Virus record (IMG/VR): IMGVR_UViG_3300015615_000629
Coordinates: 256,001-320,000 of that record
From: a virus
Lineage: Duplodnaviria; Heunggongvirae; Uroviricota; Caudoviricetes
Direction: 5' to 3' (one strand)
DNA length: 64,000 nt
Shown: one piece after another, positions 1-64,000 of the stretch
How positions within the stretch are numbered: the first letter of the stretch is position 1
Layout: every line of letters starts with the position of its first letter
Notes under the pieces: generated by a model
Database searches by the model: none
What the model saw: only the letters and a program-made list of their open reading frames with translations
Told to the model about the DNA's origin: nothing
Position numbers and translations under genes: made by a program

Positions 1-176
1 TGAGATGGGTGGATTGCGTCGATAACGATTCTTTCAATCACACCGGTTTTCTTAATCTCGTAAGCAAAAACCGGTTTCGGACGATTGTCCATTCGTTTAA
101 TTAAATTTGCATTCATGTAGTCCATATCGCCAAATTACAAAAACCACATTTTTATGTCAAGATGTGAAATTAAAAA

Positions 177-1316
177 TTAATAGATTTCAACTCTTAGTTT
201 GGGAGCCACACCAAGGGCTCTAAACGTGCGTCTAACGGCGTCCTGAATTATGGGTATGTTTTCCCTAGTTGAAATAAAAGAATCATGGATCGTTGTGATA
301 AACGCATTAGGATGGGTATCCATAAGGTCTCGGCAGATTTTATTGATAACAATGTCAGATTCGAGCCGTTGCATAGTCCAGGCGGCGTTTCGATAGTCAG
401 ATTTCTTGAGTTCCTTCAAAGTGGCAGCAACGGTTGGGAAGAGTTCGCAAAATTTAGGATGAGTGTCCTTGCCAAAGAAGACATCTCGGTAAAGAACATG
501 CTTGATATCCTCAGTTGGTTGAAGCAGAAGTTTTTCAGACAAAAAGGGATAAATTTCTCCTGCTTCAACAAGAGATTTGTAGTGCTCCAAATCAGTCGCT
601 GCGCAACATGAAATGGATCCCATATACACACCATTATTACAAGATCTAGAAAGAATATAGAGCAATAGAGGCTGTGAAGAGCTTATATCTAGATTTACGA
701 TTGATTGATCATTAAATTTAAGATATTTTCTAAGATCTCTTTTAAGATTTGTTATATTTGTATGAATTCTTCCAAAAGAATCTTCTTTCAGATAAAATGA
801 TTTTTCTATGATTTTATCTATTGAAGATTTAGCACAATTGAAGTCTTCTATATTTTGCCAAGTTTCGATTTCTTCATATGCTTTTTCACTAATTGTAATT
901 CTTGAAAGGAACTTATACAAATGTTTTTGAAGATCAGTGTATTTGTAAGTTTTTTTGTTTCTTAACATTGCAGAAACAAGAGTTTTTGTTTTTATTTTAG
1001 ATTTTCTTATTTTTGATTTATACTTTTTAGAAATTCTGTATCCAAGACATTTTTTTGCCTTAGCATAAAAACCATCACACTCCAAAACACCTATATCTCC
1101 TAAAATATTGGCATAAAATTTATGATCTCTGATAATCTTTCTAAGTATTTTGGAATCAAGTGGCACATAATCGCTAGGCATTTGATAATACCTTTTTGAC
1201 ATAATGATGTTAACAAAATATGTCATCCTATCCAAATCAGTATCAGATACTTTGTACCCTTTTTCACAAAGTAAGGATTCTAAGTCAAGATTTTCTGGCA
1301 GATATAGATAATCCAT
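177..1316 (-). CDS. Family-A-like polymerase palm-domain protein (TV-Pol/replication protein-like)
   Basis: 379 aa; GRIHT, LDISSSQP (motif A-like), MQRLES and TIHDS (motif C-like) in the order seen in Pol A-type palms; no exonuclease domain apparent. Confidence 0.55.
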   Translation of the reverse strand: MDYLYLPENLDLESLLCEKGYKVSDTDLDRMTYFVNIIMSKRYYQMPSDYVPLDSKILRKIIRDHKFYANILGDIGVLECDGFYAKAKKCLGYRISKKYKSKIRKSKIKTKTLVSAMLRNKKTYKYTDLQKHLYKFLSRITISEKAYEEIETWQNIEDFNCAKSSIDKIIEKSFYLKEDSFGRIHTNITNLKRDLRKYLKFNDQSIVNLDISSSQPLLLYILSRSCNNGVYMGSISCCAATDLEHYKSLVEAGEIYPFLSEKLLLQPTEDIKHVLYRDVFFGKDTHPKFCELFPTVAATLKELKKSDYRNAAWTMQRLESDIVINKICRDLMDTHPNAFITTIHDSFISTRENIPIIQDAVRRTFRALGVAPKLRVEIY

Positions 1317-1322
1317 GCCAGG

Positions 1323-1351
1323 ATTATGCTAGAAAGTGTTTTTAAAATCAA
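1323..1351 (-). promoter_or_regulatory. Sigma70-like promoter (TTGATT-N17-CATAAT), leaderless to ATG 1316
   Basis: Minus strand cttgattttaaaaacactttctagcataat; ATG begins 7 nt past the -10 box. Confidence 0.4.
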
Positions 1352-1357
1352 GCCTAA

Positions 1358-2008
1358 TTAATGTTGATCTTTTAGCCATTCTTTGAAAGATTCGGAAGCC
1401 ATTGCCCAATGTTTTTGACCAGGAGTTAGATGATCTTTCCAAGGATTAAGTTTAGGTGTAGCACCTTGTTTCAAAAGTGCCTGTCGTTTTTCATTCCCAC
1501 GAAGCAAATGCACAGGTGGAGCGGCATCTAGTTTGTCTTGATTAGATGCATCGAAGTCTGAGAGTCCTTGTTTTAAAAATTGGCTATAGGGTATTGGTTC
1601 TTTGGTGAAAACTGTAGAAATGTAAGTATTATTGTTTATCAAACCTCTACTTTTTAATTCTTTTAAACATGCGGGTAATAGCGTTCTAAACATCTTTTCG
1701 CTTGGCTTTCCATTCCAAAAGGCGACTACATGTTTGTTTTTATGTTCTGGATATTCGCCCAAAATATCTGTGAAATGGGCTACCCTGCCCACTAAAGCAT
1801 CGTTTGTTGGTCGGTCTGGAGGACTAGTTCCGTGTCTTTTTACATAATTGCTATAATAGGGCTCTCTATTGGCAACATCGGGATGTATTTCGTCTTTTTT
1901 ACCAAGATACAATCCTTCCTGAGCGGTATACAAAAAGGTTTTCTCGTCATCGCTACTAACAATGTCGTCTGGAGTAAAAAATGAATAACTTCGATTTAAG
2001 AATCCCAT
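1358..2008 (-). CDS. Hypothetical protein, tandem paralogue 1 of 3
   Basis: Shares ALVGRV, FWN, LLxACLxxLKS and C-terminal TPK-PWKD-LTPGQKHWAMASE-FKEWL with the next two ORFs; start moved to the Met at 2008. Confidence 0.75.
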   Translation of the reverse strand: MGFLNRSYSFFTPDDIVSSDDEKTFLYTAQEGLYLGKKDEIHPDVANREPYYSNYVKRHGTSPPDRPTNDALVGRVAHFTDILGEYPEHKNKHVVAFWNGKPSEKMFRTLLPACLKELKSRGLINNNTYISTVFTKEPIPYSQFLKQGLSDFDASNQDKLDAAPPVHLLRGNEKRQALLKQGATPKLNPWKDHLTPGQKHWAMASESFKEWLKDQH

Positions 2009-2631
2009 TCTAGCCTCCTTAACCACTCCTTGAAGCCTTCGGAAGCCATCGCCCAATGCTTTTGACCAGGAGTTAAGTCTTTCCAGGGACTCAACTTAGG
2101 AGTTACGCCTCTATTTAAAAGGGCTTGTTTTTTGTCCTGTCCTTTTAGTAAGTGTATTTCTCTATCTGCATTTAGTTTATCTAAATTTGCCTGGGTTGCT
2201 TTTGGTGATAATCCGTGTTTTTTGTAGTCTTGATAAGTTATTGGAACATCGTTAAAAACAGAAGAAATATAGGTTGCATCATCAATTAATTCTAGAGATT
2301 TAAGTTTAAGTAAACAGGCTGGTAGAAGTTGGTTAAAAATATCTTCATTATGATTCCAAAAAGATACATGTCTTCCTTTTCTCCCTTTGAAATATTTCGG
2401 TGTACTAACTCTTCCTACCAGAGCAGTTTTGTAAGGATGATTATCTTCGGGATGCCAACCATATTTTTCAAGATGATAATCTTCATATTCTTTACTTCGC
2501 TTCAAGTCACCGTGCGTGTTTGTTGGATTGCCCAAAAACATTTTATGATCTTCAGTGAAAAAGAAGGCAATAGCGGTTATATTGTTTCCGCCTTCCCAAA
2601 TGTCATCTGGTGATATCCATTCATTTATCAT
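1996..2631 (-). CDS. Hypothetical protein, tandem paralogue 2 of 3
   Basis: 211 aa, same conserved blocks; overlaps its neighbours. Confidence 0.8.
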   Translation of the reverse strand: MINEWISPDDIWEGGNNITAIAFFFTEDHKMFLGNPTNTHGDLKRSKEYEDYHLEKYGWHPEDNHPYKTALVGRVSTPKYFKGRKGRHVSFWNHNEDIFNQLLPACLLKLKSLELIDDATYISSVFNDVPITYQDYKKHGLSPKATQANLDKLNADREIHLLKGQDKKQALLNRGVTPKLSPWKDLTPGQKHWAMASEGFKEWLRRLEWDS

Positions 2632-3281
2632 TTTTCACCTTTCAACCATTCCTTAAAGCCTTCAGAAGCCATTGCCCAATGCTTTTGACCAGGAGTTAAG
2701 TCTTTCCAGGGTGATATCTTAGGTGTTACACCACGTTGTAGTAATGCCTGTTTTTTGTTGTTTCCACCAAGTAAATGTATTTCTCTATCTGCATCTAACT
2801 TTTTCAAATTGCTAAGGTTTAAAACAGGCGACAGTCCTGACTTTTTATAGTCTATATATGTGATTGGTCTGGCGTTATAAGCAGATGAAATATAAGTTGA
2901 ATCATCAATCAACTCTAAAGATTTAAGTTTACTTAAACACGGTGATAGTAATGTTTTAAGAAGATCGTTTTTATTCCAAAAAGACACGAATCTGCCAAAA
3001 AGAATCCCTCTTTTTAGGTTGCCAACTCTGCCTACTAATGCGAATTCGGTTGGCCAACCATAGTTGGGTTTTTCACCAAATCTATCAACGTGATAAGCAT
3101 AATACTTTTTATCATACATTAATTGCCCGTGCGTCTCATGCTCACCACCAAGAAAGAGATGTTGATCGTTGGTGAAAAAGAAAGGGATCGCCGACCTATC
3201 GGTCTCATGTATGTCATTTGGTGAGATGAACAATGGCGGTAGAGGTCTTTCTCTTTCTACTTTATCTTTTATACTATGCAT
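2628..3281 (-). CDS. Hypothetical protein, tandem paralogue 3 of 3
   Basis: 217 aa, same conserved blocks. Confidence 0.8.
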   Translation of the reverse strand: MHSIKDKVERERPLPPLFISPNDIHETDRSAIPFFFTNDQHLFLGGEHETHGQLMYDKKYYAYHVDRFGEKPNYGWPTEFALVGRVGNLKRGILFGRFVSFWNKNDLLKTLLSPCLSKLKSLELIDDSTYISSAYNARPITYIDYKKSGLSPVLNLSNLKKLDADREIHLLGGNNKKQALLQRGVTPKISPWKDLTPGQKHWAMASEGFKEWLKGEK

Positions 3282-4267
3282 TATCCACCTACATTAGGAG
3301 TCAATAGTGTTAAAGCCTTAACCGGAACTGGTTTAGTGCCAATTACCTGATACTGCTGCTCAGAACGTGTATCTACAGTTTTCATTAAATATCGGGAATC
3401 TATCCTAACTCTCCAAACATCTCTTTCTCCATGCAAATCAGTCGCCAAACCAAGAGCACTATCATATTTACTTGTTAAATATATATTAGGTGGAATTGTA
3501 GTTGCATTATCATATAAATGTCTATCCTTAGAAGGTCTTGCCGTATAAAGAGTTAGGGCCTTTCCTGTTTGACTAGAACCTGGATTTTGAAGTTCTTTGA
3601 TTAAAGCAAAATATTCACTTTTTACCTCATTGTTACTTAGAAACTCATCTTCATCGGCATCCAAAATATCATCAATTTCTAATTTATCGTGAAGTAGGAC
3701 TTGAAAATAGGGAGCAGATGGAACCGCAAAGACCACCTCAAAAGCAGTAAGTGGCTCTAGATTAGTTTCACTATAACTAGGTCTTATAAGCAACCTAGTC
3801 TTGATTTCCACATTTGATTTTTCGATTAATTCCTTCAATTTATTGGCGTTTTCTATGGTTTTTGCATAGATCGATTTTATGTCGTCTTGAATCTCTTTTT
3901 CTTCTGATTTATTGCTTTTTAAATAATTTAAGTCCCAAAGAAAGGTTAAAACTTTTCTTAAGTCCTTGTTATCAAAGGAGTTAGGTAAACCTCTATACCA
4001 CTTATAATATTGTTCAACTTCATGATCGAAGACGGCGGTTCCTATGTATTTCATAGAACGAATAAGTTCAGTTGTTCTTGGATATTTGAAGCTTTGTAAT
4101 TTGATTTGTAGGTTAGAGGTTTCTTGTTGTAAATTTAAATTTTTTACTTTTTCTACATTGTCGTTGTGGTAGTTGTGTAGTTCTCTTACATAGTTTGTTA
4201 AAGAATGGAGATATTTGTCGAAATCTGACAAAGTAATTGATGATAACCATTCAAAAAACGTTTGCAT
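3281..4267 (-). CDS. Putative virion-packaged protein with C-terminal ADP-ribosyltransferase-like fold
   Basis: N-terminal MQTFFEWLS; C-terminal LYTAR..IYLTS..EQQY resembles ART strand motifs. Confidence 0.4.
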   Translation of the reverse strand: MQTFFEWLSSITLSDFDKYLHSLTNYVRELHNYHNDNVEKVKNLNLQQETSNLQIKLQSFKYPRTTELIRSMKYIGTAVFDHEVEQYYKWYRGLPNSFDNKDLRKVLTFLWDLNYLKSNKSEEKEIQDDIKSIYAKTIENANKLKELIEKSNVEIKTRLLIRPSYSETNLEPLTAFEVVFAVPSAPYFQVLLHDKLEIDDILDADEDEFLSNNEVKSEYFALIKELQNPGSSQTGKALTLYTARPSKDRHLYDNATTIPPNIYLTSKYDSALGLATDLHGERDVWRVRIDSRYLMKTVDTRSEQQYQVIGTKPVPVKALTLLTPNVGG

Positions 4268-4314
4268 AAAGGTAGTTAGGATGAGTTTTTACGTTTTGGC
4301 GTGTAAATAAAAGC

Positions 4315-7300
4315 ATGCCAACAAAAACATGGGCTTCGGCCTCAAATAGTACATGGAACTCTTCTGGAAACTGGAGTCCATCGGGTGTCCCTGGCACCGG
4401 GGACGACGTTGTTTTCGGAGATGGAGTAAACAATGGCAATTGTACGGTTGATATTGCCGTATCTGTGGCTAGTTTAACCATCAACAACACTTATACTGGA
4501 TTGGTGGATTTCGGAACTACTAGAACTTTAACCACTACTGGCGACGTTACAATCGACACAGGAAGTACAGGTGCCACGACAACTAAGTTTAGTGCTAATG
4601 GTCTCAGTGGTGGTCTACATTATACAATTGGTGGAAACTTAGTTGTTAGCACTGCTCGTAAAGTTCTCTGGTATGGAACTCTTGATATAACTGGAAATGC
4701 GACATTTTCTGGGGCTGGAGATCGAACCTTTGGATTTAGCACCATAAATTGCGTGGATTATACTAATTCAGGATCTTCGACTAGTCAAATATTTGGAAAC
4801 ATAACTGCAACTGGAAATTTTAATTCATCCAGTGCTGACGCGGGTACTATATTTGCTCTTGTTACAACTTTATCTGGAACTAGTAAAACTTTTAGTGCTA
4901 AGGCCACGCAAGATTTTTCATCCCTAGTTATAACTGGTTCTTATACTTTCTCTCAAGCATCAGGGGTAGGTTTTAATGCTCAAGATTTCTCCGTCGGTAC
5001 AGGCGGTACATTTACAAATAACGTGACCGAAACCGACGGCGTGATCCTGCAGGTCGTTACAATCGATGGCACTTATGCAGGTAGTGGAACTCAATATCTG
5101 GGAACAACAGGAGTAACTGGCTTTCCCTGTAATATAGACATTAATGGGACATGGTCTAACAGCGGCACAACGCAGGTTTCATGGGATATCCTTATGTCTA
5201 CGGCGGCTACGCCTCAAGCAGTAAGCGGAACATGGAATTTTGTTAAAAATGGAGATTTTCCGGGAAGCGATGTCTCAGTTGCACAAACTTTGAGCGGACA
5301 GTTTAGATTTACAGGAAATGTAAGTTTCGATTGTGACGACGCAAACACATATGCATTAACAATAGCCTCTTTGACCGGAACCGAGTTTCAAAGTGCTCTT
5401 ACCACCAGCAATACAGGTGGTGGTACATTTACTTATCTTCCATTGTCGGTTCTATCTTTTACGACAAATACAGCAAACATTTCATTGTTGGATAAAAGTT
5501 ATGGTGCAATGACTTTCTCCGGAGGAACTAAAACACTTACAGGTAGCGGCTTTACATCATCTACCTTAACTGTAAGTGGCGGTACTTTAAACGCAAATAA
5601 TAAAGCACTTACTACTTTAGGAAATTTTGTAATAAGTGGTACTGCGGTATTTCAAGGAGGTAATCAAACTCATACCATAGGTGGAAACTGTGTCTTCTCT
5701 GGCACTGGCACTTCAACATTTTCCACTTGTACGATTAATTTAAGTGGTGATTGGGATTTGTCAGCTATGGGTGTGACTTGTAATATGACGTTCACCTCTA
5801 TGACTCTTAATCTAAATGGAACTGCCAAACAGTTCCTGGCGGCAGCTATTACTGGATTTACAATTGGAACAATTAATGTTAATGGAACGTATACGATTCC
5901 TTTAAATACCTCGTTCAGGGGTATGCGTGGGGGAACAAGTGGAATTAACATCAAGAGCGGTGGAACCTTAACCAATAACGAAACTTCAACAAGTGGTGGT
6001 GTTGTTGTCACTGGAAGCATACTGGTTGTAGAAAGTGGTGGCACTTATGCTGGTACTGGAAACTTAACTTGTATTAATGGTGCAATTACTCATAGCGGCG
6101 GCACTTGGTCGAACACAGGAACTAATACAATTGGATGGAACCATACTTTAACAGGTGGCACTTGTAACTTTACAGGAACTTGGAACTTCTCCAAGTCTGG
6201 AGGAACGGCAGGTGGCGGTTCTTCTAGAACTCAAACTCTTACCGGTACAGCCTTTACGTTTACTGGGCCTGTTACGTTTAATTGCGACGAAGCAGCTACT
6301 TATATTGTAACAAACAGTAATGTAAATTTGAATTTTTCAAATAATATTGTTTTTTCAAATAGTGGTTCGGGAACTTTCACTTACAATAAGGGTTCTGGAA
6401 CAATTACGTTGAATGCTTCTTCTGGTTCCGTAAATGCCGGCTTCTTTGACAGATCTATCGAACCGTTAGTTGTAAGTTGCAGTGGAGCGACAACTACCTT
6501 TGTGGGAGGATTTACAACAACCTCTTATACGCATAGTGCGGGTAATGTAGCGGGCGGGGCTGTTAACATAATTGTAAACGGCGATACAACAATAACAAGC
6601 ACAGGAACTGTATCTTTAACTAGCGGTGGCTCTTGGGCTTCTACAGGAAGTTGGGATAGTTCTTCGGCCACTGCTATTTCGGCAGCTGCTTGGATTTTCA
6701 CTTTTACCGGAACATCGAAAACTATCAATACTTCAAATACTGGAACCGGTCTCGGAATCGTAACATTCGATACAGGAAGCACTTACAGTGTTGGTTCAGG
6801 TGGTTTAAATTGTGCTGGTATTGTTCTTGTTGGCACTTTGAATATTAGTACGAATTCAGTTGCTTGCAAGGGACAATTTAATCTAGCAGGAACAATATCT
6901 GGTTCGGGAGCATTTACTGTTACAAATGGAACCATAACCAATGATGGAACCTGGAGCCATACTGGCACATTGAATGTAAATCAAAGTTGTACAATGACTT
7001 CGAGTTCTTCAACTAGCACGATTCCTTGCACGGTTAATTTTAATCAATCCAGCGGTACTCCAACTTTGGTATTTTCGAAAGATCACACGTTTACAGGAGA
7101 TGTAACATTTTCTCAGGACGTTGTGGCGAATTATACAGTTAATTTTGCTTCCAAAGCGATGAATTTCAATAAGAATTTAACATTCTCTGCTTTAACACCA
7201 AGTAATTTGATAATTTCAAATCCTGGTACGACAACTTTAGGCGGTAGCAGCGGAAGCCACACGATAGCTTTAATTGATAAAACTATTGGTGATTTAGTAA

Positions 7301-8892
7301 TCAATGCTAGTGGAGCAACTAAAACCTTTTCCTCTGGTTTTACATGTGCGAATTTAACGGCTTCTGCTGGAAATGTAACTTTTTCGGATATTGCTGTAAA
7401 TGCAGCGATTCTTACTTTGAGTACGGTTGGAACCGTTGATTTGGGAAGTGGTGACTTCTTCGTTACCACCTGGAATAGTTCATCTGTAGGAACCCTTACC
7501 GTTGGTACTTCTACAGTTACAGTTACTGGCGGAACATTAACTACCAGTTCTACCTCCTTGGGGGCTGTTACCATTGCAGGTGTTTCATTAGTATCTTCAA
7601 CTGCTAACGTTGGTAATCTCACATTATCTGGAAGCCTTAATTTAGGAGGCACATTAACAACCTCGGGCTCAACAGTTACTTTGGGTGGGTCTATTAGTGA
7701 TGTTGGAACCTTAAACATAACGAATGGCCCTGCAATCGCCTTTAATACAAGCATGGCAAGCACATTAACTTTGTTGATTGATCAAGGCGGCACAGTAACT
7801 ACTTCCGGCTCAACTATTACTTTCGATTGCCCAACAACGTTTAGGAAGCAATCAGGTGCTCACACATTAACATTTTCTAAAAATGTTCTGTTTAATGACG
7901 ATGTTACATTCACGCAGAATGCGACGGGTACAACCTTTACAATTCAGCCATCAAATAAGAATCTTACTTTCAAGAAAGATGTGACTCTTGTAGAAACTGA
8001 TGCTGATGGTTTGGTTTGGACAAAAGGTAGCGGAACCATTACTTTATCTGGTAGTTCTACGCAAAATATTAATTTCTTGGGCAAAACCGTTGAGGATATC
8101 GTTTCGACCGGAAGCGATGTGGTTTTGGTAGACGATTTGGTTTGTGATACATTATCTTTGAATAGTGGCGGATTTGATTTTGGTGGAAAGAATGTTACAA
8201 CTACTGGAGACTTAACTATTCTTAGTGTAGATTTAACTGGATTAGGCGACAGTATCATCACGGTTGGTGGAGATTTTTCTGCCGATGGAACAGTCTCCAG
8301 TTTATTGGATTTAAATCCAGATTCTGTTTGGGAATTAAACGTAACTGGTTCTGGTCATGTAACCTATGCAAGTGTAAAAAACAGCGATGCATCGGGAAGT
8401 TCTGATGCAATTAGAACTACAAACTGTGTGGACGAAGGAGACAACATTAATTGGAGATTCAAATTACTTGTTGAATCTTTAGATGTCGAACAAAATGTTG
8501 ATCCTGTTCCTGGCGTCGAACTAAGAGTTAATTTGGAAGATGTTGCTGGAACGACTGATTTATTGTTTTACGGTAAGCATTTGGACGATGATTCTTATGT
8601 GTTACTTGGTACTGTTTCTATCTCGACTGATAGAATTGTGACATTTGTATGGAAAGACCTCTTGCAGGGTCAATTCTATCAGTGGTATGCTATTGCCACG
8701 GATGTCCAAACGGATGTCCAAGTGTTTTATACTAGTTCGCCTCCTTTAGCCGCTGACGGCGGATTTGTCTGTAAATTAGATAACGGACAAAGGATTAGAA
8801 CACATTCCCAATATGTCTGTCCCGCTAACGCAGATAGTTGTAGCGGATCGGCGTTAGTGGCAGCAAGCACAGTTTGCGATCAAAGATTGTGA
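4315..8892 (+). CDS. Large Gly/Ser/Thr-rich beta-solenoid protein, putative tail fibre/adhesin
   Basis: 1525 aa; N-terminal WxxxxNWSPSGVPGTGDDVVF; repetitive beta-strand units typical of passenger/adhesin domains; TGTAAATA box just upstream. Confidence 0.7.
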   Translation: MPTKTWASASNSTWNSSGNWSPSGVPGTGDDVVFGDGVNNGNCTVDIAVSVASLTINNTYTGLVDFGTTRTLTTTGDVTIDTGSTGATTTKFSANGLSGGLHYTIGGNLVVSTARKVLWYGTLDITGNATFSGAGDRTFGFSTINCVDYTNSGSSTSQIFGNITATGNFNSSSADAGTIFALVTTLSGTSKTFSAKATQDFSSLVITGSYTFSQASGVGFNAQDFSVGTGGTFTNNVTETDGVILQVVTIDGTYAGSGTQYLGTTGVTGFPCNIDINGTWSNSGTTQVSWDILMSTAATPQAVSGTWNFVKNGDFPGSDVSVAQTLSGQFRFTGNVSFDCDDANTYALTIASLTGTEFQSALTTSNTGGGTFTYLPLSVLSFTTNTANISLLDKSYGAMTFSGGTKTLTGSGFTSSTLTVSGGTLNANNKALTTLGNFVISGTAVFQGGNQTHTIGGNCVFSGTGTSTFSTCTINLSGDWDLSAMGVTCNMTFTSMTLNLNGTAKQFLAAAITGFTIGTINVNGTYTIPLNTSFRGMRGGTSGINIKSGGTLTNNETSTSGGVVVTGSILVVESGGTYAGTGNLTCINGAITHSGGTWSNTGTNTIGWNHTLTGGTCNFTGTWNFSKSGGTAGGGSSRTQTLTGTAFTFTGPVTFNCDEAATYIVTNSNVNLNFSNNIVFSNSGSGTFTYNKGSGTITLNASSGSVNAGFFDRSIEPLVVSCSGATTTFVGGFTTTSYTHSAGNVAGGAVNIIVNGDTTITSTGTVSLTSGGSWASTGSWDSSSATAISAAAWIFTFTGTSKTINTSNTGTGLGIVTFDTGSTYSVGSGGLNCAGIVLVGTLNISTNSVACKGQFNLAGTISGSGAFTVTNGTITNDGTWSHTGTLNVNQSCTMTSSSSTSTIPCTVNFNQSSGTPTLVFSKDHTFTGDVTFSQDVVANYTVNFASKAMNFNKNLTFSALTPSNLIISNPGTTTLGGSSGSHTIALIDKTIGDLVINASGATKTFSSGFTCANLTASAGNVTFSDIAVNAAILTLSTVGTVDLGSGDFFVTTWNSSSVGTLTVGTSTVTVTGGTLTTSSTSLGAVTIAGVSLVSSTANVGNLTLSGSLNLGGTLTTSGSTVTLGGSISDVGTLNITNGPAIAFNTSMASTLTLLIDQGGTVTTSGSTITFDCPTTFRKQSGAHTLTFSKNVLFNDDVTFTQNATGTTFTIQPSNKNLTFKKDVTLVETDADGLVWTKGSGTITLSGSSTQNINFLGKTVEDIVSTGSDVVLVDDLVCDTLSLNSGGFDFGGKNVTTTGDLTILSVDLTGLGDSIITVGGDFSADGTVSSLLDLNPDSVWELNVTGSGHVTYASVKNSDASGSSDAIRTTNCVDEGDNINWRFKLLVESLDVEQNVDPVPGVELRVNLEDVAGTTDLLFYGKHLDDDSYVLLGTVSISTDRIVTFVWKDLLQGQFYQWYAIATDVQTDVQVFYTSSPPLAADGGFVCKLDNGQRIRTHSQYVCPANADSCSGSALVAASTVCDQRL

Positions 8893-9524
8893 TAGAACAT
8901 CGTTTAGATTCAATTCTTCGTTATAATATGACGCCCGATGAGGCTTCCGCCTATCAACTAGCCATTCTCTGGTCTGAGTTGGTAAATAAGCATTTTCCAT
9001 CGTCTAAAAATATAGTTTTAAGGTCTTTGGGGGATCCTAGAAAATCCATATTATTCAAATATTGTTATAAATTGTATATTGAGTCTAGAGGAATCATTAA
9101 CGAAGACGATTTCGAGCCATACATGTTGGCTCAGATTACTATTTTGAAGGCTCATAATTGTGACAACATAAGCCCACAAAGTTTAGTAGGCGAAAAAGCC
9201 TGGAAACGTTGGCAGGTTTGGCAATCCAAGTATCAAAAAGCAGAAAAAAAGGCAGAAACTACAATAATCACTGCTTCCAACACTAAAATAAAAGCAGACT
9301 TAGACAGGAGTAGGGCTTTTCTTGAGAAGCGAATTGGAGAAATAAGTAAAAAATCCTTATCAGATAATAAGGATAACGTCTCAAAATGGTTGGTCTTAGA
9401 TAAGGTTTCTCCATTGTTTGTTTTATGTTTTTTTGAAAAAACCGAATTTAATGATTTGTTTGGAATGAATTCAGATATTTATGATGGTTCTTTAGAGCAA
9501 GCTAAAAAGTTAGTAAGTGCTTAA
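8874..9524 (+). CDS. Hypothetical phage protein
   Basis: 216 aa ORF coupled to the fibre gene. Confidence 0.65.
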   Translation: MRSKIVIEHRLDSILRYNMTPDEASAYQLAILWSELVNKHFPSSKNIVLRSLGDPRKSILFKYCYKLYIESRGIINEDDFEPYMLAQITILKAHNCDNISPQSLVGEKAWKRWQVWQSKYQKAEKKAETTIITASNTKIKADLDRSRAFLEKRIGEISKKSLSDNKDNVSKWLVLDKVSPLFVLCFFEKTEFNDLFGMNSDIYDGSLEQAKKLVSA

Positions 9525-10277
9525 AGCGGCGATAGTTGTGTTGATAATTTCTTCTACGGGTTGGGATGGACAATAGATTTCATCCCATTCTGACGGCTGT
9601 GGTTCCCAAATATGACCTTTTATTGGGGATTGTACGTCATGACCAAAGCAACGGATTGTGCCTTGAGTTTGGCTATAACTTAAATCTATAATGAATTCTT
9701 CGACTCTAGCACTACCTGGAGCTTCTACGCCTTGTCCCCTTAAGGACATATAGATTAAGAAGTTGTTATCGTTTTTCTTTCTAACTCCTTCAAAAACAAA
9801 GATATTAGGGGCATGTTTTCTTACATAAACAGATAACTTGCTGGACAGTTTTTCTAATCCGGTAAACTTCTCAGAAGGAGAGTCCGGTGGTAAAACATCA
9901 ATTTGATTAAGTTTATCCATTAATTTTTCTGCTAATTCTTCTTCGGCTTCATGCTTAACGTAAAGCAAAGGAACAATCTCTTTACATACCCAGATGGATT
10001 TTCCTAGTAGATCGTGTGATTTTTTTCTTATAATTGCTTTGAAGGAACCTAATGGGCTGAAAGTGAGTCTAATAACATCGCTTTCCTGTCCCCACTGGAT
10101 TTCATTTTCCCAATCTCTTTTTGCTGCTTTTCCGTTTAAAGAATATTGATTCAATCTTGATACAATAGCACTTACGCTTATATCTTGAATTGGATCTTCG
10201 TTTTTTTCTTTCTCGGCTAGTTTTACGGATTTTTCAAATCCAAATATGTCAGTCCATTCATTCCATGTTTTAATCAT
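9510..10277 (-). CDS. Hypothetical protein (MIKTWNEW N-terminus)
   Basis: 255 aa ORF, divergent from the gene starting at 10294. Confidence 0.7.
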   Translation of the reverse strand: MIKTWNEWTDIFGFEKSVKLAEKEKNEDPIQDISVSAIVSRLNQYSLNGKAAKRDWENEIQWGQESDVIRLTFSPLGSFKAIIRKKSHDLLGKSIWVCKEIVPLLYVKHEAEEELAEKLMDKLNQIDVLPPDSPSEKFTGLEKLSSKLSVYVRKHAPNIFVFEGVRKKNDNNFLIYMSLRGQGVEAPGSARVEEFIIDLSYSQTQGTIRCFGHDVQSPIKGHIWEPQPSEWDEIYCPSQPVEEIINTTIAALSTY

Positions 10278-10293
10278 TGTACCTATATACGGT
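10278..10293. promoter_or_regulatory. Putative bidirectional late-type TATATA box between divergent starts
   Basis: cat-tgtacctatatacggt-atg: only 16 nt separate the two start codons, with TATATA at the centre. Confidence 0.4.
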
Positions 10294-10662
10294 ATGGACT
10301 TCAGATTGTGGCTCGAAACTCAAGATTCAGAAAGTATAAAACTATCTATTTTAGGTTCTTTACCTGACGAGTTAAAAGGCGATCATAGAGATGAAGAACG
10401 TCTTATGTCTATGCGTACTTCTACATTTGGCAAGGACATACTTGATAAAGTCAGAAACTTGGGTATAATACAAGGTCTGAAAGATAGCGACCCACAACGC
10501 TATCAGGATGTAATTTCTGCAATCGGAAGCGGGATAACGATTTCCGACCTTATTGAGAAGGTAGCCGGAAAAGATGGTTTGGGTAATTTGAAAAATCCAG
10601 GCAAGCAACCATCTTTAATGACTGATCCTAAAGCACTCCCTTACGCAATGTCATTCCAATGA
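10294..10662 (+). CDS. Hypothetical protein (MDFRLWLE N-terminus)
   Basis: Internal Met of ORF 10246..10662 gives the recurrent F..WL.E leader. Confidence 0.7.
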   Translation: MDFRLWLETQDSESIKLSILGSLPDELKGDHRDEERLMSMRTSTFGKDILDKVRNLGIIQGLKDSDPQRYQDVISAIGSGITISDLIEKVAGKDGLGNLKNPGKQPSLMTDPKALPYAMSFQ

Positions 10663-11255
10663 AAGAATTTAAGACTTGGTTTGAAGAAAATACAGGAAAA
10701 ATAGTTATTCTGGCTAGGGGTCTTCCTGGTTCTGGTAAAAGTTTTACTGTGAACCGTCTCGTAAAAGAATTTGGTGTTTCGGATAAAAATATCTTTTCGG
10801 CGGACCATTATTTTATCCCAATGACAAGGGAATTTCGCCAACAAGGTATCGATATAAGTCCAAAAGAAGAACGTGATGAATATTTATCTAATTTCAATCA
10901 TGTTCATTTGCCTCTTGCTCATGAAACATGTTTCAATCGTTTCAAAAATGCAGTAGACAAAGGCGTTTCGCCATTAGTTGTTGATAATACAAATGTGAGT
11001 CTTCGTCAGATTGAGAACTATGTAGTTTACGCTTCTGCTGCCGGATACGACGTAAGATTGCAAGAACCAGAATCCCCTTGGTGGAAGGAATATTCGCCTT
11101 ATTTAGCGAATAAACAGAAACATGCAGATAAGGTTGAAGAATTAATTGATATTTTACATCAAAAGAACAGCCATGATGTTCCTAAAGAAACACTGCGACA
11201 TATGGTTAATATGTGGGAACCAAATTTAACTGTGGATAAAGTATTTGAAAAATGA
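10659..11255 (+). CDS. P-loop kinase, AAA_33/N4BP2-like polynucleotide kinase
   Basis: RGLPGSGKS Walker A, SADHYF, VVDNTN, NSHDVP motifs. Confidence 0.8.
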   Translation: MKEFKTWFEENTGKIVILARGLPGSGKSFTVNRLVKEFGVSDKNIFSADHYFIPMTREFRQQGIDISPKEERDEYLSNFNHVHLPLAHETCFNRFKNAVDKGVSPLVVDNTNVSLRQIENYVVYASAAGYDVRLQEPESPWWKEYSPYLANKQKHADKVEELIDILHQKNSHDVPKETLRHMVNMWEPNLTVDKVFEK

Positions 11256-11521
11256 GATATCTGTTCTTGTTTATATTATTATTGCCTTCGCTCTGTAAGG
11301 CACAAAGCAATCGGTTAGTTACTTTTGATTTCGCCAATCTTCCAAAGGTAAACGAAGAAGTTCTGTATTATCAAAAAGCCAGATATCAAGGATATACTCC
11401 ATTTTTTACTACTGCCAATGGTGGAGGCTATGAGATAATCCCAATTTACAATTTATTGACCGGTTCTGGCTCAATAGTAGAAGCAAATGGTCATTTTGTT
11501 AGAACTCTAAAGTATCCTTGA
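11252..11521 (+). CDS. Small secreted hypothetical protein
   Basis: Signal-peptide-like N-terminus MRYLFLFILLLPSLCKA. Confidence 0.55.
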   Translation: MRYLFLFILLLPSLCKAQSNRLVTFDFANLPKVNEEVLYYQKARYQGYTPFFTTANGGGYEIIPIYNLLTGSGSIVEANGHFVRTLKYP

Positions 11522-12899
11522 TGATTACTTCATGTCCTTCTTTTTCTAGGACTTTTATCCTGTTTTTAGAATGATCATGTAAATATTCATTTATTCTAAA
11601 TATGAAATCGTAATAATTTAAAATATCTTTATCATCTGCGGTTCTTAGTCCTCTTCCCATTCTTTGAATTATTTGATGTTCTGCTGTTCCGCCAGCGGCA
11701 TTAACTAGGTTCGTTACTTTTACGTTAATTCCAGTGTTAAATATTCCGTGAGTTGCAATAGCGACCACATTTCCCTTGCCAGACTGAAGTTTTTTTATGA
11801 CTTCTTTTCTGGTTTCTAGGTTGTCTTTGCCTCTAATCCAGATTGCTTCTGGAATTAGATGGTTTAAAGAATCTCCATGAGCAATCCTTTCTACAAGGAT
11901 TAGCGTTCTGCCTTTTAGTGTTTTGACTAAATTCTTTACTGTTTCATGAAAATGGTAAGATTCGGCAATTCCATGAGTGACCGCATCTTGGTACACATCA
12001 TAAGGTATTTGGGGTTCGTCGATTGGATAAAATATACATTTTGAATCTGATAGTATCTTGCGTTCTTGTAATTCTTTGGTTGTTAAAACACCATCAGGTG
12101 ACTTTGTTTTAAATATAGGACCGAAATAACCCTTGACTTCATATTTTTGAGTTTTGTCACTGCCGCCGAACTTAAAAGGCGTAGCAGAAATACCTACTCT
12201 TACACAAGCATTTGCTAATTTATTGTAATATTTCTTCGGTTCCTTGGACATTAATTCATGGATTTCGTCCACAAATAACGCCTGAATCTTTGGTAAATAA
12301 GACTGCATTTTATGCAACGACTGTACGGTTGCACAGGTAATATTCCCAATTTCGTTATACTTGTCGTATAGGCGTCCTACGTCGTTAAATCCAATATTCT
12401 TAAGTTCGGAGTAGTTTTGCTCTACCAAGCTCTTTTTGTTTGCTAATATAAGCGTTGGGACGCCTTCTGGAAGGCATTTAAGGGCTCCGAGAAGGATGAA
12501 TGTTTTTCCGCTGCCTGTGGGTGACTTAATGATGCCACGCTGGTATTTTATGGCTTGGTTAATGAAATCAACTTGGTAGTCATACATTTCTATCCCAGGT
12601 AGGAAATTTTTGTCAATTTCCTGGTGGATAAATTGGATTTTGTTTCTGGTGTCGGAAGCGGTGAAGGGTTCTTTTAGAATGGAAAGGGCAGTAACAATTT
12701 CAGGAAGAAGTCCTGTAAGGAACTTTCCGCTATCTTTTTTGAAGAATTCTGTATATCCATCCCAGATTCTGCGTTTGTAGGCAGAACTATGGAAGTAATT
12801 TTTGTCGCGAAATCTGAGTTTTTGCCACAAAATGTGCTTTAAGTCATCATTCGTCGTGTTGAGAAAAGAATGTATATTTTGTATGTTAAGAGAAGTCAT
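11499..12899 (-). CDS. uvsW: UvsW-like superfamily 2 DNA helicase
   Basis: WDG N-terminal block, SPTGSGKT, VDEIH, SAT, QRMGRGLR, H..R..Y-type C-terminus. Confidence 0.85.
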   Translation of the reverse strand: MTSLNIQNIHSFLNTTNDDLKHILWQKLRFRDKNYFHSSAYKRRIWDGYTEFFKKDSGKFLTGLLPEIVTALSILKEPFTASDTRNKIQFIHQEIDKNFLPGIEMYDYQVDFINQAIKYQRGIIKSPTGSGKTFILLGALKCLPEGVPTLILANKKSLVEQNYSELKNIGFNDVGRLYDKYNEIGNITCATVQSLHKMQSYLPKIQALFVDEIHELMSKEPKKYYNKLANACVRVGISATPFKFGGSDKTQKYEVKGYFGPIFKTKSPDGVLTTKELQERKILSDSKCIFYPIDEPQIPYDVYQDAVTHGIAESYHFHETVKNLVKTLKGRTLILVERIAHGDSLNHLIPEAIWIRGKDNLETRKEVIKKLQSGKGNVVAIATHGIFNTGINVKVTNLVNAAGGTAEHQIIQRMGRGLRTADDKDILNYYDFIFRINEYLHDHSKNRIKVLEKEGHEVIIKDTLEF

Positions 12900-12945
12900 T
12901 AGTCATATTGTACCATAATTATTCGTATTTCAAATACATATTTAC

Positions 12946-13221
12946 ATGGATTTTAAAGGCTGGAACCACAAATCTTTTGGAATAATTTCAGCCGAAAGGC
13001 CAGAAGTAGACCAGACTTACGAATTATTGAATATTCTTAACAAAAGGTTCAAATATGAACCCATTGATGGGCATTGGAAAGGACAGCCCGAGAAGTCCTT
13101 TGTGGTATTTGATATAAATTTAGAAAGTCTTTTAGATCTAGCTAAAAGATTTGGGCAAGAGGCGGTAGTATATAAGCCAGAGAATGGCGTAGCTCAGGTG
13201 GTACATCTAAATGAACTTTAG
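12946..13221 (+). CDS. DUF3293-like small protein
   Basis: FGIISAERP..GHW..EKSFVV..LAKRFGQEAV pattern. Confidence 0.6.
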   Translation: MDFKGWNHKSFGIISAERPEVDQTYELLNILNKRFKYEPIDGHWKGQPEKSFVVFDINLESLLDLAKRFGQEAVVYKPENGVAQVVHLNEL

Positions 13222-14098
13222 GCTTTTTATAGAAAGATATGGTGGAGCCACCAATAAGATAATGTACCACGGCACTACCGATGGTGTATTGAAGAATATT
13301 ATGTCTGTTGGATTAATTCCTAATGCTAAAAAATCATGGAACAACGATCCAGGTAATTTTGACACTCCTTCTAGAGATTCATTAGGTGGCATATATGTTA
13401 CAGATAACCTAATGACAGCAATGTCAGCCGCCAGAAACACAGTACAGAGTCTTGGCGGCCAAAATAGAATTTTGGTAATAATGTCACTTCAACCAAGATC
13501 ATTTCTGGCAGACGAAGATTCAATAAGTTTTTTCACTCAGAGACTATGGCATCCTAAATATAACCCAAATTCATGGCTTACAAAAGAATTATACAATTCT
13601 TGGCTTAAAGATCCGAATTCAGAGATGGTTCAGGAATTTAGACAACATTATGTGGAATCTATTTTTGAGTCTCTAGAATATAAACTTGGAAAGTTACACC
13701 CTGAATTAGAGAAAAGGCTTAAGATTCTTTTAGAAGAAGGCTTTACAATCGCTTTAAAGCGTAAGGCAGCCTATGCTGACTACGATTCATGGGGAGATTC
13801 TGGCCCCAAAATTGATTTAGATAAAAATCAGGTAGAACGAGAATACAGTCAGTATATGGACCAACTGACCAGGACGCTAAGATCGTTGTTGGCCCAGCCA
13901 GATAAGAGCAATAGTATAAATTTTACGGCTAGATTAGAACAACCAGTAAGATTTTCTGGAAAGAATAAGATTATTTGTATTGTTAAGATAACAAGAGATG
14001 AAACAAGACGCGATAATGTAAGTGTCGTTTATGGAGAACTTCCAGATAAATTCAAGGCAGACTGGACAGAAAGGATTGGTGAATTGAATGTTATTTAG
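13211..14098 (+). CDS. ADP-ribosyltransferase-like (H-Y clade, PARP/Tpt1-like) protein
   Basis: MYHGTT..I...GLIP and GGIYVTDN..A motifs; MNFRLFIE leader. Confidence 0.55.
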   Translation: MNFRLFIERYGGATNKIMYHGTTDGVLKNIMSVGLIPNAKKSWNNDPGNFDTPSRDSLGGIYVTDNLMTAMSAARNTVQSLGGQNRILVIMSLQPRSFLADEDSISFFTQRLWHPKYNPNSWLTKELYNSWLKDPNSEMVQEFRQHYVESIFESLEYKLGKLHPELEKRLKILLEEGFTIALKRKAAYADYDSWGDSGPKIDLDKNQVEREYSQYMDQLTRTLRSLLAQPDKSNSINFTARLEQPVRFSGKNKIICIVKITRDETRRDNVSVVYGELPDKFKADWTERIGELNVI

Positions 14099-14486
14099 TT
14101 TAATCTTGGGTGTTATCGTATTCTTTGCGGATGACAAGAAGCCAGAGCCTCCCAAAAAAGACAAAAGGTTTGAGAAAGTAGTTTTGGTTTATAACCCAAG
14201 TTATGCTGGTGAGATGAATATGTGGGTTCCTTTTTGGACACCGCCTGTAGCACCTGGAACCATTATAAATTTTGAAGAACAAGAGAGCGGCTGCGTGTAT
14301 TCTTGCTATTACATTGACGAGAAAAAACGAAGATGTTTTGCCGTTTGGGAATTCGATGGTTGGCACTACGACCAGCAAGAAGATGACGAAGGAAATTTCT
14401 TTTATCGGTCAAACGGAAAAATGTTAGTAAAAAGAATGTTGGTGTTCAGATGTGATGGAAACACTACAGACATTGATAATCGTTAA
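14088..14486 (+). CDS. Hypothetical secreted/membrane protein
   Basis: Hydrophobic N-terminus, 132 aa. Confidence 0.55.
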   Translation: MLFSLILGVIVFFADDKKPEPPKKDKRFEKVVLVYNPSYAGEMNMWVPFWTPPVAPGTIINFEEQESGCVYSCYYIDEKKRRCFAVWEFDGWHYDQQEDDEGNFFYRSNGKMLVKRMLVFRCDGNTTDIDNR

Positions 14487-14757
14487 GAAACTTCTCTAGA
14501 GAAACCGATGGCTTATCAAAGCAGACTTCGTTTTTAATTGAACCCATCTTGGTGTTAGGTGGATACTTCTTTCTAACCGTTTCGATGGCTTCTCCAAGAT
14601 GCGACATTACTTCAAGATAATTCGCCGCTACAGTGTCGTCGGCATCAACTGCGATACATTTTAGCGATTCTACGAAGAATTCTGCCTCTTGAATTGTCAT
14701 ATTATGGATATCGTTCAAACGAGATAGAAGTTCTGCGTAATCTTTATCCATTGTCAT
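14464..14757 (-). CDS. Hypothetical protein
   Basis: 97 aa ORF preceded by an AGGAG-like RBS. Confidence 0.6.
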   Translation of the reverse strand: MTMDKDYAELLSRLNDIHNMTIQEAEFFVESLKCIAVDADDTVAANYLEVMSHLGEAIETVRKKYPPNTKMGSIKNEVCFDKPSVSLEKFLNDYQCL

Positions 14758-14827
14758 CTCCTAGTTCATTTTTGAAGTTTTAAACGAGATTTTCGACAAA
14801 ATTACTTTGTTTGACATTAGATATCGT

Positions 14828-15106
14828 ATGGAATTTAGGAGTTGGTTGTATCAAGAAGTAGAGGCTACCAGCGGTAAAACTAGTTTATACCCTTTAGGGT
14901 ATGGCGGAATCGGTCTTTATCCATTGCAATATTTCCTGCCGGTTGCTGCCGATGCGATTACTTACATTTCAATGGATAAAAGGCTTTATCACAACGGAGA
15001 AGGACCGCCGTTCTCGATTCTGCATATCAAGGGCAATCCTAGTTGGCCTTCTACAAAGAACCCGAATAATGGTGAAGGACCGCCGTTCTCAATCGCTAAA
15101 ATTTGA
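14828..15106 (+). CDS. Small protein with duplicated NGEGPPFSI motif (MEFRSWLYQE N-terminus)
   Basis: Internal Met of ORF 14807..15106; TAGATA box immediately upstream. Confidence 0.6.
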   Translation: MEFRSWLYQEVEATSGKTSLYPLGYGGIGLYPLQYFLPVAADAITYISMDKRLYHNGEGPPFSILHIKGNPSWPSTKNPNNGEGPPFSIAKI

Positions 15107-15517
15107 TGCTTTTATTGCATTTTTGAAAAGTTTCAAATAATTTTGTATTTGGACTCTCGCTTCATGCCCTTGGCAACCAAACGTTTGGTTTCGGTTTTGT
15201 CCGTCTTTGAGTGAATGTAAAAACGTTTTTACTGACAAAATATCGTCGTTAATTGTTATTTCAGCCTCGCCGTATTTGTAATTGTTTTCAATTATATCGA
15301 CTTTGGTATAGTAACTATTACCGAATGAAACCTTTTCAAACCAATCAATTAGATAATATGTCTGCTCGACACTTGTTGTAAATTCTACCATCTTGGAAAT
15401 AGAGTCGGCCTCTGGAAGTTTATCGGGTTCGGGATAGCGATTTAGAGAACAAAATCTCCAAACAACGTTATCGTTGCCCACATATCGCACCAAAAAGTAG
15501 AATATTATTCTAGACAT
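15089..15517 (-). CDS. Hypothetical protein
   Basis: 142 aa, part of a coupled minus-strand run. Confidence 0.55.
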   Translation of the reverse strand: MSRIIFYFLVRYVGNDNVVWRFCSLNRYPEPDKLPEADSISKMVEFTTSVEQTYYLIDWFEKVSFGNSYYTKVDIIENNYKYGEAEITINDDILSVKTFLHSLKDGQNRNQTFGCQGHEARVQIQNYLKLFKNAIKASNFSD

Positions 15518-15837
15518 TCATCAATCTTGGGTTGTGGGAAAACTGAAAGCATTGCTTTTTCTTCTGCTAAATTATGTTCTTCAAATGAATTCATAACGTC
15601 CCATTCTTCGATATTGATATAAAAGAACCGATTTCCGTATAAGGTTTGAGTCTCCCACTGGTTTTCAGATAACTTAACTGCCTTTGGGTGGTCTTTCTGA
15701 ATAAGTTCTTCACATAGTTCTCTACTAGAAAACACTTCAAAAACACTACACTTTTTAGTGTCCTCGAATGTCATAGTTAAAATATAGACTTTCATTGCTC
15801 TTCTCCTAGCCATTTCTGGCAAAGTTCGCCAAACCAT
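15505..15837 (-). CDS. Hypothetical protein
   Basis: Coupled ORF (likely start MKVYIL). Confidence 0.55.
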   Translation of the reverse strand: MVWRTLPEMARRRAMKVYILTMTFEDTKKCSVFEVFSSRELCEELIQKDHPKAVKLSENQWETQTLYGNRFFYINIEEWDVMNSFEEHNLAEEKAMLSVFPQPKIDECLE

Positions 15838-16280
15838 TCGCCTGGAATACCAGACATCACTTTTTCCACTGTTCTTTCTTCGTTTCCGAACCTAACAATG
15901 AACTTATCATCCTTTAGTTTAACCGTCCAATGGTCTATAGTTGGGTCAATGTTTCTGAAAAAGGGAGCCAATGCCGTGCTTTGCAAGTCATTTATTATTA
16001 CTCTATTACCTTCGAGTAGTTCATTTTGTTTGTCAATTATAACTTTTTGTTTGTCAATAATAGACCTCTGCATCTGATCTATTTCTTCATAGTGTTTTTC
16101 TAAGGAAACCTTTCTTATCAATAGCAACAATGAAAAATTAACTGAAATAAGTAGCCCAATTTTTACAAACCAAAGAGAATCACTATTCAGATTGAAGGGG
16201 AGTAATGATACTACTACAATGTAGTTGATGGCAGCTAAAATTCGGGCTTTAGACTTAGACATTTGAAACATTGAAGGCAC
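15792..16280 (-). CDS. Membrane protein with coiled coil (paralogue of 16703..17116)
   Basis: Two TM segments, coiled coil, IDP.I.HW...FGNE block shared with 16703..17116. Confidence 0.65.
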   Translation of the reverse strand: MPSMFQMSKSKARILAAINYIVVVSLLPFNLNSDSLWFVKIGLLISVNFSLLLLIRKVSLEKHYEEIDQMQRSIIDKQKVIIDKQNELLEGNRVIINDLQSTALAPFFRNIDPTIDHWTVKLKDDKFIVRFGNEERTVEKVMSGIPGEWFGELCQKWLGEEQ

Positions 16281-16722
16281 ACTCTCTTAGTGTTTCCAGT
16301 TCTTCTTCAGTTAATTCCAAAAGAATAATGTTATCTTTTCTGTAGCGTCTAGATTCATCGCAAAGTAGTTCAGAAACTGCCTTATTTTCTACTTTTGTTG
16401 AAAAACTAGATAGCTCGGCAACTGCCCGCTCGACATCTTCTAGTTCTGTTTTAATCGGGTTATCAGGCAATCCTTGTTCTTTCTGACGAGTTATTGTGTG
16501 TTCTTTTGCCCTTTCCCAGATTAGTTCGCTATATCTTTCTTTTGCCTCTTCGACATGTTCAATTGATTCTCCTGATAGCGTATGGAGCAAGACTTTCTCA
16601 GCGGATAGTCGTTGCCCTTCTTCATACATGGAATTTACCACTTGCTTTTCTAGTTTTAAAACTCTAACAATGCACAGAATTAAAACCAACAAGACACCTA
16701 TGCTAGCTATCGTTCCAACCAT
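16255..16722 (-). CDS. Membrane-anchored hypothetical protein
   Basis: N-terminal TM helix, 155 aa. Confidence 0.6.
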   Translation of the reverse strand: MVGTIASIGVLLVLILCIVRVLKLEKQVVNSMYEEGQRLSAEKVLLHTLSGESIEHVEEAKERYSELIWERAKEHTITRQKEQGLPDNPIKTELEDVERAVAELSSFSTKVENKAVSELLCDESRRYRKDNIILLELTEEELETLRECAFNVSNV

Positions 16723-17116
16723 GATACAAATCTTCTAGTGTGAATGGTGTGTCAACCTCTACCGATTTGTCTTCATTACCAAAGACAAACATCGATTTTC
16801 CCTTTTTTACAACATGTCGCCAATGACAAATCTCTGGGTCAATGGATTTCATCATCAACCCAACATTAAGGTTCATTAGTTCGATATTTTCGTCTTTGAC
16901 GGTTTCATATAAGCCCCTCCAGTTACTCGACGATTCACGGTAACTCTCAGCAAAGAAGCGATAAGAGATTGTCTTGAAAAGGAAAAGGAGAATTACAAAT
17001 ATTACAAAGGCACGATTGTAAAACACAATCGCATACGCAGCTAGAAATATCTCGCTGACACTTTGGATTATTTGGCCAGAGTAGTTCCGCCAAAAGTTTT
17101 TAATCTTCGACAACAT
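16703..17116 (-). CDS. Membrane protein (paralogue of 15792..16280)
   Basis: TM segments, IDPEICHW..FGNE; leaderless ATG at 17116. Confidence 0.65.
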   Translation of the reverse strand: MLSKIKNFWRNYSGQIIQSVSEIFLAAYAIVFYNRAFVIFVILLFLFKTISYRFFAESYRESSSNWRGLYETVKDENIELMNLNVGLMMKSIDPEICHWRHVVKKGKSMFVFGNEDKSVEVDTPFTLEDLYHGWNDS

Positions 17117-17122
17117 GGCTAC

Positions 17123-17151
17123 ATTGTAACACAAGTTCGCCGATCAGCCAA
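17123..17151 (-). promoter_or_regulatory. Sigma70-like extended -10 promoter (TTGGCT-N17-TACAAT, TGTG)
   Basis: Minus strand ttggctgatcggcgaacttgtgttacaat. Confidence 0.5.
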
Positions 17152-18201
17152 CTAGTCAAATGAAAGGCTGTAAGTGTCTTTGCGACAAGAGGTTAGGTCA
17201 TGAATAAATTTGCCGATCATGCGTTTATTTACGTGTGGCATGACGATAAGATGAGAAAGGTCTTTTTCACTGACCAACTGCCATTTTCGGCAAACCGAAT
17301 TTGATGGACGCTGAAAGACGAGGATATTTGAGAACGGATTAGCCCAGCAGGGATAAGATATTCCTTCAAATTTACTTTTTGAATAATTTAATAAACCAAT
17401 GCAGTAGTTGGTTGATCTTCTTAATCCATTTTTCTGAATTTTTTCCCAAAAATAGGCTGTGGCCAAACCGCTTCTAGAGCCTGTTATTGTTGTATCAAAA
17501 CTATTCAAATAGGGGATGAATCTATTTTTAGATATGGTTTCTGTGGCCAGAAAGACGCCGCAAGGAATAGGAACACCAAGCATTTTGTGTCCAGAGACAG
17601 CAATGCTTTGAAATCCCTGATTGAAATCAATTTTTGGGCCATCTAGAAAAGGTAGGGTTAATCCAAATAAGGCGGCATCTACATGAATATAATGTTGAGT
17701 GTTCTTTAATATCGATTTAATTCTAGGAATATCATCTATGGCCCCTTTCATAGTAGTGCCAACATTAGCCACATAAATAGCTGGGGTGGAGATAATTGCT
17801 TCTAACTTTGAGTAATCCACTTCCCCGTTGCTTTGAGACGGTATTTTTACAAGCCTTAATCCGAGAATATAGGCTGCTTTGTCAATACTGTAATGGGTTT
17901 GATCGGAACAATAAATGGTGGCATTTGGAACCTGTTCCCTGCCACGAAGTAAACCACAAAGGTTTCCTTCGGTGCCACCTGTGGTGACATATCCCCAATA
18001 TTTTTGAAGATTGTATAGGTTGGCGAAGTATTTAAGTATTTCAAGTTCTAGGTCATTAGTATTTAAATGGTAATTAGATTCTTGAAATGGGTCGCCTAGA
18101 TTGTTGATTACGAAGGTATTTTTTGATTTACAACGAATTGGATATCCCAACATGTGCTTGCTGGCGATATCCATCCGTTGTAAATAATTTGATTTCAACA
18201 T
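17152..18201 (-). CDS. PLP-dependent group II decarboxylase (histidine/serine decarboxylase family)
   Basis: LGYP, INNLGDPF, GYVTTGGTEGN, HYSIDKA, GTTMKGAIDD, HVDAAL, SGHK (PLP lysine), GSRSG. Confidence 0.9.
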   Translation of the reverse strand: MLKSNYLQRMDIASKHMLGYPIRCKSKNTFVINNLGDPFQESNYHLNTNDLELEILKYFANLYNLQKYWGYVTTGGTEGNLCGLLRGREQVPNATIYCSDQTHYSIDKAAYILGLRLVKIPSQSNGEVDYSKLEAIISTPAIYVANVGTTMKGAIDDIPRIKSILKNTQHYIHVDAALFGLTLPFLDGPKIDFNQGFQSIAVSGHKMLGVPIPCGVFLATETISKNRFIPYLNSFDTTITGSRSGLATAYFWEKIQKNGLRRSTNYCIGLLNYSKSKFEGISYPCWANPFSNILVFQRPSNSVCRKWQLVSEKDLSHLIVMPHVNKRMIGKFIHDLTSCRKDTYSLSFD

Positions 18202-19073
18202 TACTTGCTCAGTGATTGAACGGTTGTAATGGCTTTTTGAGCTTCGGTCTTGCAGCCTTCACAGCAAAAATAAACTTTCTTGCCGTTAATTTCTAGAAAA
18301 ATATCTTTTGAAACTGGTTCTCCAGACATAGGACACTTTTCAGCGGCTTCAACCGGTGTAACATTCTGATCTTCGATAGGAGTTACATTTTCTGGTTGGG
18401 TTTCTGCGGGCTTAATTTCTGCCGAAGGTGCCTCCGGAGTTACAGGCTTTTCTGCGGTTCCAAGGATTTGTTCTTTAGCCTTGTTTACGCAGTCTTCACA
18501 ACAGAAATAAACTTTCTTATTCCCTATAGTAAGAAAATACTTACTGGAGGCTTCTTCGCCGGTAATAGGACAAGTTCTTTTAGCAACTTGCGGCTTAGGC
18601 TTCGGTGCAGGTGCAGCGGGTGCTGTCTGTGGTTTTTCTTCTACAATTTGCTCTTCTTTAGCGTAAAGATCGCTCTCTCTATAGGGATTTGTAGCTTTCT
18701 GATTGTAATAATTGGAATTTGTTTGCTGACGATTGCGGCTATAAACTAAATATCCCTTTTGCTCGTAACTTTGGCGATAGTTTTCGAAAGGATACCCTGT
18801 ATCGTAGTCAAGAACTCCATTGCCTCTAGAATGAGGTAGAATTCCGTTAATAACAGGTATTACTGAATATTGGTTGTTGTTGTAAACCTTTACAAACACC
18901 ATTTCATCGACTTGTCCACTATACTTGATTTGATAGTTAGTTCCGGATGAAACTTGTCGGATCGAACTTTCCATTCGTTGGCTAACAACCATTTCTTCAT
19001 CATCACAAGCAAAAACTTGTGCGGGAAGTGCAATTAGCAAGGCAAAAAGAATCTTTTTCATAAATTTCTCCAT
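18201..19073 (-). CDS. Secreted protein with two YHS/TRASH metal-binding domains
   Basis: Signal peptide; CPITGE..KKVYFCCEDC and CPMSGE..KKVYFCCEGC. Confidence 0.8.
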   Translation of the reverse strand: MEKFMKKILFALLIALPAQVFACDDEEMVVSQRMESSIRQVSSGTNYQIKYSGQVDEMVFVKVYNNNQYSVIPVINGILPHSRGNGVLDYDTGYPFENYRQSYEQKGYLVYSRNRQQTNSNYYNQKATNPYRESDLYAKEEQIVEEKPQTAPAAPAPKPKPQVAKRTCPITGEEASSKYFLTIGNKKVYFCCEDCVNKAKEQILGTAEKPVTPEAPSAEIKPAETQPENVTPIEDQNVTPVEAAEKCPMSGEPVSKDIFLEINGKKVYFCCEGCKTEAQKAITTVQSLSK

Positions 19074-20452
19074 TAATAGTTGGTAATTAATTCCGAGTTG
19101 TCGAAAGTGTAATTAACAGGATACATGATTGTATTTGACTGTGTGTTGTTTCTGACGAAATAAAACCTAACAGGACTGTGGCTTTTTGACATAAATTCTA
19201 AATCATCAAAATTCTTTACAGCATATCCTGTTTTAGCTGGTGCTGGACTTCTTTTATCGACCGGAGTGGCCATGTAGATAACATCGTTTCTTTTAATTCC
19301 AGACTTGGCAGCGTTTCCGCCAACTTTCACATCTGTAACTAAAAATCCTACTCGATTTATAAATTTACTGTATTTTTCAATTCCGGTCAATCCGTAAATA
19401 TCCCAAATCTTATTTCTATGGTCGTATTCTCCCCTATCGACAAAATATGCTATTTTGTAATTTTTATGGATTTCTGGGTCGTAAAAGGCAATCCTGCCAT
19501 TTTCAAACTCTTGCTTTCTGAATTCATACGTTCCATCTTTGTATACTTTTCCATAAGGATTCCAAGAGAAAATCCCATCGCTTCCCCTGATTCTGCCTGT
19601 TAAATTTGGGTGTTCGTATATTATTTTTTCGCCTGGAATGAGCCTATCGACAGAGACTTGTGTTTGAGCGTGACAACTCTGGCATCTCGAATCATCCATG
19701 TCGATCAAGCCGAGTTTGTAGTCTTTTGGAAAAAGGCTATACAAATCGTTACTACAAGGAGTCCATTGATCTTCTGTAACATCCTTAAAAGGCAGAGACA
19801 GGAGAAAATCTACTTGAACTTCATTTAATTTGGGTAATATTTCTACATTTCCGCTAGCAACAAATACTTTATCATTTTCTGGATTTTCGATTTTTAGAAA
19901 TTTATATTTAGGAGTATATTGAACTCCCATTAATTCCATAAATTCTTCTCTATTGGCGACCGGCCGATATACATTGATTTTCCAACTGGTTGCCGTTTTT
20001 TCACGAGTTCTAATTTCATAGGCGATTCTTCCCTTTCCGCCTGGACGATCTACAAGAAGAAGTTCGCCAACAATGGCTCCCGTTGGAAATATCCACTTTA
20101 CAGGATGTGATTTAATTACTGCTACTGGTTCCCCTGGAAGGAATAAGAAGTTGACGCTGGTATAGGTGTGTTCAAAACCATTGATGCCAAAAGTGTTATC
20201 CCAGGGAAAGTCTAGATTGGCGTTATGATCCCTTAAATAATGGGCTTCAAAGACGCCTTGATATCTGGAACTTTTAAGTTGATAGTATCTAGGTATCTTA
20301 TAAAAGACGGTGCTAGGGCTAGTTAGAACTTTAGCCAAACGTTCATCACTTGTCTTAGGCAAGGTGAAGTTTGCAGAAGCCAGATCAAGTGGGTATTGAG
20401 CGTTGGCAATCTGACAGAAGGTCAGAAACAGAAAGAAATAGATAGTTTTCAT
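19073..20452 (-). CDS. Secreted protein with CxxCH heme motif and C-terminal PDZ-like domain
   Basis: Signal peptide; CQSCH; GFLVTDVKVGGNAAKSGIKRNDVI. Confidence 0.65.
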   Translation of the reverse strand: MKTIYFFLFLTFCQIANAQYPLDLASANFTLPKTSDERLAKVLTSPSTVFYKIPRYYQLKSSRYQGVFEAHYLRDHNANLDFPWDNTFGINGFEHTYTSVNFLFLPGEPVAVIKSHPVKWIFPTGAIVGELLLVDRPGGKGRIAYEIRTREKTATSWKINVYRPVANREEFMELMGVQYTPKYKFLKIENPENDKVFVASGNVEILPKLNEVQVDFLLSLPFKDVTEDQWTPCSNDLYSLFPKDYKLGLIDMDDSRCQSCHAQTQVSVDRLIPGEKIIYEHPNLTGRIRGSDGIFSWNPYGKVYKDGTYEFRKQEFENGRIAFYDPEIHKNYKIAYFVDRGEYDHRNKIWDIYGLTGIEKYSKFINRVGFLVTDVKVGGNAAKSGIKRNDVIYMATPVDKRSPAPAKTGYAVKNFDDLEFMSKSHSPVRFYFVRNNTQSNTIMYPVNYTFDNSELITNY

Positions 20453-20511
20453 CCATATGCTCCGTGGTTTTCAGGAGCATATGGGAAAACTATTTCTGCT
20501 GTCAATACGAA

Positions 20512-20769
20512 TTAAAAGGGAAGATACCAATAATAATTGTATGGGCGGTAGTAATACGGTGGATTATAAGGTCCATAAGGCCCATATGGAGCATATCGTT
20601 GACGATAACGATAAGTTGGCGGAACTGGAGTATAATTATAATTTGGGTAATTAGGGTAATATTGATATCTTGGCTGAGATGGTGGATATCCGTGACGGTA
20701 ATGTGGGCGAGCCGCTATAGCGGTTGCACCAAGCAATAATATTGCGAATGCTAATACTAAATTTTTCAT
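20512..20769 (-). CDS. Small secreted Pro/Tyr-rich protein
   Basis: AGGAGG RBS before MKNLVLAF; signal peptide followed by PY-rich low-complexity sequence. Confidence 0.6.
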   Translation of the reverse strand: MKNLVLAFAILLLGATAIAARPHYRHGYPPSQPRYQYYPNYPNYNYTPVPPTYRYRQRYAPYGPYGPYNPPYYYRPYNYYWYLPF

Positions 20770-21031
20770 GATAAGCCCTCCTAAACTATATATAACTTGA
20801 TTTCGTGAATTAGTAATTGTTGCACCAATTCCCAATATTTATCTGTATAAGGTTCTGGTGTATCACAATAACAATTCGGCAATCTCCCCGAACAAATCCA
20901 TTTGTGGATTTTTGCTTCTGTTAGAGAAGTAAAAGGCTCAGAATCAAAAAATTCAACTGCATAGAATTTGGCTTCTTCGTCCCAATTAACTTCGCCAACA
21001 ACCTTGTCTTGATTCTTAAGATGTGCGGTTT

Positions 21032-21640
21032 TCATTTGAAATCTTTTGGATCATAAACTTCCATCCACATTTCAATTTGATCTTTCAAAGAAATCCAGGG
21101 ATCAATTTGTTCCCTAATTTCTTCTGTGCTGAAGTCTTTTAAGGTATCGGGAAGCAGGTTGTTTTCTTCAGGTGTTAAATCTCTTTCCTTTGATATTTTG
21201 ATAATTTCTAATTCTTTTTGAACTACTTGGAGACGGCATTTTAGAGCATAGTGAATCAAACAAGCGGAATGTTTTGATATTGATAGGGTTTTTGTTGGTT
21301 CAATTGGTGGCGTTTTTTGCCATGCTTTCTCGGTGAGATACTTGTAATCTTCTACTAAATTGTGTGGAGATATGGCATCCTCTCTAAACTCGTTTCTAAA
21401 GGGAAGCATCCGTTCCCCATAAGGCCCCATAAGTTTCTCTAATTTATCTTTGTCATCGAGTTTGATAACAATAGCGTTATATCCTTCTCCATCATTAACA
21501 AAACAGCCAGCAGCGGATTGATTATCAACAATTGCTTCATCTATAGCCTGCCTAAGTTTCAGCAAGGCTTTAGTGTCACCAACGATAATAGCATCGCCAT
21601 GTTCTCGGTTTTGGGCGAACAGATGAAGAATGTTATCCAT
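21032..21640 (-). CDS. Hypothetical protein
   Basis: 202 aa coupled ORF. Confidence 0.6.
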   Translation of the reverse strand: MDNILHLFAQNREHGDAIIVGDTKALLKLRQAIDEAIVDNQSAAGCFVNDGEGYNAIVIKLDDKDKLEKLMGPYGERMLPFRNEFREDAISPHNLVEDYKYLTEKAWQKTPPIEPTKTLSISKHSACLIHYALKCRLQVVQKELEIIKISKERDLTPEENNLLPDTLKDFSTEEIREQIDPWISLKDQIEMWMEVYDPKDFK

Positions 21641-22031
21641 ACCGTCGTTTCCTCATGTTTTGCATTCTTACAATGCTAATGCCAACCACTAGCGATGTTA
21701 CAAAGATACCGAAAAGCGGGAAAAACTTACATAGAAAAAAGCAAGCAGAAATAGATAAAACTGCTAGAAATATCTCTTTAAAGATGAGTAATAAAGCTAT
21801 TTTCTTGCAATTTGGCAAGATGTCTTCTCGGTTTCCGCCTTGGTTAACCCATAAAAAGTACAATTGACGGATATTGATTTCGTCATTAAAAAACCTTTGA
21901 AGAATATTTTTTTCTTGCTTGTTCATGTTCTACCTTGCTGAGACAAGTGAATAAATAAAAATAAAAGCGAATAATGTAAAAGTAAAGCCAACCAAAAATA
22001 GGTCGAACATTTAAATTTCCTTAGATTTGAT

Positions 22032-22039
22032 TATAAATA
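22032..22039 (+). promoter_or_regulatory. T4-type late promoter TATAAATA
   Basis: Exact TATAAATA 8 nt before ATG 22048 of an isolated plus-strand gene. Confidence 0.55.
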
Positions 22040-22047
22040 ATTTTACT

Positions 22048-22248
22048 ATGAAAACTTTCAAAGAGTGGATAAAAGAACAAATGCACATGGGTAGACCACA
22101 CGGACCTATGGGGCCTGATGGCAAAGTTTATGGATGGAGTAGCGGGCCAGTATCCCAAGTTCAAGGAACAAACACTTGGAAGTCAGATGATCGTCAACTA
22201 CCAAAAACCAATTTGCCAAAAGTAAATCCAAAGAGGTCAAAACCTTAA
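22048..22248 (+). CDS. Small putative internal head protein (MKTFKEWIKE leader)
   Basis: Leader resembles the T4 capsid-targeting sequence MKTYQEFIAE. Confidence 0.6.
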   Translation: MKTFKEWIKEQMHMGRPHGPMGPDGKVYGWSSGPVSQVQGTNTWKSDDRQLPKTNLPKVNPKRSKP

Positions 22249-23240
22249 ATTTCCTTAGCTAAGTTAGCATAAAGTTCTTTTGGATCGACTTCTGATAAGC
22301 CGCTCATCTGAGCATCATTCACTTCAACAAGTACCCAACCGCCTTCTTCTTTTTCTGCAATATCCAAAACAAAGAAATTCACATGTTTCGATACAATTTT
22401 AGCGACTTCATCGGCGAAGTTAAGACCAACTTCGTCTATTGTTCCTTTGCTTACATCATCAGCATTCGACCAATAATAGCCATGAGCAAGCCGTTTATCA
22501 CCAAGATAGAAGAATCTCCATTCATTGGTTATTGGCAAGTCGTATAGTCCAGTCTCCAAACGCTTTAAAGGAACATATTTTCGGTAAATTACCCCTTGTG
22601 GGCCAATTAGTGAATCATAGGCTAGTTCGATAGCAAGTTCTGATGCTTGCCGTTTAGTTTCGGCAAACATTGATTTATTCCATCTGTGTTTTCTGGAATT
22701 GGTTTTACCTTTTACCACAAATGGGCCAGGATGCTTACACTGATAGAAATTATTGTCATCCCATGACTCGAAAGTATAGTCTTTTAATACTTCGTAATAT
22801 TCGAAATCCGCAATCCAACGATGTTGGTCATAAGAATTTATCAGATAACAATTGTTGGACTCTAAATCTCGTTCCAACTCTTTATAATAAGGTAAAACAG
22901 AATATCGCCCAACCACAAGGTTGTTTTTGCATTCTGTTCGTTTCTTACAGACCGAAAGATGCTTTTCTGCCTCCTGTAGTTCACCCTTAAGGGTTTCTTC
23001 CTCTCGGAAGAGTAGAACTGGATTCGTATATGGCTTTTCCCACTTTTTAGTTAATGCGTCCACGGCATTCCAAGAGTAAGTATAATCTTCAAATGGTCCG
23101 TTGTTTAGAATTGGGTGCTTTTCAAAGGCAGCGAAGTCCCTACCCAAGAAATTCTTGATAACCTCTGTTGGGACTACACTGTAGTTTTTTATGGTAACAA
23201 TATGTGGTTGTATCAATGCCTCGGCTTCGGTTCTATTCAT
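22245..23240 (-). CDS. ATP-grasp protein (R2K/DUF4343-like)
   Basis: PFVVKG..S.K, EWRFF, FFVLDIA..GGWVLVEVNDAQMSG. Confidence 0.8.
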   Translation of the reverse strand: MNRTEAEALIQPHIVTIKNYSVVPTEVIKNFLGRDFAAFEKHPILNNGPFEDYTYSWNAVDALTKKWEKPYTNPVLLFREEETLKGELQEAEKHLSVCKKRTECKNNLVVGRYSVLPYYKELERDLESNNCYLINSYDQHRWIADFEYYEVLKDYTFESWDDNNFYQCKHPGPFVVKGKTNSRKHRWNKSMFAETKRQASELAIELAYDSLIGPQGVIYRKYVPLKRLETGLYDLPITNEWRFFYLGDKRLAHGYYWSNADDVSKGTIDEVGLNFADEVAKIVSKHVNFFVLDIAEKEEGGWVLVEVNDAQMSGLSEVDPKELYANLAKEI

Positions 23241-23554
23241 TTTTTAGGCATTCCTGAAACACCGGGGAAACGTCGTTCTTCTAGATATTTTTTATATTCT
23301 GGGGTTGTGATATCCATTTCGTAGGCGAATCGTCCATTGTGATATATTCTAGCAATTTTGTTGCATTGAATGACAATAGTAGGAGCGTTTGTCATAGCAC
23401 AACCGCCAATACCTGGAAATCCACATGTTGTGCTACCCCACATTTGGTAATGTATATGAATCTCAAATAAAGACTCTGGTTCCAATTCCTCGAATGCTTT
23501 CATGGCATCATCGTAACATTTGGCAAAAACTTCAGGTGTTAATTGACGGTGCAT
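23237..23554 (-). CDS. Hypothetical protein
   Basis: 105 aa coupled ORF; QMWGSTTCGF.GIGG block. Confidence 0.6.
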   Translation of the reverse strand: MHRQLTPEVFAKCYDDAMKAFEELEPESLFEIHIHYQMWGSTTCGFPGIGGCAMTNAPTIVIQCNKIARIYHNGRFAYEMDITTPEYKKYLEERRFPGVSGMPKK

Positions 23555-23885
23555 TGATTACCTTCCATCTAAATTCTGGTGGCGTACACTCACAACACCT
23601 TAGACGCTCTCCACAAGTCTGACAATATCCTTCACAATGCGGGCTCATAACAACATACTTGCCATTCTTGTCTGGCTTAAATTCTACATCCGGAAGCGGT
23701 TTCCCACAATGAGGACAGAAATTAACCGTTGATAATTCCCTGAAATATGTTGCACTATTTGTAAATAAAGCCCGCCAAGTAGGCTTTTCAGACAAATCAC
23801 CATCATAGATGCTATCAGGGCAAACAAGGAAAACGATGCCCTGTTCGGACTCTTCACAGCAATTAGGTGTTACTCTTTTTCTCAT
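23532..23885 (-). CDS. Cys-rich zinc-finger protein
   Basis: CC..C, FCPHCGK, YCQTCGERLRCCEC. Confidence 0.65.
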   Translation of the reverse strand: MRKRVTPNCCEESEQGIVFLVCPDSIYDGDLSEKPTWRALFTNSATYFRELSTVNFCPHCGKPLPDVEFKPDKNGKYVVMSPHCEGYCQTCGERLRCCECTPPEFRWKVINAPSINT

Positions 23886-24520
23886 ATCTGAGTTATTTTC
23901 ATATCCTTAAGAGTAATTGTCCAGTTGTGTTTAACGCCACCCAAATAACTAATGATTTCTTCAGTAGCAACAGTTGTGGTTAATAGGATGACGTTTCGAC
24001 TCATGGGGTTATCACAACCATCTATGCCATTATCTCTAGGAACAACATAAGATTCATCCCAGATGATTTCCCCATAACTACCAGAACCATCCAATCCTAA
24101 ATGTAAACAAGGAATTTTGCTCTTTCTTGTTTCGTCTTGAAGGATTTTTCGGGCAGTCGGATTGTCGAAACAATCAATTACCAAAGAACATTTTCGGATA
24201 AGCTTAGATGCGTTCTCGGCGGTGAGTTGCCGATTTACTGTCTCTATCTCAACGCCAATGTTTCTGAATACTTTGTTCTTAATGGCATCTACTTTAAGAG
24301 CACCAACATCGGTAGTCGCCCATACTTGGGTATTTAGATTATGAATCTCTACCCGATCCATATCGAGAACTTTAATTTTACTAAAGCCTTGGCGGGTAAG
24401 ATTATCTACAAGATTGCTGCCTAATGCCCCGACACCACAGACTAGGATGTCCAGATCGGATATTTTCTTAATCAAATCTTTTCCGCGAAATATTTCTTCG
24501 TGGTGAAATTTACTTCGCAT
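23882..24520 (-). CDS. ThiF/MoeB-family E1-like adenylyltransferase
   Basis: VCGVGALGS, LDMDRVEIHNLNTQ, KVDA, IDCFDN..R; single Cys in DGCDNP; no CxxC zinc pairs. Confidence 0.9.
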   Translation of the reverse strand: MRSKFHHEEIFRGKDLIKKISDLDILVCGVGALGSNLVDNLTRQGFSKIKVLDMDRVEIHNLNTQVWATTDVGALKVDAIKNKVFRNIGVEIETVNRQLTAENASKLIRKCSLVIDCFDNPTARKILQDETRKSKIPCLHLGLDGSGSYGEIIWDESYVVPRDNGIDGCDNPMSRNVILLTTTVATEEIISYLGGVKHNWTITLKDMKITQI

Positions 24521-24678
24521 TTAAGTGCCTTCTGAATCCTTCGACAATCTGCTCATCTGTGTAAGCATCTAAACTAGGCAAGCCATGTTTCTTGCCCATT
24601 TTCTTCATTTTGGTGATAATTCGATGTAATCGCCAACCGTAGTAGTTCGCCATTAGCCAATGGTAATAGTAGGCAATT

Positions 24679-25116
24679 CTATCCATGAACATCTGGCAAT
24701 TCCAATTCTTTATAGGTTATTTTTTTGAAATCGAATGTAAAGTGCTTTATACCTGGAATTCGGTAATCTCGCATTGGTTCGCTGTCGATGTCGAGGAATA
24801 AAGCGTCTGCCCCGCCGTCGTGTCTGTTTCCTATAACAACCTCGTTGATTATTTTTGTGGTGTTAAAATCTATACATTGACAGCAGTATTCTCCGTCTTT
24901 TAAATCTACTTCTACTATCTTTCCTTCGTTGACAGATTCGGAACCCATGTCGTTATATGTGAAATTATTCTCGACTACACCTTTTGCAACAAAAGGATAA
25001 GGATAGATTGTCACATCGCCGACAACGACCACGGGCCGCTCAACAGGCTTTATCTTAGTTCCACAACTATCGCAAATTCTCATGCTCGCCTCGCATGATC
25101 GATTAAAATTCCCCAT
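24679..25116 (-). CDS. Hypothetical protein with CxxC motifs
   Basis: CDSC, CCQC. Confidence 0.55.
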   Translation of the reverse strand: MGNFNRSCEASMRICDSCGTKIKPVERPVVVVGDVTIYPYPFVAKGVVENNFTYNDMGSESVNEGKIVEVDLKDGEYCCQCIDFNTTKIINEVVIGNRHDGGADALFLDIDSEPMRDYRIPGIKHFTFDFKKITYKELELPDVHG

Positions 25117-25285
25117 TCTTCATTGCGATATTGATTTCGTTCTCTTAGGCAAGATTCTACATGTTTCAAGTTTAAACTAGAATCTTTGCTGGCAATATTG
25201 ACACCGCATTCTATGGCTTTATCCAGGCTTGGAGTATAATAACATTCTGATACTTCAATAGGGTGGTCCCAAAAGATAAGGCTAA

Positions 25286-25711
25286 TTACAAACATTCTAC
25301 AAATTCTATCCAAGTTATTGTTATGTTTCTGCTTTTTGCGAAATCGTAAGTTCTTTTGCCTAATTCGTTAAATTCATCCTTGTTTGGCGTTCGACTTAAA
25401 TGAATTGCTAAAGACAAATATGCAGGATATCTAGCCGTTCCCAACGTGGTGTGGTATTTCTTCTCGTATTCATCGCAATTCGACGAAAATGCATCTTCTT
25501 TTACGGGTTCCCCGTTATGGTCTGTGAACCAGCCTTTTGTAGGCCACATTTCGCAGCAACTGGGGAATAAATCATCTTCGTATACCTTCTCATTCACAAA
25601 ATCTGTTGTTATTTCAACCAAATCGTCATTACCTTCCATAACATATGAAGCAAGTTCTTGGTAAAAGTCGCCAACGTAATTCTCGGTATCAATAATTAAA
25701 AGTTTTTTCAT
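25286..25711 (-). CDS. Hypothetical protein
   Basis: 141 aa coupled ORF. Confidence 0.6.
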   Translation of the reverse strand: MKKLLIIDTENYVGDFYQELASYVMEGNDDLVEITTDFVNEKVYEDDLFPSCCEMWPTKGWFTDHNGEPVKEDAFSSNCDEYEKKYHTTLGTARYPAYLSLAIHLSRTPNKDEFNELGKRTYDFAKSRNITITWIEFVECL

Positions 25712-26019
25712 CGATATTTGTCCATGAGTTGGTGAGCACCTTCTGTACCACGCTCTGCTTCAAACGCTTCGAAGGCTTTATTCCATGCTATGCCTCGATT
25801 CTTTAGATGTCTGTCTGCCGCCCTAGTGATCGATGAAAAGGTCATTAAAACAACTGGCTTTAACCTGTTTTTATCTACCTTTTCGAGTATATAATCCACC
25901 TCTTCAAATCTTCCTTCACACAACAAATCGTCAATATTCCCGATTACATCGTGAACGCCCTTACGCTCCAATGTAACATATAATTTTTCAAGCCAATCGT
26001 CTAATTCTTTTACGTTCAT
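25708..26019 (-). CDS. Hypothetical protein
   Basis: 103 aa coupled ORF. Confidence 0.6.
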   Translation of the reverse strand: MNVKELDDWLEKLYVTLERKGVHDVIGNIDDLLCEGRFEEVDYILEKVDKNRLKPVVLMTFSSITRAADRHLKNRGIAWNKAFEAFEAERGTEGAHQLMDKYR

Positions 26020-26417
26020 GTTTTTCTAATTGAAAAAAATCGATTTCTGAATCCAAAATGTTTTGCTAACACCGGCTCCGAGTGGTCATCTGTATATACC
26101 CAGAAGTTGGTTCCGTCTATACCCCTTATAGCACAAATCAAAGGCTTTCCAAAGCACCCAACCCATCCAAACATTGTCTTTCTGTCTCTGTTACTAGGGC
26201 TTGCATCGCAGTGTGGGTGGGTATGCAAAAACCCCACAACACGGCCCGTTTGTTCTTCTTCAGAAACCAAGGAATCTGCATTGAAACCAACTTCGCTGCT
26301 GGTTCCGAAGTTCAGATAGACAGATTTGGAAAAAGTGAATTCTAACCCTAGAATCCGAATAGTTCGACCAAAAAGTACCCAAAGATGCTCAATTTCTTCA
26401 TCAATCATATCTATCAT
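26016..26417 (-). CDS. JAB/JAMM metallopeptidase (deubiquitinase-like)
   Basis: VVGFLHTHP..ASPSNRD = HxH-x-S-x2-D JAMM motif, with an upstream catalytic-type Glu (IEH); likely start at Met 26417 or 26408. Confidence 0.85.
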   Translation of the reverse strand: MIDMIDEEIEHLWVLFGRTIRILGLEFTFSKSVYLNFGTSSEVGFNADSLVSEEEQTGRVVGFLHTHPHCDASPSNRDRKTMFGWVGCFGKPLICAIRGIDGTNFWVYTDDHSEPVLAKHFGFRNRFFSIRKT

Positions 26418-27207
26418 GGCTTTCTCGCATGACTGTAACAAGGCTTTGTAGGTCAAAGGTTCTATCCTGTCCAGATAGACAGATTCCAGACGTTTGGACA
26501 TCTAGATTTTTGCTAATAACCGATCTGTGATTGTGTCCATCCACGACATAATCAATAGTATAAGTATCGCCACGCTCAATGTGGCCACGATACTCTGCTC
26601 CCGCACGAGTTAAAGCCAATCTTATTTTTTGTTCTTCTCGACTCTTTTTGGCCGCCTCGTTGGTAGTCCAAGCAAATAGATAAGAATTTCTTTCTGCTTG
26701 AGAGATTCCAGGTAAATTTAACTTGTCTGGTTCTAAATCAGAGGTAAAACTTTCTCTTAAATATTGAGCGTTTTGGAGTGGGACTTTTTCGTAAGACCCT
26801 TCATACCAACAGGTTACACCATCAAATCTGGCTTGAACTACATCAAAAATTTGAACTTCTTCGGCAAAGTGAATAGGGACAATGCCGGAAACTTTGTCCT
26901 GAGTTAATGGAATTCCATACCAAATTTGATCTTCTTGTTTAGCAAGTACAAACCTTACAGGTGGAAATAGATTAAGATATTGGGTTCGTTCGGCCAGAGA
27001 AGGCTGGCGAACAAGAATAGCCTCTTTAAAGTTTCTTGGCGTAAAGACGCCCCAACCAGAGAAGTGATTAGGTTGAGCCACCGACATGGATAAAATTACA
27101 CCATTGATACGGACCCTGATGGGTTTATCCCGAATAACAGGGCTTAAAAAGACAGAATCCTTAAATTCCGTCTCTTGTCGTGCTAATTTTTCAAATAAAT
27201 CTTTCAT
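26401..27207 (-). CDS. Conserved protein with C-terminal GICLSG motif, putative divergent E2-like conjugating enzyme
   Basis: 268 aa; SGICLSGQDRTFDLQSL resembles an E2 active-site GxICL; adjacent to the JAB gene. Confidence 0.5.
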   Translation of the reverse strand: MKDLFEKLARQETEFKDSVFLSPVIRDKPIRVRINGVILSMSVAQPNHFSGWGVFTPRNFKEAILVRQPSLAERTQYLNLFPPVRFVLAKQEDQIWYGIPLTQDKVSGIVPIHFAEEVQIFDVVQARFDGVTCWYEGSYEKVPLQNAQYLRESFTSDLEPDKLNLPGISQAERNSYLFAWTTNEAAKKSREEQKIRLALTRAGAEYRGHIERGDTYTIDYVVDGHNHRSVISKNLDVQTSGICLSGQDRTFDLQSLVTVMRESHDRYD

Positions 27208-27539
27208 TCTTGTTCTGCTTTTGTAATTGTTGGCTTAACTTCAATTCCTTTTAAATTTCCATTGCCAGTAAACCATATTTTAACTGGTTGTCCTGTTGGA
27301 ATGACAAGTGGTTCTACAGAATAGAGGGACATAACTCTGCCATCTTCAAACCTTATTTCCCAGTTTGTTCCTCCGTAACCCAATTCTGGGATTACAGAAA
27401 CTTGTTTGATTACTCCTTCAACAGATTGGCTTGTGCTGCCCTTTTTAGCAGAGTTAAAGGCAGTAAATAGCAGAGCGACTAGGATACCAATTATCGCCAA
27501 CGTAATCAGAAGTTCGATAAGTGTAAATGCTTTTTTCAT
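27204..27539 (-). CDS. Prepilin-type N-terminal cleavage/methylation domain protein
   Basis: MKKAFTLIELLITLAIIGILVALL. Confidence 0.85.
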   Translation of the reverse strand: MKKAFTLIELLITLAIIGILVALLFTAFNSAKKGSTSQSVEGVIKQVSVIPELGYGGTNWEIRFEDGRVMSLYSVEPLVIPTGQPVKIWFTGNGNLKGIEVKPTITKAEQE

Positions 27540-28024
27540 GTTTGATCTTCCCACACATCTGGAATGTATTTTAATTTTTCGCTGCGATTGACATATGATC
27601 GAACGTGGTCTAAATTTTTATAGTCAAATATATCCCAAAATTTAGTATTCCAAAATCTGTCTATTACTGTGTTGCACAATATTTTTTGATCTCTAAAACA
27701 AGGCCCCACATTAAGACATGTCAAACCGTTAGAACTTATATTTGGCAGCAATAATCCAAAGCCGCAGGCGTCAGTTAAATAGCAATATCTATATACAAAT
27801 AAATTTTGATGCGAAAGTTTTGTATAAAATATTGCAAATCTAATATTTGGAAACTTTAGACTAACTACCCTGTCAATAAACAAAGCTGGTCGGAGAGGTG
27901 AAGCAGTAAGCAGCAGCGTGCGAAAACCACTAGGTTGATCAATCTCTGCCTTATGCCAAACTCCATATGTGTCCCAATCTATTTGTGGGCTTTTAAAAAA
28001 ACGCATTTTCACGCGGTCCAACAA
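27536..28024 (-). CDS. Prok-E2_D-like paralogue 1
   Basis: RT..FP..LPNISSNGLTCL..VIDRFWNTKF. Confidence 0.6.
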   Translation of the reverse strand: MLDRVKMRFFKSPQIDWDTYGVWHKAEIDQPSGFRTLLLTASPLRPALFIDRVVSLKFPNIRFAIFYTKLSHQNLFVYRYCYLTDACGFGLLLPNISSNGLTCLNVGPCFRDQKILCNTVIDRFWNTKFWDIFDYKNLDHVRSYVNRSEKLKYIPDVWEDQT

Positions 28025-28047
28025 AAAAGGGAGGGCTAAACCCTCCC
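28023..28047 (-). terminator. Intrinsic terminator
   Basis: gggaggg-tttag-ccctccc followed by T6 on the minus strand. Confidence 0.7.
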
Positions 28048-28075
28048 ATCATAGCACAATTTTTTCGATGTTCAA
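28048..28075 (-). promoter_or_regulatory. Sigma70-like promoter TTGAAC-N16-TATGAT with TGTGC extension
   Basis: Minus strand gttgaacatcgaaaaaattgtgctatgat. Confidence 0.55.
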
Positions 28076-28254
28076 CTACTTATAATCGGCGATAATTTCG
28101 GTCATTGCCCTTTCGCAGGCTTCTAGCTCTTCTGGTTCAGATAATGCATTGTTTAAATAAAGATCAACAAGTTCTTCTAAATCGTCTAGATCATCAATAT
28201 CGTTAATTTTTTGATACTGACTTTTCAAAAGTTTTAATGCGGAAATGAAGTCGT

Positions 28255-28503
28255 TCATTTGACGTTCTTTTGCTGTTCTTCGGCCTTTGGTTCTGGAACG
28301 AAGTAATCGCCTTTATTTATCTGATTATAGATTTGCTCAGAAACTTGAAATTGGTATGCAGGTGCTTTGATTACTACGTAATAATCCACTACCAAATTCC
28401 CATTTGTTTCTCGAAGCTTTCTGTACTTTTCTATAATCTCCCCTTCGGTTGGAGGGGCACAACCAACCAGAAAAAGTGCAATTAAAATGAGTAATTTACG
28501 CAT
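28255..28503 (-). CDS. Small lipoprotein
   Basis: Lipobox LVGC. Confidence 0.7.
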   Translation of the reverse strand: MRKLLILIALFLVGCAPPTEGEIIEKYRKLRETNGNLVVDYYVVIKAPAYQFQVSEQIYNQINKGDYFVPEPKAEEQQKNVK

Positions 28504-30195
<1,692 letters not shown>

Positions 30196-30201
30196 CTCTT
30201 A

Positions 30202-30346
30202 AAAAACACTACTTCATCTGAGTCGCACTAGCAGTTTTGATAAACAACTAGGAATCGAACCTAGTCTTCAACCTCTGAAGGGTTGCGTCCTACCAACGGA
30301 CACTTGTTTGTAATGCTGTTGCAGTTGGAGACGTAGTAGTATTTTT
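30202..30346 (-). ncRNA. Y-RNA-like (YrlA-like) unit 2 with complete tRNA-like domain, UCA loop
   Basis: 18-bp closing stem with G-U pairs that only form on the minus strand; D arm GUCC/GGAC, anticodon arm CAACC-CUUCAGA-GGUUG, T arm CUAGG-UUCGAUU-CCUAG. Confidence 0.75.
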
Positions 30347-30355
30347 CCTCGTGTA

Positions 30356-30565
30356 TTAACCGAACACGGCTTCCGGACGAACCGTAATGTCACCCGTTGC
30401 CCGGTTGCGTTCAACGTGCATGTAACTCAACTTGCCCGACTCCAAATTTAAATGAGCCGTGACAGCCGACAAAATCTGTTCGTCAGACGAAACTTCGCCA
30501 ATATCAAGCAAGTTCTGCTCGACATCGTAACTTCGTCCGTCGTATCGAATGTGTAGTTGAGCCAT
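30356..30565 (-). CDS. Small ubiquitin-like (beta-grasp-type) protein ending RPEAVFG
   Basis: 69 aa; beta-beta-alpha-beta pattern, C-terminal Gly, AAGGGG RBS; E1 and JAB genes nearby. Confidence 0.6.
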   Translation of the reverse strand: MAQLHIRYDGRSYDVEQNLLDIGEVSSDEQILSAVTAHLNLESGKLSYMHVERNRATGDITVRPEAVFG

Positions 30566-30594
30566 TTTAGTTTACCCCTTGTAAAAAAGACTTC

Positions 30595-30692
30595 GGTATC
30601 TGAGTCCTAGCAGCGTTGTCTTTGGGGCTTCACGCCCCGCAGACGGTCAAAACTTTGCAAGTGTTTGTAATGCTGTTAGCGTTGGAGACACC
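30595..30692 (-). ncRNA. Y-RNA-like unit 3 (GCA anticodon-like loop)
   Basis: GGUGUCUCCAAC..CAUUACAAACA..GACUCAGAUACC; UUGCAAA loop and GGGGC/GCCCC hairpin. Confidence 0.65.
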
Positions 30693-30787
30693 TGAGTCAA
30701 GGCGGGAGATGCTGGATTCGAACCAACTATTTCGGTTTTCAGTCGAAACGTTACCTTGTTTGTAGAGTTCTGTCAGTTGGCGACGGT
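30690..30787 (-). ncRNA. Y-RNA-like unit 4 (GAA anticodon loop plus T arm)
   Basis: GUCGCCAACUG..CUACAAACA..GACUCAG; UUUCGA-CUGAAAA-CCGAAA and GUUGG-UUCGAAU-CCAGC. Confidence 0.65.
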
Positions 30788-30859
30788 AAAACCATCGAAG
30801 TCGAAAAAACCTGACTTTTTTAAATCTCCCGAATGACAACCATTGGTTGCCACTCCCCT

Positions 30860-30887
30860 AATCTACCGCAGTTTTTTCGTTTGTCAA
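30860..30887 (-). promoter_or_regulatory. Sigma70-like promoter TTGACA-N16-TAGATT for the RNA/Ubl/TROVE unit
   Basis: Minus strand ttgacaaacgaaaaaactgcggtagatt; 5' hairpin at 30831-30855. Confidence 0.65.
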
Positions 30888-30896
30888 CCAACTTTT

Positions 30897-31328
30897 TCAA
30901 GATTTTTTGTTTTTGCCAAAATTTTCGCAAAAACCCGCCAAAGTGCTGCCAATATTCCGATAGTAACGCTTGATTTCAGCGATCTCAAATTCCTGATTTC
31001 TAAAAGAATCCAGACTGACACCATTGGAAGAATGCACAAATCGGGTAATCTTGTCACCCTTGAAACATAAAACGCCTGCATCGTTTCTTAATAAAGGGTG
31101 AAATTTGGATTCCGAATCCAGAGAATTCCATAATTCTAGTTCTTTTTCAGTTGGTTTCAAGTCTTCAATTTCAAATCCATCAATTCCTGGGCTTCCCATA
31201 ATATACTTTTTTCCCTTAAATTCAATAATATGCTTTCTGCTTGGATGTCGCATGGCTTCCCTGATTTGCCTGCGTGCATCAGGGTCAGACATCATTTTTC
31301 GAAATCTATCACTAAGTAATACTTCCAT
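30897..31328 (-). CDS. Hypothetical protein
   Basis: 143 aa ORF. Confidence 0.55.
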   Translation of the reverse strand: MEVLLSDRFRKMMSDPDARRQIREAMRHPSRKHIIEFKGKKYIMGSPGIDGFEIEDLKPTEKELELWNSLDSESKFHPLLRNDAGVLCFKGDKITRFVHSSNGVSLDSFRNQEFEIAEIKRYYRNIGSTLAGFCENFGKNKKS

Positions 31329-31329
31329 A

Positions 31330-31641
31330 TCAATTCCTAGAAACTGGTCTCAAACCTTCTTTATAATATCGAAGATTTCCCCTATTTACAATCTTTGTAA
31401 ACAATCCCACCAATCCAGGCAATACATCGTCTAGATATTCTGGCAACAAATCTGCCGTCATTATGCCTATCCATTTCTGGTGGCCTTCTGTGGCCTGTTC
31501 TTCTGTATCATATTGTTCGACAACAATTAACTCGTTTTCATTATAAAATGGGTGTTGAATGGCCGTCTCATAACGTGGATTGTCAAACGCCTTGACAGTT
31601 GATACCACTAAATTTGGTTCTTCGTGTGTAAGTTGGAACAT
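31330..31641 (-). CDS. Hypothetical phage protein
   Basis: VSTV..YETAI..Y..EEQA..GH pattern common in phage ORFs. Confidence 0.6.
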   Translation of the reverse strand: MFQLTHEEPNLVVSTVKAFDNPRYETAIQHPFYNENELIVVEQYDTEEQATEGHQKWIGIMTADLLPEYLDDVLPGLVGLFTKIVNRGNLRYYKEGLRPVSRN

Positions 31642-32063
31642 TTTCTGTTATACTTCTTAGTCAATGAGTACCTTGCCTTTAGTTTACAAACCCACGCTAA
31701 ACTAACTCCATATTTTTTCGCAATGTCCTTGGAAATCATATTTTTCGCATCGGCTATAAGTTGTTCTTTGGAAATTTTTTGAGGCCATTGGGCTTGCTTA
31801 CCACGAGGTTTCTTTATTCCATAACTTTTATACCAATACGAAACTGTCATTGAACAGACATTAAATATTTTTCCAATCTCTCGATAAGGCAAGTCACTTA
31901 GAGTTAATAGGACTTCCTTTGGAGGAATATTTGATTTGCCTTTTTTCTTATAGTTTATTTTGTAACGTTGTACCCTTTGATGAATGGCTTGTCTACTGAC
32001 ACCGACAATGTCAGCAACTTCTTGGAGAGTGTGCTTCTCCAGTAACTCAATCCAATCAGCCAT
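31608..32063 (-). CDS. Multi-HTH DNA-binding protein
   Basis: Three HTH units: TLQEVADIVGVSRQAI, YREIGKIFNVCSMTV, SKDIAKKYGVSLAWV. Confidence 0.75.
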   Translation of the reverse strand: MADWIELLEKHTLQEVADIVGVSRQAIHQRVQRYKINYKKKGKSNIPPKEVLLTLSDLPYREIGKIFNVCSMTVSYWYKSYGIKKPRGKQAQWPQKISKEQLIADAKNMISKDIAKKYGVSLAWVCKLKARYSLTKKYNRKCSNLHTKNQI

Positions 32064-32433
32064 TTTGCAAGTGCTCTAAAATCTTGCCGTAAACTATCAT
32101 GTAAGGAATCGGCGTCAATTCGGGAATCCGTTTGATTTTCCTCCCTTTTACCAAAGGAGTAAACCCGTCCCCTCCAAATTGACACGATGTTAAATCAACT
32201 TCTGAGCCATCTGGCAAACGATTCCAGTAATGGGGCTCACCATTAACTTTACCTTTAATTAATTCGCCACCTAATAATTTGTAGACTAAATAAGAAACAA
32301 TTGCGCAATGTCCATCGAGTGGTGATAATCTTTTCTTTTGGTTGTACAATTCCGGATAGCAAGAATATTCTGCCGACGCTACTTCGAGGAAAACCTTTCG
32401 TAGTTCTTTTAACAACTCAGTCATGTGCCACAC
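32056..32433 (-). CDS. YunG-like protein (Cys-His-Asp triad)
   Basis: GHCAIVS..GGEL..HYWNRLPDG..VDLT..QF. Confidence 0.7.
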   Translation of the reverse strand: MWHMTELLKELRKVFLEVASAEYSCYPELYNQKKRLSPLDGHCAIVSYLVYKLLGGELIKGKVNGEPHYWNRLPDGSEVDLTSCQFGGDGFTPLVKGRKIKRIPELTPIPYMIVYGKILEHLQNG

Positions 32434-32559
32434 ATATGGCTGCTAAAACAGCATAGATTACTGCGGATACTATAAACCAAAGAAAACTCCAAAAACTTTC
32501 CAAAGTTAAGGAAATCAAGATATTAGACCAAGGTATGAAAAATCCCCACAAAATTGGCT

Positions 32560-33045
32560 TCATTTTATTCCTTTAATATATTCAACATATTCTTTGCCAA
32601 ATACCTCTTCGACTACCGCCCATTCTTCGTTTTCTTCTTCGGGACTTTTCTCTACGGGCAGAAAACAGTCTTCTCCAAAAGCCTCTATCATCAGTTTTCT
32701 AGCCTCTTCAATATGCTTGTCTGAATTAGGATGTTTTTCGTAATAATGGGTTTCTTGGTTATAAATCAATGCGTTATGGCCATGTCTTTTTAAATCTTTT
32801 CCATATTTTGGATATACCTTCTCCAACCCTATTTCAACAGACAAATAATTTAAATCCGACATCAGCCCACAATCGCAACAAGAATAACCATAAACCTCTT
32901 CTGCCTGATATATCATACAATAGGAAAAATGAGTTATAATGCCATTTTTGTTGGCTATAACCGGTCGGAAATATCTGTCTTTTATAATCTTTAACGTTTT
33001 AATGGTTCGTTCTTTATCCATTGTATTTCTCCACCAAGTCTTCAA
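32560..33045 (-). CDS. Hypothetical protein
   Basis: H..C..CDCG motif. Confidence 0.55.
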   Translation of the reverse strand: MKTWWRNTMDKERTIKTLKIIKDRYFRPVIANKNGIITHFSYCMIYQAEEVYGYSCCDCGLMSDLNYLSVEIGLEKVYPKYGKDLKRHGHNALIYNQETHYYEKHPNSDKHIEEARKLMIEAFGEDCFLPVEKSPEEENEEWAVVEEVFGKEYVEYIKGIK

Positions 33046-33778
33046 TATCGACTGGGTCTAAATGATATGCTTCACTTACTACTTCTTCAATCAAAACATC
33101 ATTTTTGTAAACGTTTAATCGGAAGGAAGTGAATAGATGTCTATCTTCTGGACGAAAGCAATCTACCTTGACTTTGAAGGCACCAAAGACAATCTCTGCT
33201 ATGTTAGTTCGGAACAGCCGATTGGTCAAGTAGCCTGTAACATCACATCCTGGTAATTCGATTGTGCATTCTTTTGGCTTCGGCCACGCATGATACGTTC
33301 TAGCAGAAAGCGTATCAACAGCGTGACAAATACCAGCCAATTCGTTCATTACCCGTTCTTTGCAATAGTCATTTCCTTCACCATGAACGTACTTCAAAGC
33401 GTTTAATTCTTCTTTGGTAAATTTGATTCCATACGCTTTCGGCAATCTTTCCAAAAACCAGTTTTCCTTGTCTATTACTTCGCCTGTTGAATATTTGAAT
33501 ATTTTTTCAATATCGTGAAAATATAATACAATTGCAGCCGAGTCATAAGTATGATCTAATTTTCCGCTTAATTCTATACAATTCATAATGTGGTCTAAAT
33601 AGCCACCCTCCCAGGCTTGATGTTTAGAGGCAGAGCCTTGAGCGATAGCCATTAAGTCTTCAAAATCTCTATGAAACTTTGTGATCCCGTTCTTTCTTTC
33701 TTCGTCAACCCTGTCTAACATCGCAGATAAAAGATCGTCAGACGTAATTTCACCGACATGCACTTTTAACGTATTCAT
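33014..33778 (-). CDS. HD-domain phosphohydrolase
   Basis: HQAWEGGYLDH..FHDIEK..HG..D. Confidence 0.75.
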   Translation of the reverse strand: MNTLKVHVGEITSDDLLSAMLDRVDEERKNGITKFHRDFEDLMAIAQGSASKHQAWEGGYLDHIMNCIELSGKLDHTYDSAAIVLYFHDIEKIFKYSTGEVIDKENWFLERLPKAYGIKFTKEELNALKYVHGEGNDYCKERVMNELAGICHAVDTLSARTYHAWPKPKECTIELPGCDVTGYLTNRLFRTNIAEIVFGAFKVKVDCFRPEDRHLFTSFRLNVYKNDVLIEEVVSEAYHLDPVDIEDLVEKYNG

Positions 33779-34250
33779 TTAATTCATCCTCCGTTATTTT
33801 TGAATAGTACATTCGTGGATCAATGGCGGTGGTCGTACTTGTTCCGATAATGTTTTTGTTTAGATTTTCTAAAAACATACCCTTGAAGGTATCATTTATA
33901 AAAAAATCCGAAAAATTACTATCCCAAAATTTGTTTATAAGTGAATAGGCTGCTTTGAATGGGCTTTTACAGAATCCCAATCCTGCATTCCCTAAACAAA
34001 CATGTGCGGTGATTTCTAGTATATTTGGGAAGTACGGAATATAGCCGTATGGATCGATAATATAGAGAGCACACGGGGCAAAACCCAACTTGCTGCAAGA
34101 ATAATCTATAAGACACAAAAACGACAATTTAGGGACTGAGACAAAATAAGGTCTGCCATTATAAATAATGGTTCTTTTTTGCGTCGGCAATTCAAAAGAA
34201 AATAGTATATAGTTATAAGCCATTTTATGTTGATAAATGCTAACTTCCAT
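33750..34250 (-). CDS. Prok-E2_D-like paralogue 2
   Basis: KRT..PYFVSVP..FPNI..HVCLG..INKFWDSNF. Confidence 0.6.
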   Translation of the reverse strand: MEVSIYQHKMAYNYILFSFELPTQKRTIIYNGRPYFVSVPKLSFLCLIDYSCSKLGFAPCALYIIDPYGYIPYFPNILEITAHVCLGNAGLGFCKSPFKAAYSLINKFWDSNFSDFFINDTFKGMFLENLNKNIIGTSTTTAIDPRMYYSKITEDELNEYVKSACR

Positions 34251-34761
34251 ATTTTTCCCTTACTTCTTGAATGGCCTTTTCGACATCAGGGATTTCTGAG
34301 AATTCTTCACTATAAAATTCTCTTGCTGCCTCAAACATAGTTTCTAGAGAAATTTCTAACGAACTCAATACATCCGTCCAGAACATTTTCTTTAATTTGT
34401 CGCTGGTGCAAGGACCATCTCCACCTACCGTTATGGGTTTAGAACAATTTGGACATTTGGCGTGTCTAGTATGTTTTTTACAATGGATACAAAAGACTTC
34501 GTGTGGTTCGGTTAGTCTGTCCGTGACAATGATTAAAGCGTCTTGTGACGTTTTTCCTTTGGGGAAAGTTTTACCCTCTAAGGCTTCTCTTTCGTCCCAA
34601 TTATCAAACCAATGTTCTCCGAAATCCTGGTCTCTATTGAATAATCTGCCAATCCAGACAACGGGGCTCCACTCCGTCAATCCAAGGACATTGCTTATCT
34701 CTGTAAATTGATCGGTACAAAAGAAACAGTCTAGTTCCTGATTGTAATCAAAGACTTTCAT
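34240..34761 (-). CDS. Hypothetical protein with zinc ribbon
   Basis: CIHC..CPNC. Confidence 0.6.
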   Translation of the reverse strand: MKVFDYNQELDCFFCTDQFTEISNVLGLTEWSPVVWIGRLFNRDQDFGEHWFDNWDEREALEGKTFPKGKTSQDALIIVTDRLTEPHEVFCIHCKKHTRHAKCPNCSKPITVGGDGPCTSDKLKKMFWTDVLSSLEISLETMFEAAREFYSEEFSEIPDVEKAIQEVREKYGS

Positions 34762-35258
34762 ATGCCTTCTCCAATCATGGGATTGTTGCTGGTCGATATT
34801 ATAGGTTCTTTAATCCAATGTTCACCATAATAAACTGGAAGGTTCGACACTTCTATCTTTCCTAATCTTAATCCTCTTATGAATTCTTCCTTTTCGAAAG
34901 GACCACCTCTAAAGTGATCGATAAACCTAGAAGTCCAAAATTTCTCCATTACCATTTCACACAACCCCTCTAGAGTTGGTGACGACAATACAAGAGGCAC
35001 TGTCGGTTGTTGTAAACAAACTTTACCTGTTCTGGTAGTGTGTGGCATTATTAACATGCGCTTACCAGATGCAGAAATGTATAAGCCGATAAATTCAAAT
35101 TGCAACTGAAAATGGATAGCAAATTCCAAAGCCGGATAATTTATAAAATATGGGACACCCAAGTAAATTATAGTCCTTCTCCCGGCAGGAACATTAACTT
35201 TTGCTAGTTTTGTAGAGGTGTGTTTTGAATAATATGTCTCTATTTTGGCGTTTCGCAT
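34758..35258 (-). CDS. Prok-E2_D-like paralogue 3
   Basis: RRT..PYFINYP..MPHT..GKVCL..MEKFWTSRF. Confidence 0.6.
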   Translation of the reverse strand: MRNAKIETYYSKHTSTKLAKVNVPAGRRTIIYLGVPYFINYPALEFAIHFQLQFEFIGLYISASGKRMLIMPHTTRTGKVCLQQPTVPLVLSSPTLEGLCEMVMEKFWTSRFIDHFRGGPFEKEEFIRGLRLGKIEVSNLPVYYGEHWIKEPIISTSNNPMIGEGI

Positions 35259-35497
35259 GCTTCCCTCATTAACCTGTCTAGCATCCCATGCTCAGCCAAC
35301 ACTCGACACCCATCGCAATACCTTGCAGGACTAAATATGTAATTTTCAGGCAAAGTCTCTGTCGGTATTCCACAACCTTTGCAATAAAAATACATAGGAG
35401 AGCCAGCAATTAACTTTGCATTGTCAATTTGCTTCTCTCTGGGATTTTCCTTAAACCTTCTGTGGAATTCCTGTTCGGCTACTTCAAAATTAATCAC
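35240..35497 (-). CDS. Small zinc-finger protein
   Basis: GSPMYFYCKGC..CDGC. Confidence 0.6.
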   Translation of the reverse strand: MINFEVAEQEFHRRFKENPREKQIDNAKLIAGSPMYFYCKGCGIPTETLPENYIFSPARYCDGCRVLAEHGMLDRLMREACETPK

Positions 35498-36347
35498 GAT
35501 TCTTATCCAATGCCTTCTTAAGTTTTTGAGCTAAATTTGCCAATTCGATAAATTCTTTGTTTGTCTTGTTTTTCTCTAAGAAATCTTTCACTTCATCAGA
35601 ATAAGGCCCATGTCTGTTAATTAGAATTGCTAAATCACCCAACAACTTGTCGTTGTTCGGCCCGGCTGGGCCTGAGACTCTAATATTCGTCTCTATTTTG
35701 ATATCATGAGCAATTTCTATTGGAAAATCCAATCGATATTCTAGAAACAGTTTTGCTCTTTCAACAAGATCGCTAATTCCAGATCGGATAACTTCACCAG
35801 TAGTCATCTCATCTGAGTTGTCCGCTGCCATTAAATAACATATTTTTCCTGTGTTGTAACACTCTACAAAGAGTTTTCTATTCCCTAGTCTTACCGAAAT
35901 CGCTACGCCGCCCATTACCGTTGGAACAACACGGGTTGGATAAAAGTCTTCGTTTCGGTATACCGACAATACGGTCAGAGCATTTACGCATGATTCCGAG
36001 CTAGGTGGGTCTGCATTCTCACACCAACCCTTTTTTAATTCGGGAAATTCATCGGTAATTTTAAGGATATATTTATCCCAATCTCTGGGACAATCTATAC
36101 TCTGCCCCTCTGCAAACGCCAAATAATAGTACCAAGACGCAGGCTGGATTAAATTTCTAAAAACATCTACCTTGTCTCGCTCTCTATTGATATTGTTTCC
36201 AGCTACGGCAGCCAAACGATTGAGAGCCGATTGTGGTCTGTCCCCTTCTCCTATTACATTGAATTCTAGACAATGAGCAATCCAATGCTCTACATCAATA
36301 GCGTCAGACGGTTGGTAAACCACAATGTTTAGCGGCAGTCGAAGCAT
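35490..36347 (-). CDS. Protein with N-terminal HicB-like domain
   Basis: WIAHCLEFNVIGEGD.PQSAL..L. Confidence 0.5.
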   Translation of the reverse strand: MLRLPLNIVVYQPSDAIDVEHWIAHCLEFNVIGEGDRPQSALNRLAAVAGNNINRERDKVDVFRNLIQPASWYYYLAFAEGQSIDCPRDWDKYILKITDEFPELKKGWCENADPPSSESCVNALTVLSVYRNEDFYPTRVVPTVMGGVAISVRLGNRKLFVECYNTGKICYLMAADNSDEMTTGEVIRSGISDLVERAKLFLEYRLDFPIEIAHDIKIETNIRVSGPAGPNNDKLLGDLAILINRHGPYSDEVKDFLEKNKTNKEFIELANLAQKLKKALDKNRD

Positions 36348-36537
36348 CTTAACTCCTAGACTTGTACTTCCAATTGAAACGGTGAGAATATACGCCTGTA
36401 GCTACACTTAGAATCTTGATATAGTGATTGAATTTCCTCTTTGGCTTTTTCTCCCGATTCGGCCTGTACAATAAATCTTTTTTCTACTGTATCGACTTGG
36501 TTTCTCAATTCAATCTGTGCAACTATCAAATACATGT

Positions 36538-36879
36538 TCATTTGGAAATCTCTTTTTCCACATCAAATGTTCTAGTTAAATAACCTGGGCAACAATGCAT
36601 TATACCCCTGCCCTGGAAGTCTACATCACAAGCAAAACGGTCTTTTTTGCCGTCAAATTCTGGTATCCGGACGACTACTCCATAAAGACCATGCCATTTT
36701 ACTCTATCGCCAACTTCTAGATAGACCTTCTGGCCGGATTGCTCGTCAGTTGCTCCAAGCATTCGCAATTCATCTTGAATATGTCTTTCTCGGTGAATAT
36801 CCCAAAGAAAACGGAACATCCCCATTCCAAGAGCAATAACGAAAACGAAAAACAAAAAACCAGACAAAGAGAATTTCAT
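36538..36879 (-). CDS. Membrane-anchored protein with FSL-type N-terminus and SH3-like domain
   Basis: MKFSLSGFLFFVFVIA; VGDRVKW..GVV. Confidence 0.55.
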   Translation of the reverse strand: MKFSLSGFLFFVFVIALGMGMFRFLWDIHRERHIQDELRMLGATDEQSGQKVYLEVGDRVKWHGLYGVVVRIPEFDGKKDRFACDVDFQGRGIMHCCPGYLTRTFDVEKEISK

Positions 36880-37250
36880 TGGACGTTTGCCAACCTGTAG
36901 GTTTCATAATCTACTTTAAGGTATTCCCAAGCCGATTCTCCGTCGTTATCTTCTGCTGCCCGACGGTATATTTCGTAATTTTCCATTTCATTTTCATAAC
37001 ATCGACGCTGACGCTTCCAAGTAGTAAATCTAGATTTGGCCTCTTCTCTAAGACTTTCAGGAAGCAATTCTATATCTGATTCAGAAAAATCTGGCTTCTC
37101 CGGTGCTTCGGGCTTGTCTGGAACTTCATGTTCTCCTAAAGATTTCACTATTTCTAGCGAAACTTTATGTAATTGCTCATCCGAACTTACATCGTAGTAA
37201 GTGGGCTCAATACTACGGTCGTGTTCCTCGACTATCAGGATGCGTTTCAT
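36876..37250 (-). CDS. Hypothetical protein
   Basis: 124 aa coupled ORF. Confidence 0.55.
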   Translation of the reverse strand: MKRILIVEEHDRSIEPTYYDVSSDEQLHKVSLEIVKSLGEHEVPDKPEAPEKPDFSESDIELLPESLREEAKSRFTTWKRQRRCYENEMENYEIYRRAAEDNDGESAWEYLKVDYETYRLANVQ

Positions 37251-37510
37251 TTTATTCCCAATGGATTAAATCTAATACAAAGAATAAAAATATTACTGCA
37301 AGTGGCAGTCCCAAAGCAACCACTGCCCCCAAAACAGAATAAATCACTCCGACAAATGGGTTTTCGTGCCCAAGTCCAGCCCCTAATATGTTCGCTCCAG
37401 AAAAGAATAGTATTAAAGATGTCAATATCGCAATTGTCGAAAAGAAGTATTCCTTAATTGGATTGGGTACTTCCTTTTGTGGTTCTTCTTGCGGCCAAGT
37501 TATTCGAAGT

Positions 37511-38023
37511 CTATTCATTTTTAACCAAATTATCTGTTTCCTTTATAATTTTTCGCAAATCTTCTATGGATATTTCTGAAAAAACAGAAGACACCTTTTT
37601 AGGGCATAAATACTCTTTAAATTTCTTTCCTTTGTTTTTTGGTATTAAATATGGCCCCTGACTTCCGCTCTCGTAGGGAGAGGCCCAAAGCTGCTCAATC
37701 GCCCTTTCAATTGCTTCCTTTACATCTGCCCTTATCGTTATATGATCGAAAGATATACAAACACTACCATCGTTGTCTGTGTGCCCAATACTTATGCTTG
37801 GTAAGTAAAATTCGCCATCTTCTTCAAGTAAGAATTGTAACGGATAACTACCAGATACGTAAAATACCCCTTTACTGGCTTTTACAGGAAAGATAAATAC
37901 GTGCTTGGGGATTTCTATAAAGTAACTTCTAGAACCGACTCTAGAATCGAATCTTACCGTCCTTTTACAAGGCGGACATTCCACCATGATGAGCGTTTTG
38001 GTTTTGTTTATTTTGAATTTCAT
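37511..38023 (-). CDS. Prok-E2_D-like paralogue 4
   Basis: KRT..YFIEIP..GHTDNDGSVCI..IEQLWAS. Confidence 0.55.
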   Translation of the reverse strand: MKFKINKTKTLIMVECPPCKRTVRFDSRVGSRSYFIEIPKHVFIFPVKASKGVFYVSGSYPLQFLLEEDGEFYLPSISIGHTDNDGSVCISFDHITIRADVKEAIERAIEQLWASPYESGSQGPYLIPKNKGKKFKEYLCPKKVSSVFSEISIEDLRKIIKETDNLVKNE

Positions 38024-38024
38024 T

Positions 38025-38468
38025 TCAATGGTCTACGAAGATTCTGCCATCCTCTTCCCAAATAGCAATCTTTTCGTTACTCACTTCTATCTTACCAGTA
38101 AGTAGGCTGGTTGTGAAATTGCGGTCGGTTGTGGGGCTATGGTTGAAGTGATCTAGATTGTCAGACTGGAAAAAATAGTCTATAACCCGTTTGTTAAGTA
38201 GTTCTAAATCAGGATCGTAAAAACTAATCGAATTATTCCACGCCAAACAAATATGTCCATCCTCTTCGATGTGTGGGAATCTCAAAAGATAGTCGTACTC
38301 ATTACAAACATTTAACCCAGCAAAGTGATACTTTTTATACTGTGAGTAAAACACTATGGTTTTAATTGTGGGGAATTCCACGTAGTAAGGCGTCCCCCAA
38401 TAGAGGATCGTCCTGTGGTGGCGGGGAATAATAGAGATTATCGCATTTTTGAAAATCTGGATTTTCAT
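38025..38468 (-). CDS. Prok-E2_D-like paralogue 5
   Basis: HRT..PYYVEFP..FPHIEEDGHICL..VIDYFFQS. Confidence 0.6.
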   Translation of the reverse strand: MKIQIFKNAIISIIPRHHRTILYWGTPYYVEFPTIKTIVFYSQYKKYHFAGLNVCNEYDYLLRFPHIEEDGHICLAWNNSISFYDPDLELLNKRVIDYFFQSDNLDHFNHSPTTDRNFTTSLLTGKIEVSNEKIAIWEEDGRIFVDH

Positions 38469-38499
38469 GCTACGTCTTAGAAAGATGCCAAGGCATCCT

Positions 38500-38527
38500 A
38501 TTGTAGCACAGATCGGCAGAATGCCAA
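38500..38527 (-). promoter_or_regulatory. Sigma70-like promoter TTGGCA-N16-TACAAT with TGTGC
   Basis: Minus strand ttggcattctgccgatctgtgctacaat. Confidence 0.55.
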
Positions 38528-38531
38528 GAAA

Positions 38532-39035
38532 CTAAGGAAACACCCTAGCCGTGCAAGTTTCTTCCTTTGGGAAATAAACAGGTGTTTCGTCTAACAGGGG
38601 AATCTCTCCATCATCTAATACTTTGGCCAAGTATTGTGCATATTGCCCTTCTGGGCCTCCACTGAAGTTATGAATATAATTTAACTTAAATCTAGATTCC
38701 CAAAATCTTTTTATTTGATCTGTAAAATCACGCCCAGGCGAACAAACAGAAAAGGCATAGTTATAGTCTGTTCCCGTAACATCTCCCCGAACATGCAACA
38801 ACCCAGGATGATAGACTTTCATTCCTGGTTTAAACTCTTCTTTGGTTAAACCAAGCCCAAATAAACCATACCAAGTTGGCGTAATATAAGTAAAAAAGAC
38901 ATGCCAAGGTATCCGAATAGGATAACTTCCAGAATATAACTTTTTGTTAATTTCTATTTGGCCGTCAAAAATCAAGGTTCTAACTTGCGGCCGAAAAGTT
39001 ATGTATCTGAAATTATTTTCAGTTTTGATGTGCAT
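38532..39035 (-). CDS. Prok-E2_D-like paralogue 6
   Basis: VRT..IPWHVF..HPGLLHV..SVC..IKRFWESRF. Confidence 0.55.
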   Translation of the reverse strand: MHIKTENNFRYITFRPQVRTLIFDGQIEINKKLYSGSYPIRIPWHVFFTYITPTWYGLFGLGLTKEEFKPGMKVYHPGLLHVRGDVTGTDYNYAFSVCSPGRDFTDQIKRFWESRFKLNYIHNFSGGPEGQYAQYLAKVLDDGEIPLLDETPVYFPKEETCTARVFP

Positions 39036-39053
39036 GGTTTACTCTATTAATGG

Positions 39054-39695
39054 ATGGCACCAACTACATATAAATTTGAATGTTGCAACTGCGGTAAAAA
39101 ATGTGAGAGAGAACTTCGTTCACATCCTAAATATAAGGGTGATCTATGGAAAGGTAGGCTTTTTTGTTCTTTGCAATGTTTGGGAAATTTTAACAACAAA
39201 ACCACAATAGAACCATGTGGGAATTGTGGAAAATTAGTTGAAAAAATACCAAAAGAAATAAAAGATTCTAAATCAGGAAAAGTGTTTTGTAGTAGGTCAT
39301 GCTCAGCGTCCTTTAATAATAAATTTAAACGTAAGACAAATCGTTCCAAGTGCGAGAAACTTTTATTTAATCTAATCTCTGAAAAGTTCCCAGACTTAGA
39401 AATATTGTCTAACGATAAAACAATGTTAAATGGCTTGGAAGCGGATATTGCTATTCCATCTTTAAGACTCGCAATAGAGTGGAATGGGCCGGTTCATTTC
39501 AAACCAATATATGGTGAAGAAAAATTACGTAGGATTCAGGAGATTGATAGAAACAAATTAGAAATAGCCTCTAGAAATGACATTAATTTGATTGTCATTC
39601 CAGACTATGTTTCCAAAAAATCTTTCGTGTTAGAAGTTTTCGAAAAAATAAAGAAAATTATCAACGACTTACGTAGCGGAACCGGCACGGTATGA
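39054..39695 (+). CDS. Zinc-finger plus PD-(D/E)XK (DUF559/Vsr-like) endonuclease, putative free-standing homing endonuclease
   Basis: CxxC..FCSxxC repeats; EADIAIPSLRLAIEWNGPVH; opposite strand, overlaps the 3' end of a tRNA-Ser. Confidence 0.7.
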   Translation: MAPTTYKFECCNCGKKCERELRSHPKYKGDLWKGRLFCSLQCLGNFNNKTTIEPCGNCGKLVEKIPKEIKDSKSGKVFCSRSCSASFNNKFKRKTNRSKCEKLLFNLISEKFPDLEILSNDKTMLNGLEADIAIPSLRLAIEWNGPVHFKPIYGEEKLRRIQEIDRNKLEIASRNDINLIVIPDYVSKKSFVLEVFEKIKKIINDLRSGTGTV

Positions 39696-39759
39696 TCGTG
39701 CAACCCTTTCGGGCATCTGTTTTCGAGGCAGACTGCTATTCCAATTTCGCTTCGGTTCC
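39677..39759 (-). tRNA. trnS: tRNA-Ser(CGA)
   Basis: Acceptor GGAACCG/CGGUUCC, loop CUCGAAA, long variable arm, G73; atypical T loop AUCAUAC. Confidence 0.8.
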
Positions 39760-39765
39760 TTAGAG

Positions 39766-39847
39766 CGGATGCGGCGTGTGCCGACCACGCAACCCTTTCG
39801 GGCAGCCGGGTTCAAACCGGTGTCCTCGCCAACTTCGGATCGCATCC
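39766..39847 (-). tRNA. trnS: tRNA-Ser(TGA)
   Basis: Acceptor GGAUGCG/CGCAUCC, loop UUUGAAC, long variable arm; atypical T loop GUCGGCA. Confidence 0.8.
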
Positions 39848-39855
39848 ATTTACAG

Positions 39856-39940
39856 CGGAAGGTGTGGAAGTCGAATCCACAAGGGTTTTATCCTCGACTC
39901 TTTAGCAAAGAGTTCCCGTCGCCAATCGGGTTGACCTTCC
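39856..39940 (-). tRNA. trnS: tRNA-Ser(GCT)
   Basis: GGAAGGU/ACCUUCC, ACUCU-UUGCUAA-AGAGU, T loop UUCGACU. Confidence 0.9.
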
Positions 39941-39950
39941 AAATTAAACG

Positions 39951-39975
39951 TAAGTCCTTACCATATAAGGACTTA
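39951..39975. repeat. 10-bp inverted repeat between Ser tRNAs
   Basis: taagtcctta-ccata-taaggactta. Confidence 0.6.
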
Positions 39976-39979
39976 AGAG

Positions 39980-40059
39980 CGGATACGGAGCGATTCGAAC
40001 GCTCAACCCTTTCGGGCGACCGCTTTCCAAGCGGTTTCCTCACCATTCGGATCGTATCC
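39980..40059 (-). tRNA. trnS: tRNA-Ser(GGA)
   Basis: GGAUACG/CGUAUCC, ACCGC-UUGGAAA-GCGGU, T loop UUCGAAU. Confidence 0.9.
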
Positions 40060-40071
40060 AGTTTGTTTCAC

Positions 40072-40662
40072 TCAAAATATAAAATTCTCAATTTCCAACA
40101 CGTAACAATCTTCTAATTCTGGTTTCTCCTTTTTGCACAGCAACATCTTATTTGTAAGTTTTTCATCGACAAATAATTTCCATCTTCCATGTATAATGCC
40201 ACTTTCTCGAATCTCTACCTCTGAACTATCAATCCATTCAAAGCCGGAGGTTGCCGTCTGGAATACCGCCGCAACCTCCGGACCAACAACAATCCAACCG
40301 TGGCCATATCCTAACTTGTAGACAACTTGCAAAAATAATGCTTCATATTTTTCCATAATAGTGTCGCCAAGAGCCTCATTAAAATTCCATCTCGAATATG
40401 CAAAAGTTTGCCAATCTCTAGGCCATGTGGGTCTATTACTGTAGGCTTCTTCACACCCATCAATTAAAGTTTGCACTTCTTCGTGAGTTTTGATAAAGTC
40501 CCGCCCCATCCAAAACTTATATCCTTCGCAATCCTTGTATGGAGTGAGATCCCATTCTACAGTCCATTCCGCTTTCAATTTATATTTTGGTTTTTCTTTC
40601 TGGAAGAAAGAACCAATAAACGGCAGTCCTGCCAAAGCCAAACTAAAGTCTCGTCTGTTCAT
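40072..40662 (-). CDS. Twin-arginine-leader protein with gp23 (major capsid)-like segments
   Basis: MNRRDFSLALAGL; KLKAEWTVE..DL; EKYEAL..WIVVGPEVAAVFQTATSGF..G...GRWKLFVD. Confidence 0.5.
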   Translation of the reverse strand: MNRRDFSLALAGLPFIGSFFQKEKPKYKLKAEWTVEWDLTPYKDCEGYKFWMGRDFIKTHEEVQTLIDGCEEAYSNRPTWPRDWQTFAYSRWNFNEALGDTIMEKYEALFLQVVYKLGYGHGWIVVGPEVAAVFQTATSGFEWIDSSEVEIRESGIIHGRWKLFVDEKLTNKMLLCKKEKPELEDCYVLEIENFIF

Positions 40663-40663
40663 A

Positions 40664-41146
40664 TTAACCTTTCGGTAATTCGGTTGGTGAAACCTTTTGA
40701 TTTGTCAACTTCCCTTGAGCTATGTCAAATAACCATTGAGCCCATACTGCCCTTGGAATAATTCGTCCGCCTATCTCTTCTGTTGTGATCGGTAAGCCAT
40801 GTGCAATAGGAGATAAATGCCCATCAAACATCGACCACCAAAAGTGCGATATACTTTCATCAAATTTCTTAATTATGTTTTTTGAAGTATATTTAATGTC
40901 TCCCAAACAAACAAAACCCTCATTTACGTTAGGGAGATCAGGAAACTCAAAACTATCTTCGGTTTCAAACCAAACCGCTAAACTGACTGGTAAACCATCC
41001 GTGGGCACCCATAAAAAGAAATGTATCTTGGGGAAATCTATATAATATGAGCGATTCCAAACGTTTAGTAAAGTCCTCTTCCCTGCTGGTTGTGTTCTGT
41101 GATAAATATAAGTGTATTCACTAATTTTGTAACAATCTGTAGTCAT
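40664..41146 (-). CDS. Prok-E2_D-like paralogue 7
   Basis: KRT..YYIDFP..LPNVNEGFVCLG..ISHFWWSMF. Confidence 0.65.
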   Translation of the reverse strand: MTTDCYKISEYTYIYHRTQPAGKRTLLNVWNRSYYIDFPKIHFFLWVPTDGLPVSLAVWFETEDSFEFPDLPNVNEGFVCLGDIKYTSKNIIKKFDESISHFWWSMFDGHLSPIAHGLPITTEEIGGRIIPRAVWAQWLFDIAQGKLTNQKVSPTELPKG

Positions 41147-41150
41147 TTAA

Positions 41151-41714
41151 TCACAAATTGGCTAAAGATTTTAAACTCTTATACGTTTCTTGTTCGTCTT
41201 CCGAAACCTCAGCCACCTTGTATACACATATCTTACCTTTTCTTAAATCATTATAAAACTTGGTTCTTTCTATCTCTGTCTCTTCAGCACGAGCGTATAC
41301 ATCGCCTGTTCCATTAAAAAGAGCAAAGTTGTTTGTGAAACCCAATTCCCAAAATTGGTCAATTACCTTTTTACACAAGACAACAGGATCACTCTCTTCT
41401 ATCTTAATATCATATCCTAAACAAACGTACCCATTGTTGTCGTAAGCACAATTAGGTAATCTTAAACAATTTCCATACTTCGTCCGTACTATTAAAGCAT
41501 CGTCGCTTTTCTCATCTGATAAATCAAACACATATGTTTCAAGTTTTCGAAAATATACTTCAAAATTGAAACTTGGGAACGAGACACAATAAGGTCTGCT
41601 GGCTCCAAAAAATAGTTGGTCTTTAAAATAAACAGTCCTCTTGCAAGCAGGATTCTTTACCATGCCAAAATAACGACAATTATCACTTTTATTTTGGTAA
41701 AAATTGACTTTCAC
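41151..41714 (-). CDS. Prok-E2_D-like paralogue 8
   Basis: KRT..PYCVSFP..LPNC..GYVCLG..VIDQFWE; GTG start overlaps the upstream stop. Confidence 0.65.
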   Translation of the reverse strand: MKVNFYQNKSDNCRYFGMVKNPACKRTVYFKDQLFFGASRPYCVSFPSFNFEVYFRKLETYVFDLSDEKSDDALIVRTKYGNCLRLPNCAYDNNGYVCLGYDIKIEESDPVVLCKKVIDQFWELGFTNNFALFNGTGDVYARAEETEIERTKFYNDLRKGKICVYKVAEVSEDEQETYKSLKSLANL

Positions 41715-42221
41715 AATCCTAACCTGTAAAGGCCGCTTCTTCTGACATTTCCAACGCCTTTTCCAACCCACTCCCCATAAAACTGCCAAATATTGTATTC
41801 CTGTATATCTTCCGTTCTTAATTCCTTTAACTTTTTCCTTATCTCGTCGGATTGCAATAGAATCACCTGCCCAGGAGCAGGCCGATACCTATCGTAAACT
41901 CTCTTTCTCTCCGCATAGTCAATTCTATCCCCAAACAGAAGCCGACAATGAAGAGCCGAATTAATCAATTCAGCAACTATATGTTGCGGACTTCTGTTTG
42001 CAAGCGTATCTGGAACCAAATAACATTGCGAAATCATGTTTTTCTTTCCGGCACTATCGCCTTCGATATTCTCCACAAACACAGTAAAACTAAAAAGAAA
42101 TAACCAAACCAACCTGGAGCGTTTTCTGCTTTCCATTCCCACTCAAATATGAATGGAATAAAAATCATCAAAGCCATTAGGGCTAATGTTGCGGTTCCAA
42201 CCAAAACAGCAGAAAAGATTT

Positions 42222-42740
42222 TCATTTCATCAATTCCTTTAGGGTTAGCCTTTTGTCCGGTATGGCTAACGCACTTAATTTGTTAGGACTTACTAATATC
42301 ACGCCCTTCTTGAGTGCTTTTACAAAACAACGTTGCATGTGTATTTTTTCTATGCGATCCTCGCCAGCGAGCATTGTATTAAATTCAGACCGCCAAAAAC
42401 TATCTATAACTTTTTTACATAACCGTAGTGGAGATTTAGCAGTAATTTGTTCGTCCTCTTCTCCCATGCAAACCATACCATCTGATACCGAATAAACATT
42501 CGGTAGTATAATCCCACGCCCTTTTGATGTTTTTACTGCAACTCCCTCATCATCTGTCTCATAGTGGTTGTTAGATATCTTTATAAAAAGTATTTCAAAT
42601 ATCAACTCGGGAAAACTTACAAAATATGGTTTATCATCATAAAAGATAGTTCTGCTGTGTTTTGGCACCAACACCTTGCCCAAATATTCGCCCTCATCGT
42701 GGTCGCTGAGCCTCGGCAATGTGAAGAATTTGTATTTCAT
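42222..42740 (-). CDS. Prok-E2_D-like paralogue 9
   Basis: SRT..PYFVSFPELIF..LPNVY..GMVCMG..VIDSFWRSEFN. Confidence 0.7.
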   Translation of the reverse strand: MKYKFFTLPRLSDHDEGEYLGKVLVPKHSRTIFYDDKPYFVSFPELIFEILFIKISNNHYETDDEGVAVKTSKGRGIILPNVYSVSDGMVCMGEEDEQITAKSPLRLCKKVIDSFWRSEFNTMLAGEDRIEKIHMQRCFVKALKKGVILVSPNKLSALAIPDKRLTLKELMK

Positions 42741-42757
42741 TGTGGTATCGGCCCAAA

Positions 42758-43255
42758 TTAAGCCTTACGTTGCAAATCAAAGGCTGAGATTTCTTCGCCT
42801 AGAAACGTTGAATTAATCTTGTCTTCTGAAAGCGATATTTCCCCTTTTTCTATATCTTCAAAGAATTTATCTTCGGCGTCTTCCTCTTCCTCGGAATTAT
42901 CCAAACCAAGAAATTGATTGAATTCAGACATCCAAAAACTATCCAAGATTTTCTTACATAATTCAATTGCGTTTTTGTCTTTTATCGAGTTATCCAGGCC
43001 GGTACAAACAGTGCCTTCCCAATCTACATTGGGAAGATTTATACCATAGCCCTCTTTTGATTTGATAAGCAAATCGCAAAAATTAATGTTAAAATAAAAA
43101 CCATCCTCAATTATGAAATCTATTTCAAATACCAAATCCGGAAATCTGACATAATAAGGAGTCATTATGTAGAAAATAGTTCTAGAATGACTCGGTACAA
43201 ATACCTGTGCTATACAGCATTTTCTCTTTGAGTTTTCAAAAAACTTAATTTCCAT
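42758..43255 (-). CDS. Prok-E2_D-like paralogue 10
   Basis: SRT..PYYVRFPDLVF..LPNVDWEGTVCTG..LDSFWMSEFN. Confidence 0.7.
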   Translation of the reverse strand: MEIKFFENSKRKCCIAQVFVPSHSRTIFYIMTPYYVRFPDLVFEIDFIIEDGFYFNINFCDLLIKSKEGYGINLPNVDWEGTVCTGLDNSIKDKNAIELCKKILDSFWMSEFNQFLGLDNSEEEEDAEDKFFEDIEKGEISLSEDKINSTFLGEEISAFDLQRKA

Positions 43256-43410
43256 GCCTTTTCTCGAATAAAATTAATTCTTTTTTGAGAAATTGCCGTT
43301 GCTTCTTTCTCGACTTTATTTCCCGAAGATCAGACTCATGCCACCATTCCAACCAGTGCTTTAAACAAAGTGCTGTTGGGGAAACATATTTGGCTTGTTT
43401 TGGGCATTTT

Positions 43411-43896
43411 TTACAAATCATCTCTAACTCGATAATCTTCTAATTCACCATTAATTACTTTAATCAGTATCGCAGTCCACCAAGACGGAGCAAATTGCCG
43501 ACCAATACTACAATCATACGAGGTAGGATCAAATCTAGATTGCCAAAAATAAGAAACTAGATTTTTAAGTTGCTCAGATACAGAGTCTTTAAATGGAATT
43601 ATATCGTTTCCCGTACACATCGAGCCACTATTACAATTTGGAAAACCAGAATATGTTATCACCCCATCTTTTTCAAAAAACACTATCAAACCGCCCCTGT
43701 TACTAGAAGAAGTGATGGCCCGCCAAAGAAAAAAATGTATCTTCGGCAGGTCTAAACAGACAGGCTTATTTCCTAAAATAACAGTCCTAGAACATGGCTC
43801 TTGCTCAGCATGAGCCATATGAACATCGAAATCGTAACCTGCCGTTTTAATAGTCTTTAGAGTCTTTGGTATTTTGTAACACTTGATCGGTCGCAT
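43411..43896 (-). CDS. Prok-E2_D-like paralogue 11
   Basis: SRT..LPKIHF..FPNCNSGSMCTG..VSYFWQSRF. Confidence 0.65.
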   Translation of the reverse strand: MRPIKCYKIPKTLKTIKTAGYDFDVHMAHAEQEPCSRTVILGNKPVCLDLPKIHFFLWRAITSSSNRGGLIVFFEKDGVITYSGFPNCNSGSMCTGNDIIPFKDSVSEQLKNLVSYFWQSRFDPTSYDCSIGRQFAPSWWTAILIKVINGELEDYRVRDDL

Positions 43897-43902
43897 TTGG
43901 CC

Positions 43903-43930
43903 ATTATAGCACAGTCTGGACAGATGTAAA
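43903..43930 (-). promoter_or_regulatory. Sigma70-like promoter TTTACA-N16-TATAAT with TGTGC; leaderless to ATG 43896
   Basis: Minus strand tttacatctgtccagactgtgctataat. Confidence 0.6.
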
Positions 43931-43931
43931 A

Positions 43932-44018
43932 TGAGAGTACACGGAATTGAACCGCTCGGCTATCCACCCGACTTTTTAGAGCCTTGTGTTCTACAGACAC
44001 ACGTCGGGAAATACTCTC
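43932..44018 (-). tRNA. Atypical tRNA-Tyr(GTA)-like gene lacking a normal D arm
   Basis: Acceptor GAGAGUA/UACUCUC, UGUGU-CUGUAGA-ACACA, T loop UUCAAUU; CCCGAC replaces the D arm. Confidence 0.6.
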
Positions 44019-44314
44019 TAATGAATGAACTCAGGAAACGCATCAGGCTTGCTTTTTCTTATAGTTTGAACCGCCAGAGACTTTGCCATTTGTTCTGGCG
44101 ACCTACTGTGCGGAAAACTACTTTTCTCATCAAGTTTTAATTCGCCTTTAAATGCAATAACTTCTTCGAGAAAAGATTCGATTTCTGGGGCCAAGTCTGA
44201 TTCGGCCCGCGATGGCTCGGAAATAAATTCTATAAAATCGCCCAATAATTCTTCCCATAATGGAATATATTCTGGATTCTCTTGCATCGCTAAGCGAACA
44301 TGTTTGAAAAACAT
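44018..44314 (-). CDS. Hypothetical protein
   Basis: 98 aa ORF between tRNAs. Confidence 0.5.
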   Translation of the reverse strand: MFFKHVRLAMQENPEYIPLWEELLGDFIEFISEPSRAESDLAPEIESFLEEVIAFKGELKLDEKSSFPHSRSPEQMAKSLAVQTIRKSKPDAFPEFIH

Positions 44315-44503
44315 TTAGCCTCCCATTCCACTTTCTAGGCGGAAACACATTTCCTCGATTGGCTTCAAACCTTCTCTTTCAATCACCTCAATTGGTGTTC
44401 TATTGTAAAAGAATCTATTTGGAGTTTTAAGCCAAGTTTCTATGAATTCTTCTTTAATCACCGATGATAGAAGAATTTTGGCTTGGTTGAGATTGTTGTT
44501 CAT
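44315..44503 (-). CDS. Orphan MbcA/ParS/Xre antitoxin C-terminal-like protein
   Basis: WLKTPN..F...TPIEVI...G...V..L..G. Confidence 0.65.
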   Translation of the reverse strand: MNNNLNQAKILLSSVIKEEFIETWLKTPNRFFYNRTPIEVIEREGLKPIEEMCFRLESGMGG

Positions 44504-44505
44504 AG

Positions 44506-44593
44506 TGACCGAGACAGGACTTGAACCTGCACGCCTTATTTATTCGGCACGGCGTTCTCATCGCCGCATGGCTGCCAATTACATCACTCGGTC
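44506..44593 (-). tRNA. trnL: tRNA-Leu(GAG)
   Basis: GACCGAG/CUCGGUC, CGGCG-AUGAGAA-CGCCG, long variable arm, T loop UUCAAGU. Confidence 0.85.
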
Positions 44594-45351
44594 TTATTTG
44601 CGGCTATTTTAGCCCAATAACCTCTAGGAGGTTTATTGATTCCTAAATTCTTTGCCCACTTAGCAATCGCATTATCACTCACGCCAAAATCTTTGGCAAT
44701 TTGCGTTGTTGGTTTTTCCCAAAGTAATTTTTCAAGTTCATCTTTGGTTGGGTGTGGAACTTTGTGTGGTTTCGGTCTTTTACGCCAATTGTTATCAATA
44801 GGATTGCCGGATTTTATTCTTTTATCTTTTCTTTTTGTTCTCGCTACACGATTAAACTCGCCAGTGTTCCCTGTTAATCCAGTTTGTCCTTTATTAAGTC
44901 CAAACGTAGATGTTTGACTATGGCAGTTTGGACACATAAATCTAAGATTTTCTTTTTTATTGTCTAAAAAATTTCCGTTGATATGATCAACATGCAATCT
45001 TATCTCTTTTCCTTGCCACATACCATTGCAACCACATTTTTCACACTTATACTCTCTCCCACTTTCAATTAGTGCTCGTCTAAGTCGAACACCATGTTCT
45101 CTTCTATACTGGGTTTTTCCTTCTACAAGAATTTTACTCCAATGTTGTTTTTTTGGAGACGTTTTTCCTCGACAATGACATTGACCTGTAAAATGAGATG
45201 AATCAATTTTAAGGTTTTTTATTTTATTTCTTATATTTGTATGGCTTCCTCCTCCAAATTTAATGCCTAATCTCCGCATTACCTCGGAGATGGACATAGA
45301 CTGTTTTACTGCTTCTTCAAGTTGTTCTTTTGTATATTTTGTGTAACTCAT
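44584..45351 (-). CDS. HNH endonuclease with HTH domains, free-standing within the tRNA cluster
   Basis: CEKCG..LHVDHING..DN..ENLRFMCPNCHSQT; C-terminal IAKDFGVSDNAIAKW HTH. Confidence 0.85.
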   Translation of the reverse strand: MSYTKYTKEQLEEAVKQSMSISEVMRRLGIKFGGGSHTNIRNKIKNLKIDSSHFTGQCHCRGKTSPKKQHWSKILVEGKTQYRREHGVRLRRALIESGREYKCEKCGCNGMWQGKEIRLHVDHINGNFLDNKKENLRFMCPNCHSQTSTFGLNKGQTGLTGNTGEFNRVARTKRKDKRIKSGNPIDNNWRKRPKPHKVPHPTKDELEKLLWEKPTTQIAKDFGVSDNAIAKWAKNLGINKPPRGYWAKIAANKTE

Positions 45352-45416
45352 ACCCTAAGAGAGTATGGCTTTACCAAATATAACTAAAAGATATCAAATT
45401 TTACGAAAATTTTAAG

Positions 45417-45490
45417 TAGCTCCGGCGAGATTCGAACTCGCAGCATCGAACGTTCTAAGCGTTCGTGGTCGTCCAGTTGCCTACAGAGCC
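45417..45490 (-). tRNA. trnL: tRNA-Leu(TAG), short variable loop
   Basis: GGCUCUG/CGGAGCU, GAACG-CUUAGAA-CGUUC, GCGAG-UUCGAAU-CUCGC. Confidence 0.85.
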
Positions 45491-45507
45491 AAATTGATAT
45501 TTTTAAG

Positions 45508-45581
45508 TAGCCCAGAACGGATTTGAACCGTTAGCATCGGATTTTTTGAAAATCCGTGGTCTTCCAGTTGCCTACTGGGCC
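45508..45581 (-). tRNA. trnL: tRNA-Leu(CAA), short variable loop
   Basis: GGCCCAG/CUGGGCU, GGAUU-UUCAAAA-AAUCC, AACGG-UUCAAAU-CCGUU. Confidence 0.85.
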
Positions 45582-45612
45582 ATTGAATCAAATTAAATTA
45601 TCAAAGAACAAA

Positions 45613-45687
45613 TAAGACGGGTGGGACTCGGACCCACAAACGAAGATTTTTAAAATCTTCCGCATTATCCAGTTAGCGTACCGTCTC
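45613..45687 (-). tRNA. trnL: tRNA-Leu(TAA), short variable loop
   Basis: GAGACGG/CCGUCUU, AAGAU-UUUAAAA-AUCUU, GUGGG-UCCGAGU-CCCAC. Confidence 0.8.
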
Positions 45688-45691
45688 AAAG

Positions 45692-45764
45692 TGGTAAGGA
45701 TCGGAATCGAACCGATTTAGCGCCGTCTTCAGCGGCGTGCAATGACCACACCTGCTCCCTTACC
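45692..45764 (-). tRNA. trnF: tRNA-Phe(GAA)
   Basis: GGUAAGG/CCUUACC, CGCCG-CUGAAGA-CGGCG, AUCGG-UUCGAUU-CCGAU. Confidence 0.9.
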
Positions 45765-45771
45765 ATAAACT

Positions 45772-46017
45772 CTAAATATCGCTTGCTTTTCTATTTCTTT
45801 TATAGTCCCTTTCATGTCCTAACACGTATTCACCTTTCATTTTGGAATGAACGGCAAATACAGTCCAGCCATCGTCCCAACTGCCATCTTCTTGTTTTAT
45901 CTTTACTACATTTCCTTCAATGGCAAACTTTGAAGGAATCCACGAAACATCGCGTTGATAGCCGTTTTCAGTCGGCTTTCGTAATTCACATTGGTTATAG
46001 TAATCTGATTTATTCAT
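45772..46017 (-). CDS. Hypothetical protein within the tRNA cluster
   Basis: Likely start MNKSDYY; the upstream part of the track ORF overlaps tRNA-Leu. Confidence 0.6.
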   Translation of the reverse strand: MNKSDYYNQCELRKPTENGYQRDVSWIPSKFAIEGNVVKIKQEDGSWDDGWTVFAVHSKMKGEYVLGHERDYKRNRKASDI

Positions 46018-46028
46018 AAAATTCCTAG

Positions 46029-46114
46029 TAGCCACAGCCGGACTTGAACCGGCAAGGGGTTTGCACCCCATCGGATTTTAAGTCCGATGCGTTTTCCAAT
46101 TTCGCCATGCGGCC
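46029..46114 (-). tRNA. trnL: tRNA-Leu(TAA), long variable arm
   Basis: GGCCGCA/UGUGGCU, UCGGA-CUUAAAA-UCCGA, GCCGG-UUCAAGU-CCGGC. Confidence 0.9.
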
Positions 46115-46117
46115 AAC

Positions 46118-46154
46118 AAAAAACCCTCAGTAACCACTTGGTTACTGAGGGTTT
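46118..46154 (-). terminator. Strong intrinsic terminator (attenuator) immediately upstream of the tRNA cluster
   Basis: aaaccctcagtaacca-ag-tggttactgagggttt plus T-tract, ending a few nt before the first tRNA. Confidence 0.8.
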
Positions 46155-46180
46155 CGTATTCCCTAAGTCTAAGCGGTCAC

Positions 46181-46246
46181 TCAGCCATCGTCGCTATAGA
46201 GCGACAAGGATAAAAATGACAGGCTTAGACTAAACATCGCGTTCAT
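46181..46246 (-). CDS. Putative attenuator leader peptide MNAMFSLSLSFLSLSLYSDDG
   Basis: ATG AAC GCG ATG TTT AGT CTA AGC CTG TCA TTT TTA TCC TTG TCG CTC TAT AGC GAC GAT GGC TGA, between promoter and terminator; below the ORF-track length cutoff. Confidence 0.75.
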   Translation of the reverse strand: MNAMFSLSLSFLSLSLYSDDG

Positions 46247-46297
46247 TGTAGTGTATCTATTCTTCTCGTTTTGGTTTTTCTGCCACCGACTACAAAA

Positions 46298-46325
46298 ATC
46301 TTAGCACAGGATTTTCGTTTGTCAA
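46298..46325 (-). promoter_or_regulatory. Sigma70-like promoter TTGACA-N16-TAAGAT with TGTGC, heading the tRNA cluster
   Basis: Minus strand ttgacaaacgaaaatcctgtgctaagat. Confidence 0.7.
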
Positions 46326-46990
46326 GCGGGCGGCGAAAATTTTTCGACACCTTTGTAGTTTGTCCACGGATCACAACCGATTATAATATAGCCGGTTTCA
46401 GAGAACAACCTGCCAAGGTTATCCGGTTCAGGCATAATTTCCACAAACTTACCAGAAAAATCTCGATGTTCCAGGTTTCCCACATATGGATACGGCCTTT
46501 TGTCCCGTCGTCGAGTGAATTCTATTGTGTGACCATTTATCGATAGTACAAGATTATCGCCTTTTCGAACAACCAACATGGTTTGGGTGTCGGAGAAACT
46601 TCCGTGTTTGTGTCTGCAAACATCAACTAAATAATAATCGGCTTCCCCTTGGTCTATGACGTAACTGCTTGGGCGGACCTCTTCGTCTTCAAGTTCCAAC
46701 GGTGCTTTCCAACCAGAAGATATTTTGGACATAAAATGGAAATAACTTATATTGTGGGATAACTTGCCTTCTTTATCCCATTCCAACCTAACTAATTTTT
46801 CTAGAAAATAAACTACAATTCCACCTTCGCCTTCCCAACAAATCCAATTTGGTTCGTTCGTTGGGTTTGCACGAATTAGATTTCTGGCTTTCTCAATCGC
46901 CACTAAACTTGGTGAATAATAGCCATCGTCCTCTTCTTCGGGATTCTTGGCATATTCGTCAAGTATTTTTTCTGCTTCTTCGATAGTCAT
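46322..46990 (-). CDS. Hypothetical protein
   Basis: 222 aa ORF. Confidence 0.6.
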   Translation of the reverse strand: MTIEEAEKILDEYAKNPEEEDDGYYSPSLVAIEKARNLIRANPTNEPNWICWEGEGGIVVYFLEKLVRLEWDKEGKLSHNISYFHFMSKISSGWKAPLELEDEEVRPSSYVIDQGEADYYLVDVCRHKHGSFSDTQTMLVVRKGDNLVLSINGHTIEFTRRRDKRPYPYVGNLEHRDFSGKFVEIMPEPDNLGRLFSETGYIIIGCDPWTNYKGVEKFSPPA

Positions 46991-46991
46991 T

Positions 46992-47525
46992 TTAATACTT
47001 TAACTCCGCTCCCTCTGGTAGGGATTCCAACAAAGTATAGACATTTTCACCGCCAATAGGATTTTCTTCGGTTTTTGGAACGTCAATAAATTCTTTAAAT
47101 ACGATAAGAGGATCGGGGCAATCAATACCTTCCATCAATTTTGTAAGTTTTTTGGCACGCTTTGAAGTGCTTTCTAAAGCCTCTTCTTCACTGGATTCTT
47201 CAATGGCTCGGCAATCCAAATAGGAATAAAGGCGTTTGTTTTCTTTTTGTTGATAGAACCCCCAACGTTGATAAGTGGTTTTACCGTTAAGTTTAGATTT
47301 GGATACAATTTGGAGTTCTATTTCTCGATATTTTTCTTTGAAAATCCGCCCATATTGAATATCAACTGCTTCTGTTATTAGGCAATTTTTATCTTCTTTG
47401 AGCCATCGCCCTTCTTCGGCTGTCCAACCATTTTCTTCTAGAAATTTAGTATTTCGCTCAATGTAATCCAAACTTACAGCACTTAGGTTTTTTTCGTCGC
47501 CGACAAGAACGTATTCTTTGTTCAT
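46992..47525 (-). CDS. Hypothetical protein
   Basis: Likely start MNKEYV. Confidence 0.55.
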   Translation of the reverse strand: MNKEYVLVGDEKNLSAVSLDYIERNTKFLEENGWTAEEGRWLKEDKNCLITEAVDIQYGRIFKEKYREIELQIVSKSKLNGKTTYQRWGFYQQKENKRLYSYLDCRAIEESSEEEALESTSKRAKKLTKLMEGIDCPDPLIVFKEFIDVPKTEENPIGGENVYTLLESLPEGAELKY

Positions 47526-48093
47526 TAAACCATTCCGTGTTGTTCGTTTTCCTTCATCCTGCAAAGTTGTTCAAGCACCTCAATGTTAGCATAAAATTGC
47601 AACATTCTTAATCTATCAATTGTCGGAAGATCAGAAAGAACTTTTGGCAATTTGCCTCCGTTTCCGACATGTTCGAGTAATTTCTGGCTTAGTTCCACCG
47701 CTGCGGCGAAATTTCCTTCTCTATGAAGGTTACACATATCTTGCCAGCAAACATCGGGGTAAAAGTCGCTCAAAAGAAATCTCCTTTGTTTATTTCAATA
47801 CAATTCCAGGCACAGATTTTTTTAATTCTTCGGCCATTATGGCAAGTATTCTTTTGCGTTCTTCTTCTGTGAAATCTGTGCTGAATTCCAATTTTATTGA
47901 TTTTATTTTAATTGATTGACAATCTTGGCAATAATGTTTTGCGGGGTGATTTGGCCTACCGTCGTGTTCCTGTTGCCATCCCAATTTTGCGGCCGATTCT
48001 GATAACGATTCTCTAGATTGAGGAATAAAAGTTACACTTTTCCCACAAGTATCACAAATAAGATGCCGAGTTATTTTGTGCATTGTAGTTTAC

Positions 48094-49023
48094 TCAAAAG
48101 AAATCTCCTTGGTCGAAATACTTGAATCCCAATCTTTTGGCAAAAGTTTCATCGGTCGTTTGATCGCCGACGTAAATGCATTCTTTGGGATTCAATTTAT
48201 ATTTTTCGATCAAATAAACTCCCAAACCGCTTTGTGGTTTCCTACAATAGCAGGTTGGAGGGACATTATGTGGACAGAACACGTAATCAATATCGTGTCC
48301 TAGCAATTCATTTGTCTTATCAAAGCAGAGAACCGCGTTTTCTCTTGTTACTTGTTTTCTGGCAATTCCTGATTGGTTAGAAACGCCTAGCAGGAGATAG
48401 CCGTTATCTTTATATTCTTGTAGTTTTTCTTTTCTGTTTGGGAGAAGTTTGACTTCTTCTGGGTTGATAGGAAATTGGAATTCCCCTGTGGATTCTCTCA
48501 AAGTGCCATCATAATCGAGAATAAGTGCTTTGTTTGTATATTCGGATGGATTCCTTTTAAATTCTTTTTTGGTTATACTATTAAATCCTTCTTCTCTGGA
48601 AGGTTTTTTGAATTCTTTTCTATATTTGAAAAGGACAACGGCTGGGAATGTATTTGGATCTTTCTTGACTTCTTTAATTGATTCTAAGTCTAGGAATAGT
48701 TTTCCGTATTTTTGGTGCATCCTGTGAAGTGCGTTAATTTGGGCATCTTCGATGCTAGTTGCGACTAGGATGCAGTGAATTTCTGCTTTATTTTTATAGG
48801 CTAATTCTATAAAGGGTCGTCTACTTTCTACTGTTGGGAAGAGATTATCTAAGACTACATTTTTGCCTTGGCGTAGACAATTCTCCATTTTGGGCAACAA
48901 GTCGATAACTTCGCCGCCTTGTGTATCCCGATTCAGATGGATGTAGCCTTTTTCGATATATTCTTTTGCGATGGAGCTTTTACCGGAAGCGGGTGAACCG
49001 CAAATTAGAATTACTTCTGTCAT
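48094..49023 (-). CDS. Bifunctional polynucleotide kinase / 3'-phosphatase (PNKP-like)
   Basis: N-terminal GSPASGKS..NRD..VLDN kinase; C-terminal HAD DYDGTL..SNQSG..CRKP..VGD. Confidence 0.85.
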   Translation of the reverse strand: MTEVILICGSPASGKSSIAKEYIEKGYIHLNRDTQGGEVIDLLPKMENCLRQGKNVVLDNLFPTVESRRPFIELAYKNKAEIHCILVATSIEDAQINALHRMHQKYGKLFLDLESIKEVKKDPNTFPAVVLFKYRKEFKKPSREEGFNSITKKEFKRNPSEYTNKALILDYDGTLRESTGEFQFPINPEEVKLLPNRKEKLQEYKDNGYLLLGVSNQSGIARKQVTRENAVLCFDKTNELLGHDIDYVFCPHNVPPTCYCRKPQSGLGVYLIEKYKLNPKECIYVGDQTTDETFAKRLGFKYFDQGDFF

Positions 49024-49306
49024 GGGGAAATCTGTGGTTGGGGCGGTTTAAAGTTACCACGAACATCAAGCGGAACTGTATGTCCTGCTAATTCGACTGT
49101 TTTTGGGAAACCTTCTGGATTTTCTGGCTCGACTCTGAGTAAGAGGCAAGGGGTATAGAGAATCCCATTTTCTTCTGTGGTAGCGGAGTAAGAGACGCCG
49201 AGGGAGTAGGCACCCTGATAATCGCCTAAAATAAGGCGATGTAGTTCGCTACCGGCTGTCTCGAACGCTGTTTGTAATTCTTCGATGTGCATGTTATCCT
49301 CTTCTG

Positions 49307-49768
49307 TTATAATGTAATTTCTTGTAGAGTGTTTCTATAATTAGCTTTCTCTCCTAAGTTAAAATAAGGAGGTGCTGAGAATTTGCTTTCCCACAGATAG
49401 TTTATTATGTAGTCTACTGCGTCGGAGGGAATCTGTTTTACTATTAAGTTACGTTTATAATCTTCTCCAAGACAAATACCACCGCCGCAACACAACCATC
49501 CTGGTTCATCATAAAAATATTCATTATTTTTATCGAACAATAAGACGCTTATGTTTAGGGCGTAAAAAGTATTTTTGTTGCATTGTCTTAATAATATCTG
49601 ATAAAAACACCCTGGAATATCCCGATAAAATGCCTCTGTATAGAATTCGCAAGATAAGGCAAAGACGGTTCGTTTTCTTGGTGGCTCATGGACATGAGCC
49701 CAAAAATATTCTTCCGGTCTACCGCTAGCGGAATAATATTTTATCGTTCGTTTTTGGATTATATTCAT
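49307..49768 (-). CDS. Prok-E2_D-like paralogue 12 (divergent)
   Basis: PPRKRT..IPG..GGICLG..INYLWESKF. Confidence 0.5.
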   Translation of the reverse strand: MNIIQKRTIKYYSASGRPEEYFWAHVHEPPRKRTVFALSCEFYTEAFYRDIPGCFYQILLRQCNKNTFYALNISVLLFDKNNEYFYDEPGWLCCGGGICLGEDYKRNLIVKQIPSDAVDYIINYLWESKFSAPPYFNLGEKANYRNTLQEITL

Positions 49769-49773
49769 CTGTT

Positions 49774-50331
49774 TTACTTTTTGAATTGGGCCAAGATTTT
49801 TCTACAATGTTTAGCGATTAGTTCTATATCTGGTTCACCTGCTTGGTGCCAAAATATTCTGCCTTCGATAGTACAAAATTCTGATATACTATATTCAATT
49901 AGTGGGGATTGGCACACGAAAATAAGGTCGCTTGATACGATGGGTTGAAGAACATTACGCTCGCGTTTAATAGGCTTTGTAAGTTTCTTTGCTATTTTAT
50001 AGAAAGCCTTTTCCTTTTTAAGGTCTGTTAAATATGCTCTTAACTGAAATTCTCTATTGCTCCAACTGGAATAATTCGAACAAATAGTTCCTCTAACCAA
50101 CCACGAAGGGTCTTTCAACAAATATGGTTGATAACCTTGAGCAGCGGCATTGTGTGTCGCCGCCAATAGGTCTTTTCTATATTTTGAAAAACTTTTCAAT
50201 ATTGGATCGTCGGTTTTCTTATCGACAATACTATTTTCGAGTTGTTCTAGGATGAATTCTGGATCGCTAGCCCAAGATGCAAGTCTGGACATCGACCATT
50301 GTTCGGCTATTTTGTCGAATTCTTTGTCCAT
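49774..50331 (-). CDS. Hypothetical protein
   Basis: 185 aa ORF. Confidence 0.55.
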   Translation of the reverse strand: MDKEFDKIAEQWSMSRLASWASDPEFILEQLENSIVDKKTDDPILKSFSKYRKDLLAATHNAAAQGYQPYLLKDPSWLVRGTICSNYSSWSNREFQLRAYLTDLKKEKAFYKIAKKLTKPIKRERNVLQPIVSSDLIFVCQSPLIEYSISEFCTIEGRIFWHQAGEPDIELIAKHCRKILAQFKK

Positions 50332-50615
50332 GTGTCTAGCTTATCCTTTAAGCGGGCAAAGGCTTCATCGGCAGGATATAAGTCACCACGATTTGCCTGA
50401 TCGATACCGGCTTGCACATCGTCGCGTAAATTATTTTTGCCATACAGATTTATTGCCAACAAACAAGCACAGACCGCCATGCAATAGATGCCGACGGAGA
50501 CAGGAATTTCAAAATAGGGAATTTCATACATACCCATTACAACTGTTCCTAAAAGGCCGATTAGGAACAGTTGTAAACCTAAGAATCCAAGAAAGGAGGC
50601 TCGTTTGAGTTTCAT
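50307..50615 (-). CDS. Membrane protein with a ParD-like C-terminal segment
   Basis: Two TM helices then LRDDVQAGIDQANRGDLYPADEAFARLK. Confidence 0.45.
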   Translation of the reverse strand: MKLKRASFLGFLGLQLFLIGLLGTVVMGMYEIPYFEIPVSVGIYCMAVCACLLAINLYGKNNLRDDVQAGIDQANRGDLYPADEAFARLKDKLDTWTKNSTK

Positions 50616-50629
50616 GTTTTTACCCCATT

Positions 50630-51088
50630 TTACTTCAATTCATTAGCAATGGCTTCCAATTCCATCTTAGCCCGCAATTCAGGGCTGATGATTGCATTGA
50701 GCCTTGTTTCGAGTGTGGCAAGCTTCTTTTTCTTGGCAGTGATTTGGATTCTGGTAATCCTTACCTTAATATCTTCAAGCCAATCACCTACGGTAAAGCC
50801 TTGCCAAGTGAATTCGGGCGGTTCTGTGACGCCAAGAGCCTTGGCGGCTGTATCGTAGGTCTTTTCCTTTTCAGCAAGGAATGCCGCAATACAGATTAAT
50901 TTGCGGACATCGCTTTCGACCTGCAAATTAGTTGCATCGGAGCCGCGTTCTGTATAAGAGAAAGAACAGTTGGTAGCAAAAACAGAACGTTCCGCCTTTG
51001 AAATTTCTTTCTTCTGGCGGGCAACTTCTGCAATTAGTTGCAGAGTTGTTTCGTCGGTTGTACCTTTTGCAGCCTTTACTTTGGCCAT
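50630..51088 (-). CDS. Hypothetical coiled-coil phage protein
   Basis: Likely start MAKVK; TNCSF..W..DI..LE..L..L.S.E..L. Confidence 0.6.
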   Translation of the reverse strand: MAKVKAAKGTTDETTLQLIAEVARQKKEISKAERSVFATNCSFSYTERGSDATNLQVESDVRKLICIAAFLAEKEKTYDTAAKALGVTEPPEFTWQGFTVGDWLEDIKVRITRIQITAKKKKLATLETRLNAIISPELRAKMELEAIANELK

Positions 51089-51089
51089 T

Positions 51090-52202
51090 TTAGCCGATTT
51101 CCTTTCTGTTGTCGTCGTTGTAGTAACGGGGATTGTAACCGGTTTGTCCAACTTTGAACTTTTGGCCGCTTTCCAATTCTACCCAAAGTTCTTGTTTGGT
51201 AGGTTCAACATATTCGTGTGTTGTTGTCTGGCTTCCGTAACTACGGCGTCCAGATTTAAACCAATATTGGTTTATTCTGTCAAAGACTAACATGTCATCT
51301 TTGATAGAAACTCTGAAGTTAAATGTTATTTGTTGTCCGTAATAGTGATCGTTGTAAGAATTACATTGGACATAGGTTCCTTCCGATTCTTGATATGTCC
51401 ATACACGTTCATTTTCGGCCTTTTTGGTAAAGAGCCTTACGGGCTTAGAACCATATTTAGTTTTATTGTATTTTTGGACAAGTTCGGCATAATTCGGAAC
51501 AATTATGTCGGATTGAATTGCCGCAATGTTTTTAGGTTCAACGAAAGCAAAGCCGGCTTTATCCCAACTTTCTTTTCCTTTTTCTCGCCAAAACACATGC
51601 TTGTGTTCGCTTTTCCCTTCATATTTACCATCAATATTTGTTCTAATTGAATGTCTAACGAACCTTCCAAGGTAAATCAGAGGTTCTTGTTTCTTGTTAA
51701 TATAAGTTGCTCCTGGGATTAGGTCTTTCGCCTTTACAGAAACCGTCTGTAATTCTGTAAAGTTCTTGGAATTCTTGTATTCTTGGGAATTCTCTGGGAG
51801 TAACACCAATTCCGTTCCACTCCAAGAATACACGAAATTACCTTCTAATCCCTTGCCTTTGCTACAGTTACATTCTCTTAGGATAAAGAGAAGATTAGCA
51901 AGAGAGATTTCGAACTCAAAATCTCTGGGATCGTAGACACGAATATATTCATTGCGGGCGTTCCAACCATAACTTTCGCGTGCTCCACCGACACCCTTAT
52001 TAAGAACAAAACCGGATGTAGGCGTATTTTCAAATTCAAGCGGCTTGATCTTGTGGTCTCGCCAAGATTGCCATGACTTTTCTTTCCTCAATACACCTTT
52101 CTTATCATAATAAATAACATAAGCTAGTTTGCCTGTATAAGTTCCTTGGCGATTTTGAAAACCAACATTGATCTTATCGGGGATGATGAGTTGGTCTTTC
52201 AT
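51090..52202 (-). CDS. Hypothetical phage protein
   Basis: 370 aa; IPDKINVGFQ..KLAYVIYYD..DPRDFEFEIS. Confidence 0.7.
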   Translation of the reverse strand: MKDQLIIPDKINVGFQNRQGTYTGKLAYVIYYDKKGVLRKEKSWQSWRDHKIKPLEFENTPTSGFVLNKGVGGARESYGWNARNEYIRVYDPRDFEFEISLANLLFILRECNCSKGKGLEGNFVYSWSGTELVLLPENSQEYKNSKNFTELQTVSVKAKDLIPGATYINKKQEPLIYLGRFVRHSIRTNIDGKYEGKSEHKHVFWREKGKESWDKAGFAFVEPKNIAAIQSDIIVPNYAELVQKYNKTKYGSKPVRLFTKKAENERVWTYQESEGTYVQCNSYNDHYYGQQITFNFRVSIKDDMLVFDRINQYWFKSGRRSYGSQTTTHEYVEPTKQELWVELESGQKFKVGQTGYNPRYYNDDNRKEIG

Positions 52203-52624
52203 TTCAAATTTCCTTATGCTGGATTACACGCCAAATGTGTTTCATTTCTGGCATTTCTAAAGAAACGAGAATGCAATCTTCGAGTGGCTTAACCACGCCT
52301 TCTGGGAAGGCTTCTTTTAATTGTTGAACAACTTCATCAACGGTCGATTCAGTGTTGTTTATACGATTGGCTATTTCTAGCAGGGGTTTGGGACATGGGG
52401 CGGCGGCACCTGCCCGGCCTGGGTGAGGATTGTAGAAGAATTTGGTATGTTGTGAGTGTCCAGCCATAAGTCAGCCGCCTTACCAGTTGCAACAAAGAGT
52501 TGAAATTTAAACAATCTTAAATCGAAAGCCCAATTGGACAAAGCCGTGTAATGGTGCTTCCAATTTACTTTCTTTGTTTTTGAATAATCTTTCTTGTCTC
52601 TTAGAGAGTGAAAACAGACTAGCA

Positions 52625-53032
52625 TTAGTTGAACCTATGTTTTAGGATTCGTTCGTAGGATTCTGTTGCTTTTACAAATTTATTTTTTGCTAAATTCGGA
52701 TTTTCTAGATTCTTATCGGGGTGATAAGCCACTTGCAACTGCCTATATTTGGATTCTAAATCTTCTTTAGAAGAGTTTGGATTTAACCCTAGATTTTGAT
52801 AATCGTTTTCTAAAAGGTTTTGAGGTGCGTCGGCAAGTTCGTTTATCATCCTCTCTAAATCCGCCATTTCTCTGGCGTGGATAGTGTTCAATTTGTGAGT
52901 TATGTAGATAATAACTCCTATGACGGCTGTGGTTGCTGCAGTTATGGTAAAATTAACCCAATCTCCGGTAAATAATGAATTTGTGGCTAAAGCAATTACA
53001 AAAATTAATGCAATAAGGATGACAACAATCAT
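52625..53032 (-). CDS. Membrane-anchored DnaJ (J-domain) protein
   Basis: Two TM helices; YQNLGL..YRQL...YHPDKN..F....SYE. Confidence 0.85.
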   Translation of the reverse strand: MIVVILIALIFVIALATNSLFTGDWVNFTITAATTAVIGVIIYITHKLNTIHAREMADLERMINELADAPQNLLENDYQNLGLNPNSSKEDLESKYRQLQVAYHPDKNLENPNLAKNKFVKATESYERILKHRFN

Positions 53033-53523
53033 TCTTTGACTTCTTTTAAATCATCTGAAATACAGACTAAGCAACGTATAAAAGCCTCAATAGGCATGGT
53101 CTGTTTAGTTGCGGGTGATATCCACACATCGCATCCGCATTTTCCACAACGTCCAACAGAGGCGTTAGGTACGGCACTTGGGCCGAACTTGCACGGCATA
53201 CAAACGCAAATTAACTCCCCTTTTGCTGCATTGTCGTCGATTTCTTTTTGATCGACAACTTGGATTCCGATAGATTCTAGGTTCGTAATGCCTTTAGCGG
53301 CAAGTTCAGCGGCTTGTAGTTGGCTTATTCCGATTGGTTCGTTGGGGTCGATTTTGTCCATTTAAAGTAATCCTCTCCAATGATGAAATCTAAGAAAAAT
53401 GAACAAATCCCAATAGAAATAGAGGCCAACATAAACCTAAAGTTAAAAAGAAAAGCCCCGGCGAATAGTAATATAACCATTACTACCACCAGGGCTTCGC
53501 TAAACAACGATAAGGATTTAACC

Positions 53524-54306
53524 CTATTTCTTCCAGACTTTAATATCTGCAAGTTTCCGACCTTCAAAAACATTGTTGGAACCTTCTGGAAGATTCGCAC
53601 AATTCAACGATACGGTTTCTTCTACCGGAACATCTGCCTGATCAGCAAGGTTTGCTACCTTTTCTGTATCCATTGAATACAGATTAGCCGTATTCAAAAC
53701 GCCTCTGCTGCGGGCACCGTAAAACGCTTTCTTGGAGTAGGCTGCCTTGCCCAAATCCGTAGCTGCTGCCATCGGTGTAGCGTTATTATAGCACGCTACA
53801 TTACCAAATCCAAGTCCCACGGATTTTACAAATTCGTAAATTTGCCCTTGGTCGCAACCAAGGAAAGAAATCGTCCACCTTCCGGTCGCTTCGCATTTCG
53901 CAATCAGGTTTTTGACGTCTTCGGGCTTGTAATTGCACTGATGGATCGGAACCGTATTTTCACCATCAGTAATAATAACAACCAGATAGGCACATTCCTT
54001 ATCACCCTCGGTAAGGGCTTCCAGGTTTTGGATGGAATAGCCAACGGCATCAAACAGGGCTGTAGAGCCAACAGGTTGATAATCGTTCAAGGTGGCACGT
54101 TTAATCTCGCTCACAGGGACAAGCCACTTGTGTTCGAAAACTTGTCCGTTAAACGTGACCAAAGAAGCATCAATTTCTTGTTCTTCGGCATTTAAACGAG
54201 CTTGGTCAACTTCTTCGTTGAAGAAATTAACTGCAACCTCTCTTCGACTCTCCATCGAGGATGAAGAATCTAAAACAATCAGCAAATGAGTACGTGGTTT
54301 CGACAT
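53524..54306 (-). CDS. VWA domain protein
   Basis: LDSSSSM, GSTALFDA, ITDGEN MIDAS motifs. Confidence 0.85.
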   Translation of the reverse strand: MSKPRTHLLIVLDSSSSMESRREVAVNFFNEEVDQARLNAEEQEIDASLVTFNGQVFEHKWLVPVSEIKRATLNDYQPVGSTALFDAVGYSIQNLEALTEGDKECAYLVVIITDGENTVPIHQCNYKPEDVKNLIAKCEATGRWTISFLGCDQGQIYEFVKSVGLGFGNVACYNNATPMAAATDLGKAAYSKKAFYGARSRGVLNTANLYSMDTEKVANLADQADVPVEETVSLNCANLPEGSNNVFEGRKLADIKVWKK

Positions 54307-54340
54307 TGAGTTTTTCCTTTTCTTTGAAATTTGAAAAATA

Positions 54341-54367
54341 CAGGAGGGAGTAATGTCCTCCCTCCTG
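54341..54367 (-). terminator. Intrinsic terminator-like hairpin
   Basis: caggagggag-N7-ctccctcctg followed by tatttt on the minus strand. Confidence 0.6.
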
Positions 54368-54378
54368 ATAATTGGTTT

Positions 54379-55416
54379 TTACTTATCCTTGGGCGACCAC
54401 AACGAGTAGGTCATGTTCCCAAACGGACGGTACTTCATATCATTGGTAGTCCATGTCCAAGACGGTTGATCCACGACTAGGGGAACCACTTTTCGTGGAC
54501 GAAACTCTACCTTCTTCTTATCGGAAAAAGGGCCGCCGAAGACTCCCTCCTTAACGAGTCTCAACGGCATGATAAGATTAGGGAGTTTGTTTAACTTAAC
54601 CAATTCGTCAAACCGGACAGCGGCTTGCTTGTAACGAACCCTCAATTTCTTAAGGGCATCGTTGTCCATGCACAAATCAATCAGATTATGAGCACGGTCA
54701 AGCCCGCCATTTTCAGTAACATTAAGTTCGTGGCTCTCCAAAGCCAATCGAACCAATTGACGAATCTTTAAATCAATTCCAGCCCAAGATCGGCCAGTTT
54801 GATCGCAAGTGCCATCCGGTCGTAAAGGACGCCCAGGATAAAGCGGATTTTCATCAGCAAAGGCATCCGGAAGGTCGGTAATTTTATAAACCGCCCTAAC
54901 GTCACCATCTACGGTAACGGTATCTCTCCCAGGATATCCTTTTTGGATTTCCTTCAAGATTTCAACCGTCTTGTCGATGTTTACAGAACCATCATCCTGA
55001 TAAACAACAAATTTAAAACCTTTGGAAATCTCCGTAAGTCGTTTCACAACCGGAGAATCCAAATTTTCCAAATTAGCCGCAAATGCTGCTACCAATTCGG
55101 CAACAGTCATTTTATCGGCTTTTTTGGTCGAGACATAAACCTTTGCAGGAGTAGTCTCTTCGTTTTCGTTACGCAAGAGATGCGTAACCTGCTTCGCCAG
55201 CAGAATCGGCTTTACTTTCAGAGTGTTAGGAAAACACTCAAGAATGTCTTCGTAGCGGAGCCTTTTGAGGCTTTCAAGATTCCCGCCCAAAGACTTAATG
55301 TTGTTCAGGACTTCGTTGGCGTCGAAGGTATTTACATTCCCTTCGCCTAACACCCGAACATGTTCTTGCAGGGCTGTAGAAACAGCACCATACCTGTCGT
55401 CTAGCGACATTACCAT
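54379..55416 (-). CDS. Hypothetical protein
   Basis: 345 aa, AAGGAG RBS, own promoter. Confidence 0.7.
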   Translation of the reverse strand: MVMSLDDRYGAVSTALQEHVRVLGEGNVNTFDANEVLNNIKSLGGNLESLKRLRYEDILECFPNTLKVKPILLAKQVTHLLRNENEETTPAKVYVSTKKADKMTVAELVAAFAANLENLDSPVVKRLTEISKGFKFVVYQDDGSVNIDKTVEILKEIQKGYPGRDTVTVDGDVRAVYKITDLPDAFADENPLYPGRPLRPDGTCDQTGRSWAGIDLKIRQLVRLALESHELNVTENGGLDRAHNLIDLCMDNDALKKLRVRYKQAAVRFDELVKLNKLPNLIMPLRLVKEGVFGGPFSDKKKVEFRPRKVVPLVVDQPSWTWTTNDMKYRPFGNMTYSLWSPKDK

Positions 55417-55487
55417 AGCAATCTCCTTTTTTTACGGTAGCTCGTTCGCTACCAAACTCGTCGCAGCACTATTGCTGCCACAATCGG

Positions 55488-55515
55488 ATTCTAGCATAGT
55501 AGAGTAGTTTGTCAA
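55488..55515 (-). promoter_or_regulatory. Sigma70-like promoter TTGACA-N16-TAGAAT
   Basis: Minus strand ttgacaaactactctactatgctagaat. Confidence 0.65.
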
Positions 55516-56150
55516 CCAACTTTTTGGAAATTTTTTCTGATGCCCTTTAACTCCATTTCACCAGCCAAAGACATTATCAAGAGAAGAATTGGGGTTGTAA
55601 AATATCCGTAATAAATTGCCAGCGGAGTTAATGACAAAAATAATAATTGACCCAACCTTACCGCATATTTTGTAGACCTCTCCAGGTCGTTAAATACCAT
55701 ATATAGTAGCGAACGATAAATTCGACCACCATCCATAGGAAAACAAGGCAGTAAATTGAATATAAACAAAGCGATATTTATACCGCCAATTTGGAGTAAT
55801 ATTTTCCAATCAGTTAATGCCCACAAAGGTAAAAACAGGGTTGCCAATGCAACGTTCACCAATGGGCCAGCGATAGCAATAAAGAATTCTTTTTGCCCTG
55901 TGTAATTGTTTGAAATATCGACTTGGGCAATACCTCCAATGGGATATAATGTTACATCCCCTGTTTTTGCACCATATTTTTGGCCTGCATAAATGTGCCC
56001 AAACTCATGCAAAAGGACACTCGCTAAAGCAATGGTATAGATTAACCCTAAGTCAACAGATATAGTGTATAAAAGAGCAACATAAAATACTGTTGTCCAA
56101 TGAATAGTAACTTTAGTATTAAACAATCCTTCAAATGTAAATGTAAACAT
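55512..56150 (-). CDS. Site-2 protease (peptidase M50)
   Basis: HEFGH, AGPLVN, NLLPCFPMDGG. Confidence 0.9.
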   Translation of the reverse strand: MFTFTFEGLFNTKVTIHWTTVFYVALLYTISVDLGLIYTIALASVLLHEFGHIYAGQKYGAKTGDVTLYPIGGIAQVDISNNYTGQKEFFIAIAGPLVNVALATLFLPLWALTDWKILLQIGGINIALFIFNLLPCFPMDGGRIYRSLLYMVFNDLERSTKYAVRLGQLLFLSLTPLAIYYGYFTTPILLLIMSLAGEMELKGIRKNFQKVG

Positions 56151-56587
56151 TACCTTACCTTTTTGACTACGGCGGCGACATCGGCACTATTTACCATAGC
56201 GTCTGACGCTTTCAGTAATTTCATTGCCATTCCGATGGCTTTTCCCTCGGAATCCAGACTTTTCAATTCATTTTCATGTGGTTTTAGGAAATCAAGTATA
56301 TCCTCTTGGCTCAAATATGTTGGAAGCAAATTTTGCAAAATTCGGTTTTCTTCAACCAACTTGTCAGAATGACTTTTTGAAAGTAGGGCTTCGTTTGACT
56401 CAATGGTCTTTGTTATAATTTTGTAGACTTGTTCGTCTGTAACAGCCTTTTTAGTTCGGGTTTCAAGCAATTGAGTCTCGCCCAAAACATATCGCAAAAT
56501 AGTCTTTTCTTGTTCATTTTTCTGAATAAGTGCTGTCTTGATTAGGGACTTAAGTTTTTCAATCATCATTTTGAGATTCCTTTGCAA
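56150..56587 (-). CDS. GatB/YqeY domain protein
   Basis: L...IK.A...K...LR..L..E..IL..LLP..LS..IGMAMK.L...V...V. Confidence 0.75.
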   Translation of the reverse strand: MQRNLKMMIEKLKSLIKTALIQKNEQEKTILRYVLGETQLLETRTKKAVTDEQVYKIITKTIESNEALLSKSHSDKLVEENRILQNLLPTYLSQEDILDFLKPHENELKSLDSEGKAIGMAMKLLKASDAMVNSADVAAVVKKVR

Positions 56588-57116
56588 AGATTTTTGCGAA
56601 CAATATATGGGTTTTGTATTCGTCTATAAGATATTCATGGTCATCCCTGCCGACACCAGTTATAGTTTCTTGGATTGTGATTTGTTTATCTCTGTTATTA
56701 CGCCACTCCGGTATTTTACGGCAGACTGTTTTCGTAAGGTCGAAATCATCGAGATATTCGTATCTTTTTGCAACTTCTTCTAGTTTCTTCATTTGATATC
56801 TTGATAAATCACTGACGCCTGGGTCGTTTATTAAACGAATCATATATCTGGTTTTCTGAATAAATTCAGACCAATCGGCAATGGCTAAATCATAACCGTT
56901 AATGATATCAAGAACGTCTTTATTAATCGGGCCACGATGGGTGCCTACACAAATCCCGCCACAAACTGGAAGTCCAGATTCTTTAATAGATTCTCTATCC
57001 GCGATATAAAGCAGCTGACAGGCTCTTATTTCGGGTAAGGTTCTTGTTTCTTCACGCCGTAACAAAACAGATAACGCTTGCAGGGCTTGTCTACTATTAA
57101 TTGGTAAGTATTTCAA
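56559..57116 (-). CDS. Panacea/SocA (DUF4065)-like antitoxin, orphan
   Basis: LLYIADRES..G.P....HRGP...LS......L..V...PEW. Confidence 0.7.
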   Translation of the reverse strand: MKYLPINSRQALQALSVLLRREETRTLPEIRACQLLYIADRESIKESGLPVCGGICVGTHRGPINKDVLDIINGYDLAIADWSEFIQKTRYMIRLINDPGVSDLSRYQMKKLEEVAKRYEYLDDFDLTKTVCRKIPEWRNNRDKQITIQETITGVGRDDHEYLIDEYKTHILFAKIFAKESQNDD

Positions 57117-57410
57117 GATAGCCGATTCCTTTGCAAATATCGCATCCTATAGATTTACAGTGGTCGCAGACTTTATAAATTTTGTCGTCGGGATTGTCAT
57201 AGAGGCTTTCAGGTGCCCTTTTCTTTACCAGATAAAGGTTGCCTGTTTTCCACGGCTCAAAGAACAATTCCACGTCTTCATAAAGAAAGATTGGAGACGA
57301 TTTGTACTTTCTAGTACCTATCGCCTTATCATCTGGTTCCCCTAATGTAGAGATTACCTCTTCCCTTGTCAAGGAAGGGCAATCAAGTATCCACTCTTTT
57401 AAAATTTGGT

Positions 57411-57860
57411 TCATGGTAGAGTAACGTTCATAGGAACGGCAATCCCATTAGAGACTGGAATTTCTTCCATAATTTCCAGCCTTTTATTTCTGAATATATC
57501 TTGGATTACGGCTGCGTGTCCACTGCTTATAACATAAGATGGACTTATATCGAAACTGGAAAACCAAAAATCATCTACAATGTGATGAAAACCAACTCTT
57601 CGACTACAAATACAGTAATCTCTTCCTATATGTGGCAGCCCAGAATGAAAAACTTGTATTTCTTTGCCTTGCGGTTTGTTTTTCAATAAACCGAAGTAAA
57701 CCACTCCAAATTCATTGCCCCAAAACATGCTCCACGGAACTTCAATAGAAACCTTTTTGATAAGGTTGTAGCTACCAAAAGAACTAGAACCTATAACTGT
57801 TAAGGTTCTAGTTCTTGGCGGACAAACCAGATAATCTTCCACAATATAAGGAAAATTCAT
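57411..57860 (-). CDS. Prok-E2_D-like paralogue 13
   Basis: PRTRT..VPWSMF..HSGLPHI..ICS..VDDFWFSSF. Confidence 0.55.
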   Translation of the reverse strand: MNFPYIVEDYLVCPPRTRTLTVIGSSSFGSYNLIKKVSIEVPWSMFWGNEFGVVYFGLLKNKPQGKEIQVFHSGLPHIGRDYCICSRRVGFHHIVDDFWFSSFDISPSYVISSGHAAVIQDIFRNKRLEIMEEIPVSNGIAVPMNVTLP

Positions 57861-58160
57861 TTTAATCCTTTAAGGTGCCATTTTAGAAATTTGAAAATAA
57901 TTAAATTACAAAATGTTCTGGTAAACGAAGGACTAGTATCAACCGCTTCCGCGATTTGGTCAGCCCAAAATCGGCTTAATCCCATATCGGTTGCCGCTTG
58001 TCTGTATTGCATCCCAATATATTTTTTCTTATTTTTTAGGTAACACAACCCATTAATAGGACAAAAATGTTCTCCATCAATCACCATTCGCAGATAAGTA
58101 ACCGATCCATAATGGATGGTTTCCCACTGGACGTTTAGACGTTTAATTTCTCTAAGAAAT

Positions 58161-58817
58161 TTAAATATCGTCATTTTTTTGTTCTTCTAGATTTTCGGCT
58201 AATTCTTTCTTTAGTTCATCTATAATTTCCGCTTTTCTTTTCAGATCTTCCAGCCAAGAAAGCGTTTTAATTTTGCTCATCCACAAGCCGTGTTGTGGGT
58301 TTTTCTTGGGAAGTACACCTTTAGCGACTAGACCTTCTTTAAGGTCGTATTCACCATTTCTAACATCTTGAATAAGTTTTTTGTTAAAATTGCCTTCGTA
58401 GACTACTTTCGGTATCTTTAGGTGTCCAAATTTCTTTATAAAGTCTCTAGGCAGAATGAAGCCTTTTTTCATCAAATTTATATCTAATAGAACAACTTCA
58501 TGTTCTTCTTCAAAGTTATGCCAACCAGCAATACTAGAAGGCCCGAAGAACTCACAATAGGCAATAAAGTTATCGATTCGATATTCTGATTTGACTATCT
58601 TCGGAAGTGCGTCACCATAAGTTTCTAGAAATAATGGTATAGCTTTGCTGAATTCAGGGTCGTTTTTGTCAAAAAGTCGGTGTCTTGTTCCAAACTTATC
58701 CCAGCCACGCTTTTTAGAGTATTCAAAGCGTAGATTGCTCCCGTCATATTTGTAGAAACATATGCAGGGACTTCTAGGGGCTTTATTCGGCCCTGGGATT
58801 GACAGATAGGCTTTCAT
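58161..58817 (-). CDS. RNA ligase-like nucleotidyltransferase (single domain)
   Basis: KYDGSN (motif I), CEFFG, LDI, EGLVAK (IV), KIKT (V). Confidence 0.75.
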   Translation of the reverse strand: MKAYLSIPGPNKAPRSPCICFYKYDGSNLRFEYSKKRGWDKFGTRHRLFDKNDPEFSKAIPLFLETYGDALPKIVKSEYRIDNFIAYCEFFGPSSIAGWHNFEEEHEVVLLDINLMKKGFILPRDFIKKFGHLKIPKVVYEGNFNKKLIQDVRNGEYDLKEGLVAKGVLPKKNPQHGLWMSKIKTLSWLEDLKRKAEIIDELKKELAENLEEQKNDDI

Positions 58818-59231
58818 AGCAACTCACGTATCTTCTTCATTCTTTCAAGTAATGCTCTGTTTTCTTTTTGTAAACGATAATATTCGTTTTGAATTGCATC
58901 TACTCTTTCAGGACGGATTCTTACATACGTAAAACCTTGGGAATCAACCGGCCACGTGTGGCCAGTTCTCTCATAGCAAATTTCAAACCCTTCTGGCAAG
59001 GCGTCGAAAAGTGCTTCTTGATCGGCGAGCCATTCGGTATGGTGTTCCGAATCTCCCTTCGGATCAGAGGCATAAACCCCGGAATAGGGCAACTTAACCC
59101 GCATCATGAATTCTGGGGATGGTTTAGCCATTTAATGGAATCCTTGCTTCAACAAATCCAGGGGTTCCACGCAATTTTCCCAGCATTTGGAAGTCCTCAA
59201 ATAATGGAAAAAGAGCCGTATATACTGTAGC

Positions 59232-59876
59232 ATGAATTCTCTATTTTGTAAAATCGCTTTTTTAGTGGCTATGGTTTTGGTGGTTTTAGCAATCGCTGAA
59301 CCATTAATTACAGACAGATTCACAGAAACCGAAATAGAAGAAAAACCGGTTGAACAACCAACTGAAGAAAAAATTTGTGGGCCTGTAGAAGTGCCAGTTT
59401 CATTCCCTGATACAACTCGTCCAGCGATAGAATATTTGCTGCCAGGACAGATAATAACTGTTCCCTGCAATATCATTATTCAAAGCAGATTTATGCATGG
59501 TTATTGGTTAGACGAAAAAAGAGAATATATTTTCAACATTTATATGAATTCGATATCCGACCCAAGATTAGTTAAAAAAGACACTAAACTTATAATAAAA
59601 AGTATAGTTCCGGATGGAGCCAATATAAGCGGAACTATTTTTGGTTGCGGTAAAAATACACTTATGCTAGAAGTGGTGTCTTCCGAATCTAGACAAAAAA
59701 TGTATGTGTCTGTTATTGTTGGAAAAATTGGATTAATACAAAAAAGCGACTATTCTGAATCTTATTTTTATAGATTACATATTTCCGACACTAGAGAAGC
59801 GACAATAAATGATATTTTAGCATATTCAAAAATACTTCATATTCCTGGCCAAGATAACATAGAAGAGATCAAATAG
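59232..59876 (+). CDS. Secreted/membrane hypothetical protein
   Basis: N-terminal hydrophobic helix; GTATATAC box upstream. Confidence 0.6.
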   Translation: MNSLFCKIAFLVAMVLVVLAIAEPLITDRFTETEIEEKPVEQPTEEKICGPVEVPVSFPDTTRPAIEYLLPGQIITVPCNIIIQSRFMHGYWLDEKREYIFNIYMNSISDPRLVKKDTKLIIKSIVPDGANISGTIFGCGKNTLMLEVVSSESRQKMYVSVIVGKIGLIQKSDYSESYFYRLHISDTREATINDILAYSKILHIPGQDNIEEIK

Positions 59877-60063
59877 TTACTCATCTTCCATTTTCCAACC
59901 TTCTGGTTTCCACCAGTCGGAAGGATCGGGAGAATCTTTTGTTGGCGGTTTGAATTTTAAAATAGCACTAGTCAAAGAATCAGAGAACATCATAAGTGCT
60001 GTTATGGTCAATAAGATACCACATCCCATTCCTAATATAAACCAAACCAGTTCTAATAACATA

Positions 60064-60648
60064 TTAACTCCAAATAGATTCCTTCGGCTTTCTATCCCGA
60101 ACTGCCTTTAGTAGTTCGAAAACCTTATCTTTATTAGTTCCATCGTATTTAATCACGTTTTTATGAGAAAATTCGAGATTATTTGGGTGAGTTGGCATAA
60201 TCCCTAGTCCTCTGGGACGGTTTTTAAGCCAACTGGACATGTATTTGGGCCAATCATCAACTAAAACCCGTCCATAAGTAAGGGATTTATCATCCTCTGT
60301 CACAGTAACTTTAATGCCGCTTCCTAAGTGCCTACGGCACCACCGTATCTTTTGCTCCCATGCTGAATGGGTGTTTTCCGGCCCTTTTGTCAGGATATGT
60401 ATCTCATATTCAAGTTCTTGAAGCATTTTAAAAACATCAAAGCCTGATTGAATTGGTTCTAGATCAAACCACCAATCCTTGCTATTTTTAATCAACCGCA
60501 TCCTGTTTCTCAATGGTTTTGATAAACCATTGAGGCTTGTTACAATTGGTTCTTCGGGAGAACGTAATTGTTCCAACCATCGAAGCATAGAACCTTCGTA
60601 ATCAGCCAAGGTGCCGTCCATGTCTACTAATGCTACTATTCTGGCCAT
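60064..60648 (-). CDS. 5'(3')-deoxyribonucleotidase (NT5C, HAD family)
   Basis: VDMDGTLAD, L.P, ILT, K..W, DKS..LVDD. Confidence 0.85.
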   Translation of the reverse strand: MARIVALVDMDGTLADYEGSMLRWLEQLRSPEEPIVTSLNGLSKPLRNRMRLIKNSKDWWFDLEPIQSGFDVFKMLQELEYEIHILTKGPENTHSAWEQKIRWCRRHLGSGIKVTVTEDDKSLTYGRVLVDDWPKYMSSWLKNRPRGLGIMPTHPNNLEFSHKNVIKYDGTNKDKVFELLKAVRDRKPKESIWS

Positions 60649-61118
60649 GTTGGTTCGTCTACTTCTTTGTAATGACGGAGGGAGATTCTACTTAACTGTT
60701 CACGTTTTGCAGCCTCGATAGAGGCACTTCGACGTAAATAAGTAAAAGAAGTCTGCCAAAAAAGGTTTATCGTATTTAGCACTAATTTTGAAGCCGAAGG
60801 TTGTTCTTTAATCGCCGTTCCCAGACAGATGGGCTGATATTTGACATGAGAAATATTTTTGGGAAGATAACAAACGCCATCTTTGACAACGGACAACCAT
60901 ATTCCACTAAAAATGAAAACACGACTTACATGATTTTGAATAAACCCTATTTCAAATATCAAATCTGGAAAATTAACAAATCTGGGACGATGGGTCTCTT
61001 GGTCTTGGGCAAATCCTCGAATCATAATTGTCCTGTTGTGAGCCGGAACTAAAACTTGAGCATAGTTGGCTTTATATTGGATATGGGCGGCGTCGAATTC
61101 GAAGTATTTTATCTGCAT
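60636..61118 (-). CDS. Prok-E2_D-like paralogue 14
   Basis: PAHNRT..FVNFPDLIF..SHV..PICLG..INLFWQTSF. Confidence 0.6.
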   Translation of the reverse strand: MQIKYFEFDAAHIQYKANYAQVLVPAHNRTIMIRGFAQDQETHRPRFVNFPDLIFEIGFIQNHVSRVFIFSGIWLSVVKDGVCYLPKNISHVKYQPICLGTAIKEQPSASKLVLNTINLFWQTSFTYLRRSASIEAAKREQLSRISLRHYKEVDEPTWPE

Positions 61119-61408
61119 TCTTGAGCCTCTGTAACAACTATAGCGATCAAATCTCGCCAAAATCTACCAGGATTCTTTTTAACGTGGAAAACGATATCGA
61201 ACTTTTCATCTGTTAAACGATTTGTTTCGATTTTATCGAAATAGTCGCCAAATCTATAGTGCTCTTCAGTTTGATGTTCTACGCCGTTAGGAAATCGTCT
61301 TATTACGTTCGTATAGACACGGTCTAGGCCGATTTGTTTAGCAGTTTCTCGTTCTACTTCTAAAGACTTTTCTTTAGTATCGGACTGAATTAAAAACGAT
61401 TTTATCAT
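61109..61408 (-). CDS. Hypothetical protein
   Basis: 99 aa coupled ORF. Confidence 0.55.
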   Translation of the reverse strand: MIKSFLIQSDTKEKSLEVERETAKQIGLDRVYTNVIRRFPNGVEHQTEEHYRFGDYFDKIETNRLTDEKFDIVFHVKKNPGRFWRDLIAIVVTEAQECR

Positions 61409-62063
61409 AATAGTTTACCAATAATTCTTCCAAATAATCCCCCGAACACAATGCCGCTAGAGATAGTTAAGACAACACGCCAAACGGGCAAACCACTCTT
61501 GTAGGAAAAATTTGATACGATTAAATAAACGAATGCGATAAAAACGAAAATTGTAAGAAATACCATTTCTTTTCTTTCTCGTGTAGAGTCCTGTTACCCC
61601 TTCTGGTGTTATCTCACCTACGATTTGGTCTCGCTCCCCAATCGTGCAGCAGGAGTTTTCAAATAAAGCGTATGTATATGGGTCTTTAATGGGCTTGCTA
61701 AGGTCTATCTGACCTTTGGCATTCTTTTCCCATTTGCGACCATGCCTTACTATACCATATCTCGTTCTATCGTAAAACCTGCCGTATTTGCGGCCATACA
61801 CCCTAACAATTTGTCCGCATCTGTATTCTTTGCCTTTTCTGTCGTTCATTCAAACATCTCGTCGTTCCATTTTCGGTTTATTTCAACGGCTTTAAAACGA
61901 TAATAATCTCCATGAAACTCCCATTTGTTTTCAGATATCTTTTCGAAGGTAGGGACTTCATTCTGAATAAATTCTTCGGCTAATTGTTGTGTGGAAAATG
62001 CCCCAACAATATATTCTTTAAGGTCTTTTCCGCCAAACATTACGAAAAAGAGTTGCATTTAAG

Positions 62064-62133
62064 TAGCCCGTAAAAGAGTCGAACTTTTCAACCATGTTTA
62101 GGAAACGCGGTGCCATATTCCCCTGGACGGGCC
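62064..62133 (-). tRNA. tRNA-Arg(CCT), degenerate
   Basis: GGCCCGU/ACGGGCU, loop UUCCUAA, AAAAG-UUCGACU-CUUUU; weak D arm and mismatched anticodon stem. Confidence 0.6.
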
Positions 62134-62330
62134 ATGTATTATACTCAATACTTGGATTACAATAGATACATTTACAAGCAGTGTTTTCCGTACAATCCAC
62201 CCATTGACCTGTATTTATCAAATAGCCGCTCATAATTGCATTATTGTTGGACTCAAGACGACAATTACTATCTTGTAAATGCTTTTCACACAAGCACGAG
62301 GAAGGGATTGATATTCCTTCGCTGCTTGTT

Positions 62331-62840
62331 TTACAAAATAGTTTGATTGGCAAGTTTTTCTGCCCACTCTGCTGCTTCTTTTGGAGTAGTTGCCGTTTCG
62401 CAACCAATTTCTTTACCATCTTTAAACATTCTAACATAGAATTGGCCTTTTGGGTCGTTTTCTGGAAACCAATCTACGCAAATAGTCTTATTCCCGATAT
62501 TCACCACCACAATATCTTGGTTTAATTCATACGGTTGCATTTCTTCGTATAAATTGCTGGAAATTTCAGCACCCGCTGGCAAGGAAATGGGAATCGGTAA
62601 CAAAAAGTATTCCTTATCGACTTCTATTGCTTGCGTGCCATCCTCAAATGTCAGATCGGCACAACTGGGATTAATAGCATTTTGTTTGACATCTGCTTCG
62701 ACAATTTCGCCACATTTGTAAACCACTTCGGGTAAAACAACGTCTTTGGTTGGATAATCACCTAATTTTAGGCAATAAAATCCTTTATAATGACCGCCTA
62801 ATTTTCGAAATTTAATTTTTTCCATATCGTCTTTCTGCAA
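62331..62840 (-). CDS. Hypothetical protein
   Basis: 169 aa ORF. Confidence 0.55.
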   Translation of the reverse strand: MQKDDMEKIKFRKLGGHYKGFYCLKLGDYPTKDVVLPEVVYKCGEIVEADVKQNAINPSCADLTFEDGTQAIEVDKEYFLLPIPISLPAGAEISSNLYEEMQPYELNQDIVVVNIGNKTICVDWFPENDPKGQFYVRMFKDGKEIGCETATTPKEAAEWAEKLANQTIL

Positions 62841-63150
62841 GTTCTACACCCATTCGGAAGGCTTGTTCTGGCGTAGGCGGCCCTACCTCATCAATTTTAC
62901 CAAAATAAGGGTGCTCGCAGTCGAACAATCGTTCTACGCGGCTTCTGGTTTCGTTGCTGTAATAACCTGCCCAATATCCCAAATTGGTTTTTTCTATTCC
63001 CTCAGCTTCTTCACGAGTAAGCCCGTGTTCCATCGAATGCCAGACGAGAACTTCAAAATATTGCTTAGCCTCGTCTTCTGAAACAATTTTCATTGCTGGA
63101 CTATATTTGTCGTCCAAAGTAATGTTATGCGGTAACACTTTATTTGTCAT
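62812..63150 (-). CDS. Hypothetical protein
   Basis: NLGYWAGYY..HPYFG. Confidence 0.6.
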   Translation of the reverse strand: MTNKVLPHNITLDDKYSPAMKIVSEDEAKQYFEVLVWHSMEHGLTREEAEGIEKTNLGYWAGYYSNETRSRVERLFDCEHPYFGKIDEVGPPTPEQAFRMGVELAERRYGKN

Positions 63151-63404
63151 TGTGCCAACTCAATCCTTGCCCGTTAAGCGTATTGTATATGTCTTTGGCT
63201 AATATTTCAAATGCGGCTTTCTTGGCTTCTTTTGTTTCTAAGTCCCTGCCCATATTAGTGCAACAATGCGTATGAGACGAACCCTCGTTTTCGTCCTCAA
63301 CAATAACAGTAACGCAGAAATCGTCCCAATCGCGTTCGAATTTAATTGAACCACCATTATTACATATTTCTGCAATTTTAGCCACAATGGCAACGCAATG
63401 TTTT

Positions 63405-63896
63405 TCAGTCATTTTCATGGGCTCGTCTAAACATGTTCAAATCCAGTAGATGACCGGCTTCCTCTGCTGTAGCCCTGAACATTTTTCTAAAGGTGTTCTT
63501 TCCTAGTATCGTCTCTATTTGCTGAAAGTGCTTAAAGGCTGCTTCGTTGTATTGCTTAACGCATTCTTCCGAAGTAATTTCTTTTGTATCGAATCTATAC
63601 AATAGGCTTTGAAAAACCTTTAACATTTCATCTCTTATGGAGACAATTTCACGAATTTTTTCAAGGTCTACATCTTCTACATCTCCGATTTCAATATTGT
63701 TTTCGTTATACTCAACATCTTCTCGAATTCTCCAAGCAAACATATCGTCTACTTTCATGTCTTTGATTACGGATGGCGAAAAGAAAATAGGAACTTCCAA
63801 AACGGAGCTAAGACATTCAACTCCTTCTTCTTTATAAGCGGTTAATTTACATCCGATCCATTGACCGTTCATTCTGAAAGCCTTAATTTGTTCCAA
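63405..63896 (-). CDS. Hypothetical protein
   Basis: 163 aa ORF. Confidence 0.55.
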   Translation of the reverse strand: MEQIKAFRMNGQWIGCKLTAYKEEGVECLSSVLEVPIFFSPSVIKDMKVDDMFAWRIREDVEYNENNIEIGDVEDVDLEKIREIVSIRDEMLKVFQSLLYRFDTKEITSEECVKQYNEAAFKHFQQIETILGKNTFRKMFRATAEEAGHLLDLNMFRRAHEND

Positions 63897-64000
63897 TGTT
63901 CTGTAAAATCGCCTTCAATCCATTCAGACCCTTCAATAAATTGATCTCTGGTTTTGAGCCAGTCGATTGTTTCTGCCTTACCGCGTTCCCAATCGAAGTA

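Follow-up and report, generated by a model that had tools for sequence, protein, structure and literature searches.

Transcription attenuators that act through a leader peptide include trpL, hisL, leuL, pheL and pheM of pheST, as well as the multivalent thrL and ilvL. The T-box riboswitch binds uncharged tRNA directly via one specifier codon, without translation, and there are reports of T-boxes near tRNA genes in Firmicutes. Classical leaders repeat the codon that is most sensitive to starvation, and ribosome release at the stop codon can set their basal level (PMC1183508). As for long tRNA arrays, the cyanobacterial L-array (the trn operon of Anabaena PCC 7120) is repressed by TrcR, normally silent and induced by translational stress (PMC8421152, PMC10272220). 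TrcR is described as cyanobacterial (PMC10272220), and attenuation, a leader or a terminator are not mentioned in PMC8421152. In tRNA-rich regions of the T5 type, described as having a strong promoter, phage tRNAs make up for host tRNAs that defence nucleases have cut (PMC11555353); our own scan detected no leader/terminator unit upstream of the T5 tRNAs.

The locus described here lies within a 64,000-nt stretch of DNA (the window, C1:256001-320000) of a complete 572,167-bp phage genome with direct terminal repeats. This megaphage encodes a T4-like gp23; its capsid protein is 70% identical to the counterpart in LR756511.1 and 74-80% identical to those of the best 80 of 404 related IMG/VR stretches. 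Like trpL-type attenuators, the locus combines a promoter, a short ORF of control codons, predicted mutually exclusive 1:2/2:3/3:4 folds and an intrinsic terminator, and the six-segment relay of two sister leaders in the same genome resembles hisL. Unlike in trpL-type systems, the controlled genes are tRNAs and not enzymes, the location is a phage, many codons are used about once each (4-16 amino acids, with most isoacceptors sampled), and several attenuators divide the whole code. Besides tRNAs, the region downstream of the leader encodes an HNH nuclease and hypothetical and E2-like ORFs, with no biosynthetic enzymes or synthetase; as its targets are tRNA genes, the phage unit is not a member of the amino-acid or synthetase operon families. 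With the L-array it shares a long spare tRNA array containing an HNH gene, whereas there a protein repressor acts at initiation and codon classes are not partitioned. The T5-type region is similar in that phage tRNAs serve as replacement for cut host tRNAs, as they would here. A T-box likewise switches a terminator by tRNA status; no Rfam match to it was found at E<=1 in the window or at E<=5 in the other arrays. In addition, an rrn-type boxA motif of host type is present on the sense strand early in the transcript. The mechanism is a classical one, while the target and the codon logic, attenuation of tRNA genes by a codon-matched leader, are undescribed in the (mostly open-access) literature searched. 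This is in line with an earlier reading of the sequence alone (the sequence-only reading), to which no such attenuator of a phage tRNA array was known.

The unit and its tRNA genes are all located on the minus strand. A promoter scan placed a sigma70-type promoter, TTGACA-16-(TG)TAAGAT, at 46298..46325; it is one of about a dozen TTGACA...GTGCTA promoters in the genome, and similar ones were found upstream of 24 of the 31 leaders tabulated below. It is followed by a leader ORF of 21 codons (46181..46246), recognized from the sequence and its conserved frame, with a second in-frame ATG at codon 4 and a weak or absent Shine-Dalgarno sequence. Control codons 5-18 (46234-46193) specify only Phe, Ser, Leu and Tyr, and include five different Leu and five different Ser codons. 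The leader region folds strongly (z=-5.8). When untranslated, the leader forms a 1:2 hairpin (anti-antiterminator, 46166..46233) with the segment just past the stop codon, and the minimum-energy fold contains the pairing of 46231-46223 with 46174-46166. The intrinsic terminator (46118..46154) has a stem of 13-16 bp and a U-run; its hairpin spans 46154-46121 (-22.8 kcal/mol) and the U-run extends to 46118. It was detected by folding, while a custom pattern scanner did not pick up the hairpin. Promoter, ORF, codon counts, terminator and 1:2 pairing had all been described in the sequence-only reading, and each was found where that reading had placed it. The first tRNA gene starts at 46114. Since the distance from the terminator stem to this gene is 10 nt, there is no room for a separate promoter, which had been considered an alternative source of the tRNAs.

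The array begins with tRNA-Leu(TAA) (46028..46114), followed by tRNA-Phe(GAA) (45691..45764), a second tRNA-Leu(TAA) (45612..45688), tRNA-Leu(CAA) with an enlarged anticodon loop (45507..45581), tRNA-Leu(TAG) (45416..45490) and tRNA-Leu(GAG) (44505..44593). ARAGORN/Rfam called these five Leu genes, the Phe gene and Ser(GGA). The second Leu(TAA), Leu(CAA) and Leu(TAG) genes (45416-45688) have short variable arms. An aberrant tRNA-Tyr(GTA)-like gene (43932..44018), without an ARAGORN or Rfam call, was recognized from sequence and manual folding; acceptor, anticodon and T arms are present and the D arm is abnormal. The charging identity of this gene and of the three short-arm Leu-anticodon tRNAs is uncertain. 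A segment of the Tyr-like D arm is able to pair with the variable loop of the same gene. Four tRNA-Ser genes (39677..40059) follow about 4 kb beyond the Leu/Phe/Tyr genes: Ser(GGA) (40059-39979), Ser(GCT) (about 39940-39856) and Ser(CGA) (about 39759-39677), the latter two called only with relaxed ARAGORN settings, and Ser(TGA) (about 39847-39766), found by manual folding. For each of the ten anticodon types in the array, the leader contains a cognate codon. The match of leader and tRNA set proposed earlier thus stands, with the reservations that Ser(TGA) and the Tyr-like gene were assigned by hand and that the CTG codon has a wobble reader only, as the array lacks a Leu(CAG) tRNA.

Control over the whole set is less certain than had been claimed. 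It would apply to the Leu/Phe/Tyr genes, whereas a possible internal promoter, TTTACA-16-TATAAT (43903..43930, 11/12 consensus matches), sits between these and the genes leading to the Ser block, so that the latter is perhaps not wholly leader-dependent in the window phage; most relatives have their Ser genes directly after the terminator. As for other genes of the region, the HNH endonuclease inside the array (44584-45351, -) overlaps the start of tRNA-Leu(GAG), and a run of paralogous ORFs with an LPN...G.VC.G motif (40664-43896, -), one of them with a weak Prok-E2_D match, lies between the Leu and Ser tRNA blocks.

Two further tRNA arrays are present in the genome, each with its own leader and terminator. 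One sister leader (L001:4691-4762, C1 116761-116690, -) contains codons for Ala, Val, Glu, Met, Gly and Pro, the other (L002:11054-11143, C1 342142-342053, -) for Ile, Gly, Thr, Arg, Asp, Lys, Gln, His, Asn, Trp and Cys, and each precedes an array of exactly those tRNAs. Both show six-segment folds with a repeated GCTCAGG motif. In the three leader/array pairs of this one genome, a leader's own array served 0.78, 0.95 and 0.88 of its codons and the other arrays at most 0.17, and between them the three leaders sample all 20 amino acids. Upstream of the third leader, a pair of tRNA-like elements whose loops are abnormal was also seen at C1 342260-342430 (-), between a promoter at 342617 and the Met tRNA preceding this leader.

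Relatives were located via gp23, a gp47-like marker and tRNA searches of whole records. Exact-pattern searches of viral contigs with the window leader or a sister terminator gave nothing relevant, and blastn of the leader region against named phages returned tRNA matches only. We tabulated 31 units of leader, terminator and array and found two more, giving 33 phage leaders. The relatives share 44-58% identity with the window phage in the gp47-like marker, and both the leader ORF and its codon bias are kept across this divergence. Every Leu/Ser array with intact upstream DNA was preceded by a leader. In G002 the leader is located 1.3 kb upstream; in G026 a large array begins at the contig end, and in two genomes with dispersed tRNAs (G015 and G028) no matching leader/terminator unit was detected. 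Among 21 homologues, 9 of the 11 consensus pairs of the terminator showed compensatory changes (RNAalifold).

The leader codons shift with the tRNA content of the array, as the sequence-only reading had predicted. Outside the Leu/Ser class, tRNAs are partitioned in four different ways among the phages, and the leaders match each of them. For example, an Arg/Ala/Val/Gln leader (L294:11841-11927, -) precedes an Arg/Val/Gln/Ala tRNA block in G027; in G029, one leader (L298:5850-5960, +) is matched to a Pro/Gly/Asp/Phe/Thr/Glu/Val/Ala block and another (L297:5336-5422, +) to an Asn/Lys/Ile/His/Gln/Arg/Cys block; and in LR756511.1, where the block is merged, all of its 16 amino acids occur in the leader (L098:9830-9937, -). 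When eight leaders were compared with eight arrays, the true pairing gave an exact permutation p=5e-5. Phe codons are absent from the Leu/Ser core in four genomes with Phe tRNAs elsewhere, and present in the leader of the other array; these genomes form one clade, so that this covariation counts as a single event on the tree. Two Cys codons appear in leader L185, where two tRNA-Cys genes joined the array. Leu is reduced to a single codon in L139, a leader whose array has no Leu tRNA. Five phages have a full set, that of one being inferred from two contigs out of the same sample, and in each of the five the leaders jointly cover 20 amino acids. In five general arrays, a CAT tRNA, initiator-like by eye, precedes the leader and is not part of the controlled segment, which would be expected if the leader itself needs initiator tRNA. 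In G027 (L295:15350-15980, -), tRNAs with the stop-reading anticodons TTA and CTA lie between the Met tRNA and the leader, and a lone CTA-anticodon tRNA occurs in the window genome (C1 30802-30894, -). In G031 (L158:7400-8800, -), the start of a tRNA-Leu gene is apparently interrupted by an HNH ORF and repeated after it.

The composition of the leaders points to selection on individual codons. In the window leader, the run of 14 codons for Phe, Leu, Ser and Tyr is the joint longest over six frames of the 572-kb genome, the other being poly-Ser, and when its 42 nt were shuffled 200,000 times, a frame restricted to these residues arose once. Over all Leu/Ser cores, whose ends were set by a rule favouring these residues, 300 of 313 codons (96%) belonged to this set in frame; the two remaining frames gave 31% and 33%, and shuffled bases 49%. 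Among leaders chosen from 1-3 candidate ORFs per terminator, partly by composition, 407 distinct codons were counted, while 365±6 were expected from phage codon usage and 377±6 from uniform usage. As some leaders are near copies, pooled p-values are overstated; with near copies removed, 250 distinct codons remained against 235±5 expected. A cognate leader codon existed for 289 of 329 array anticodon types, compared with 253±6 under synonymous recoding. Taken by itself, the window leader shows a modest excess of codon diversity (p about 0.03-0.06). In four-codon boxes the leaders under-use NNT codons, and in two-codon boxes they favour codons that end in U. It thus appears that each leader codon may have been chosen to report one tRNA.

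For the computed switch, transcripts were folded to 6 nt short of the terminator 3' end and sequestration of the lower 5' arm was measured. In the window leader, sequestration amounted to -2.5 kcal/mol without a ribosome and -6.8 kcal/mol with one stalled at codon 10. It stayed at about -7 kcal/mol with the A site on codons 5-16, a plateau that coincides with the control codons, and reached -2 to -4 (-3.7) kcal/mol with the ribosome at the stop codon. A ribosome on codons 5-16 therefore favours the antiterminator, as had been anticipated. The predicted 2:3 antiterminator (46130..46180) pairs 46180-46171 with 46139-46130 and encloses AGGG 46164-46161 paired with CCCU 46151-46148; a 2:3 fold thus exists, and its best pairing differs from that of GCUGAG or CUUAGGG with CCCUCAG suggested before. 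Over the 31 leaders, sequestration in the stalled state exceeded that of the free state in 29, that of the at-stop state in 24 and that of shuffled sequences in 28, one leader (G034) failing the folding test. In several relatives, a ribosome at the stop codon leaves the antiterminator in place, and its release would be needed for termination. In the computed folds antiterminator and terminator are mutually exclusive, clearly so for the window leader and weakly in a few relatives. When the masked RNA was folded at full length, the terminator (-32.1 kcal/mol) prevailed at equilibrium over the antiterminator (-25.2 kcal/mol); a kinetic switch is therefore required. From 21 leaders, RNAalifold recovered the terminator but neither 1:2 nor 2:3, as the leader part aligned poorly; for these two pairings, covariation thus lacks column-by-column support.

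A motif search located an rRNA-type boxA-like element at 45595..45611, and one such element is present per tRNA array in the window genome. The motif was found on the sense strand, no more than 1.5 kb downstream, for 18 of 31 terminators, and never antisense or upstream. It probably loads Nus factors which carry transcription through the long array. When the 17-nt version from relatives was searched for in bacterial genomes, 57 of the 80 loci listed belonged to Planctomycetota, where the motif is found 170-260 nt ahead of 16S genes, ahead of 23S genes or within long tRNA arrays. This hints at a host from Planctomycetota. A host search via the CCA enzyme, bS21, ClpP and a signature domain of Planctomycetes was without result. 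Among the listed loci, the first tRNA of all nine Pirellulaceae arrays with an intact 5' end (L338, L346, L347, L348, L367, L372, L373, L381 and L385) is preceded by an ORF of 33-42 codons, a spacer of 30-35 nt and a terminator, in this order; in Stieleria magnilauensis TBK1r, the leader (L338:4582-4689, -) precedes the chromosomal tRNA array. An antiterminator was computed for the Pirellula-like group, in which sequestration is about -10 through the ORF and 0 at the stop codon. The Pirellulaceae leaders contain 15-18 amino acids in 33-42 codons and are unpartitioned. Because these leaders are mixed and the arrays near-complete, codon matching is uninformative there. From their similar layout and computed folds, these units may represent a cellular form of the same control.

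Taken together, the locus is very probably a ribosome-stalling transcription attenuator which would give feedback control of the phage tRNA operon. According to this model, host RNA polymerase would start at 46325-46298 and a ribosome would translate the leader. When Leu, Ser, Phe and Tyr codons are read fast, the ribosome would leave, 1:2 would form and the terminator would close before the first tRNA. When a codon is read slowly, its tRNA being cleaved, scarce, unmodified or uncharged, the ribosome would hold on codons 5-16 and block 1:2. The post-stop segment could then pair into the terminator before the 3' arm is made, and polymerase would read through into the matching tRNAs. We infer that the leader is translated and that the switch works in this direction in vivo. 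The sister attenuators would act likewise for Ala/Val/Glu/Met/Gly/Pro and the remaining 11 amino acids, so that the whole code would be covered in three channels. Replacement of tRNAs upon loss of an isoacceptor, as had been proposed, thus gains support as far as the codon-matched switch is concerned; the response would concern the whole block and not single isoacceptors.

Extra tRNA would be no remedy for amino-acid starvation, which makes a loss or shortage of tRNA the more likely signal; candidate triggers are host anticodon nucleases or a general tRNA shortfall. Dilution or phage-driven decay of host tRNA would act in the same way as a tRNase. Host nucleases that cut tRNA are commonly deployed against phages, and tRNAs supplied by the phage can rescue infection (PMC11555353, PMC13056530). 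Besides a CCA-adding enzyme, the phage encodes a PNKP-like kinase/HAD phosphatase, whose gene (48094-49023, -) lies 1.8 kb upstream of the leader. Both are consistent with tRNA upkeep, and the latter is possibly a tRNA end-healing enzyme; RtcB was not found in the phage genome. That the three attenuators form an inducible counter-defence, which would sense anticodon-nuclease attack per tRNA class and switch on solely the block with the replacement, is a serious possibility to which we give somewhat less than an even chance.

The same anatomy could be read as a general sensor of translation coupling, where any slowing of the ribosome, be it by antibiotics, host shut-off or poor initiation, would open the terminator and codon identity would be of minor importance. 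Pirellulaceae leaders with the same switch and an unremarkable composition would fit this, as would the induction of the cyanobacterial trn array by general translational stress (PMC8421152, PMC10272220). However, such a sensor needs no codon partition, yet the phage leaders track their arrays through rearrangements and over-sample isoacceptors, and their ribosome-free fold favours termination; we consider it unlikely. Quite improbable, too, is a codon-sensitive leader whose output is not read-through, i.e. one of opposite polarity or one affecting processing or stability of the tRNA precursor. In its favour are the high stability of the terminator, which prevails at equilibrium, an ambiguous at-stop state in roughly one leader in four, and the position of the hairpin next to the first tRNA, where it could be a processing signal. 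Nevertheless, hairpin and U-run are conserved with compensatory changes even with the first tRNA 0.4-1.2 kb off, and stalled folds invade the terminator in 29 of 31 leaders.

Similarly, the region might be a structured non-coding RNA or a constitutive terminator in which a pyrimidine-rich strand happens to read as Leu/Ser/Phe, with tRNAs made by leak-through or from other promoters. Codons for these residues are pyrimidine-rich and the region folds strongly; moreover, T5 tRNAs are transcribed from many interspersed promoters, no such leader having been found there. This is made very unlikely by the frame specificity, by the absence of Pro codons from the Leu/Ser cores (0 vs 20 expected), by the purine-initial AGY Ser codons present in them, by the two sister leaders, which are not pyrimidine-rich yet match their own arrays, and by start and stop codons kept despite about 50% marker identity. 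Finally, the 21-residue peptide is hydrophobic and might itself be functional, e.g. as a small membrane peptide. As its residue order is not conserved, its composition follows the tRNA genes and its synonymous codons are over-diversified, this seems scarcely credible.

Whether phage tRNA sets serve codon optimisation or replacement of destroyed tRNAs is a long-standing question. If the attenuator model is true, these sets would represent on-demand repair of the tRNA pool, in a feedback loop where tRNA genes are controlled by the decoding performance of their own tRNAs. A 200-nt reporter makes the question testable one tRNA at a time, and the leader of the cultured Stieleria magnilauensis allows a test without phage isolation. 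If the counter-defence reading holds as well, the codon lists would record the tRNAs targeted by Planctomycete defences. Another use of the leaders might be as compact sensors of tRNase activity.

Some further RNA-like elements were noticed. A tRNA-SeC(TCA) call at 30239-30310 falls among three repeated tRNA-like units flanked by GTCTCCAAC...GACTCAGA (window 30050-30900, -). The units adjoin a small ubiquitin-like ORF, just upstream of a Ro60-like gene (28504-30009, weak vWA_Ro60 match), and the called element is probably Y-RNA-like rather than a suppressor. Elsewhere in the genome, relaxed ARAGORN settings gave a tmRNA-like call (C1 182063-182419, -) directly behind a TTGACA...GTGCTA promoter at 182457.
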